NCBI GenBank assembly: GCA_036785375.1
Contig: JAWMAR010000424.1
Coordinates: forward strand, 496,001-560,000
Length of the DNA stretch: 64,000 bases
Source: Leucoraja ocellata
Lineage: Eukaryota
Reading direction: 5' to 3'
Both the position numbers and the translations under genes were made by a program. A model generated the notes under the pieces. The model ran no database searches, had not been told where the DNA came from, and saw only the letters and a program-made list of their open reading frames with translations. This document shows positions 1 to 64,000 of this stretch, piece after piece; the stretch's first letter is position 1, and every line of letters begins with the position of its first letter.

Positions 1-419
1 TTGAACCAGTTCATTGGAGGTCTGTGGAAAAAGTGCAGGGCAATGCACCATCTAGTTTTGTCCAGCACAATGGGGAAGTAAGTTATGCTTTTCTCTAAAA
101 CCTTGGCAACAAAAGTTAATGACCCCACCCCCATCCCCCAATGGAAAGGAACCACAGATGCAGCCGTCATCGCAAAACGTCAATGATTCCAGGAATTTTG
201 AGGCGACATGGTGAGAGAGGAGTGAGAGCGTGAGAGAGAGAGACGAAATGGGAGCGGGGGAGAGAGAGAGATAGATAGATAAAGAGAGAGAGGGGGGGGG
301 AGCGAAAGACAGATAGACACAACGTGGGTCCGTAGGTAAATGACTAACCTGCACACCAAGAAGAAGCTCGCAGTCTGAGCCCTCAACCATGATGATGAGT
401 TTTAAGAAATTCTCAATGT

Positions 420-832
420 TGTCAATGCATCAATCTAAATTCCTCAGTGTAATTGTGTTTGACCAAGTATTAATGACGTCGTGTTCCTTTGAATAAAATT
501 CACAGGGCGTCATTAATACTTGGTCAAACACGATTACATTTACTGAGGAATGTAGATCGATTAATTGATGACACAGTGTATAACTACGTGTTAATTACTG
601 GCTGTTAACGTGCTAGTAGTTAACACATCGTTTTTGTCTGATGGCCGGTGCAGTGGTTTTTATCCATGTTCGTTTAAAAGAAATCCGTATTTAACAAGTC
701 GAATGTTTCAACCAAAAAAAAATTGTATTGAGCAACGCAAATTCGTATTTCCGTACCAAATACGGAAAATTAACGCGGGGCCCCCATTGGCGCGGGGCCC
801 AATTGGGAGCAATCGGCTTAGGGCCGGCCCTG
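420..832. mobile_element. Palindromic non-autonomous DNA element end (hAT-like terminus ...gggccggccctg)
   Basis: Inverted repeat spanning 420-573 with a perfect core at 455-478/508-531; GC-rich terminus typical of hAT-type elements. Confidence 0.4.
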
Positions 833-1346
833 GTGACCATGGCTGATCATCCACAATCAGTACCTCGTTCTTGCCTACTCCCCATATCCCCTGATTCCGC
901 TAGTCCTAAGAGATCTATCTAACTCTCTTTTGAATGCATCCAGTGAATCTGTCTCCACTGCTGTCTGAGGCAGAGAATTCCACAAATTCACAACTCTCTG
1001 GGTGAAAAGTTTTTCCGCATCTCAGTTCAAAATGGCCTACCCCATATTCTTAAACTGTGGCCCCTGGTTCTGGACTCCCCCAACATCGAGAACATGTTTC
1101 CTGCATCTGGTGTGTCCAATCCCATAATAATTTTATATGTTTTTATAACATTCCCTCTCATCCTTCTAAATTCCAATGAGTACAAGCCCAGTTGCTCCAT
1201 TCTTTCATCATAAGTCAGTCCCGCCATCCCGGGATTTAACCTTGTGAACCTACGCTGCACTCCCTCAATAGCAAGAATGTCGTTCCTCAAATTAAGAGAC
1301 CAAAACTGGACATAATACTCCAGGTGTGGTCTCTCCAGGACCCTGA
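833..1346 (-). mobile_element. CR1 LINE 3' fragment
   Basis: ORF 1027-1290 (IEGVQRRFTRL..GLYSLEFRRMRG..TRGHSL) is a CR1 ORF2 C-terminus. Confidence 0.85.
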
Positions 1347-1839
1347 TTGAGAGTCAGATGACAGCAAATTAGCGATATGGAAGGGTAAGGTGTGAAAACA
1401 ACAGATCAAATCAGATGTTGATAAGGGAATGGTTCTACATTACAATGTAGAATGTCTACCTGTCCCCTTACTGTCAGTCTGAAGAAGGGTCTCAACCCAA
1501 AACGTCAACCAAAACTTCTCTTCAGAGATGCTGTCTGTCCTGCTGAGTTACTCCAGCTTTTTGTATCTATAGTGTAAACCAGCATCTGCAGTTCCTTCCA
1601 ACAAATCTCTGGAGACCATGGATGGGTGATGTTTTGGGTTGGGACCCTTCTTCAGACAAATGGGGGGTGGGGGGGGTGGAGAGAATGCTGAAAGAGAGGA
1701 GGTGCAAGCCAAAGCAGATGGCCAGGCCAGATCATGGCCAAGCCAAAGGCCAGAGATGAAAAGACAAGGTGTGAGACAAGTTGAGGTGGGGCAGAGGGGA
1801 GGGGTGGGGGAGAAGGGAGGGATATGGGGGTTTGGTTAT

Positions 1840-4800
1840 AGATGTTCACAGAAGGTGAACAGCCGGCAGTAGTTGTGCACGTCGGCACAAATGACATCGG
1901 GAAGAAGAGGAAGAAGGTTCTCCAACGAAGACTGAAATGCCGGACTTCTAGGGTGGTTATCTCTGGATTGCTTCCAGTACCACGTGCTAGTGAGGAAAGG
2001 AACAGGGAGATAACGGATCTGAATGTGTGACAGGGGCTGGAGCAGGGAGCAAGGATTTAGATTTATAGACCACTGGGATCTCTTCTGGGGTAGGGGTGAC
2101 CTGTACAAAAGGGACGGGTTACACCTTAACTGGAGGGGGATCGACATTCTGGCAGGCAGGTTTGCTAGGGCTACACGTGTGGGTTTAAACTAAATAGTGG
2201 GGGGGAGGGATTGCCAAATCGGGAGTATAAAGATGGAGTTGAAGGGGAAGTGGCTACAGGAAAAATTACAAAAGATTCTCGAATTAATGGGAAGGAAAGC
2301 TCAAGAAGGAACAACAGAGTAAGGTCAGGGCCAATTGCGAGCGGTGCGAGGGGGGGGGGGGGGGAGTACAAAGTGCTGTATATGAATGCGCAAAGTATAA
2401 GGAATAAAGTGGACGAGCTTGAGGCTCAGATAGAAACTGTTGTGGGAATTACTGAGACATGGCTGCAAGAGGGCCAGGGCTGGGAACAGAATATTCAAGG
2501 ATGTACCTCATATCGAAAAGACAGACAGGTGAGCGGAGGGGTTGGGGTTGCTCTGTTGGTGAGGAATGAAATCCAGTCCCTTGCAAGGGGTGACATTGAA
2601 ACAGGAGACGTGGAGTCAGTAAGGAAATGTAAGGGTAAAAAGACCCTAATGGGACTAATCTACAGGCCCCCAAACAGTAGCCTGGACATAGGGCGCAAGT
2701 TGAATCAGGAGTTAGGATTGGCATGCAGCAAAAGTAATGCTGTGGTTGTTATAGAAGATTTCAACATGCAGGTAGACTGGGAAAATCAGGTTGGTACTGG
2801 TAGAGCACCTTCATGATGGATTCTTAGAACAGCTTGGATTGGAGCCTACCAGGGAGAAGGCAATTCTGAATTTAGTGTTATGTAATGAACCGGATCTGAT
2901 AAAGGACCTAGAGGGTAAGGAGCCATTAGGAGGTAGTGACCATAACATGGTCAGGATTAATCTACAATTGGAGAGGGAGAAGGGTAGATCGGAGGTGTCA
3001 GTGTTACAGTTGAATAAAGGGGACTATGGGGCCATGAGGAGCTGGCCAAAGTTGACTGGAATCCACTAGCAGGAATGACAGTGGAACAAAAATGGCAGGT
3101 ATTTCTAGGAATAATACAGAAGGTGCAGGATCAGTTCATTCCTAGGAGGAAGAAAGATTCCAAGGGGAGAAAGGGACGACCGTGGCTGACAAGGGACGTC
3201 AGGGATAGCATAAAAATTAAAGCGAAGAAGTACAACGTAGCAAAGATGAGCGGGAAGCAAGAGGATTGGGTAATGTTTAAAGAACAACAGAAGATAACCA
3301 AAAAGACATTATGGGGAGAAAAGATGAGGTACGAAGGTAAGCTAGCCAAGAATATAAAGCAGGATAGTAAAAGCTTCTTTAGGTATGTGAAGAGGAAAAA
3401 AGTAGTTAAGACCAAAGTTGGACCATTGAAGACCGAAAAAGGTGAATTTATTATGGGGAAGGAAATGGCAGATGAGTTGAACAGGTACTTTGGATCTGTC
3501 TTCACTAAGGAGGACACAAACAATCTTCCTGATATAGTAGTGGCCAGAGGATCTGGGGTGATGGAGGAACTGAAGGAAATCCACATTCGGCAGGAAATGG
3601 TGTTGGATTGACTTCAGATTCAGATTCAACTTTAATTGTCATTGTCAGTGTACAATGAAATGCAGTTAGCATCTCCCTGGAAGAGCGACATAGATTTATT
3701 TATTGAAATCGTATTCTATTTAAATGCATACAGTCATAGTGTTTTTCCTGTGGGAGGAGTGTCCGGGGGGGGGGGTGATTGGCAGTCACCGAGGTACATT
3801 GTTGAGTAGTGTTACTTATGGACTGAATGCTGATAAATCCCCAGGGCCTGATGGTCTGCATGCCAGGGTACTTAAGGAAGTGGCTCTAGAAATCGTGGAT
3901 GCATTGGTGATAATTTTACTATGTTCTATAGACTCAGGATTAGTTCCTGTGGATTTTTAGGAAAGGCGGGAGAGAGAAAACAGGGAATTATAGACCAGTT
4001 AGCCTGACATCGGTGGTGGGGAAGATGCTGGAGTCAATTATAATAGATGAAATAGCCGAACAGTTGGATAGCAATAACAAGATCGGTCAGCATGGATTTG
4101 CGATAATCTTCTGGAATTTTTGAAGATGTAACTAGGAAAATGGACAAGGGAGAGCCAATGGATGTAGTGCACTTGGACTTTCAGAAAGTCCCACATAGGA
4201 GATTAGTGGCCACATGGTATTGGGGGTGGAGTGCTGACATGGATAGAAAAGTGGTTGGCAGACAGGAAACAAAGAGTAGGGATGAACGGGTCCCTTTCAG
4301 AATGGCAGGCAGTGACTAGTGGGGTACCGCAAGGCTCAGTGCTGGAACCGCAGCTATTTACAATATACATCAATGATTTGGATGCAGGGATTCTAAGTAA
4401 CATTAGCAAATTTGCAGATGACACAAAGCTGGGTGGCAGTGTGAACTGTGAGGAGGATGCTATGAGAATGCAGGGTGACTTGGACAGGTTGGGGGAGCGG
4501 GTAGATGCATGGCAGATGAAGTTTAATGCGGATAAATGTGCTGTTATCTACTTTGGTAGCAAAAACAGGAAGGCAGATTACTATCTAAATGGCGTCAAAT
4601 TGGGAAAAGGGGAAGTACAATTGGCTATATTTAAGAGGGAGTTAGATGTGGCCCTTGTGGCTAAAGGGATCAGGGGGTATGGAGAGATGGCAGGTACAGG
4701 ATACTGAGTTGGATGATCAGCCATGATCATATTGGATGGCGGTGCAGGCTCGAAGGGCCGAATGGCCTACTCATGCACCTATTTTCTCTGTTTCTATGTT

Positions 4801-6560
4801 TACAATGGGATCTGGAGGTCCTTGTTCATCAGTCTATGAAAGTAAGCATGCAGGTACAGCAGGCAATGAAGAAAGCAAATGGCATGTTGGCCTTTATAAC
4901 AAGAGGAATCGAATATAGGAGCTAAGAGGTCCTTCTGCAATTGTACAGAGCCCTAGTGAGACCACACCTAGAGTATTGTGTGCAGTTTTGGTCCCCTAAT
5001 ATGAGGAAGGACATTCTTGCTATTGAGGGAGTGCAGCGTAGATTTGCAACGTTAATTCCCGGGATGATGGGCCTGTCTTATGCTGAGAGAATGGAGCAGC
5101 TGGGCTTGTACACTCTGGAGTTTAGAAGGATGAGAGGGTATCTCATTGAAACATATAAGATTGTTAAGTGTTTGGACACGCTAGAGGCAGGAAACATGTT
5201 CCTGATGTTGGGGGAGTCCAGAAGCAGGGGCTACAATTTAAGAATAAGGAGTAAGCCATTTAGAACGGAGACGAGGAAATACTTTTTCTCACAGAGAGTG
5301 GTGAGTCTGTGGAATTCTCTGCCTCAGACGGCGGTGGAGGTGGGTTCTCTGGATGCTTTCAAGAGAGAGATAGATAGGGCTCTTTAAAATAGCAGAGTCA
5401 GGTGATATGGGGAGAAGGCAGGAACGGGGTACTGATTGAGGATGATCAGCCATGATCACATTAAGATATAGATATGCCATTTATTGTCACTATACATGTA
5501 CAGTGAAACTGAAAGCTGCTCGTACTCAGTGCATACATACAATTTAGCACAAAAAACAAGAAACAGAAAAAACAGAAGGGAGATGGGGGGGGGGGAATAG
5601 GTGCACAATTTCTGCGGCGCTACATACATATATACATATATACAGATGGAAGTCCGTGTTGGGCGGTGAAGTCAGTGCATGTGTGAATTTGAATTTATAG
5701 TAGTTATAATTCTCGGAAAGCAACTATTCCTGAGTCTGTTTGTCCTGGATTTGATGCACCTATAGCGCCTTCCAGAGGGCAGCAGGTCGAACAGTCCAAA
5801 CGCAGGATGGGAGCTAACTTTGATGATCTTCTTTGCCCTGCTAAGGCAGCGGGAGGTGTAGATGTCCATCAGGGAGGGGAGAGGGCAGCCAATGATCCTC
5901 TGCGCTGTCCTAGTTACCCTCTGAAGCCTCTCCCTATCTGCCATGGTGCAGCTGCCATACCATGCTGTAATGCAGTATGTCAGCAGGCTCTCGATGGACG
6001 AGCGGTAGAAGGTCAGCAGCAGGTTAGAGTCCAGGTTGTGCTTCCTGAGGACCCTCAGGAAGTGCAGCCGCTGCTGAGCCTTCTTGATGACCGCTGTCGT
6101 GTTGTCCGTCCAGGAGATATCAGCAGCGATATGGACGCCGAGAAACCGGAAGGTGTTGACCCTCTCCACACACTCGCCGTTGATGTCGGTGCTGTGCCTC
6201 CTGAAGTCGACAATGAGCTCTTTTGTTTTCCTGGTGTTCAGAGCCAGATTGTTTTCTGAGCACCAGGTTGTCAACTTCAGGACTTCCTCTCTGTAGGCTG
6301 CCTCGTCTCCCTTTGAAATAAGTCCGACCACAGTAGTGTCGTCAGCAAATTTGACGATGCGGCTGTTGTTGTGGGCCGGACTACAGTCGTAGGTGTAGAG
6401 ACAGTATAAGAGGGGGCTTAGCACACAGCCCTGTGGGGAACCGGTACTCAACCTGCGAGTGGAGGAGAGGTGGGGGCCGAGTCTCACAGTCTGGGGCCGG
6501 TTGGTGAGATGGCGATGCTGGCTCGAATGGCCTACTCCTGCACCTATTGTCTATTGCCTA
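1840..6560 (+). mobile_element. Near full-length degenerate CR1 LINE (esterase ORF1 + EN/RT ORF2) with nested inserts
   Basis: ORF1 SGNH-like VVVHVGTNDIG; endonuclease NAQSIRNK..GITETWL..SDHNMV; RT GVPQGSVL..KFADDTKL. Frameshifted, with inserts at about 3612-3815, 4621-4800 and 5463-6508. Confidence 0.9.
5463..6508 (-). mobile_element. Rex1/Babar-type LINE 3' part nested in CR1 3' end
   Basis: ORF 5672-6487: [44 protein letters not shown]. Confidence 0.85.
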
Positions 6561-6741
6561 TATGACGTACTCTTTCTCCAGCTCGTCCATGATGCCCCCA
6601 TCTACTCTAGTCTCAATCGTCTGCGTTTGGACCATATCGCTCTAAACCCTACTTATCCATGTACCTGTCCATGGATATGGTATCTCAGTTTATCTGTTAT
6701 ACTCAGCTACTCCAGCAATGTGATTCTATCTTCACACAACC

Positions 6742-7934
6742 TTTTTTTTTTTTTAATTTCAAAATAGACTTTATTCATTGATAAATATATACAATTCCTG
6801 AACCATTCAAACAAACAAATTCATCCGACATTTTCGGAGACTATACAAGTTTTTTCAGTACAATTTTTTACATTTTTCAAATTTCACCAAACAGTCCCCC
6901 ACGCGTGCCACTCTGTGGCCCCTGTCCAAGTAATAAATATATACAGTGTTTACAGTGCGAAAATTCCATTTGACATTTTCACTTCCACAAATAATGTCCC
7001 CCACCCGTGCCACTCATGTGGCCCCCTGGTGTGGGATACCTTCCCTTAATTTAATTTGAGGGGCGTCTCCACCACACCGTGCCCCCTATGTCCAGCAGTG
7101 GAAGGACCCTAGACTGTGGCCCTCCCCCACCGAGCCTTGGCGTTGGCTGCACCAAGCTTCAGTGAGTCCCTTAGCACGTACTCCTGCAGTCTGCAGTGGG
7201 CCAATCGGCAACATTCCCTGACGGACATCTCGCTCTGCTGGGTGGTGAGCAACGCTCGGGCAGACCAAAGAGCGTCTTTGACCGAGTTGATGACCCTCCA
7301 GCAGCACTCGATGTCAGTCTCTGAATGTGTCCCTGGGAACAGTCCGTAAATCACAGAGTCCTCTGTGACGGAGCTGTTCGGGATAAATCGTTGCAGGGAC
7401 CCTTGCATACCTCTCCAGACTCTTTTTGCAAACCCACACTCTGCAAAGAGGTGGGCAACCGTCTCCTCTCCACCGCAACCGTCCCGGGGGCAGCGTGAGC
7501 TGGTGGTGAGGTTCCGACGGTGCAGGAAGGATCTAACTGAGAGGGCTCCCCTCACCGCCAGCCAAGCCAGGTCTTGGTGCTTGTTGGTGAGTTCTGGCGA
7601 TGAGGCATTTTGCCAGACAAGCTGGGCAGTCTGCTCTGGGAACCACGCCACCGGATCCATCGAGTCCTTTCCCTGCAGTGCCTGCAGGACATTCCGTGCT
7701 GACCACTGCCCGATGGACTTGTGGTCAAAGGTGTTGGTCCGGAAGAAGCTTTCCACAGACGACAGATGGGGCGGCAATGTCCAGCTGACTGGCACATTGC
7801 GTGGCATCTGCGCCAGGCCCATCCTTCGCAACACCGGGGACAGGTAGAACCTCAGCAGGTAGTGACACTTAGTGCCCACGTGCCTTGGCTCTACGTCCAC
7901 CTGATGCAGCCACACACAAAGGTGGCCATCAGGG
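6742..7934 (-). mobile_element. 5'-truncated L1/Tx1-clade LINE with poly(A) and 17-bp TSD
   Basis: ORF 7109-7945 carries a CPRDGCGGEETVAHLFAEC zinc knuckle. T-run at 6742-6754; TSD tctatcttcacacaacc at 6725-6741 and 7935-7951. Confidence 0.9.
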
Positions 7935-8199
7935 TCTATCTTCACACAACCAGTTTTACTCTGTTTGAAAGTGGCAGTAGTGGTTTGTTACATTACCACA
8001 GAGAAGCACCGTGGTGTAGGTCTAGAGTCGGTCACAGACAAGCAAGACTGAGTAAGGTATCTCTTCCTGAAGAGCACTAGTCACCCATTTGTGCTTCCCT
8101 GACAGTATTGCAGCTTTTGTAGTCAGTATATTCTTTTCCAACCTTCTGGTAATTAACCCTGTTTCAGTTCCACATTTGCAATGACAGTTTAGTTTTTTT

Positions 8200-8720
8200 T
8201 GTTTAGTTTAGAGATACAGCATGGAAGCAGGCTCTTTAGCCCACCAAGTCTGCACCGACCAGTGATCCCCGCACACTTAAGGGCCTGTCCCACTTTCACC
8301 ACGTAATTCACAACCATTTTTTACTCATGGACATTTTTCATCACGTTGAAAAAATGCTCCGACCTACATGATGCCATGAGCACCTACGACTAGCATTACG
8401 ACCTACCTACGACCTACGACCTTGTGACGGCCATGCTGTGAGTATGAGTCAAGGGCAAACTCGGCAGAGGTTGTGAATTAGGTCGTGAAAATGGGACAGG
8501 CCCTTAACACTACCCGACTACACAATTTTACATTTACACCAAGCCAATTAACCTACAATTAACCTGTACGTCTTTGGAGTGTGGGAGGAAACCAGAGCTC
8601 CCGGAGAAAACCCACGCAGGTCACGGGGAGAACGTACAGACAAGCACTCATAGTCAGGATGGAACCCAGGTCTCTGACACTGTAAAGCAGTAGCTCTGCT
8701 GCTCTGCCACCGTGCTGCCC
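8200..8720 (-). mobile_element. tRNA-derived SINE interrupted by a MITE
   Basis: Reverse complement of the SINE at 43158-43450; the head (ggcagcacggtgg) lies near 8720. Confidence 0.7.
8281..8503. mobile_element. MITE with 19-bp TIRs (gggcctgtcccactttcac), TTAA on both flanks
   Basis: TIRs at 8281-8299 and 8485-8503 (18/19 match). A related terminus occurs at about 10750-10771. Harbinger- or Kolobok-like. Confidence 0.8.
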
Positions 8721-10886
8721 AGATTTGAAGGGATTTCATAAGGGTAGGAGCAGTCTTTCGGTAGGAGCAGTCTTAGAACAGTCTTTCGGCCCATCAAGTC
8801 TACCCCACCATTCAATCATGGCTGATCTAACTCGCCCCCTCAACCCCATACTCCTGCATCTTCCCATAACTCTGACACCCGTGCTAATCAATCTATCTCT
8901 TCTGTAAAATATCCCTGATTTCCTTGAATTGTTAGTATTTTTGAAGCATGATCACAGTTGCAATATTAGAAACACAGTGAGTGGTCTAGTTTGCACATGG
9001 AAAATCTCACAAAGACCATGAGATCATGGAGAGGAAATTAGTTGTCACTGATGTTAATTACGTCTTAACTAGTGGGTAGATGTAGGGGCCCTCTTTAATA
9101 GTGATGAGTGATTTTGTATGTTCATTGTTGAATGTTGAGGGGTTAGTGTTGGTGTTTGTGATCAGGCACTTCAGTAACCTACCAGATAATTAGGTGATGC
9201 TTAAACTCAAGGAAACAGGCCCACTGAGTCTGCACCGACCAGCGATCCCTGCACATTATCATTATCCTACACACACTAGGGACAATTTACATTTACACCA
9301 AACCAATTCACTTACAAACCTGTACGTCTTTGAAGTGTGGGAGGAAACCAAAGTTCTTGAAGAAAACCTGAGCAGGTCACAGGAAGAACGTACAAACTAC
9401 GTACAGACAGCACCCGTAGTCGGGATCGAACCTGGGTCTCTGGCGCTGGAGGCAGTAACTCTACCATTGGTGGTGGGGGGGGGTTGGCAGATATGTGGAC
9501 AAAGGCTGGAGGTAAAAGCAAGACAAAAGCCAGGTCATTGGTGGTCAGGGATGGGAGGTTGGACAGTGCGAGATCACAGGAAAACGAGTGGAGGAAAAGT
9601 TGGGGGGCGGGGGGGGGGGCCTTACCTGAGTTGGAGATTTCGATTTCCATTGAAGAACAGTCTTGACCCAAAACGTTGCCTATCCATGTTCTCCAGAGAT
9701 GCTCTCTGACCAGCTGAATACACCAGCACTTTGTGGGAGCTTTTTGTAAACCAGCATCTGCAGTTCCTTGAGTCTCGATGTTCCTACCACTGGGTTGCAA
9801 GTTATCCAAGTTTTATTTATGAAGTGCTCGTCCTCCAACATGCCCATCTACACTAGTCCCACCTGCGTGCGTTTGGCCCATGTCCCTGTCAAATGTTTAT
9901 TTAATGTCGTGATAGCACCTGCCTCATCTACCTCCTCCAACTGCTTGTTCCATACACCCAACACCCTTTGTGTAAAATAAAAAGATACCCCTCCAATTCC
10001 TATTAAATCTTTCCCCCTCACCTTAAACACATGTCCTCTGGTTCTTGATTCCCCTACTCTGGGCAAAAGTATCTGTGAATTTACTTGATCTATTCCTCTC
10101 ATGATTTTTACACCTCTATAATATCACCGCTCATCCTCCTTCGCACCAAAGTCCTAGTCTGCTCAACCGCTTGCATTTCTTGAACAGAGGTAGAACCATC
10201 TGAACTAGATCTTCTACTTCCTGACTGACAGACCAGAATCAGTGAGGATCGGTGACAAATCATCCACTACGATTACCCTCAACGGGAAGGGAAGAAGGGG
10301 GGGAGAGGGGAAGGGAGGGGTGGAGGGGAGAGGGGAGTTCAGTCTACACTCACTGAATCCATCCCTGTGAAAAGTTAGAGACGGTGATTTGGATCTGGAA
10401 GTGGACCAATACAAAATAAAACTGAACGATTCAGACATCTTTTCATTTGCACAATTGATTTTATTGTATTAATTTAAATATATTAATGTTTAAAATCCAT
10501 GCATTGAAGGAAGAATATTTTACAGCCCATCTGTGGACCCTAACCCCAACCCTAGCCTTAACCCTAACCAGGCATCACCCGCAGGGCAGCGTACGTCATC
10601 GTGTGACACTGCGCACGACATGATGAGACACCCAAATGTCGCCCCTGGATTTTGAACATTCCAAGCACCTGGGGCGGCAGGGACACACCGCGCGTCACCA
10701 TGCGTCACGACCCGAACACGACGCGACAACCTCTTTTCAGAAAATGTCGCCCAAGTGGGACAGGCCCTTAAATCCCTCACCCCACGGGAGGGGAGAGAAA
10801 CTGCAAAGCCACCTGCCCGCGTTTGGTCCATATCCCTCCAAACCTGTTCCATCCATGTGCATGTCTCTGTCCCTGTCATTCTATCT

Positions 10887-12391
10887 CAGGGCTCGAAATT
10901 AACAGTTGCACGGGTGCCAATGGCCATTTAAAGTGCCGCCGGGCAACCTAAAAGCCCAGTCATTTTGCCCGGCTTGACACAGCAGATACTGGTTTATACC
11001 GAAGAGAGACACAAAAAACTGGTGTAACTCAGCGGGTCAGGCAGCATCTCTGGAGAAAAGCACATTTCTGGTCGGCGGAGACGACGGCTGTAGTGCGGGG
11101 TGATGGAAGGTCGGAGCGGATAACGGCCCCACACAGCAGCAGGGACGGTGACGGCGCCTCCACCTCCCGCACCCCGCACCCCGCCCGCCCTGATAGCGGG
11201 TGCTGCGTACCATTCCGCCAATGGCGACAATCGCTTTCAAAACAATCCCTCCCGCACACCGAGGCCGGAAGGAGGGAGGAAGGAGGAAGGAGGAGACCCC
11301 CCCCGCCGTCTGAAGGACAGGAAGGTGCGGGGCCGAGCCATGCCACCACCTGCACCGCTCGGCCCCGCACCTTCCTGTTGGTTGGCGGAGGAGGGGAGGC
11401 GGTGACGAGGAGATCCCAACTGCTTCCCCCTTTGGCGGCAGCACTTGGCGGTGGACAGGGACGGCCAAGGCAGCGGGGCGATGATGCCAGTGTTGTCCGA
11501 GGACCGCTGATCTTCCTTCCTCCCCACCTCCTCTGCCCCTTCCCCTCTCTCTCTCTCTTGTACGCCCCCCCCCTCCATCCCCCTTATCCTGGGACCCCTC
11601 CTCTCCATCGCACACTGATCCCCATTCCCGCCTCTATTCAGTCCTCACTGACATCCCCTGTGCTCCCCTCCCCATCTAACCCCCCCCTCCCCCCTCCCCC
11701 CCCCTCCCCCCCCCGATCTAGTCATCCTGCACTGATCATCTTTTCCACCTCGCATTGATTCTCCTGCCACTCCTCATCCAACCTACACTGGTCCCCATAT
11801 TCATCCTGTAGTGACCCCCCTCCCCCCTTCCCATCCATCCAGTACTGATCCCTCCCATCCATCCAGTAGTGATACCCTCCATTCATCCTGTATTGAACCC
11901 CCATTCATCCTGTAGTGACCCCCCCTCATCCATCCTGCACTGATCCCCCCCCATCCATCCCGCCCCGGTTGCCTTGTCACCCCCACTCCCCCCCCCCCCC
12001 CCCCCGACCCTACTGCGCTGGAAATGTCTTCAGAGCGAACATTGACTATGTTTTAAAACGGAATGCAATCAAATGTGTTTTAATTCCCAATGTTATTATT
12101 TGTTTTAATCCTTAGAGATGGATTAATTAAATTGTGAACACGTGAAACATTAAAACCGCAGTGTTCGATTGTCACTGCTGCCATTGACACATTTTACAGA
12201 ATTCATTTTAATAGCAAATCAATGCTCTTAATATGGAGTGTCAGTACTGTAGTTATATAATGAGCAACATTCAAGATTCAAGAGAGTTTATTGTCATGTG
12301 TCCCAGAAAGGACAATTAAATTCTTGCTTTGCTTCAGCACAACAGAACATAGTAGGCATAAATACAGAGCAGATCAGTGTGTCCATATACC

Positions 12392-12435
<44 letters not shown>

Positions 12436-15410
12436 TAAAAAATAAACAGATAATTGCGTTGGGCTATTAATGTTCAGAGTTTTGTTTGAGTTGAGGTTAA
12501 TAGCCTGATGGTTGTGGGGAAGTAGCTATTCCTGATCCTGGATGTTGCAGATTTCAGGCTCCTGTACCTTCTACCGCACCACCCGGCGTGGCTTCAATGG
12601 CCGCGGGACAATCGCCATCGCCAGCCGGGGGCTTTGACTTTGACTCTGACATCGGGGGGGGGAGAGTGCAGTGGAGAGATAAGTTTTTTTTGGCCTTCCA
12701 TCACAGCTATGTGATGGATGTTTATGTAAAATTGTAATTATGTTGTGTCTGGGTCTATTTGTGTGTAATGTATGGCTGCAGAAACGGCATTTCGTTTGGA
12801 CCTCTAGGGGTCCAAATGACAATTAAATTGACTCTTGACTCTTGACTCTTGACTCTTGAAGGTAGCAGGCAGATGAGTGTGTGGCCAGGATGGTGTGGGT
12901 CCTTGATGATGCTGCCAGCCTTTTTGAGGCAGCGACTGTGGTAGATCCCCTCGATGGTGGGGAGTTCAGAGCCGATGATGGACTGGGCAGTGTTTACAAC
13001 TTTCTGCTCCTGGGCGCTGAAGTTGCCGTACCAAGCCATGATGCAACCGGTCAGCATGCTCTCTACTGTGCACCTGTAAAGGTTCGAGAGAGTCCTCCTT
13101 GACATACCGACTCTCCGTAATCTTCTCAGGAACTAGAGGCGCTGGTGTGCTTTCTTTTTTGCATCAGTGTTCTGGGACCAGGAGAGATCTGCAGAGATGT
13201 GCACGCCCAGGAATTTGAAGCTTTTGACCCTTTCCACCATCGACCCGTTGATATAAACGGGACTATGGGTCCCCCTCCTACTCCTTCCAAAGTGCACAAT
13301 CAGTTCCATGGTTTTGCTGGTGTTGAGGGCCAAGTTATTGTGCTGGCACCATTTGGTCAGTCGGTCGATATCACTTCTATACTCTGACTCATCCCCATCA
13401 GTGATACATCCCACAACAGTGGTGTCGTCAGCGAACTTAATGATGGAGTTCGCACTATGACCGGCTGCGCAGTCATGGGTATAGAGTGAGTACATCAGGG
13501 GGCTGAGCACGCAGCCTTGAGGTACTCCTGTGCTGATTGTTGTCGAGGCTGACACATTTCCACCAATGCGAACAGACTGGTCTGTTGATGAGGAAGTCGA
13601 GGATCCAATTGTTGTGGCGGTAAGCGAACTGCAGTGGGTCCAGGTTTTTGTCGTTGTTTTGCGCCATGATCAACCTCTCAAAACACTTCATCACCACAAA
13701 CGTTAGTGCCACTGGTCGATAGTCATTGAGGCACGTCACTGTTCTTTTCTTACTATTGATGCCCTTTTAAAGCAGGTGGGGACCTCAGACCTCAGAAGTG
13801 AGAGGTTGAAAATCTCCGTAAAAACTCCAGCCAGTTGGTCCGCACAGGTTTTTAGAACACGACCAGGTATACCATCAAGTCCAGGTGCTTTTCGAGGGTT
13901 TACCACTCTGAAGGATTTCCTGACATTGGCCTCTGTGACTGAGACTGAAATGCCATCACAGCGAATGGGGTCTCGGGAAGGCACATCAGTATTTTCCCTA
14001 TCAAAGCGTGCGTTAAAACTCATTGAGCTCGTCAGGGAGTGATGCTAAGCCGACATTCGAGCTGCCTCCTCATAGGAGTATCCTCATCGCCTTGTAGGAG
14101 GTGATTGCATTCAGGCCCCGCCACAGCTGCCGAACATCTGTCTCATCCTCCAACTTGGAGCAGAAGTCCCTTTTGGTCTATTTGATGGCCTTACCAAGGT
14201 CGTATCTGGACTTCTTGTAGACCTCTGTATCATTGGACGTGAATGCTCGGTGTCTGGACTTCAGAATAGTGCGGATCTCATTGTTCATCCAAGGTTTCTG
14301 ATTGGGTTTTTGTAGGGATGCAGTCCTCCACACATTTCTTTATGAAGTCTGTGGTATTCGTTCAGGTCCGTTGCCGAGTCCGTGAACATTGCCCAGTCTA
14401 CAGACTCCAAACAGTCCTGGAGTTGTTCCTCTGCCCACAGCCCCCCCTCCGACCAGCTCTGTACAGTCCTCACCTCTGGGGGTGCGTTCTTCAATTGCTG
14501 CCTGTAGGCAGGAAGAAGCAGCACCGCAGTATGGTCGGATTTACCAAAGTGAGGGCGAGGGATAGAGCGATAAGTGGTGTAGCAGTGGTCGAGGGTGTTT
14601 GGTCTTCTGGTGCAGCAGGAGACATGTTGGTGGAAGTTAGGGAGCGACTATTCACAACTAATCATTGGATTTATCCAGGTTTTACTTCGACAGTAGGTCA
14701 TATACATCACAAATTTAGTCAGGAGATATTTCAGTTGAAATTTTAAAGTTAATTCTGAAGTGGGAATGATGGAAACAGCGTTTATCAATATTTTTTTTAA
14801 ATCGGCTGCGTTCAAACTGGGTATCTTCATTGCTGTTCACAACATGTACATCTAATCTGAATGTCTGGTAATGTGGCGTTTTGACACCTTTAAACATATT
14901 ACCAAAAGAACATTTGCTGCAGTTATGTCCTTTGGCCATCTCTTGTCAGTCAGTGTAATATTTAACCTGTCAGATGGGTATAGTCGGTTTAACAGCTATT
15001 ATCATAAAATGCCTTTAGAAATGTCCTTGCAACCTGTATATTTCGTTATGGATAAATTATGTGGGAAGTGAGAGTGTTTATGTACCATAAATGTCATGAT
15101 AATATTCGGTCCTTCACAGAAAACATGCTTGCATCAACCTGTAGTGTGCATGGTTAAACATATATGTTACGATGGTCCAGGATTTATTGACACAGGTTGA
15201 TCATACGTTGAATAATCCAACCACATTTTTGTTTGGAAGTGGAAAGAAATAATAGAAATTGCATAATTGCAACGTGTAAAAGAGTTGAGATTATAATTTT
15301 GCTGCATGTTATTGTGGTATATATAATGTCTTGATTGGTGAATATGTTTAGTTTGTGACTTTATTTGAAGCAGGAATAATATGTGAATGCTTCATTGAGC
15401 ATATTTCCGA
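10887..15410. mobile_element. Probable hAT-like non-autonomous DNA transposon (GC-rich interior) interrupted by a LINE
   Basis: Starts cagggctcgaaattaac, a hAT-like terminus. The right terminus was not found and the extent is approximate. Confidence 0.4.
12272..14645 (-). mobile_element. Rex1/Babar-type LINE (RT, degenerate), with a nested (gactctt)n-tailed fragment at about 12572-12857
   Basis: ORFs read [26 protein letters not shown] and [21 protein letters not shown]. Confidence 0.85.
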
Positions 15411-15490
15411 AAAATGAGATAGTGATCAACTCCAGGGACACACACCTCGGTATACATTGACATTGCCAAAGTAGATTGGTCGTTCCTAGT

Positions 15491-15576
15491 TTCCAGGAAT
15501 AAGTCTCACCAGCAATTTTTCCTGGACCATTCACTTTGTAGGTTTTGCCAAGAAAGCCAACCACGCTTTCACTTCC
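15491..15576. promoter_or_regulatory. Candidate interferon-responsive element: GAS (TTCCAGGAA) plus ETS-IRF composite (GGAAGTGAAA, minus strand)
   Basis: Exact consensus matches at 15491-15499 and 15567-15576 in a short non-repeat stretch about 0.8 kb upstream of the IgV exon. Motif match only. Confidence 0.35.
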
Positions 15577-16392
15577 TAAGAAGAAATTGGAAGTTGGGAT
15601 GCATCACAGCCAGGTTTAGGAACAACTCTATCCAAGACCGGCAGAAATTGCAGAGAACCGTGGGCCCGACCATCATGCAAACCAACCTAAGATAGACACA
15701 AAATGATGGAGTAACTCAGGGACAGGCAGCATTACTGGAGAGAAGGAATGGGTGACTTTTCAGGTCGAGATCTTTCTTTAGACGTCTGAAGAAGGGTCTC
15801 AACCTGAAACGTCAACATTCTTCTCACCAGATGTGTTGCCTGACCCGCTGTGTTACTCCAGCATTTTGTGTCTTCAATGGAAACCAACAAATACCACACC
15901 CTTTATCTTCTATGTGCACACAGTGGACGGCTTGATTATAATCATGGATGTGTTGGAAGAAACTGCAGATGCTGGTTTACACCAAAGATAGACACAAAAT
16001 GTTGAAGTAACTTAGCGGGACAGGCGGCATCTCTGGATAGAAGAAATGTTTTGGGTCGAGGCCCTTCTTCAGACTCATGTAATCATGTAATCGATTGTAT
16101 TCATGTATAGTCTTTTATTGACTGGATAGCACGCAAACAAAAATCTTTTCACTGTACCTCGGTGCAGTTTTATCATTTAAAAATAAATTGGATGGGTATA
16201 TGGATGGGAAGGGAATGGAAGGTTCTGGTCTGAGTTCTGGTCTAGATGGGACATGGGGAAAATAAGTGTTCGGTATGGACTTGTAGGGCCGAGATGGCCT
16301 GTTTCCGTGCTGTAATTGTTATATGGTTATTATATGGTTACACGGGATAATAATAAACTAAACTGAACTTCATGTTTTTGATTTCCATTTAG

Positions 16393-16728
16393 ATTCGTTG
16401 GATATGAACATTTTTGCCAGTCCGAAAAACGTATTTTTGAATTCAGAGGTTTTGTTGGAATGTAAATTTACTGGGTTTACAGCACCGCTTGACTTGAGAA
16501 ATGTAGGTGTGCTGTGGTATGGACCAGGCCAGGAACAAATCTATGCTTTTGAAACGGGAGAACATAGGCGCAAGAAACCTGGCACAGAAATATCCGACAT
16601 TGAACTATCCAAAGGAGATGCTTCACTTCTGCTTAATAATGTCCAATTGGCCGACGAAGGGAATTATACTTGTGTTGTGTTTGTCACTCCCGAAAAGGCA
16701 CAAAAGAGTTCGGAACTGCGAGTTTTAG
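16393..16728 (+). CDS. NCR3LG1: IgV-set exon of NCR3LG1-like gene
   Basis: Acceptor ccatttAG at 16391-92 and donor GTAAAA at 16729. Canonical C (LLECKF), W (VLWY) and DxGxYxC (DEGNYTC); N-glycan sequon NYT. Confidence 0.92.
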
Positions 16729-19700
16729 GTAAAACACCGTCAACATTACCCGGGATGATCTGCTCTGTTATTATTGGATCTTGGTGGTTAAAATGGCTTT
16801 CACCAATTGGCCTTCATTGGCCTGCGTATTGAATATAGAAGTTTGGAGGTCATGTTGCAGTTATATAAGACGTTGGTGAGGCTGTATTTAGAGTATTGTG
16901 TTCAGTTCTGGGCACCATGCTGTAGGAAAGATGTTGTAAAACTGGAAAGGGTACAGAGAAGATTTACAAGGATTCGAGGGTCTGGGCTACAGGGAGAGGT
17001 TGAGCAGCCTGGGACTCTATTCTTGCAGCGCAGGAGGATGAGGAGTGATCTTATGGAGGTGTATAAAATGATGAGAGGAATAGATCGGGTAGACACACAG
17101 AGTCTCTTGCCCAGAGCAGGGGGATCGAGGACCAGAGGACATGGGTTTTAAGGTGAATTGTCCCTCTGTAAATCACCTCTAGTGTGTCGAGAGTGGATGA
17201 GAAAGAAAGGATAACAGAACTAGTGTGAACGGGTGATTGATGATTGACGTGGACTTAATGGACGTAAGGCAGAATTCAATGCTGATTCTCAAATAAAATT
17301 GCGAATGCAAAACTGTATAAAGAGTGACCATGTCAAAAGTATTTTAGTGTTCTCATTAATATATCCGACATAGCTGAATAATGTGGCAATCTAAATCTGT
17401 ACGTCGTCAAAGGTACTAAATTATAGGAAAGGAATGGTCAGCATGGACTCGATGGGCTGAAGGGCCTGTTTCCAAGCAGTATCAATCTATTAATCACAAA
17501 TCAACGTTAATTGACTTTTGAGGGTAAGGGAAATCTATTTTTATTAGGGCAAGAGTTGAAGGAAGGAAAGTGGTCCATTTTGTATCACCCCATCAATAGG
17601 TTAATATAGGACATAGGTTTAAAGTGAGCGGGGAGAGAGGAAAGATTTAATAGGAACCAGAGGAGCAACTTTTTCACAGAGGAGGTGGTGAGTGTATGGA
17701 ACAAGCTGCCTAACGAGGTAGTTGAGGCAGGTACTATAACAACATTTAAAAGACATTTGTACATGGATAGGAAAGGTTTAGAGAGTTATGGTCCAACACG
17801 GGCAGGTGGGATTAGTTTCCACGCTGCATGTCTAAAGTCTAAACTAGTATAGATGGGGTACTTTGGTCATTGTGGGCAAATTGGGCTGAAGGGTCTGCTT
17901 CTGTGCTGTATGACAGTGTCCCTTAGAATTAAGAGTCTTATAATGTGACTTAGATATTTCTGGTAATACACTGCACCGCCAACTAACCCGAGGTTGCACT
18001 TGTCTTTAATACAGCTCAGCCGAAGCTGCATTTATCCACACAACATGTTACCATTGAGACTGGTGCGGAGAAGCTGGTGACATGTGATGCTACGGGATTT
18101 TACCCTGAGGCACATAACATCTACTGGGAAAAAGTATCCAAGGATAAGACTGAGAAACTAAGCCACGATGTCTTCAACACACCTCCAGTTCGTAATCCGG
18201 ATAAAACCTTTAATGTCTCCAGTGCAATGAGAATTGAACCAACTCTAGTTGATAATGGCAATGTGTACAAGTGTGTCATGAAGCATAAATCATATACTGA
18301 CCCTCTCTCACTGGAGTTGAAACTCACAGTCGAAGGTATGTTACATCCTTTGGAAAAGTATGGTTTAGTTTGTTATTGCCAAATCTACCGAGGTACAGTT
18401 CAAAGCTTTGTTTGTGTGCTCTCGAGTCCAGAAAAGATTAGTTTAGTTTAGTTTATTGTGTGAAAAGTGAAAAGCTTTTGTTTGCATGTTATCAAGTCAC
18501 AGAAACATCGAAAAGTAGGTGCAAGAGTTGGCCATTCGGCCCTTCAAGCCAGCATGATCATGGCTGATCATCTAAAATCAGTACCCCGTTCCTGCTTTTT
18601 CCCCATATCCCTCGATTCCTTTAGCCCTAAGAACTAAATCTAGCTCTCTTGAAAACATCGGGTGAATTGGCCTCCACTGCCTTCTGTGGAAGAGATTCCC
18701 AACTCTCTGAGTGAAGACGTTTTTCCTCATCTCAGTCCTAAATGACCTACCCCTTATTCTTAAACTGTGACCCCTGGTTCTGGACTCCCCAACATCGGGA
18801 ACATTTTTCCTGCATCTAGTCAGTCCAATCCTTTAAGAATGTTATGATTTTACTAGACTAAGTGGGACCCGTTGTGTACCATGTGCACAGGGGAGTGCTT
18901 GTCACCCAACGCAATATTCCACCTCTCCACCAATTCCAATATTGGTGGCCAGTGGGGGGGGGGGGGGGGGGGGGAACAAAATTCAATTGCAGTTTCGTAC
19001 CACTTCAAGCAGAGTGCAAGGCCACCAAACGCTAGTGCTGTTTGATACCATTTCAAGCAGAGTGCAAGACCACCAAATTCAAGTGCAGTTTCATATCACT
19101 TCAAGCAGGGTGCAAGACAACCAAATTGAAGTGTAGTTTCATACAATTTCAAGTAGGGTGCAAGGCCACCAAATTCAAGTGCAGTTTTATAACATTTCAT
19201 GCAGGTTGCAAGGCCACAAAATTTAAATGCAGTTTCATATCATTTCATGCAGGGTGAAAGACCACCACATTCAAATGCTGTTTCATACCATTTCAAGCAG
19301 GGTGAAACCACCATAAAACCACACAAAACACCACATAAACACCACACTCACAGTTCAGTGTGTTCAGTTGATTCACAGCTCAGACAGAGTCGTGACCTCT
19401 CCCTCCCCATCTTGCTGAGACTGAGCCACACCCACACTTCCGGGTTTTATAATCCCTCCCCCTCCCACCGGAAGGGGCGTGGCCTTCATGGCGTGATTGA
19501 CAGGAGAGAGATTCTCAACATTATTTTAAACACCAATAACACTTTTACTTTTCATTGATGGGAAAAATCCTCTGCACCTGATGAGCGGAGGGGAACTGAG
19601 TAAGATGGCCAAAAATCACAGCTGTAAGTGGCAGCGTTTTATCTAAAATCAATATACATTGAAAACAGGAATTTGTCAATTTACCACCACCAACAACCAT

Positions 19701-22700
19701 TTGCAGTGCAGCATTTCAAAGCAGTTACCACCACCAACAACTATTTGCAGTGCAGCATTTCAAAGCAACCACATTTTCATTTTCAAACCACATTAAGGGC
19801 ACTCACAGTTGAGTAGACATGTGTTCAGTGTTATTCACAGCTCAGAGAGACATGGCCCTCTCGCTTCCTCCATCTTGCAGAGACTGAGTGAGGCACAACA
19901 CTTCCAGGTTTAATAGTCCCTCCCCCTCCCACCAGCAGGGGCAGCAGGGAGAATGTCAACATTTTTAAAACATTAATAACTCTTTTATTTTTCATCGATG
20001 GGAAAAATCCTCTTGTCCTGCGCAGTGGAGGGGGACTTTGAGTAAGATGGCCAAAAATCACAGCTGTAAGTGGCAGCGTTTTTTCATAAATCATGAAACA
20101 GAAAAACATGAAGAGGTCAAGATCTATGTCACTTTTAGTAACATAGATAAGATAAGATCCCCTCTCATCTTTCTAAATTCCAGTGAATAATAGTCCAGAA
20201 AAGATTAGTTTGGTTTAGATTATTGTCACGTGTACAAAAGTGCAGTGAAAAGCTTGAGTTGTATGCTAACCAGTCAGCGGAAAGACTATACCTGATTACA
20301 ATTGATTCATTCACAGTGTTCAGATCCATGACAAAGGGAATAACATTTAGTGCAAGATAAAATCCCGTAAAGTCCGATTAAAGATAGTCCAAGGGTTTCC
20401 AGTGCGGTTGCCAGTTGCTCAGGACTGTTGTCTAATTGTTGAGAGGATGATTCAGTTGCCTGATAACAGACTATACATGAATACAACCAAGCTGTCCACA
20501 GTGCTTGGATAAAGGGCACAACATTTAGTACAAACTTTGAAGTCCAATTAAGTCCAACTAAAGATCGTTTAAAGGTCTCCAATGAGGTAGATGGGAGGTC
20601 AGGACCACAATCTAGCTGATGAAACGGCCATTCAGTTGCCTGATGCCTGTATCTCTTGCCCGATGGGAGAGGGGAGAAGAGGGAGTGACCAGGGTGAGAC
20701 CCTTGATTATGCTGGTGGCCTTGCCGAGGCAGCGTGAAGTGCAGATGGAGTCAGTGGAAGGGAGGTTGGCTTGCGCGATGGTCTGGGCTGCGTACACAAC
20801 TCTGCAATTTCCCGTTGTCTTGGATGGAGCTGTTCCCGAACCATGTTATGATGTCTCCCAATAAGATGCTTTCTATGTCACAACTGTAGAAGCTTGTGAG
20901 GGCTGTTTGGGACATACTGATCATCTGAGCCTTATAAGGAACTATTGGTGTGCTTTCTTGGCCTTTGCTTCAATGTGGCTGGTGCAGGACAAATTTATTT
21001 TGTTATTTATTCATAGGAACTTGGAGATATTTTACAGCGTACTTTATTAAAATGTTTCCAATAATATATATGAAGATATTTGTGTGTGCTTAATACATAT
21101 CCTTTACTGAGATGTGCAGTGCTTTAACTGGGGTTTATCCTTTGACCAAGATAAGAACGGGAGGATTTAAGATGAGAGGGGAGAGTTATTGGAAATTTGA
21201 GAATAACTCTTTCAGAAAGAGGTGGTGGGTATATGGAAGGAGCTGCCAGGGGAGGTAGTTGAGGCAACATTTAAAAGACATTTGGAGAGGTTAGAAGGAT
21301 ATGGGGTAAATAAGGACAGGAGTCGAGAGTCAAGTCGTCAAGAGAGTTTATTGTCATGTGTCCCAGATAGGACAATGAAATTCTTCCAAGTGTTTAATAG
21401 ACATTTGTACCGAAAACGGAACAATTAAATTATATAGGCTGAAGGGCCTATTTCCATGCTGTATCACTCTCTTCCACCACAAGTAGATACTGTCTCAGCC
21501 ATTGAGAATGATCATAATCCTGGCACATTTGTGGTTTGGTGGGGAAGTTTGGTGCTGGTCTTTCATTGACTGCCTAGTAATTCATACAGATGTTTGTGGC
21601 CCTGGCCGTGCGAGCTTTTGGGAGACCCTGATAGAAATATCTAACATGATTAGAGGCATTGATAGGTGTAGAAGTCAGAACCTTTATCCCAGAGTGGAAA
21701 TGTCAAAGACTGGAGGACATAGCTTCAAGGTGAACAGGGCAAAGATTAAAGAAGAGGCATAGTGGCATTACATAGGCTTAAATCAGCACATAGATGTACA
21801 GGGAATGGAGGGATATGGATTATACACAGGCAGATTAATTTAATTTGACATTATGTTCAGCATGGACATTGTGGGCCGAAGGGCCTGTTCCTGTGCTGTA
21901 CTATTCTAAATTTGTTCTTTCCATATGCAGTTAAAGTATATATGTTTTTCAGTTGCCTAGTTGCCATGAGTAATATTTTTCTCATTTTTTTCCTTTCTAT
22001 GTACATTAGCTTAATCTCTTAATCTCTCCTTTCCAATATGCAGCAGCAGGATTTACTTTATTGCCAGTTCAGATCTGCGCTGATCAGTGACCACCTCTCC
22101 CCCCCCCCCCCCCCGACACAGGTCACAGGGAGAATGTACAAACTCTGTATACACAGCACGATTGATCCCGGGCTTTTGGCGCTGGAGGTGTGACTAGCCC
22201 TCTAAACCCTTGAGTTATTTCTGATTGCAGCAGGTCATGGAATCACTAATTGGAATTCCTAGGCCTTTAATTAAAGGGGATATAAATTGCAAATTATGGT
22301 TTCAATGTTTTTAATAACTGTCCCCCCCCCCCCGCCCCTTCCACCAAAATTCCTCCCTCCATGTTACATTTCACTCCTTATCTGACATATTTTGTCTCCT
22401 TATCACCTCTAGCCTTTTGTCCACCCATCCTCAAATCAGTAAAAATCCGTCCTCACCTACCTCTTTGTCCAACCCCCATTTTCTTATCATCTTTCCCCCA
22501 CTACAATCAGACTGAATGAAGGTCCAGACCCGAAACGTCACCTATCCATGTTCTCCAGAGAAGCTGCTGAGTTACTCCAGCACTCTGTGTTCTACACAAC
22601 ATTTTGGCATCTGCAGTTCCTCGTGTCGCCTCTTTAAAATCCTGTCCACGTCTATTGTTATTTACTATTGACAAAAATGAAGGAGTCTGCAAATAAAGAA

Positions 22701-25700
22701 GGTTATTTCACGTGGCATGGTGTTTGTGGATATGCTGATTCTTAGTGTTTTACATTCCAGAACCTGTGGAATATTCGTCAACAGGGGCTATTCTTGGAGT
22801 TTTATTTGCTGGAATTATTCTATGCGCACTAATTGCCTTTGGACTCTATGTTTACTTCGTGAAATACAGACCAGGTAATATGACAAATGGAGAATGTTCC
22901 TCAATGCGTTGTAATTGTCTGCCTCAAGTTATAGCAGCTACAGCACAGAAACAGGCCATTCAGCCCACCACATCCACGCCGACCATCGAGTACTCGTATA
23001 CATAAATATCAGTTCATTCAGCCCACTTTCCCATGAGCTCGTACCTGATCCTACCATATTCCTCACACACAAGCAGAAAGTTACAGGGCACAATTAATCA
23101 AACTTTTTGGGGTGCAGGAGGAAACCAAAACACCCAACATGGGGAACATGCAAACTCCACATAGACAACATCGGAGGTTAGCATTGAACCCCGCCTGTGT
23201 GCTGTGTAAAGTACTGGAGTTGTGTGGCTTTTGTAATTATTTGAATGCTTCTAGTTACATTTTCCCAACATGGAGGGCTGGTGATCTTTTAGTTTCAACT
23301 ACAGATGACCCTGTGATGATTGTATACCCATATAGACGGCAGCCAGGCTTGGAGCTTCTCTTTGAATGGCCCTCTGGGCATAACTTGTTTCAGTTATAAT
23401 TTCAGAGATACAGTGTGGAAACAGGCCCTTCCGCACCGACAAGTGATCGCCCCATATACCAGTTCTATCCTTCTCACTTGGGTCAATGTACAGAAGCCAA
23501 TTAACCCACAAACCTATACGTCTGTGGAATCTGGGAGAAAACCCACACGGTCACAGGGAGAACGTATAAACTTCGTACCGACAGCACCCGACGTCAGGAT
23601 TGTTCCTCAGAAAGAACATTTAGATTGCCAAGTTTTAATTACCTGCTTTGTTTTGACTAGTTACTCCAGGGATCACTGGACCCAATGGACATCAAACCAT
23701 GAAACATCTTGAAGAAAAAAAGACCACTTGGAGGGTTAGTCCATTCCGACCTCGTGAAATTATAATTTACTTATACCTAAAGAGGAAGGGGGATCAGGTG
23801 AGAAAAACTATTTTAGATTGGGACAGCAGAAAATCTACTGAAAACAGAAATGGAAAGATCAACGGAGAGGGTCACAATGAAGCGAGGATTCTCATAAATT
23901 CAAATTATGTCAATGCATCTTTTACACCATTGGAACCCAAATATGACACTGATGCAGATGGGATTTCCAGTGTGATGATCAATGTGGAAATATATCCAGA
24001 TGTTAACCAGGATGCAGGGGCTGAATTAACCATTGAAGTTCAACATAAATCACTGAAACAGCCGATATCAAAGACTTTGATACTGGATGTTAAAGGAGGT
24101 AAAGTATAAATGTTTTCTTTAATCATTAATGTCTATATATTGTGATTTCATTCTGAATGTCTTCAGAGTCATAGAGTATACAGCCTAGAAACAGGCCCTT
24201 CAGTCCAACTTGCCCAGCCGACCAACTTTGTCCCATCTGCCTGCATTTGGTCCATATCCCTCTAAACCTGTTCTATCCATGTACCCGTCTAAATATTTCT
24301 TAAAAATTGTGATAGTACCTACCTCAACTATCTCGTCTGGCAGCTTGTTCGATACACTCACCATCTTTGTATGAAAAGGTTACCCCTCAGATTCCGATAA
24401 AATCTTTCCACCCTCATCTTAAATCTATGTCCTCTGGTCATCGATTCACCTACTCTGGGCAAAAGACTGTGCATCTACCCGATCTATTCCTCTGATGATC
24501 TTCTACACCTCTATTTGATCACTCTCATCGTCCTGCGCTCCAAGGAATAGAGTCCTAGCCTGCTCAACCTCTCCCTATAGCTCAGGCCCTCGGGTCCTGG
24601 CAACATCCTCGTAGATCTTCTCTGCACCCTTTCCAGCTTGACAACATCTTTCTTGTAACAAGACTGAACACAATACTCAGTATTTCAATCAATACTCATT
24701 GAAATAAATGCGTGATTATGCGTTCATATTAACATCTATAATTTGTAACATTGATATGTTTTATGCAATGAGAGGATGGAACAGCACAACACATGAACGG
24801 CCCCTTTGGCCGACAATGTCCATGTTGAACATGATGCCAAGATAAACTAATCTCTGCTGCTTGCACGCAATCCATGTCCCTCCATTCCCTGCATATTTAT
24901 GTGCCTATCTAAAAGCTTCTTAAACACCACCATATAATAATGGGGGGGAGATTTCAACTGTGTTATAGACCCATACTTAGATAAATCAATAAAGCTAGGG
25001 AAGCGTCTTGTTAAAACTAAGACCTGTGAATTTTTAAATAATTATATAAAAAATAATAACATAGCTGATGTTTGGAGAATAGCAAATCCAAGTGGTAGGG
25101 AATACTCATTTTATTCATCAGTTCACAAAACTTATTCGCGAATTGACTATTTCTTATTGGACACAAAATTGATCCCGTATACGAATAAACTATCATATCA
25201 TAATAGTATTATTTCTGATCACTCACCATTGACTTTTATACTTAAAATTGAGGGAATGCCGAGTATAAAACCTTTTTGGAGGTTCAATGCACACATATTA
25301 AATAACCCGTAGGGTTACGAGTATATAAAAGAACAAACAAAACTTTTTTTCGAAATAAATGACACGCCGGGTATTTCTGCACCGCTATTATGGGAAACCT
25401 TCAAGGCATATATTCGCTTAACAAAGTTTTCAAAATAAGGAAAATAAAAGAGAACTTCAGCGGATAGAACAGAAAATAAAATTACTAGAACTGGACAATG
25501 CAACTGACCCAACCATAAATAAACATAATAAGATAACTTTATTGAAATATAAAGTCAATAGAATACTATCGGCTAAAGTAATAAGATTATTACAAATTAC
25601 AAAACAAGCACACTTCGAATTTGGGGATAAGCCACATAAACTACTTGCGAGGCAACTGAAGCAACGAGAAAAGGAAAAAACTATTACTAAAATTAAATCG

Positions 25701-28700
25701 GATAAGGGTGGGTTTCTAACATTGCCTAAGGATATTAATAAGCGGTTTGCCCAATTTTATCATAATTTATATACATCTAAAATAAAGACAGATGTAAGTA
25801 AAATTACAAATTTTTAAAATAATTTTTTAGATAATTGCAAGCTCCCAAAATTGGATAGTTTAGAACAAGAGCAAATAGGAGCACGGATTACTAGTGAAGA
25901 AATAAAACAAATAATAAACTCACTGACCCCAGGACCAGACGGTTTTAGTAATGAATTTTGTAAAAGATTTCAGGAGTCAATCGTACCAAGGTTATACAAT
26001 TTATACATGCAGGCTTATACTGAAAATAAACTACCAGAAACCTTAGCAGAAGCAACAATAACGCTTATACCAAAAAAAGATAAAGATTTAGATGAACCGG
26101 GTTCTTATAGAGCTATTTCACTTCTAAATACGGATCAGAAAATTTTAGCAAAGATTCTAGCTAGAAGGCTAAATAATTATATTAACAATTTAATAAATAC
26201 GGATCAAACAGGATTTATACCCAAAAGACAATCATTTAATAATTTGAGAAGGCTTTTCAATATAATGTACTCTCACAATGAGGACAATGAAGATATTTCA
26301 GTTGTCACGCTGGATGCAGAGAAGGCATTTGATCAAGTAGAATGGCAGTATTTATACAAGGTACTCCAAAAATTTAATACGGGAGAGAATTTTATTAGAT
26401 GGATTAAACTACTTTACGATAGACCTACGGCAAGAATATTAACTAACAATACGCTATCTCCAAAATGTTACTTATCAAGGGGTAATAGCCAAGGGTGTGC
26501 CTTATCACCATTGCTATTAGCCCTTATGATAGAACCGCTGGCCGAAAGGATTAGAAATCACCCGAATATTCACGGATATAACACCAAGGACTTAAAGAAT
26601 AAAATTTCATTATATGCCGATGATATCCTTTTATATATTACTAATACACAAACGAGTATACCCACCTTATTAACACTAATTGAGGAATTCGGCTCTTTTT
26701 CAGGATATAGAATAAATTGGAATAAAAGCGAGATTATGTCTTTAAAACCACAGAATTCGAGACACTTACTAAAATTTCCCTTCAAAATTGCAACAGAAAA
26801 ATTCAAGTAGCTGGGTATTCAAATTACGAGAAGACACAAATCATTATTTAGTGCCAATTTTATAGCACTATTAAATAAACTGAATGATACGATTAAATTT
26901 TGGAAAACGCTTCCGCTCTCATTGATAGGTAGAATTAACGCTATAAAAATGACTTTCTTACCACAATTAATATATTTGTTTCAAGCGATCCCAATATATA
27001 TCCCAAAATATTTTTTCAAAAAACTAGATTCCACCATCACTAATTTTATATGGGACTACAGAACACATAGAATTCAACGAAAGCATTTGTGCAAATCTAA
27101 AGAAGTTGGGGGTTTATCATTACCTAACTTTATGTATTACTACTGGGCAATGCATATTAAGAACATAATGTACTTGCTGGATAGTTCCACTCAGCAGTTG
27201 GAGTGGATAAGAATGGAGAAAGAGGAGTGCTATCCGCACGATATAGGAACGATCCTGCTCTCACCGATAAAATTGAATAGTATAATATATAAGAAGAACC
27301 CAATTATTCACAATATAATAAGAATTTGGAAACAAATAAAAGTATCCTTGAAATTAAATAATTTATCAGTACTAACCCCACTATTGAACAACCCCGCATT
27401 TAAACCTTCTCTCATCGACAACACATATCAACAATGGGATAGACTGGGGATTAGGAAAGTAGGGGATATGTATGAAGTGGGCAAACTGTTATCATTTCAA
27501 CTATTAAAATTTAAATTTAAATTGAAGGATAATCAATATTTTAAATATATACAGTTATGTGACTTTATGAAGAAATATACACATAGATTTCAAACTATAT
27601 TTTTAGACACTTTAGAAGAAGCAATGAATATTAAGGCTGATTCACAAAAATTAATATCATACTTTTATAATAATACTAGACGAAGTGCAGACCCGTTGGG
27701 TCTGCTCCCCCAATGGTGTGATCCCCAACCCAATATTCCACCATGCACCCGTCTCCTCCAACGGAACTGAGCCCGTTCCCAAATGTAAGATTCCAGCACT
27801 CCCCTGCCTCCCTAGCAGTGGATTGAAAACAAATTCCAATTGCACCTACCCTGCCTGCTGCAGCAGTTCCAATTGCAATACCAATTGGCCCTCCCCCTCC
27901 TGTTGAAGCACTTGCTGTGATATCCCATCGAGGTGAAAAGTTCAGAGTGTTCCTGTCTTGCAACTTTGTTTCGAAGTGTGTTGGAAGCTGATAGGAAGGA
28001 GCAGCGAATCAAAAGGAAGTAAGGCAGCCGGCAGCCGGACGGCAGGCGGCAGCCACAGACTTTTATATAATAACTAGACCAAGTGCAGACCCGTTGGGTC
28101 TGCTCCCCCAATGGTGTTTCCCCCAACCCAATATTCCACCATGCACCGTCTCCTCCAATGGAACTGAAGCCATTGCCAAATGTAAGTTTCCAGCACTCCC
28201 CTGCCTCCCTCAATTGCACCTCCCCTGCCTGCTGCAGCAGTGATAAGTTCAGTGTTCCTGTCTTGCAACTTTGTTTCGAAGTGTGTTGGAAGCTGATAGG
28301 AAGGAGCAGCGAATCAAAAGGCAGCCGGCAGCCGGACGGCAGGCAGCCACAGACTTTTATATAATAGATAGATAGATAGATAGATATTAAATGGAATAAT
28401 AGGAGAAGATACCAATTTAAATAAAGATCAAAATCTTTTTTTTAATTATGGGTTAATAATTGGGAAGAAATTGATACTTAAATTTTGGAAAAATACAACC
28501 ATACCAACTGTTAAAATGTGGATTAGGAATATGATGGACATAGCACGCCTTGAAGAAATGAGACTCCGACTAATAGATAAATATGACCAATTCTTAAGGA
28601 GTTGGTCTCCTTTCATCGACTTTTTGGAATCATGTGATGCAGCGGTACCGTAAAGATTGCTGATTTCAGTTCATGACGCGGATAGATCTACATCTCCGAA

Positions 28701-31700
28701 TACAGATTTGAAAAATTCTCTTTTAAGGGGCCTTCTCTTCTATTTTTACTTTCCACTTTCTCTCTTTCTTTTTTATTTTTTACATACACACTTCACGTTT
28801 TTCTACTCTCTACCATCTATTTTTCCACTTTTTCCTCTTTCTATTGTTTTCTTTTTCTTGTCTTGCTTACTTCCTTCTCATAACATAAAACTAGAGGTTG
28901 TACATAGAATGGATTACGGTATTACATAGTTGGCACCTAAAATTAGGTTCCACTGTACTGTTTTGTACTGTATTAACTTCTAATAAAATAAACAAAAAAA
29001 CCCCAAAAAAAAACCACCACCATTATATCTGCCTCCACCACCACCCCTGGCAGCGTGTTCCACGTTGTGTTTAACAATGAACTTTGCCCCTCACCTCTCC
29101 TTTAAACTTTGCCACTCTAATCTTAAAGCTATGCCCTCCAGTCTTTGACATTTTTACCTTGGGAAAAATATTCTGACTGCCTACCTTTTATCATGTATGT
29201 CTCGATGGGCCAAAGGGCCTGTTTCCACGTTGTACCTCTAAACTAAACTAAATCAGGACCGCTTTCTGGTTGGTAATAGGATGGTTCAGTTGCCTGATGA
29301 CAACTAATACATTAGTTATAGTAATACATTTACAATGGGGCGACTAGAACTGCACGCAATACTCCAACTGCGGCCTAACCAAAGTCTGCAGACCTGCAAC
29401 ATGACCTGAATGCTTTTAGGAGATTCTCTCATCAGTCAACTCAAAGTCACGGAAAATTCACACAGTAATGTAATATATTCTTGTTTTTGTGTATTTCTAC
29501 TAGTTGATTTGTTTGTTTTCTTTTCTCAAAGTGCCACCCAAGGTTTCAAACATCTTCAAACCCTCTTGCATCATTCACAATAAATCTGCATCTTTGATCT
29601 GTTCAATCACTGGGTTTAAACCGAGACCTTTACGTATCACGTGGCAACGAAAGAGAAAGAACATGGAGGCAGAAGAAATAGTTCGAATGGAGGCGGACAA
29701 CAGGACAACTATTCACGGTGGTGACGGGGCGATGTCCACATATAAACATTACATCAGTGAGATGAAGCATGATGATGAATCCTACAGCATCACTAGTGTA
29801 CTAGAGATAGTGCCTGATATACAGCAAGATCAAGACTCGCTTTACACCTGTAAAGTACATCACAGTGGCACCAGTGACCAGGAGAGAGAAATCAAGTTAA
29901 TGATTACAGGTATATAATACTTCCATCTAAGCCTTGCATTGACAGAGGATGCAGAGTGCTTACTCATTTGGAATGGTGTCTTAAATATCATACCACGACC
30001 ATTAATGTACGCAGAGCGTTTGAAGGGTCTGGGTCTGTACTCGCTGGAGTTTAGAAGGACGAGGGGGGGATCTCAATGAAACCTACTGAATAATGAAAGG
30101 CATGGATAGAGTGGATGCAGAAAAGATGTTTCCACTAATGTGAGAGTCCAGGACCAGACTCAGAGTAAAAGGATGTACCTTTAGAATGGAGATGAGGAGG
30201 AATTTCTTTAGTCAGAGGTTGGTGACTCGGTGGAGTTCATTGCTACAGACAGCTGTGGAAGACAAGTCATTAGGTTTTTCAAAGTGGACATTTATAGGTT
30301 CTTGATTAGTAAGAGTGTCAAAGGTTATGGGGAGAAGGCAGGAGAATGGGGTTGAGAGGGAAAAATAGATCTACCATGATTGAATGGAAAAGTAGACTAG
30401 ATGGGCCGAATGGCCTAATTGTGCTCCAATAACTTATGAGTGTATGAATTATCTAATGATATAGAACGTAGAACAGTACGGCACAACCGCCCGACACACA
30501 ATGTCTGACCAACACTCATATGCCTGCACATAATCCATATCCCTCCATATCCATGTGCCTATCCAAAAGTCTATTAAATGCCACTATCCTTTCTGCCTCA
30601 ACCACCATCCCCGGTAACGCGTTCCAGACACTCACCCCCTTCTATATTAAAAAAAAATTGACCCACACATCTTCTTTAAAATTTGCCCCTCTCACCTTAA
30701 AACTATGGCCTCTAGTATTTGATTTTTCTATCCTTTTATTTCCAGACAGAGGCTCTGACTGTCTACCCTATCTATGCCTCTCCTGATTTTATGTACCTCT
30801 ATCAGGTCTCAGACCTTTTTGACCACCCGATCTACCTGCAATTCCACCTTCAAGGAACCTTGCACCTGAACTCCTACATCCCTCTACTCTACAACACTCC
30901 CCAGAGCCCTACCATTCACTGTGTTGGTCCTGCCCATGTTAGACTTCCCAAAATGCAACATCCTACATTCTCTGTATTAAATTCCATCAACCATTCCTCA
31001 GCCCACCTGGCCAATCGATCCAGATCCAGCTGCAATTCTTCACAACAATTTTCACTAACTGCAAAACCACCCATTTTTTTTAACCTTATGTTTCTGCCGA
31101 CAAGTATAGATTCCTTAATTTATTTTCTAGCATTAACCTTAGAACTATAATCTGCACTCTGTATCTTCCCCTTAGTTCTATCTATTGTACTTGAATTTGA
31201 ATTGATTGGGTTTATGCCTGGTACTGATCTGATCTGATCTGGTGGAATTGCCTGCAAAGCAAAGCTTTTCACTGTACCTGCACATGTGACAATAATACAC
31301 CTGAACCTACACCACGTGATTTTACTAGAATAAGACCTTCTGCTATGAGACACAAGCGCAGATGCCGAATTGTTTCAATTTATATTCCCTGGGTTGACAG
31401 AGAGACATTTTGTCCAGTGTGAATATCCCAGAATTGTTCATTCTGAAGTCTAGTAAACATTTGGCTTGTAGCAGGGATGGGATTAGAGGGAATTTGATGT
31501 CTAGAGTGATGTATTTAACTAAAAAACAGTTGTACGTAACTTGTGATGCAGCAACATGCAGATCTTTAGTCGGGTCAGGCTTCTCTTAGAGTCATAGAAT
31601 CATAGAATCATAGAGTGATACAGTGTGGAAATAGGCCCTTCGGCCCAACTTGCCCACACCGGCCAACATGTCCCAGCTCCACTAGTCCCACCTGCCAGCA

Positions 31701-34700
31701 TTTGGTCCATATAAGGTTCATTTATTGTCACATATACCAATTAGTGTAGTGAAATTCAAGTTACCATTGCAGCACATTAATAAGAATATAATATAACATT
31801 ATAAAGAAATTTAACATAAAACATAAAAGCATCCCCCCCACATTGGTTCTCACTGTGAGGGAAGGCACAAAGACCAGTCCCCATCCCCATGGTCGGCGAC
31901 CCGCGCAAGCCATCGCCCGCTCCGCGATAGCGCTCCAGCGCTGTGCCGCCGCCGAAGCCGTGGCCGGTCCCCTCAGGAAACGCCGCTCCAAACCCGATGG
32001 TAGGCCGCGAGGACGGGTCGGAGGAAAGCTGCCTCTCCAACCAGGTAGGGACTGAGAAATACAGTTTCACCCGCCCCCCCCCCATACTTAAAAGAATAGA
32101 CCTTCAAACAAAAACATTTTTTAACGAACTAAACATTTTTTAAAGGAGTGATAGGACGGACAGCTGCAGGCAGGGCAGCCACACCCAACTGGACGGCCCC
32201 CCCAATATCCCTCCAAACCTGTCCTATCCATGTGCCTGTCTAACTGCTTCTTAAGTGTTGGGATAGTCCCTGCCTCAACTACGTCCTCTGCCAGCTTGTT
32301 GCATACACCCACCTCCCTTAGTGTGAAAAGTCACCCCTCCGATTCCTGTTAAATCTTTTCCCCTTAACCGTATACCTGTCCTCAGGTCCTCGATTCCCCT
32401 ACTTTGGGAACGAAACTGCATCTACCCGATCTATTCCTCTCATGATTTCATACACCTTTATAAGATCACACCTCATTCTCCTGCACACCAAGGAATAGTC
32501 CCAGCCTACTCTCCCTTTAGCTCTGACCCTCTATTCCTGGAAACATCCTCGTAGAATTTTCTCTTTGCCATTGTGTAGGAAGGAACTGCAGGTGCTGTTA
32601 TAAACCGAAGATAGACTGAAGAAGGGTCTTCGACTTTGAATCAGTCTTCACTAAAGAGGACACAAACAATCTCTCTGATGTACTAGTAGATCTAGGGTGA
32701 CGAAGGAACTGAAGGAAATGCACATTAGGCAGGAAATGGTGTTGGGCAGACTGATGGGACTGAAGACTGATGAATCCCCAGGGCCTGGACTTTCAGCATT
32801 CCAGGGTACTTAAGGAGGTGGCTCTGGAAATTGTAGACGCATTGGTGATCATTTTCCAATGTTCTATAGATTCAGGATCAGTTCCTGTGGATTGGAGGGT
32901 AGCTAATGTTATCCCACTTTTTAAGAAAGGCGGGAGAGAGAAAACAGGGAATTATAGACCAGTTAGCCTGACATCGGTGGTGGGGAAGTTGCTGGAGTCA
33001 ATTATTAAAGATGAAATAGTGGCACATTTGGATAGCAGTAACAGGATCGGTCCGAGTCAGCATGGATTTACGAAGGGGAATTCATGCTTGACTAATCTTC
33101 TGGAATTTTTTGAGGATGTAACTAGGAAAATGGACAAGGGAGAGCCAGTGGATGTAATGTACCTGGACTTTCAGAAAGCATTTGATGAGGTCCCACATAG
33201 GAGATTAGTGGGAAAAATGAGAGCACATGGTATTGGGAGTAGTGTGCTGACATGGATAGAAAATTGGTTGGCAGACAGGAAACAAAGAGTAGGGATCCTT
33301 TCAGAATGGCTGGCAGTGACAAGTAAGATACCGCAGCTATTTACAAAATACAATAATGATCTAGATGAAGGGATTAAAAGTAACATTAGCAAATTTGCAG
33401 ATGACACAAAGCTGGGTGACAGTGTGAACTGTGAAGAGGATGCCATGAGGATGCAGGGAGACTTGGACAGGTTGGGTCAGTGGGCAGATGCATGGCAGAT
33501 GCAGTTTAATGTGGATAAATGTGACCTTATCCAGTTTGGTGGCAAAAACAGGAAGGCAGATTATCATCTAAATGGTGTCAACTTGGGAAAAGGGGAAGTA
33601 CAACGGGATCTGGGGGTCCTTGTTCATCAGTCACTGAAAGTAAGCATGTAGGTACAGCAGGCAGTGAAGAAAGCAAATGGCATGTTGGCCTTCATAACGA
33701 GGAGTTGAGTGTAGGGGCAAAGAGGTCTGTCTGCAGTTGTACAAGGGCCTAGTGAGACCGCACCTGGCGTATTGTGTGCAGTTTTGGTCTCCAAATCTGA
33801 GGAAGGACATTCTTGCTATTGAGGGAGTGCAGCGTAGGTTTACCAGATTAATTCCTGGGATGGCGGGAGTGTCGTGTTGACAGAATGGTGCAGATGAGCT
33901 TGTAACTGTGCCTCAGAAGGCGGCGGAGACCAGTTCTCTGGAGGCTTTCAAGAGAGAGTTAAATGGAGCTCTTAAAGATAGCCGAGTCACGAGATATGGA
34001 GAGGGCAGGAACAGGGTACTGATTGTGGATGATCAGCCATGATCACATTGAATGGCGGTGCAGGCTTGAAGGGCCAAATGGCCTACTCCTGCACCTATTG
34101 TCCATTGACCCGAAACATCACGCATTCCTTCTCTCCGGAGATGCCGCCTGTCCCGCTGAGTTACTCCAGCTTTTTGTGTCTATCTTCTATTTACCATTTC
34201 CATCTTAACAATATCTTTCCTCTAGCATGGTGTCCATAACTAAACACAATAATCGAAATGCGGCTTCACCAACGTCTTATACAACTGCAACATGACCTAA
34301 CCCCTCAATACTCAAACTGATCAAGGCCAATTTGCTAAAGGCATTTTTGACCTCCCGATCGACCTCTGACCCTACCTTCAAAGGACCATGCACCTTTACT
34401 CCTAGATCCCTCTGCTCTACAACACTCCCCAGAGCCCTGCCATTCACTGTGTCGGTCCTGCCCATGTTAGACTTCTCAAGATGCAACACCTCACACTTCT
34501 CTGTATTAAATTTCATCAACCATACCTCAGCCCACCAGGTGCAGTAGTAGGCTATTCGGCCCTTCGAGACAGCACCGCCATTTAATATGATCATGGTTGA
34601 TCATCCAAAATCAATACCCCGTACTTGCTTTTTCCCAATATCCCTTGATTCACTTAGCCCTAAGAGTTAAATCTAATTCTCTCTTGAAAACATCCAGTGA

Positions 34701-37700
34701 ATTGGCCTCCACTGCCTGGCAGAGAATTCCAAAGAATCACAACTCTCTGGGTGAAAATGTTTTTCGTTCATCCCAGTCCTAAATGGCCTACCCTTATTCT
34801 TAAACTGTGACCTCTGGTTCTGGACTCCTCCAACTACCCCAACATTGGGAACATTTTCCCTGGATCTATCCTGTCCAATCCTCTAAGAATTTTACATGTT
34901 TCTATCAGATATCTTCTCATCCTAAATTCCAGTGAATACCATATAACAATTACAGCACGGAAACAGGCCATCTCGGCCCTACAAGTCCGTGCCGAACAAC
35001 TTTTTTCCCTTAGTCCCACCTGCCTGCACTCATATCATAACTCTCCATTCTCTTCTCATCCATATGCCTATCCAATTTATTTTTAAATGATAAAAACGAA
35101 CCTGCCGCCACCACTTCCGCTGGAAGCTCATTCCACACCGATACCACTCTGAGTAAAGAAGTTCCCCCTCATGTTACCCCTAAACTTCTGTCCCTTAATT
35201 CTGAAGTCATGTCCTCTTGTTTGAATATTCCCTATTCTCAAAGGGAAAAGCTTGTCCACATTAACTCTGTCTATCCCTCTCATCATTTTAAAGACCTCTA
35301 TCAAGTCCCCCCTTAACCTTCTGCGCTCCAGAGAATAAAGACCTAAAGACTTCTATAATACAAACACAGTAGACCCATTCTTTCATCATCTGTCAGTGCC
35401 GCCATCCCAGGAATTAACATGGTGAACCTATACTGCACTCCCTAAATAGCAATATTGTCCTTCCTCAAATTAGGGGACCTAATTTCCACACAATACTCCA
35501 GGTGCGGTCTCACCAGGTCCTTGCACCTAAACTCAAATCATGTTGACCTTCACAGCAAGAGGATTCTTCACTGCCTGCTGTACCTACATGCTGACTTTCA
35601 GTGCACACCCAGGTCTTGTTGCACCTCCCCTTGTCCTAATCTGACGCCATTCAGATAATAATCTGCCTTCCTGCTCTTACCACCAAAGTGGATAACCTCA
35701 CATTTATCCACATTACACTTCTTAAACTGTGACCCCTGGTTCTGGACTCCTCCAACTACCCCAACATTGGGAACATTTTCCCATGATATACCCACTCACC
35801 CAACATATCCAAGTCAACCTGCAGATTTATAGTATCCTCCTCTCAGCTCACACTGCCACCTAGCTTTGTGTCATCCACAAACTTGGAGATGTTACATTTA
35901 ATTCATTTGTCTAAATTGTTAATATATATTGTAAATAACTGGGTTCCCAGCACTGAGCCATTCAGCACCCCACTAGTCACTGCCTGCCATTCTGAAATGG
36001 ATCTGTTAATTCCTACTCTTTGCTTCCTGTCTGCCAACCAGTTCTCTATCCATGTCAGTACCCTACCCCCAATACCATGTGCTCTAATTGTGCACACTAA
36101 TCTCTAGTGTGGGTGGCTTGTCAAATACTTTTTGACAGTCCAGATTTACTACATCCACTGGCTCTTCCTTATCCATTCTATTTGTTACATCCTCAAAAAA
36201 TTCCAGATTAGTTAAGCATAATTTCTCCTTCATAAATCCATGCTGACTTTGACCGATCCTGTCACTGCTTTCCAAATGCTCTGCTATTACATCTTGAATA
36301 ATCGACTCCAGCATCTTCACCACTACCGATGTGAGGCTAACTGGTCTATAATTCCCTCTTTTATTCCTCCCTCCTTTCTTAAAAAGCGGGGTTGCATTGG
36401 CTACCCTCCAGTCCACAGGAACTGATCCAGAGTCTATAGAACATTGGAAAATGATCACCAATGCATGTACGATTTCTAGGGCCACCTCCTTGAGTACTCT
36501 GATATGTAGACCATCAGGCCATGGGGATTTATCTGCCTTCACTCCCAATAGTTTATCTAACACCATTTTCTGACTAATTCCCTTCAGTTCCGCCCTCCCA
36601 CTAGATCCTCGGTCCCCTCTCTATTGTCAACCCTGTAGGTATAATTTGTCAGTCTATTCTAGCCAATTCCCGTCTCATAAAGTAAAGTATAAAGTATCCT
36701 TTATTGCCGTTCAAACTGTCTCCAGTTTGAACGAAATTGCATAGCTTGCAGTCATAACAGAGAATAAAACTACAGAACACACAATGAACACAGTTTAACA
36801 TCCACCACAGTGAGTCGACCAGGCACCTCCTCACTGTGATGGGAGGCAAAAGTCTTAAAGTCCTTGTCACTTCCTTCCTTGTTCTCTCTGTGCGTTGAGG
36901 TGATCCAGGCTTTCGATGTTGGGCCCCCCGCCGGGTGATGGTAAGTTCCGCGGCTGAATCTGTGCTCCGAGAACGGGCCGGTTCAAACTCCGCTGCTCAG
37001 GGTGGATGAAGCTGCCACCCTCCAGTCCAGCAGACAAAGCTGTTGTTGCGGGAGCTCCGGAGAATCAGTCACCTACTTGTGACCTGCGAGCTCCCGACGT
37101 TGTCGTCCACTGGGCCCGCGGCCGAAGCCTCCGAGGCCCCGAAGTCGGTTCGCAGCCGCCGCGGCGCCACCACAGCCCCGAGGTCAGTCAGATTTGCGTT
37201 GGATTACTAACTAATCCTTCCTCATTACACAATACCCAGTTTAGGATTGCCTGCCCTCTAGTCAGTCGAAAGATTCTAGGGGGAAAAAAGGCGACATTGG
37301 CTGACAAGGACAGCATAAAACTAAAAGCGAAGGCATATAACATTGCAAAGATTCATGCAAAGCCAGGGGATTAGGAAGCTTTTCAGGGACCACAGAGGGT
37401 AACAAAGAATGCAGTATGGGGAGAAAAGATGAAATCCAAAGGTAAGCTAGTCAATAATATTAAACAGGATAGCAAGAATTTCTTCAGTTCTATAGAGAGT
37501 AAGAAAGAGGCAAGAGTGGACGTTGGACTGCTGGAGAATAATGCCGGTGAAGTGATAATGGGGAATATAGAAATGGCCGAGTAGTTGAACAACATTTTGC
37601 GTCAGTCTTCAGTGGAAGACAGCAGCAACGTGCCTGAAATTCAAGAGAGTCAGGGGGTGGAAGTTAGTGGAGTGGCTATTACTAGGGAGAAGGTGCTTGG

Positions 37701-40700
37701 GAAGCTGAAAGGGCTGAAGGTGGATAGGTCACCTGGGCTGATGGACTGCACCCTAGGGTTCTGAAACAGGTGGCTTTGGAGATTGTGGACACATTGACAG
37801 TGGTATTTCAAGAATCACTAGAGACTGGAGCGGTTCCAGATTATTTGAAAATTGCCAATATTACCCCGCTGCACAAGAAGGGAGCAAAGCCATGGGCGGA
37901 AATGCTGAGGGGGATGGGGGCTCACACCCCCCCCCATGCTTTGAGAGGTGGGGGACAATCCCCCCCATGTTTTGTAATCCGGACTTAATCAGACGCTTTC
38001 TAAGGGCTAAATCGGCCCATTCGCAGGGCCTTTCAGGGCCCGTCGCAACTTAAAATCAAACTGCTGCATCGAGGCTCCCGATGAAAAGCCCCGCGAACGG
38101 GCCGATTCAAGCCCCACGATTCGGGGCGGGCGAAGCTGCTGTTGCTGGAGTTAGGAGTCGGTCACCAACCAGGTCAGCTTCCGATGTTACCGTCCACAGG
38201 GCCCACAGCCGAAGCCTCGTGTGTGTGTGTGTCCATGAGCGCGTGTGTGTGCGCTTGCACGCGCGCGGCCGCCAAGACATTGTGCTCCTCGCATGTTTTG
38301 ATTGTGATTTTCGTGTGTGGGAGCAGAATATAGGGAACTATAGGCCGGTTAGTCTGTCTTTGGTGGTTGCTAAGATTTTAGAATCCATTCTAAAGGATGA
38401 GGTTATGGAGATAAAATAGGCTGAAGTCAGCATGGCTCAGTGAAGGGAAGATCTTGCCTGACAAATTTGCTGGAATTCTTTGAAGAAGCAAATAGCAGGA
38501 CAGACAAAAGAGAGTCAGTCAACGTTGTTTACCTAGATTTTCAGAGAGCCTTTGATAAGGAGCCTCTAAGGAAGATGTTATCAATGGGCAGATACTAGCA
38601 TGTACAGCAGGTTGGCTGGATAGCAGAAGACAAAGGGAGGCAATAAAGTTTGCATATGATATAAAAGTAGGTGGGAGGGCAGGAAATATAGAGAAAGCAG
38701 GGACTCTGCAGAAGGACTTAGAAAGGCTGGGAGAGTGGGCAGAGAAGGGACAGAAGGAATATAGTGTAGCAAAGTTAGGAGTCATGCATTTTGGTAGTAG
38801 GAATAAAGGCGTAGACTATTTTCTAAATGGGGAAATAATCCATAAATCAGAGGTGCAAAGGGACTTGGGAACTGGTGCAGGATTCCCAAAAGATTTATCT
38901 GCAACTCGAATCGTTAGTAAAGAAAGCAAACGCAAAACTAGCATTTATTTTGAGGGGGTTTGTATACAAAAACAGGGATGTACTGGTGAGGCTCTATAAG
39001 GCACAGGTAAAGCCACATTTAGAATATTGTGAGCAATATGGGCACCATATCTGAGGAGGTGCTGGCTCTGGAGAGAGTCCAGAGGAGTTTTACAAGAATG
39101 ATCACAGGACTGAGTAGGTTAACCTATGGTGAGTGTTTGACGGCACTGGGCCTGTACTCCGTGGAGTTTAGAGGAATGAGGGGGGACCTCATTGAAACAT
39201 ACAGAATAGTGAAAGGCTTGGATAGAGTGGATGTGGAGAGGATGTTTCCACTAGTGGGAGAGTCTAGGACTAGAGTTCATAGCCTCAGAATTAAAGGATG
39301 TTCTTTTAGGAAGGATATGAGGAGAAATGTCTTTAGTCAGAGGGTGGTGAATGTGTGGAATTATTTGCCACAGACGGCTGTTTGTGAACACATCTCTTTT
39401 AAACTCTGCCCCTCTCATCTTAAATCTGTGGCCTCTCATATTTGATGTTTTCCATGCTGGGAAAAGGCCTCTGACTGTCCACTCTATTCATGCCTCTATT
39501 AATTTTATATATTTCTATCGGGACAATTCACAAAGATGTTGAATTTTCTGTGTGGAACTCCACACATTCAAGTTCAGTGGTTGCTCTTTGTGTGATCTCC
39601 TCTTTAAAATCTTGTTTTCTACCTGCAAGTGGAGATCTTTTTAATCTTGTTTTTCTTCCTGTAGGTATAGAACTATATTCTGCACTCTGTATCTTCCCCT
39701 TTGTTCTGTGATTGATCCCTGGGACGGCGGGACTGTCATATGAGGAAAGATTGAAAAGACTAGGCTTGTATTCATTGGAGTTTAGAAGGATGAGGGAGGA
39801 TCTTATAGAAACATATAAAATTATAAAAGGACTGGACAAGCTAGATGCAGGAAAAATGTTCCCAATGGTGGGCGAGTCCAGAACCAGGGGCCACAGTCTT
39901 AGAATAAAGGGGAGGTCATTTAAGACTGAGGTGAGAAGAAACATTTTCACCCAGAGTTGTGAATTTATGGAATTCCCTGCCACAGAGGGCAGTGGAGGCC
40001 AAGTCACTGGATGGATTTTAGAGAGGGTCAGATAGAGCTCTAGGGGCTTGTGGAGTCAAGGGATATGGGGAGAAGGCAGGCACGCGTTATTGATAGGGAA
40101 CGATCAGCCATGATCACAATGAATGGCGGTGCTGGCTCGAAGCGCCGAATGGCCTCCTCCTGCACCTATTTTCTATGTTTCTATCTATTGTATTTGAGTG
40201 TGACTTGATTGTATTTATGGCTGGTACACCTGATCTGGTTGGATTGCTGCAAAACAAAGCTTTTCACTGTACATGTGACAATAATAAACCTGCAGCTAAA
40301 CCACGTGATTTTACTTGAATAAGATCTTCTGCCATGAGACACAAGCACACTTGCTGAATTGTTTCAATCTATATTCCCTGGGTTGACAGAGAGACATTTT
40401 GTCCAGTGTGAATAGCCCAGAATTGTTCATTCTGAAGTCTAGTAAACATTTGACTTGTAGCAGGGACGGGATAGTCAGAGTGATACAGTGTGGAGACAGG
40501 CTCCACCGCCCAACTTGCACACACTGGCCAACATGTCCCAGCTACACTAGTCACATGTCCCAGCTACTCTGCCCGTGTTTGGTCCATATCCCTCCAAACC
40601 TGTCCAATCCATGTACCTGTCTAGCTGTTTCTTCAACGTTTTATAGTCCCAGCCTCTACCTCATCTGGCAGCTTGTTCCATACATCCACCACCTTTTGTG

Positions 40701-43700
40701 TGAAAATGTTACACCTCTGATTCCTAATAAATCATTTTCCCTTCACATTAAACCTATGTCCTCTGGTCCTTGATTCACCTAATTCTGGCAAGAGTCTCTG
40801 TGCATCTACCCAATCTATTCCCCTCATGATTATGTACACCTTTATAAGATCATCCCTCATCCTCCTGCTCTCCAAGGAATTTTATATACTTCTATCAGTC
40901 CCAGACTACTCAACCTCTCCCTGTCGTTCAGACCCTCTAGTCCGGGCAACATCCTTGTAAATCTTGTCTGCACCCTTTCCAGCTTGACAACATCTTACCT
41001 ATGACACAGTGACCAGAACTGAACACAATACTCTAAATGCGGCCTCAGCTATGTGACCACTTTATCTACCTGTGACTCCACCTTCAAGGAACCATGCGCC
41101 TGCACTCTTAGATCCCTCCGCTCTACACCTGCACCATAGGCCTACCATTCACTGTGTAGGTCCTGCCTATGTTAGACTTCCCAAAATGCAACACCTCACA
41201 TTTCTCTGTATTAAATCCCATCAACCATTCCTCAGCCCACCTGGCAATCGAACAAGATCCTGCTGCAATTTTTCACAACCATCTTCACTATCTGCAAAAC
41301 CACTCACTTTTGTATCATCTGCAAACTTGCTAATCTTGCCCTGTATATTCTCATTCAAATCATTGATGTAGATGACAAACAGTAACGGGCCCAGCATCGA
41401 ACCCTGAGGCACACCACTAGTCACAGGCCTCCAGTCTGAGAAGCAACCTTCCACCATCACCCTCTGCTTCCTTCCATGCAGCCATGAAGATTTGTCTACC
41501 TTCATACATGAAAGTCTCTTCAGCAGGATCAGGATCAGAGAAAAGTATATGTCTAGAGAGATGTATTTAACTAAATAACAGTTGTATGAACTTTTGCAGC
41601 AGCAACATGCAGATCTTTAGTCAGGTTAAGGCTTCCCTTTTGTGCTCTTAAAATGTTGATGGGAAACTACAAAAGTTCGAGACCTGTGATCCAGCTTCTC
41701 GGAATGTGTTGGGATACCTTATCTCAGGCAGTGTTGGCATCATTATATGTGAGACTCCTTCTTGTGTTTTATTACAGCGCCGATACAGATGTCACCACAG
41801 GAAGTCCCAATGAGGAGGATAAATCAAGCTACGGATCTGGAAATTCAAAGTGCAGGACGGTAATGCTTTTGCTGAAACATGGAACATAGAACAGTACAGC
41901 ACAGGAACAGGCCCTTCAGCCCACAATGTCTGTGCTGAACATGATGCCAAGACCATCACTTATCTACCTGCACATAACCCATATCCCTCCATTCCCAGCA
42001 TATCCATGTTTCTATCCAAAAGCCTCATAAACGCCACTCCCTCACCACCCCTGGCAGTATGTTCTGGACACTCACTTCCTTCTGTGTAAAAAATAACTTG
42101 CTCCACACATCTCCATTAATCTTTGCATTTCTCACCTTAAAGCTATGGCCTCTGGTGTTTGATTTTTCCATTCTAGGAAAAAGATTCCTACTGTCTTTCC
42201 GTTCATTCCTCTCATAATTATACATACTTTTCTACACAATCTCCAGCAATCCAGAAAAAAACAATCCTAGTCTGTCCAACCACCCCCTGTAGCTAATACC
42301 CTCAAATCCAAGCATCATTCTGGCAAACCTCTTCTGCATCCTTTCTAAAGCCTTCACACCATTCCTGCCATGGGGCGACCAGAACTGCACACAAGACTCC
42401 AAATGGGGCCAGACCAAAGTCATGTAAAGATGCTTCATGGCTTCCTGACTCTTGTACTCAATGCCCCAGGGAATCATTGAAATATGAATGTGATTTGATT
42501 GCCTGTCGTGGATTGTACATGTTTAACATCTAGCAAATCCCTGGGAATATTATCTCCATCATCTAGAGATAAGGCATTTCCAAAGTGCTACATACACATG
42601 GTTTGATGTGTACAACTGCCTTGTCTTTTTTGTAGGGTTTCAAATCCGATCCTTATAATATATCACAAATTCCAAAAATGCTCCCCTGCTGACTCTCCCT
42701 CTATTTCATCAACTCAATCCCACAAGACAACATTCTCACATTCCTTGCCTCGTTGGTCTATCTACGGACTGTGTCAGAGGCTCCCTTAAATATGTCTCAG
42801 TAAATATGCTCCTTCTGTACTTAGGTGCCAAGACCGTCTCAGTTAATACTTGGGGAAATTAAAATCCCTGAGATTAATAACGTTATTGTTTAGTATTTAA
42901 GAAGGAACTGCAGATGCTGGAAAACCAAAGGTACACAAAAATGCTGGGGAATCTCAGCGGGTGCAGCAGCATCTATGGAGCGAAGGAAATAGGCAATGTT
43001 TCGGGCCGAAAGTTATTGTTTAGTATCTCTGTGACATCTGTCTACATCACGGTTCCTCTACCTCTTGTTAACTGATGAAAGGTCTATACTCATCACCCTC
43101 AAAGTGACAATATCCTTTTATTCCAAAACTCTTCTACATGGCCTCGTTTGTGAAACAGGCAGCACGGTGGCGCAGCGGTAGAGTTGCTGCCTTGCAGTGC
43201 CGGAGACCCAGGTTAGATCCTGACTGCATGTGCCGTGTGTACGGTGTTTGCACGTTCCTCCCGTGACTGGGTTTTCTCGGGGAGCTCCGGTTTCCTCCCA
43301 CACTCCATAGACGGGCAGGTTGGAGGTTAATTGGCTTCGGTAAGATTGTAAATTGTCCCTAGTGTGCAAGATAGTGCAAGTGTATGGGGTGATCGGTGGT
43401 CGGCGTAGACTCGGTGGGATGATGGGCCCGTTTCCACGCTGTATCTCTGAAGTCTAAAGTTCAAAGATAATCTCTCCAACACTGAAATAATGCAATGATG
43501 ACAAAGATAATTAATGCAAGCGTTATATGTGCTTATTTAAAAAGTCAGCATTTTAAATACAGGTTTTCTCATCGCAGCAAGCAGATGATAGGACTTATCC
43601 TGCTTAAATTAGAATGTAAAACATAGAACAGTATAGGAACAGGCCCTTTGGCCCACTGTGTCCGTGCTAGACATGGTTCCGACGTGAATTCTGTGCAATC

Positions 43701-43903
43701 ATTTTGACGCTGTTCATATTTGCTTGGTTCCATTTCTAAGCTCTTTCCTTTGTGTTAATTCAGCATCAACTCCAACGGGAATACAAGTGGAAGCAAAAGA
43801 CAGCAAAGCAGAAAATAAATTTAAATCACAGAATCAGGAAGAGAAAGGGGAAAAAGAATCGGAAAATGACTTTAACACTGAGAAAAAAGAGGAAAATAAT
43901 TGA
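16393..43903 (+). CDS. NCR3LG1: NCR3LG1/B7-H6-like gene (multi-exon, 5' signal exon not found): IgV-IgC1-TM-C1-like-C1-tail
   Basis: Five AG/GT-bounded, phase-1, stop-free exons (336, 321, 114, 438 and 378 nt) splice in frame to about 529 aa. The V exon has GDASLLL..QLADEGNYTCVVFVTPEKAQ and the C1 exon has CDATGFYPEAHNIYWEK..TFNVSS..YKCVMKH. Both closely resemble my recollection of human B7-H6 (GDASLRL..YRCEVVVTPLKAQ; CESSGFYPEAINITWEK). The 3' end is tentative. Confidence 0.8.
16805..17155 (+). mobile_element. CR1 3' fragment
   Basis: LYKTLVRLYLEYCVQFW..TRGHGF. Confidence 0.8.
18015..18335 (+). CDS. NCR3LG1: IgC1-set exon of NCR3LG1-like gene
   Basis: Acceptor aatacAG at 18013-14 and donor GTATGT at 18336. 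Reads AQPKL..VTCDATGFYP..IYWEK..YKCVMKH (C1-set motifs). Confidence 0.92.
18853..20158 (-). mobile_element. Non-autonomous Helitron-like element with internal 48-bp minisatellite, inserted in a CR1
   Basis: Minus-strand 3' end CTAG with a decayed subterminal hairpin (gggacccgttg..). The other end is ..atagataagat. It splits a CR1 (18505-18851 / 20159-20195). Confidence 0.65.
18975..19310. repeat. 48-bp tandem repeat, about 7 copies
   Basis: Unit approximates caccaaattcaagtgcagtttcataccatttcaagcagggtgcaaggc, with starts at 19071, 19119 and 19167. Confidence 0.9.
22761..22874 (+). CDS. NCR3LG1: Transmembrane exon (EPVEYSSTGAILGVLFAGIILCALIAFGLYVYFVKYRP)
   Basis: Acceptor ttccAG at 22759-60 and donor GTAATA at 22875. 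About 25 hydrophobic residues, acidic on the N side and basic (KYR) on the C side; phase 1-1. Confidence 0.88.
23661..24098 (+). CDS. Post-TM cysteine-less C1-like Ig domain exon
   Basis: Acceptor ttttgactAG at 23659-60 and donor GTAAAG at 24099; open in the phase-1 frame. VTPGI..TTWRVSPFRP..IYLYLKRK..VEIYPDVNQDAGAELTIEVQHKSLKQPISKTLILDV aligns by eye to the C1 pattern, with W and I in place of the two cysteines. Confidence 0.8.
24934..29014 (+). mobile_element. 5'-truncated L1 LINE (EN C-term, RT, poly(A)) in intron
   Basis: ORFs 25851-26810 (PGPDGF..DAEKAFD..QGCALSP..LYADD) and 26922-27670. AATAAA and poly(A) at 28982-29013; TSD caccaccat at 24925-33 and 29015-23. Confidence 0.92.
27676..28385 (-). 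mobile_element. Two head-to-tail non-autonomous Helitrons inside the L1
   Basis: Each ends on the minus strand in CTAG (27676-79, 28074-77), preceded by the hairpin GCAGACCC-aac-GGGTCTGC. The 5' end lies at a (GATA)n tract. Confidence 0.8.
29532..29909 (+). CDS. Second post-TM IgC1-set exon
   Basis: Acceptor ttttctcaaAG at 29530-31 and donor GTATAT at 29910. Reads VPPKV..LICSITGFKPRPLRITWQRK..SVLEIVPD..LYTCKVHH. Confidence 0.85.
32640..34100 (+). mobile_element. CR1 RT fragment
   Basis: ORF 32770-33651: NYRPVSLTSV..YLDFQKAFD..KFADDTKL. Confidence 0.88.
34190..36620 (-). mobile_element. Nested CR1 fragments
   Basis: Minus-strand RT fragments at 36084-36566, 35903-36097 and 34277-34594, with several CR1 3' tails. 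Confidence 0.8.
37290..39380 (+). mobile_element. Degenerate CR1 ORF2 with an inserted GC-rich DNA-element fragment (about 37890-38320)
   Basis: ALEIVD..ANITPLHKKG | NYRPVSL.. is split by the insert; C-terminus in ORF 39029-39445. Confidence 0.75.
39711..40185 (+). mobile_element. CR1 3' fragment
   Basis: ORF 39712-40035 plus the (ttctatg)n tail. Confidence 0.85.
40475..41480 (-). mobile_element. CR1 3' fragment
   Basis: ORF 41221-41505: GVPQGSMLGP..KFADDTK. Confidence 0.8.
41778..41859 (+). CDS. Candidate small tail exon (APIQMSPQEVPMRRINQATDLEIQ..)
   Basis: Strong acceptor (cttgtgttttattacAG) in non-repeat sequence and open in phase 1. The donor is either GTAATG at 41860 (phase 2) or a weaker GTGCAG at 41850 (phase 1). 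Confidence 0.45.
43158..43450 (+). mobile_element. tRNA-derived SINE
   Basis: A-box-like ggtggcgcagcgg and B-box-like ggttagatcc, with a CR1-like 3' end. Many related copies occur in the window. Confidence 0.75.
43764..43903 (+). CDS. Candidate terminal coding exon, charged tail (STPTGIQVEAKDSKAENKFKSQNQEEKGEKESENDFNTEKKEENN*)
   Basis: Polypyrimidine tract plus ttcAG acceptor at 43762-63. The phase-1 frame gives an E/K-rich tail ending TGA at 43901-43903; the phase-2 frame would stop at TAA 43816-43818. Confidence 0.5.
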
Positions 43904-44174
43904 CAGCTTTAAACAAAGCTTCAGACAAAGGCAAATACACTATAGGAACAAATGGTGTAAATTATAACATGGGGTTGCCAGCACGGTGGAGACACAAGGA
44001 ACTGCAGATGCAGGAACATTGAGCAAAACACAAAGTACTGGAGGAACTCAGTGCGTCAGGCAGCATCCGTGGAGGGAACATCAAGGGTTCCGACTCCAAA
44101 GGTAATCAGTCCATTTCCTCTACAGGGAACTGATCCGCTGAGTTCCTCCAGCACTTTGTAATTTGCATGTACGG

Positions 44175-47100
44175 TGGATCCAGTGGCGCTATGGTGGCTT
44201 AGGACACGCGCTGATCACCTCCGCACCGCAAAATGCCAAAAACCTATTGAAAATTTAAACCGGACAGACCTAAAAATACTCACTGGCAGATGTTCAGCAG
44301 TCGCGTAAGTGACGTCATCAGAACGCAACCCCGGTACTTTTAAAATGCCCGTTAGGCGTTTGCCTAAACACCCGCGGAAACATCAACCAGAAGTTGCTGA
44401 AGGCCACGAAGAAGCCTCAACCTTGATTATGGCACACCCCCGAGAGGAAGCAGCAAGGCAACCTCCGGGTTTGGTGGAGGACATCCGTTCAACATGGTGT
44501 CAGGAGCTTTCGGCTGTGAAGGCAGAAATCTGTGACAAGATTGACAAGATTGATGCCCGAGAGGGAGGTGAATGCCGACTTGAAAGGGGAAATCGACAGG
44601 CTTGAAACCGACATCAGCCATAAGTTGGAACCTATTCTTGCTACTTCACAAAAACAAAGCGAGGCTATTCGGGAATTGGAAACTACTGCGGCTTTAAATG
44701 ACGAGACAACACACAGTCTGACAGCTGAGGTGGAACGTATCTCCGGGTTACTAGCTAAAGTAACGGAAAAATGTCTAGATTTGGAAGGGCGCTCTAAATG
44801 TCAGAACCTCAGGATTGTTGGAGTGAAAGAAGGCAAAGAACTTGGTTAAAATCTTCGAGATTTTACGGCTCAACTACTTCAAGACATACTCTCTTTGGAT
44901 GAAAAACCTAAACTTGACCAGGCTCACAGAGCTCTGAGAGCCAGGTCAGGCATCACTGCCCCACCAAGACATTTGATCCTGTGGGTGCACCACTGCCATG
45001 TTCTAGAGGATATTCTGCAGAAAGTTGCCAGCAACAGAAACCTAAAATTTCAAAGTGAAAACATACGAATCTTCAGGGACTTCCCTGCCAAAGTCGTTAT
45101 GAAAAAAACACTCTTCTCCAAGTCAAGAGCTATTCTGAGGGACATATCTGATCTCCGATTCGGCCTATTATATCCTTCCAAATTGAAAGTTACTTATAAA
45201 GGGGTTGAATCCTTCTTTACTGATCCTGATAAAGTATTCAAGTTTGCCCTGGACACTGGGATCCGTCAAGGGATAAGTAATACTTTACTGACTTTGTACT
45301 GTGATGATAATCAATAAGTTTATACTGTGTTTATAATCAATAAGTTGTTATTAACCAACTCTAAGTCTGTAGATTTATATGTTAAAACAGTATTAATATA
45401 CATCAATACCAACACTTAAAATGTGGATTGCAAGTATGTTGGACACCGCTCATCTTGAGGAAATGCGATTCCTCCTAATGGATAAATTAGACCAATTCGT
45501 AACGAGTTGGTCTCCATTCGTCGTTTTTTTGGAATCATATGGTGCAACACAATTGTAAAAAATAACTGTTTCAGGACTGGACGAGGGTTGGTCAAGATTA
45601 TAAATAATGATCTCCTTTTTTAAATTTTCTTTTCTTTTCTCTATTTTCTCTCTCAACTTTCTTCATTTACTCGTTTTCTTTCTTCACACACTATATATTT
45701 CACATCCTTCTATCCTTTACTATCTAACTTATTTTTCTAATTCTCATTTTTTTTCAATGTAACAAAAAAAAAAAAGAAGTTGTACATAAAATGTATTATG
45801 AAAATATATATTAGGCACTTTGGTGCCATATGACTGTACTTACTTCTAATAAAATAAAATATTTAAAAAAAAACCCAGTATTAATAGAAAGTTAAGTAAT
45901 AAGTGCCGTATGTTAGTTAAATTTCTCAATATTCAACGACTTAGTTAGATCCCACTAAGATACTTAATGTTGATTCCCTGATGGATGTAAATATTTTAAA
46001 ATATTTTTAAAGTTTGTTCTATTTAGTTTTTATTAACTCCTTAACCATATAACCATATAACAATTACAGCACGGAAACAGGCCATCTCGACCCTTCTAGT
46101 CCGTGCCGAACACGTATTCTCCCATAGTCCTTAAGGTGCAGAGTTATCTAATATTATCTATCTTACGGAAGCTTTCATTAACGTAACCACCATTGGGTGG
46201 TATTCACTAGCAACATCCTTATATGCTGTCATTTTTGTTGTTTCTCTTTTTCACTTTCTAATTTATTTACTAAATATCTCATCTATCTTTACATTTTTCT
46301 TGGAGATATCTCTGGGGGATAGGGGAAATGGGGATAGGGCTCACCCACCCAGCATTTAAAGGAAATATTTCAAATAATGTGTTGGACCATTTAAATCAAA
46401 AGAGACCATGTAAGCTTTAAAAAGCAAGATGATGTAGCTAGGAAAATAGGAGGAATCACATTTTGTAGTTGGAATGTTAGGGGCGTTAATGAGCCAATTA
46501 AAAGGGGTAAAATATTAACCCATTTAAAATCTATTAATACTGATATAATATTTCTTCAGGAGACGCATCTCAAAAATGGAACTCACAAGGGTAGGTGGAT
46601 TGAAGGGTAGGTGGATTGGACAATTATATCACTCTACGTTTTCTTCCAAAGCAAGAGGAACAGCAATTCTAATTCATAAAGGTATACCATTCAAACATAA
46701 ATCCACTATAGCTGATAAGGAAGGCAGGTACATTATAATATCAGGGGAATTGTATTCAATCCTCCATTGCACATGGTGAATATTTATGCTCCTAACTTCA
46801 ATAATCCTTTTTCTTTTTATCTTTGTGGTTTTTTTTCCACATATACAATGTGTATTTGGACACTGGTCTCATATTTAGGATATACCTGTTATTAATGTAA
46901 TCCTGATCCCTATGTATCAACATCATTGTTATGTTTATCATTATTCTTTTTGCTTTGTTTTGTTTTAGTTTTTTGGAAAAAAAACGAATAAAAAGATTTT
47001 AAAAGAAAGAAAGATCAATACTTGGATAAATCTTCACTTCAAAGGAAAAGTACATCAAAATCAAGTGACCTTTTAAATAGCTATATAAACAACACAAACA

Positions 47101-50020
47101 TATGAGACGCATGGAGGATTGCCAATCCGTCTGGAAGAGAATACTCTTCTTATTCAGCTGTTCACAAAGTTTACACACAAATTGACTATTTCTTGGTTGA
47201 CGCTAAACTTATCCCTTTTACCTATAATGCAAAATATCACAACATTATTATTTCGATTCACTGTCCTCTTACTTTTTCAGTAAAATTGGAAGAAATGTGT
47301 AATAAACAACCATTTTGGAGATTTAATCCACAAATACTAGCTGAGGCAAGTTATTGTTACCATCTGAAGCTACAGATGAAAACATTTTTTGAGACAAACG
47401 ACAGCCCCGGTATTACTCCATCTTTGCTGTGGGAAACATTTAAAGCCTATGTCAGAGGCTGTATTATCACATAGCAAGCTTTTCAAAATAAGAAAAATAA
47501 GACTGAACAATTGGAATTAGAAAAACAGATAAAACTGTTAGACCTAGAAAAAACGGCTGACCCAACCATTGCAAAAAATAATAAGATAGCTGCACTAAAA
47601 TTTAAATTCAACCAGATTCTCTCAGCAAAAATTATTAGGGTATTTCAATATACTAAACAGAAACATTTTGAATTTGGTGATAAACCACACAAGCTACTAG
47701 CACACCAACTTCGCAAATTAGAGAATGACCAAACGTATTACACACAAAATTAGATCAGAAAAAGGAGATTTGCTTACATTGCCTAAAGATATCAATGGAA
47801 GATTCTTACAATTCTACCAAACACTATATTCATCAAAAACAACAGTCGATCCTGCAAAGATGAAAAGCTTTCTTGAGAATTGGAATCTCCCATCTCAAAA
47901 TGAGGGGGAACGGGATGAATTAGGCGCAGAGATAACAACAAAATACATTGTAGAGACTATTAAAACATTGAAAAGTGGAAAAACGCCTGGGCTTAACGAA
48001 TTTTTTTTTTTTTAATGATTTAATTTCTCCACGTTTACATTACTTTACATTCAAGCATTTAAAGAACAGACTTTACCACAAACTCTTGCTGAATCAACCA
48101 TTACATTAATTCCAAAAAAAGATACAAATCTCAAGTAGCCTGTATCCTATAGGGCAATGGCCCTTTTAAATACGGATCAGAAGATACTAGCTAAGACTTT
48201 GGCTCGTAGAGTAAGCCTAGTTATCGGTAAACTAATACATCCAGATCAAACTGGGTTTATACCTAAACGACACTCGTTTTAGAATTTGAGACGTTTGTTT
48301 AACATAATATATTCGCAGAGAATGGCAAACGAAGATTTAACAATTATTTCTCGAGATGCAGAAAAGGCTTTCGACCAAGTGGAATGGTCTTTTCACAGTT
48401 GGAAAAATTCCAATTGGGAGAAAACTTAACGTTATGGGTGAAGCTTTTATACACTAATCCGACAGCTAGAATACCGACAAATCAAATGCTTACACCTAAA
48501 TTTTATTTATCTAGGGGTAACAGACAAGGATGTGCCCTTTCTCCAATGTTATTTCCTTTAGCCATAGAACCCCGTGCCGAGAGTATCAGATCCCATTCAG
48601 GCATTTATGGATATAATACCAAACATACCTCCAGTAAAATCTTGTTATATGCAGATGATGTACTTTTATACATTACTAATCCCCAAGTTAGTATTCCAAA
48701 TGTTTTAAACATTATAGAACAATTTGGTTCTTTTTCTGGATACAGAATAAATTGGAACAAAAGTGAAATCATGCCAAGAACAGAACAAGACCCTTCTCAA
48801 CTCCACAATTTCCTTTCAGAATTGTTACTGAAATGTTCAGATATCTTGTAATTTACCAATATCCTATCTCCCTTATTGGTAGATTAAATGCCATAAAGAT
48901 GATCTTCCTTCCGCAACTTTTATATTTATTCCAATCAATACCGATATATCTCCCTAAAAGCTTTTTTTTTTAAAAATTACTCTATTGTCACTAACTTTAT
49001 TTGGGACTACAAAACCCACAGAATACACAAAAGATATTTGTGTAAATCCAAAGAAAATAGAGGATTAGCTCTACCTAATTTTCTTTTTTACTACTGGGCA
49101 ACAAATATTAAAAATATAACTTTCTGGTTGGACGATACGTCAACATGTAAATTGGTTAAAAATGGAGAGGGAGGATTGTTTGCCTTTTAGTATGGGCTCG
49201 ATCCTCCCATCTCCAATACATTTGAATAAGTCAACGTATGAGCAAAATCCGATAATACATAGTACTGTCCGTATCTGGAAACAGCTGAAATTCAATCTTA
49301 AATTGAGAAATATGTCTCTCCTTCTTCCTATTGGAAACATTCCCTCATTTCAACCATCTACTTTAAATGGGGTGTTTGTTCAATGGAAGAACCTGGGAAT
49401 CAATACTGTGGGAGACCTCTATAAGAAGGGGACTCTCTCTTCTTTTCAAGAACTACAGGAGAAATATCACTTGAATGCCAATAATTTTTTTAGATACCTT
49501 CAAATCCGAGATTACGTGAAAACATATACACAAGACTGTCCTTTTATGGGTCCAGATATATTAGACGATTGTTTGAATAGACATGCCGATACAAGTAAGT
49601 TGATATCTTACATTTATAACACTTCTAAATATTGACACCCCACCCTCTGAGATTTATAGGCGAGCATGGGAGGACGAGCTGGGTTCATCCATTTCAAAAG
49701 ATATATGGGAGGAAATACATACATTACTGTTCTTTAAATGCCAGGCATTGCCTGATACAATTCAAATTATTGCATTGGTTATACTACTCAAAGACCAAAT
49801 TGGACAAGATCTTCCCAACTGTCTCCCCTCTTTGTGATAAATGTCACTTTCAAGAAACCACCCTAACTCATTCTGTATAAAATAAGTTAACCTGTATAAA
49901 AATACAAAACTTGTGGACGGAAATATTCAATATCATTTCTAAAACACTTAAAATGTAATTGGAGCCAGATTCAAAACTAATAATATTAGGAATGTCAGAG
50001 AGCTGTCCTAATCTAACGAT
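44175..50020 (+). mobile_element. Near full-length degenerate L1 (ORF1 + ORF2) with nested inserts
   Basis: ORF1 coiled coil plus LDLEGRSKCQNLRIVGVKEG and RIFRDF..LLYPSKL; ORF2 endonuclease from about 46450, RT QGCALSP..LYADD and CDKC knuckle. Multiple stops and frameshifts. Confidence 0.88.
45399..45875 (+). mobile_element. L1 3' end inserted between ORF1 and ORF2 of the host L1
   Basis: AATAAA and poly(A) end; TSD cagtattaata at 45388-98 and 45876-86; resembles 28500-29010. Confidence 0.75.
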
Positions 50021-51090
50021 ATAGAAACATAGAAAATAGGTGCAGGAGGAGGCCATTCGGCCCTTCGAGCCAGCACTACCATTCGTTGTGATCATGGCTG
50101 ATCATCCCCTATCACTAACCCGTGCCTGCCTTCTCCCCATATTCCTTGACTCCACTAGCCCCTAGAGCTCTATCTAACTCTCTCTTAAATCCATCCAGTG
50201 ATTTGGCCTCCACTGCCCTCTGTGGCAGGGAATTCCATAAATTCACAACTCTCTGGGTGAAAAAGTTTTTTCCTACCTCAGTCTTAAATGACCTCCCCTT
50301 TATTCTAAGACTGTGGCTCCTGGTTCTGGACTCGCCCAACATTGGGAACATTGTTCCTGCATCTAGCTTGTCCAGTCCTTTTATAATTGTATATGTTTCT
50401 CTAAGATATCCCCTCATCCTTCTAAACTCCAATGAATACAAGTCTTTTCAGTCTTTCCTCATATGACAGTCCCGCCATCCCAGGGATCAATCTCGTGAAC
50501 CTACGCTGCACTGCCTCAATCACAAGGATGTCTTTTCTCAAATTAGGAGACCAAAACTGTACACAATACTCCAGATCTGGTCTCACCAGAGCCCTATACA
50601 ACTGCAGAAGAACCTCTTTACTCCTATACTTGAGAAATCCTCCTAAGAGAAATCCTCTTGTTATGAAGGCCAACATTCCATTAGCTTTCTTCACTGCCTG
50701 CTGTACCTGCACACCAACTTTCAGTGACCGGTGTACAAGGACGCCCAGGTCTCGCTGTACCTCCCCCTAACCTAACCTAACCCCATTGAGATAATAATCT
50801 GCCCCCTTGTTTTTGCCACCAAAGTGGATAACCTCACATTTATCTATATTATTATACTGGATCTGCCACAAATCTGCCCACTCACTCAACCTGTCCAGGT
50901 CACCCTGCAACCTACTAACATCCTCTTCACAGTTCACACTGCCACCCAGCTTTATGTCATCCGCAAACTTGCTAGTGTTGCTCCTAATTCCCTCTTCCAA
51001 ATCATTAATATATATGGTAAACAGTTGCGGCCCCAACACCGAGTCTTGCGGCACTCCACTCGCCACTGCCTGCCATTCTGAAAAGGCCCT
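50021..51090 (-). mobile_element. CR1 3' part
   Basis: ORFs 50115-50441, 50422-50712 and 50767-51147 encode CR1 RT and C-terminus. Confidence 0.88.
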
Positions 51091-52087
51091 TATTGGATGA
51101 GGGTGGATCTTATAGAAACATATAAAATTATAAAAGGACTGAGGCAATCAACACTTCCGGGTTTTATAGTTCCTCTGGAAGGAGCCTTCAAGAGAGAGAA
51201 TCTCAACATTTGTTAAACACTAATAACTTTTATTTTTCATCGATGGAAAAATCCTCTTGTTCTGCGCAGCGAAGGGGGACTCTGAGTAAGATGGGCAAAA
51301 ATCACAGCCGTAAGTGGCAGCGTTTTTTCTAAAATCAATATACAGAACAACAGGAAGTGGTCAAGATCAGACATTTAGTAATATAGATAACTGTACGACC
51401 ACATCCATACCCAGACTCGATACCACAGCCACATTTGCTTCCTCGGGCCTGCCTGCGCCTCCATCTCATACCCCATGGCTTCCAGCTCCAGTTCCCTACC
51501 TCCCAGTTCAGACCCCAACCGGACCATCGGTACCGACTGGCTATCCACCGGCACACCCAGCAATTCTCCAACCGGGCACTGAGATCCACCCTGGCCGCGA
51601 TGTGCCGGCACCAACAGGACCTCACATCAACACTCCCTGAACTTCAGGCCTCACTAACCCAGACCTGCAACGGACCCCAATTATATTTAATTCGCCAGAA
51701 CTCTTCAATCAAAAATTCCTGGCCTACCTTAATTCCACAAAGGACCTTAAATTATCCCGCCTCCAGGCCGCTACCGACGCGCCGCGACACCCGCAGACTC
51801 CGGGCCCCAACTCTGGCCTGCATCGCCTGCCCGAGTCCCGCAACGCCATCTTGGCCACGAGGAGCGCCCTCAATACTCATCAGGACGCCGCCTTCACCGA
51901 CCTCCACATCGATTCTGCCGCCGACCCTCACCGGCCTACCGATGACACCCAGCCTCGCCGCTTCTACGGTAACTCTGACCCACCTCCCCATTGCTGATTC
52001 CTCCGACCTTCGCCGCCCTCCGGGACCGCCCAGCCTCATCACCGCTCCGGGCCTACCCAACATCACCGCCGCACTGGGCCCGCCTAA

Positions 52088-55010
52088 TAGGCCTTTCTCA
52101 CGGGGCGACTTGACGCAAGAGTTATCCAGAGGTTAACATCGTGGGAACCTTGTGCGATAACAGTACGGCATTCGTGGACCACCGTGGCGCTAACGGTAGG
52201 TAATCGTGTAACTTGGTGACTCGGGAGAAAATTCAAGCAAGCTTGAATTTCTCCAAGAGTGACTTGTACACTTGTGGTTGAGCATTGCAACATTATATGA
52301 ACGTAGTGGCCAGTGCGATATCCGTGCGATATCCGTAATAACTCTTGCGGTTACCGTGGGAACTCCTGCGAACGGTAATCCCGGAAGCTGGACAGAGGGG
52401 ACAGAAGGTGAGTAAAAATTGTCTTCTGTGGGATTGAATTTAAAAAATAAAGATTTGCATCCGCCTATGGACATCAACTTATTCATGAGTTATGTTAAGA
52501 AAACAACTATAATCTTTAAAAGGGACTTTACTGAAAGGTCCCGCATTTTTATGGTCCGTGAGAAATTTTTCACATGTACTTCTTTGACAGATACAGCTCG
52601 GAGTCCTCGCCGACTAGCGATCGATGCCTTTCCGAAGCAGGGTCCGGAACGCTACCAATCAATGTTCTCCAGAGACCCGTGTAAGGAGTGAACTGCACAT
52701 GCTGGTTTAAACCGAAGACAGACACAAAAAGCTGGAGTAACTCAGCGAGTCAAGCAGCATCTCTGGAGAAAAATAGGTGATGTTTCGGGACGAGACACAT
52801 CTTCAGACTCAATTCCGATTAGGATGTCTGAAGAAGGGTTCCGATTCGAATCGCCACCTATTCTTTATCTCCAGAGATGCTGCCTGACCCGCTGACTTAC
52901 TCCAGCTTTTTATGTTTTTCTTCCCAGATCTGACTTAGGTAACTTACACTCTCTCTCTCCCCCATGGTCAGGATCGAACCCTGGTCTCTGGGGCTGCGAG
53001 GCAGCAACTCTACCACTGTGCCGCATGTAGTCAGATTTAATAAATTGCTGGTGTTGCTTCCAAAGACAGGCATTGATAATATTAGATCAGAATTGCATCT
53101 TTCTGCTAATAGTCAATTATTACTCAATTAATAATAGAATCAATTATTGTTGGTGACATTTCACCTACGAATATCAGACTATTTTCACAGAGGTAAGGGC
53201 CAATTAGGCATAGCAAAACGTATGAACACTTTTAAACATTTTTTTCCGACTATTTTGTCAAATGCAAATACAGGGAGAATGATCAAAGTGCTCACATGGC
53301 TCACTCTGTTAGAAGCGTTCTGAGTTTAAATGTTCCGTGTATTCCTTCTTATTAAATTTTTGTGTGGCCAGGGGTGCGATTGAGAACAGCTGGGAAAGGG
53401 CGGAGGGGGCGTCACGAATAACAGCGTTTCCCTGGCCATATTATGGCCCATTTCCCAACCGTTACATTAATCAAGCTCTGTCTAACTCCGCCTTCACACC
53501 ATCCCCCTGTGACATGGGTTAGTCATCGCTGGGCCGGCTGTGGGCCGAATGGCCTGCCAACGGGAGTCAGAGACTGACACTGAGATCCATTGTGCAGGAA
53601 GGAACTGCGGATGCTGGTTTTTACCGAAGATAGACACAAACGCCACCTGTTCATTTTCTCCAGAGATGTTGCCTGACCCATTGAGTTACTCCAACATTTT
53701 GTGTCTGTGTTCACTATGAACATTTAATTATTTGATTTTAGGTAACTTACACTCTCTCTCTCTCCCCCGCCCACCCCCTCCTGCCCCCCCCCCCCCATGC
53801 AGTAAATGTCGGTTAACCAGTCCAAGATTTGCAACGCTGGTTCCCTCTTGGGATCACACTATCCTAGCCAACAATTGGCCTATCAGGGAACCAAATATAG
53901 ACATAAAGTGCTGGAGTGACTCAGTGGGTCAGGCAGCATCTCTGGAGGAAAGGGTTAGGCGACATTTCGGGTCGGGACCCCTCTTCAAAATACCTTGCTG
54001 AGGTCATCTGTTGTTGGCCCTGATTTGTCCCGGTCTTTTCTTGCTTCCAGTTCCCCCCTACAATCATCCCGAAGAAGGGTCCCGACCAAAAATGAAATCT
54101 ATTCCTTTTCTCCAGAGATGCTGCTTGGCCCGCTGAGTTACTCCAGCATTTTGTGTCTAACTTGCTGATTCAGACAGTTTTTGATTATCAAGGATTCTGC
54201 GCTGACTCTTTACAAGTACCACAGATCCCCACCTTTATAAATTTCTATCTGGCAGTGTTTTCTGTCTCAGGAATTTCAGCCCTTTGTCTGTAGTTACTGT
54301 CATAGAATAGAATAGTTTCTTTATTGTCATTGTAACATGGGCCATGTACAACGAAATTTAAAATGTCAGCCAGTCAGTGCAGCATTCAAACATTTCTAAA
54401 GCTAACGAAACATCCACGGTAAAATAATAAAGATAAGCAAATAAATAAATATCACAGACAAAGCACGCATACACACCCAACCCTCCATCCTTCTGTCGAT
54501 TTCACTGTTACCACAGTCCCTTAGTCTGTATCGCCCCTGCGTTCCATCAAATATAGACAAAGGGCTGAAATTCCTGAGACAGAAAACACTGCCAGATAGA
54601 AATTTATAAAGGTGGGGATCTGTGATACTTCTGAAAAACACATTGGAAATTTAAACTTGGGCGCAACTAACATCGTCTAAGTAATGTGGCATCTTCCTGC
54701 AGTCAAGTCACGGCATTAGTACAGGCATATCTCCAAATGAGCCAATTCAACCAAGGGAGGATATTTATAGTGTGTGGAAAAAAAAAGTGACATCATTTGT
54801 GCCACGTGACACTTCACAGCTCACAATGTTCATTCAAGATTTAACGGGAAAGCTCGGGAGACGGACAAGTCACTCGCACAAATAACAGAAATGCCGAGTA
54901 CCGTGGGAACTCTTTATCTACCCCCCGTTATATCGTGTGATATCGTGCTAGACCACGACCACTTCACTCTGGTTACATCTTGCGTCAAGTCGCCCCGTGA
55001 GAAAGCGCTT
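52088..55010. mobile_element. Non-autonomous PIF/Harbinger-like DNA transposon nested in Penelope
   Basis: TIRs of about 43 bp (core ctttctcacggggcgacttgacgcaaga) at about 52089-52131 and 54967-55009; TAA at 52085-87 and 55011-13. Confidence 0.8.
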
Positions 55011-57837
55011 TAATACCGCCGCCGGACCCGACCTACCCGACATCGCCGCCGCACTGGGCCCGCCTAACATCGACGTCGGACCGGGGCTCCCCCACCATGG
55101 CCGCCGCAACGCACCCGACTCATCTCGCCGCCGACCCGCCGACCATCCGCCCACGACCTCCCACACATCGCCCGCGGACCCCGACTCGACTGCCACTGGA
55201 CTCCGACCATCGGGTCCACTGACCCGCGCCACTCCCCTCCAGCAACCCACAGCCGTCGCCTTACCTGGAGCCTGGACTCTGTACTGGGCCTGGAGCCTCC
55301 ACGCTGCTCACTCCCACTCTCCTGGGCTCAACTCCACTGGGTCCTAGTGCCCGTCTGCCCAGCCTCGCTAACCTCAGTGGCTGTTCCGCTGACTCTCCCC
55401 ATCCCCTTCCAACTATGTCACCCCCGCTCTTCCCCACCCACATTACATCCCTCTCACCCCCCAACCCCCCTCCCACCCACCACCCCCCCAACATCCACAG
55501 CCCCCCCCCCCCCCCCCCGACACGTCCCCAGTCCACCCACCTGCCTTCCTCTGGCCCCAACTCCCATCCCTGTCAGGTGTTCACCATCCCCCCCGACCTC
55601 CCCCTCTCCAACACCGAACGGTCTGTCCTCAGCAGAGGTCTTACCTTTGTCCTCCTCCGTCCCCATCTCAATGAGTTCCGTGCCCACCATAACTTGGAGC
55701 GCTTCTACCGTCGCCTCCGCCTCACAGCGTACTTCCATGGGAAGGAGTCCACGCCCCCCAATGATGACCCCTTTTCCCATCTCCAACGCACCCCCTCCTC
55801 GTGGAACCCCCCTCGTAACGTCCCGGCTCTGGAACTCTTTATCCAGAACTGCCGCCACGACGTTCTCCACTCCCTTGTCTCACTCTAATCTTTCCCCCTC
55901 TGCACTGCCATTGAATCACTCCACAAAAACCCAGATTGGGTTATCAAACCAGCCGACAAGGGAGGTGCCGTGGTAGTTGGCGCCTCGATCTCTACCAAGC
56001 TGAGGCCACGCGCCAAATCTCGGACACCTCCTCCTACTTACCCTTGGGCCACTGATGAGCACCAGGCCACCATATCTAGCACCATCATCGACTTCATCAA
56101 TTCCCACGCCCTGCCCGACCAAGCTTCCAACCTCATCGTTCCCCAGCCCCACACGGCCCGTTTTTACCTTCTCATCAAAATCCACAAACCCGGCTCTCCC
56201 GGCAGACCCATTGTCTCTGCCGGTTCATGCCCCACCGAACTCATCTCCACATACCTTGACTCCATACTATCCCCCTTGGTCAAATCCCTTCCCACCTATG
56301 TTCTAGACACCTCAGACACTCTCCGCCGCCTCCACGCATTCCACTCTCTAGGCCCTCACCCCCTCATCTTCACCATGGATGTCCAGTCACTCTACACCTC
56401 CATCCCCCACCAGGATGGCCTCAAAGCCCTCCGGTTCTTCCTCGACCAGAGGAGCAACCTATACCCAGCCACTGACACTCTCCTCTACCTAGCGGAGTTG
56501 GTCCTCACCCTCAACAACTTTACGTTTGACTCCTCCCATTTCCTCCAAACACAAGGCGTAGCTATGGGCACATGCATGGGCCCCAGCCTCTTTGTCGGGT
56601 ACGTTGAACAATCCTTGTTCAGTATGTTCCAGGGCCCCCATCCCCGACCTCTACCTCCATTACATTGACGACTGCTTTGGAGCCACCTCCTGCACCTACA
56701 CACAACTGACTGACTTCATCCACTTCACCACCGACTTCCGTCCTGCACTCCAATACACCTGGACTATTTCTGACACTTCCCTACCATTCCTTGACCTCAC
56801 CATCTCCATCGCAGGGGACAGACTTCTCACCGACATACACTACAAACCAACTGACTCACATGGCTATCTGGACTACATGTCTTCCCACCCTGCCTCCTGT
56901 AAAGACTCCATCCCCTACTCCCAATTCCTCTGTCTACGCCACATCTGTTCCCAGGATGAGATGTTCCACACCAGGGCATCAGAAATGTCCTCGTTCTTCA
57001 GGGAACGGGGATTCCCCTCCGCCATCATAGATGAGGCTCGCACCAGGGTCTCATCCATACCACGCAACACTGCTCTCTCTCCCCATCCCCGCTCTCGCAA
57101 CAAGGGCAGAGTCCCCCTGGTCCTCACCTTTCACCCCACCAGCCGGCAAATACAACACATAATCCCGCGCCATTTCCGCCACCTCCAATGTGACCCCACC
57201 ACTCGCCACATCTTCCCATCTCCCCCTATGTCTGCCTTCCGCAAAGACCGGTCCCTCCGCAACTCCCTTGTCAATTCTTCCCTTCCCTCCCGTACCACCT
57301 CCTCCCCAGGCACTTTCCGTTGCAACCGCAAGAAATGCAACACCTGTCCCTTCACCTCCCCCCTCGACTCCATTCAAGGACCCAAGCAGTCGTTCCAGGT
57401 GCGACAAAGGTTCACCTGCATCTCCTCCAACCTCATCTACTGCATCGGCTGCTCTAGATGTCAGCTGATCTACATCGGGGAGACTAAGTGGAGGTTGGGC
57501 GATCGTTTCGCCGAACACCTCTGCTCAGTCCGCAATAACCAACCTGACCTCCCGGTGGCTCAGCACTTCAACTCCCCCTCCCATTCCCAATCCGACCTCT
57601 CTGTCCTGGGTCTCCTCCATTGCCAGAGTGAGCAACACCAGAAATTGGAGGAACAGCACCTCATATTCCGCCTGGGTAGTTTGCGTCCTGATGGCATTAA
57701 CGTTGAATTCTCCCAATTTTGCTAGCCCTTGCTGTCTCCTCCCCTTCCTTAACCCTCAAGCTGTCTCCTCCCATCCCCCTGCCCTCGGGCTCCTCCTCCT
57801 CCCTTTTTCCTTCCTTCTCCCCCCACCCCCCATCAGT

Positions 57838-57865
57838 CTGAAGAAGGGTTTCGGCCCGAAACGTC
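57838..57865 (+). ncRNA. Minimal hammerhead-ribozyme-like motif of Penelope 3' end
   Basis: CTGAAGA-A-GGGtttcggCCC-GAAAC-GTC gives the catalytic core, stem II and GUC triplet. Stem I is weak. Confidence 0.55.
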
Positions 57866-57967
57866 GTCTATTTCCTTCGCTCCATAGATGCTGCTGCACC
57901 CGCTGAGTTTCTCCAGCAATTTTGTGTACCTTCGATCTTCCAGCATCTGCAGTTCCTTCTTGATAAC

Positions 57968-58528
57968 CAAAAGTCTTTGTCTTGTTTGTGCCCACGATGT
58001 GTCTCTGCCTGTGTCTCTGTGTCAATCTGGTTAATTCCTATCTTCTTCCAAACGCTAGGTCACAGCCTTCCCATTTTCACACATCCTACTCACATTTTTC
58101 CCGCGGTGGCGATAAACATCTTCCTGTCGCATTTCTTCCTATATTTCCAAAGTTATTCGCGATTAATGCTTTAAATATGCCAACTTTAACTGCATTTTTA
58201 CTGTCAAAATCCTTTCTCCCAGCTCCCAACACACATCAATACAAAGTTGCAAGACAGGAACACTCTGAATTACACCTCAATGGGATATTTGAACAGGAGG
58301 GGGAGGGGGAGGGCCAATTGGTATTGCAATTGAAAGTGCTGCAGCAGGCAAGGGAGGTGCAATTGGATTTTTTTTCAAGTCCACTGCTGAGCAAGGTAGG
58401 TGAGTGCTGAAATCTTACATTCAGGAACGCCTTCAGTTGCGTTAGGGGAACGGGTGAGTGGTGGAATATTGCGTTGGGGGGCCACACCGTTGGGGGGAGC
58501 AGACCTAACGGGTCTTCACTTGGTCTAG
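57968..58528 (+). mobile_element. Non-autonomous Helitron (same family as 27676-28385)
   Basis: Ends agacctaacgggtct..tggtCTAG|t at 58525-28; shares internal sequence with the 27.7-kb copies. Confidence 0.75.
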
Positions 58529-60139
58529 TTTCAACTAAAATTATATTTCAGCAACATGTGAATTGCACAAATTTAGAAGAAATATTTTGAACCAATATAA
58601 CAACCATATTTCTATTACATAATTAAAAAAAATAATTTTATTGGTACCCTCGACATATTCCTGCAGTATTAATTCTGTATTGTTCCTGTCACAAATTGTT
58701 TTTATTCTATATTGCAATGGTTCAAATAATAAATGTATTTAAATATATCTCACAATTAACCCCAATACAAATTCACCCAGTGATCTGAGATCAGTGATAT
58801 TTTCTGCCTCAACTATTTATAGTTTTGTTCTGAATTATATGACTACTTTGTCGGGATCCGCAGACTTGCCGTATTGTCTGGTTTGCCAAAATAACAGCGG
58901 TGACAGCATCGACAAGGAGGGAGGGGGCTGGGATACTGGTCTGCAGAGTTGGCCTCAGGTGCCGGATATGGGAACAGATCTGCCGGCTCCGGCCGGGCTG
59001 GAGTTCCAGAGCCCCGGCCACAGGGGGCAAAATCAACCCACTGATCAGCATGGAAGTCCCAATGAGGTCGAGATCGGGCCACCTGACCTAGGTACCACAT
59101 TTTCCAGGGGACTTCGAGGGGGATTTCAAATGTGTTCTTGTAATTTTGTCCGGATTAAAGGAGATGCCGGACCACTGGTTGCTGGAAAATCAGTGGTGAA
59201 TTTGTATATATTATGTTTATTATTGTCACCTGTATCAAAGTACAGTTAGTTTTACATGCTATCCAAAACATATCAGATATACCATACATAAATATAATCG
59301 TCAAACTCAAGCAGAATAGGAAGATACACAGTGCAGAATCAGTTCCAGAGACAAAGTCCAATGTCCGCAATGGGGAAGAGGTGAATCCTCTGGTACCCTA
59401 GCTTATGGAAGGATCATTCAGAAGCCTGATAACAGGGGGAAGAAGCTGTTCCTGAGTCTGGTGATGCACGCTTTCAATCCTATGTACCTTCTATAAGTGG
59501 GATCACATAGGCATAGTGTGAACGGGTGAGCGTTGGTCAGCGTGGACTTTGTGGGCCAAAGGGCCTGTTTCTATGCTGTACCCACTCCCGCTCCCTTGTC
59601 TCCCTTCCTGATGCTTCAAGTCCCACCACGATCAGTAGCTCTGAACTGCTGCAGCTCAATATCCTGGACCCTGCCCCCACTTCCATCCCCCCCCCCCCCC
59701 CCCCCCCCCCCCCCCACACACCAAACTGCAGCCTCAGTATTAAACTGCAGATGCTGTAATCCTGAGCAATGCACAAAGTGCACCTGAAACTCAGAAGGTC
59801 AGACAGCGTCTGTGGAGGGAATGGACAGAAGACGTTTCGGGTCGAGAATGTCACTTGTCCATTCCTGACCCGCTGAGTTCCTCCAGCACTTTGATTTGTG
59901 TACAATATTCTACAGAATGTAACTTATTCTAAGTTACTAATTTATTCTACTGATCAGATTGGTTCATTTCCTCTGGAATTAGCACAAGGTTTCGGGTCGA
60001 AACCTTTCTTCAGACTAATTGTAGTCGTGGGGTGAAAGCTTGAAAAGAAAGTTGGGGTGGGACAAAGCCTGGCAAGTGATAGGTGGATACAAGTGTGGGA
60101 ATGGAGTGAGTGGCAGATGGGTGGAGAGGGCGATAAAGG

Positions 60140-60880
60140 CCCAAGCCACCCCCTCCCCAGCTACTTACCCCGGCAACCGCAGGAGATGCAACACCTGGCC
60201 CTATACCTCCCCCTCGACTCTGTCCAAGGACCCCAACAGTATTTTCAGGTGAGGCAGAGGTTCACTTGCACTCCTCCAACCTTATCTACTGTATCTGCTG
60301 TCCCAGGTGTGGACTCGTGTATATCGGCGAGACGAACCGCAGGCTCAGCGATCGTTTCATTGAACACCTCCACTCAGTCCGCTTAGACCTACGCAATCTC
60401 CTGGTTGCTAAACACTTTAACTCTCCCTCCCATTCTCACATTGACCTTTCTGTCCTGGGCCTCCTCCATTGTCAGAGTGAGGACCAACGCAAATTGGAGG
60501 AACAGCGCGTCATATTTTGCTTGGGCAGCTACACTCCAGTGGTATGAATATTGATCTCTTTACATAACCCTTGCTTTCCCTCTCGCCCCGTCCCTCCCCC
60601 ACCCTGGTTCTTTGATTAGTTTCACTGTCCTGATTAATTTTACTGATTGTATGCCTCGTTGTCACTTTCCCTTCAGCGAACAATGAACAATGAACCATTC
60701 TACATTTCCTTATCATTTGTCATTTTCTCACCTTACCGTTCCACATCTCTCCCCTGACTCTGTCTGAAACGTCACCTATTTCTTCTCTCCAGAGATGCTG
60801 CCTTTCCCGCTGAGTTACTCCAGCATTTTTTTTGTGTCTATCTTCAGTGTATACCAACATCTGCAGTTCCTTCCTACAAA
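60140..60880 (+). mobile_element. Penelope 3' fragment (GIY-YIG)
   Basis: ORF 60266-60547: NLIYCICCPRCGLVYIGETNRRL. Confidence 0.85.
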
Positions 60881-61174
60881 TGGAAGTTCGGAGGTCATAG
60901 AAACATAGAAAAATAGGTGCTGGAGTAGGCCATTCGGCCCTTCGAGCCAGCACTGTCATTCAATATGATCATGGCTGATCATCTAAAATCAGTACCCTGT
61001 TCATGATTTTTCCCCCATCATTCTTGATTCCTTTAGCTCTTAGAGCTAAATCTAACTCTTTCTCGAAAACATCCAGTGAATTGGCTCCACTGCTTCTGTG
61101 TCAGAAAATTCCAGATTCACAACTCTCTGGGTGAAAACGTTTTTCCTCGTCTCAGTCCTAAATTCGGAGTGGCG

Positions 61175-61374
61175 NNNNNNNNNNNNNNNNNNNNNNNNNN
61201 NNNNNNNNNNNNNNNNNNNNNNNNNNNNNNNNNNNNNNNNNNNNNNNNNNNNNNNNNNNNNNNNNNNNNNNNNNNNNNNNNNNNNNNNNNNNNNNNNNNN
61301 NNNNNNNNNNNNNNNNNNNNNNNNNNNNNNNNNNNNNNNNNNNNNNNNNNNNNNNNNNNNNNNNNNNNNNNNNN
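61175..61374. other. Assembly gap (200 N)
   Basis: Run of N. Confidence 1.
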
Positions 61375-63114
61375 TGTATCACTCTCTTCCATCACAAGTA
61401 GATACTGTCTCAGCCATTGAGAATGATCATAATCCTGGTACATTTGTGGTTTGGTGGGGAAGTTTGGTGCTGGTCTTTCATTGACTGCCTAGTAATTCAT
61501 ACAGATGTTTGTGGCCCTGGCCGTGCAAGCTTTGGGAGACCCTGATAGAAATATCTAACATGATTAGAGGCATTGATAGGTGTCGAAGTCAGAACCGTTA
61601 TCCCAGAGTGGAAATGTCAAAGACTGGAGGACATAGCTTCTAGGTGAACAGGGCGAAGATTAAAGAATATGTGCAGAGCAAGTTTTTTTAAACAGAGAGT
61701 GTCTGGAACACGCTGCCAGGGGTGGTGGTGGAGGTAGATACCATAGTGGCATTAAATCGGCTTAAATGGTCACATAGATATACAGGGAATGGAGGGATAT
61801 GGATTATATACAGGCAGATTAATTTAATTTGGCATCATGTTCAGCATGGACATTGTGGGCCGAAGGGCCTGTTCCCGTGCTGTACTGTTCTAAATTTGTT
61901 CTTTCCATATGCCATTAAAGCATAGTTTTTTTCAGTTGCCTAGTTTTTCTATATTTTTCTCATTTTTTCCTTTCTATGTACATTAGCTTAATCTCTTAAT
62001 CTCTCCTTTCCAATATGCAGCAGCAGGATTTACTTTATTGCCTGTTCAGATCTGCTCTGATCAGCGACAACCTCTTCCCCCCCCCACCGCACTATCCTAC
62101 ACATTACGGACAATTTACAATCTTACCAAAGCCAATTAACTTTCAAACCTGCACGTCTTGGATTGTGGGATGAAACCGGAGCACCGAGAGAAACCAACAC
62201 AGGTCACAGGGAGAAAGTACAAACTCTGTATATACAGCACTTGTATACACAGCACGATTGATCCCAGGCTTTTGGCGCTGTAAGGCTGCAACTCTACTGC
62301 TGTGCCACTATGCTGCATCTAAAACTAACTATCACACACCACTCTTCTGTATGTGTGGGTGAGTCGAGTCAGAAATTGAGGTGTGAATAGTCCTGTAAAC
62401 CCTTGAGTTATTTCTGATTGCAGCAGGTCATGGAATCACTAATTGGAATTCCTATGCCTTTAATTAAAGGGGATATAAATTGCACAATTATGGTTTCAAT
62501 GTATTTAATAACTGTCCCCCCCCCGCCCCTTCCACCAAAATTCCTCCCTCCATGTTACATTTCACTCCTCCCCTTCTCTCCTTATCTGACATATTTTGTC
62601 TCCTTATCACCTCTAGCCTTTTGTCCACCCATCCTCAAATCAGTAAAAATCCCTCCTCACCTACCACTTTGTCCAACCCCCATTTTCTTATCATCTTTCC
62701 CCCACTACAATCAGACTGAATGAAGGTCCAGACCCGAAACGTCACCTATCCATGTTCTCCAGAGAAGCTGCTGAGTTACTCCAGCACTTTGTGTTCTACA
62801 CAACATTTTGGCATCTGCAGTTCCTCGTGTCGCCTCTTTAAAATCCTGTCCACGTCTATTGTTATTTACTATTGGCAAAAATGAAGGAGTCTGCAAATAA
62901 AGAAGGTTATTTCACGTGGCATGGTGTTTGTGGATATGCTGATTCTTAGTGTTTTACATTCCAGAACCTGTGGAATATTCGTCAACAGGGGCTATTCTTG
63001 GAGTTTTATTTGCTGGAATTATTCTATGCGCACTAATTGCCTTTGGACTCTATGTTTACTTCGTGAAATACAAACCAGGTAATTTGACAAATGGAGAATG
63101 TTCCTCAATGCGTT
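61375..63114 (+). repeat. Duplicated block homologous to 21460-22910
   Basis: Colinear match from tgtatcactctcttcc to ttcctcaatgcgtt, with scattered substitutions and several indels of tens to about 100 bp. Confidence 0.92.
62965..63078 (+). CDS. Second copy of the TM exon (paralog or alternate haplotype)
   Basis: 114 nt, matching 22761-22874 except AGA>AAA (R>K), with splice sites intact. Lies in a duplicated block right after the gap. Confidence 0.7.
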
Positions 63115-63338
63115 CAGAGTAAAGGGGGCTGAATACTTTTGCACGCCACACTTTTCAGTTTTTTATTTGTAAAAAAATTTGAAAACCATGTATCATTTTC
63201 CTTCCACTTCCCAATTATGCGCCACTTTGTGTTGGTCTATCACATAAAATCCCAATAAAATACATTTACGTTTGTGGTTTTAACATGACAAAATGTGGAA
63301 AAGGTCAAGGGGTATGAATACTTTTGCAAGCCACTGTA
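63115..63338. mobile_element. Tc1/mariner terminal fragment
   Basis: Ends ..gaatacttttgcaagccactg followed by TA; internal direct repeat gaatacttttgca. Only one end is present. Confidence 0.7.
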
Positions 63339-64000
63339 TGTGAAGTGAAAAGGATTAGTTAAAACAAATGTAGGTCCCCTTGCAGTCAGAAACAGGTGAA
63401 TTGATCATGGGGAACAAGGACATGGCAGACCAATTGAATAACTACTTTGGTTCTGTCTTCATTAAGGAAGACATAAATAATCAGCCGGAAATAGCAGGGG
63501 ACCGGGGGTCAAATGAGATGGAGGAACTGTGAAATCTAGGTTAGCTGGGAAGTGGTGTTAGGTAAATTGAATGGATTAAAGGCCGATAAATCCCCATGGC
63601 CAGATAGGCTGCATCCCATAGTACTTAAGGAAGTAGCCCCAGAAATAGTGGATGCATTAGTGATAATTTTTCAAAACTCTTTAGATTCTGGAGTAGTTCC
63701 TGAGGATTGGAGGCTAATGTAACCCCCCCTTTTTAAAAAGGGAGGGAGAGAGAAAACGGGGAATTACAGACCAGTTAGTCTAACATCGGTAGTGGGGAAA
63801 CTGCTAGTCGGTTATTAAAGATGGGATAGCAGCACATTTGGAAAGTGGTGAAATCATTGGACAAAGTCAGCATGGATTTATGAAAGATAAATCATGTCTG
63901 ACGAATCTTATTGAATGGATAAGGGAGAATCAGTGGATGTGTTATATCTGGACTTTCAGAAGGCTTTCGACAAGGTCCCACATAAGAGATTAGTATACAA
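63339..64000 (+). mobile_element. CR1 ORF2 fragment (runs off window)
   Basis: Homologous to 3390-4200 (aattacagaccagttagtc..gactttcagaaggc). Confidence 0.85.

Follow-up and report, generated by a model that had tools for sequence, protein, structure and literature searches.

Introduction

Human B7-H6 (NCR3LG1), the ligand of NKp30, is built of a signal peptide, a V-set domain, a C1-set domain and a single transmembrane (TM) segment, which are followed by a non-Ig, Gag-related tail. Its gene is linked to KCNJ11 in the human genome. Among the extracellular modules of adaptive immunity, the C1-set domain is the hallmark; it makes up the constant domains of immunoglobulins and T-cell receptors and is also found in MHC alpha3, beta2-microglobulin, tapasin and SIRP. 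To our knowledge, every C1-set domain described so far has a disulfide and lies outside the cell or in a lumen, and the class as a whole has been thought of as extracellular only. Ig sandwiches of the cytosol are represented by the I-set domains of titin, obscurin, palladin and MyBP-C, many of which lack a disulfide. As for the trafficking of membrane proteins, acidic dileucine signals of the form [DE]xxxL[LI] bind the adaptors AP-1, AP-2 and AP-3, and they are usually found in unstructured tails.

Here we follow up a prediction, made from the DNA alone, on an exon of a B7-H6-like gene of the skate Leucoraja ocellata. The window, by which we mean the whole analysed stretch of 64,000 nucleotides, harbours this exon (hereafter X) as the first one after the TM segment.

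Results

Five exons, all of phase 1-1 and on the + strand, were found in the window in the order V, C1, TM, X and Y, with a signal-peptide exon about 4 kb upstream of it (G000:C424:492059-492194). The V-set exon (16393..16728), which encodes the first domain of a B7-H6-like ectodomain, has B7-H6 as its best PDB sequence match (E 6.5e-12) and is spliced to the C1-set exon (18015..18335; PF07654 E 6.9e-12), which encodes the second one, with both Cys and one sequon. They are followed by the TM exon (22761..22874), with the positive-inside end KYRP, by exon X (23661..24098) and by exon Y (29532..29909), which encodes a second post-TM C1 domain keeping the Cys pair and the Trp. All four introns between these exons are spliced out at GT..AG in public runs, as judged by intron-skipping contigs (runs X1 and X2, which are only guessed to be RNA) and by raw RNA reads (runs X23 and X24). 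The TM-X junction (22874/23661) is present in contigs of runs X1 and X2 and in nine X24 reads (none in X23), and the X-Y junction (24098/29532) in contigs of the same two runs, 35 X24 reads and one X23 read. Moreover, a single 1720-nt contig of run X2 covers V-C1-TM-X-Y, with three differences in X, so the five exons are joined by splicing in this order. The X-Y intron also contains (24941-28650) one of two broken L1-type LINE copies with endonuclease and reverse transcriptase frames, the other one lying at 44309-49877, and the rest of the window carries many CR1-like and Penelope-like fragments, all of these labels being assigned by eye from the frames.

Among named proteins, the nearest are uncharacterised ones of skate, 1225-1273 aa long, and a record of Leucoraja erinacea matches the V exon of the window at 100% identity. 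Twelve elasmobranch homologues share the layout SP-(V-C1)n-TM-X-Y-Z-D4, followed by D5-D7 in varying completeness. A HMMER search for the family yielded 60 proteins at E<=0.001, and the 19 distinct relatives that were named include chimaera, sharks, coelacanth, bichir, lungfish, frogs and newts, with X-related first post-TM domains ranging from chimaera to amphibians. One family member of Bombina carries the NCBI name NCR3LG1. When the ectodomain of a shark orthologue was compared with PDB sequences, the closest entry was human B7-H6 (E 4.6e-35, versus 4e-17 for B7-H3), a one-way best match. The signal peptide, V, C1 and single TM of the window gene are likewise those of human B7-H6, whereas its family's tail, with up to seven C1-type domains, differs from the human one. 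The V-C1 ectodomain would be a ligand of an NKp30-type receptor. In three proteins (P0034, P0035 and P0039, from chimaera, horn shark and catshark), the entire tail consists of three to seven tandem X-type domains, without Y or Z. Tandem acidic repeats of 15 residues are found between the last two C1-type domains of P0001 (~1114-1170) and P0003 (~1003-1125), their copy number differing by isoform and species.

No IRK match was found on contig C424, which carries the window, among 23 matches, so that a KCNJ11 neighbour was not detected for the window gene. Another contig, C40, contains a B7-H6-like gene of structure V-C1-TM-X-Y-Z-D4-D5-D6 (6472178-6488098, minus strand) tail-to-tail with a KCNJ11-like gene. 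Since this different member is the one adjoined by the KCNJ11-like gene, the window gene was filed as a B7-H6-like paralogue and not as the orthologue; the C40 gene is likely the syntenic orthologue of NCR3LG1 and the ancestral state, because its X retains the Cys pair and the Trp. A synteny search with PI3Ka returned 14 matches, none of them on C424 or C40. Judging from five V-exon matches, including the window gene, C424 holds a cluster of paralogues. One of them (C424:616437-647230) shows the same exon series, and its X has a B-strand and an E-strand Cys, no F-strand Cys and the loop sequence DQQSLI. A further one (C424:357970-377093, minus strand) has V, C1 and an X-type exon with W at the B-strand position, and two additional V exons map to 216703 and 1222337.

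Exon X spans 438 nt (146 codons), is of phase 1-1 and is flanked by AG..GT. As the original prediction held, it has no Cys in any of its 145 whole codons, and it exceeds the C1 exon (321 nt, 107 codons) by 39 codons, close to the 40 aa that had been anticipated together with a long loop; the surplus corresponds to the C'-D loop (residues 60-83, 23840..23911). An alignment of 94 domains places W23 (23729..23731) at the B-strand Cys position, L37 at that of the C-strand Trp and I124 (24032..24034) at the F-strand Cys position. The two readings proposed for the cysteines, a W in strand B and a lost Cys in strand F, were thus confirmed, and from the L/Y suggested for the C-strand Trp the L was retained and the Y (Y38) discarded. 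Among 53 X domains, position 23 is C in 26, W in 19, F in five and Y, L or V in one each. A Trp of the C' strand, W53 (23819..23821), is W in 46 of the 53 and may be a candidate substitute for the lost core Trp.

In Pfam, the X of the window gave no match at E<=10, whereas exon Y and the C1 exon both match the C1-set, and a PDB sequence search with X alone returned nothing significant. Its homology therefore rests on the family alignment, the tree and the model, to which a BLASTP match to Y (E 7e-08, 23% identity) can be added. The AlphaFold2 model of X, obtained from a 14-row alignment, has a mean pLDDT of 80.8 and the strand order of a beta-sandwich, with pLDDT<50 at residues 60-83. Foldseek with this model found Ig-type domains exclusively, and the top VIA structural match has Z 12.3 and an rmsd of 2.0 A over 102 residues; the best matches are mixed Ig domains that leave the Ig set unfixed. 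The fold predicted for exon X is thus an Ig sandwich that carries a disordered loop, in agreement with the original proposal of an Ig fold.

A tree of 94 rows, whose deep forks are weak because it was built on 128 columns, groups X and Y as sister domains with support of 98/84, which supports the earlier suggestion that the two post-TM exons arose by tandem exon duplication. A second tree, of 56 rows, was rooted on five Y domains after omission of three near-duplicate ray rows. Its earliest branches are the X domains of C40 and of a sawshark, both with the Cys pair and the C-strand Trp, and every other X in it lacks the F-strand Cys. Among the 53 X domains, the F-strand Cys is absent in 52 and the B-strand Cys survives in 26, and a reading of the 56-row tree, in which some branches are weakly supported, indicates that the latter was replaced by W, F, Y, L or V roughly seven times, each on its own branch. 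The scores for the Pfam C1-set (PF07654) fall along the same series, from the C40 X (E 3.5e-08, passing the cut-off) to the X of a C424 paralogue (E 0.12) and the X of the window (none); a C1-set profile match, as proposed for checking the domain, is therefore found in the family and not in the window exon. In the Atlas, a shark X is nearest to C1-set clusters (0.92). Descent of X from a C1-set domain is indicated by its sister relation to Y and by this series, even though the B-F Cys pair and the C-strand Trp of the set are replaced in the window by W23, I124 and L37.

Loss of the cysteines is conserved, with the canonical pair left in one of the 53 X domains. Nonetheless, the branching order, the repeated changes of the B-strand Cys and the falling Pfam scores describe a loss that is stepwise and convergent, the F-strand Cys going first and the B-strand Cys several times later, rather than a single paired swap of the disulfide for hydrophobic residues, as had been assumed. 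A B-E disulfide in place of the B-F one was also considered, since an E-strand Cys occurs in 36 of the 53 X domains, and set aside: 14 of these 36 have no B-strand Cys, and the X of the window has neither.

The position of X relative to the membrane was approached through its homologues. All 12 close ones have one TM beyond the N-terminal signal segment, and among 31 distant V-C1-X proteins (28 with and three without TM) 24 of the 28 carry more positive charge behind the TM than ahead of it. Glycosylation sequons are enriched exclusively before the TM (88 observed versus 54.3 expected), the figures after it being 102 and 93.6. For the count of Cys pairs, the X set combined 15 close sequences with 38 of 58 new hits (20 were dropped as fragments or for want of a full X after C1), and new hits were added to the other domain sets only where Y directly follows X. 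The canonical pair is retained in 37/38 V and 41/41 C1 domains and, after the TM, in 1/53 X, 41/42 Y, 40/41 Z, 1/35 D4, 5/25 D5, 0/19 D6 and 3/20 D7 domains. The disulfide pair is thus gone from five of seven post-TM domain types, the lost side being B in D6 and mostly F in the others. From the single TM, the charge bias, the sequon distribution and this loss we strongly infer a cytosolic topology, and X very probably lies in the cytosol in the membrane form of the protein. The original claim that Cys loss independently supports this topology is upheld for the topology and not for the argument, because the next two post-TM domains, Y and Z, retain both Cys, and loss in one domain is no proof; the retention of the pair in Y and Z despite their position counts against a cytosolic location, as do the three TM-less proteins, one of which arises by exact exon skipping.

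The C'-D loop contains EARILI (23879..23896, + strand), an acidic dileucine-like stretch ([DE]xxxL[LIM]) that could be regarded as an adaptor-binding sorting signal, and whose L77 is invariant in 14 aligned X sequences. Loops of this family measure 20-45 aa and show a mean identity of 15%, compared with 32% for the rest of the X domain (40 non-redundant rows). The motif occurs in 27 of 53 X loops and in 16 of the 40 non-redundant ones, with a mean of 1.9 and a maximum of 9 in 5000 shuffles, and its strict form [DE]xxxL[LI] in 11 of the 40 versus 1.7 in shuffles, counts that are not independent events because the sequences share ancestry. Of the 21 loops that have L[LIM], 16 carry an acidic residue at -4 (5.0 expected), compared with two to six for each position from -8 to -5 and from -3 to -1. 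Per 100 aa, the motif occurs 0.52 times in X and 0.06-0.25 times in the eight remaining domain types, and it was found in chimaera, horn shark, coelacanth, frogs and newt. It is missing from 24 of the 40 non-redundant loops and from the X loop of the KCNJ11-linked gene. As acidic dileucine signals do, EARILI combines the acid spacing with a membrane-near position and predicted disorder, on what would be the cytosolic side; unlike most of them, the X motif sits in the loop of a folded domain and often ends in M. A clathrin-adaptor sorting signal is its likely identity.

TM-X-Y is repeated 38-44 kb downstream, past an assembly gap (61175-61374), where a second TM exon (62965..63078, + strand) continues as X'-Y'-Z-D4-D5-(D6 remnant)-D7 beyond the window. 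Only this downstream copy runs on to Z-D7, and no remnant of Z, D4, D5 or D7 was found between Y and the gap, the copy of the window being either a partial duplicate or a second haplotype. Neither these missing downstream exons nor the conserved motif of the loop had been part of the original prediction. Two haplotypes may have been joined in tandem in assembly G000, in which other genes are also present twice with equal scores. Near-identical signal-peptide exons at C424:463462 and 492059 flank an assembly gap at 473533, with a further gap at 557175, and a second V exon of the window gene is absent from G000, although RefSeq skate proteins have V-C1 twice, which suggests uncollapsed haplotypes or missing sequence. 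All RefSeq isoforms of the closest named protein are of the X' type, and X' differs from X by 25 nt and a 6-nt indel. Since four of the five listed Y differences of the run X2 contig are those of Y', X and X' may be either alleles or gene-converted paralogues.

The differences between X and X' are 24 nonsynonymous and one synonymous (p 0.039), compared with 6/2 in Y and 2.9% in the pooled flanks. Codons 1-50 (window 23663-23812 versus C424:563857-564012), a region picked after looking, show 20 nonsynonymous and no synonymous changes (p 0.008). Diversifying selection on X is only suggestive, a lead, because the signal drops to p 0.09 once codons 42-50, which surround the indel, are left out, and to p 0.26 when only the 61-nt 5' flank serves as reference; gene conversion could also be distorting this comparison.

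Discussion

On balance, we lean towards X being a C1-derived, disulfide-less Ig domain that lies in the cytosol, just beneath the membrane, in a B7-H6-like surface protein, its loop presenting an acidic dileucine sorting motif. The domain, no longer needing its disulfide, would have lost it stepwise while keeping a hydrophobic core. Through the motif in its loop it would engage clathrin adaptors (AP-2, AP-1 or AP-3), which would draw the ligand into endosomes and thus keep its surface level low or regulated. The rest of the C1 array would serve as a cytosolic scaffold for partners. Both Cys loss and the loop motif are shown by the alignments to be conserved across the family. The strand order of X fits the C1-set domains from which it derives, which differ from it in having the B-F pair and the C-strand Trp and no long loop. 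With titin, obscurin, palladin and MyBP-C, the predicted X would share a cytosolic Ig sandwich; those domains belong to the I-set and to soluble proteins of muscle or the cytoskeleton, whereas X would be a C1-set domain in the tail of a membrane protein of the immune system.

The same cytosolic domain could have lost its cysteines under relaxed selection, with the acid-xxx-LL stretch docking on the domain or binding a non-adaptor partner and having nothing to do with trafficking. Such a reading is possible, if on the unlikely side: it would account for the sporadic, repeated loss of the B-strand Cys, for the E-strand Cys left unpaired in 14 of 53 domains and for the 24 of 40 loops without the motif, and docking would be compatible with the low AlphaFold confidence in the loop, whereas it does not anticipate an acid placed specifically at -4 in 16 of 21 cases, the spacing of known sorting signals, within a loop of such low identity and variable length. 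A quite different view is that the protein exists both in the membrane and, after skipping of the TM exon, as a secreted form with the post-TM domains outside, the disulfides of Y and Z then serving the secreted form and X being a disulfide-free spacer. Because all exons are of phase 1-1, TM skipping keeps the frame; Bombina isoform X2 (P0062 versus P0111) lacks precisely the 34 aa of the TM segment, which would make it a secreted protein, and three of the 31 V-C1-X proteins have no TM. We nonetheless regard dual topology as improbable, as sequons are not enriched after the TM, five of the seven post-TM domain types lack the pair, and skate RNA contains C1-TM and TM-X joints and no C1-X joint among the 15 of 67 joints listed.

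It is also conceivable that the copy in the window is a duplicate that has been truncated and is decaying, or else an assembly haplotig, the details of its exon being functionally meaningless. The missing Z-D7 remnants, the two signal-peptide exons around another gap, the doubling of other genes in G000 and the X' type of all RefSeq isoforms would all agree with this. Its frame and splice sites are intact, however, and the run X2 contig that spans V-C1-TM-X-Y is far closer to X than X' is (three differences versus 25 nt plus the indel); Cys loss and the motif are, moreover, common to full-length orthologs, which makes such a reading very improbable.

Returning to the cytosolic domain with a sorting loop, a broader scenario can be drawn, which we put forward with considerable doubt. 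An ancestral jawed-vertebrate B7-H6 would have had a cytosolic chain of C1-set domains whose membrane-proximal member lost its disulfide stepwise, the adaptor-signal loop would gate the display of an NK-cell ligand, and the fast-changing first third of X would be a surface attacked by immune-evasion proteins of pathogens inside the cell.

A literature search and the passages considered of PMC12227049, PMC13262535, PMC11599192 and PMC10751288 describe no cytoplasmic Ig domains for B7-H6; the likeliest source, Flajnik et al. 2012 (PMID 22488247), lies outside that scope, so that absence from print is not established.

A family that keeps cytosolic C1-set domains from chimaeras to amphibians would offer a natural series, with both Cys, one or none, for disulfide-free folding, and the folding of an Ig constant domain without its disulfide bears on intrabody design. 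Finally, the loop motif provides a testable mechanism by which cold-blooded vertebrates may control the surface level of an NKp30-type ligand.
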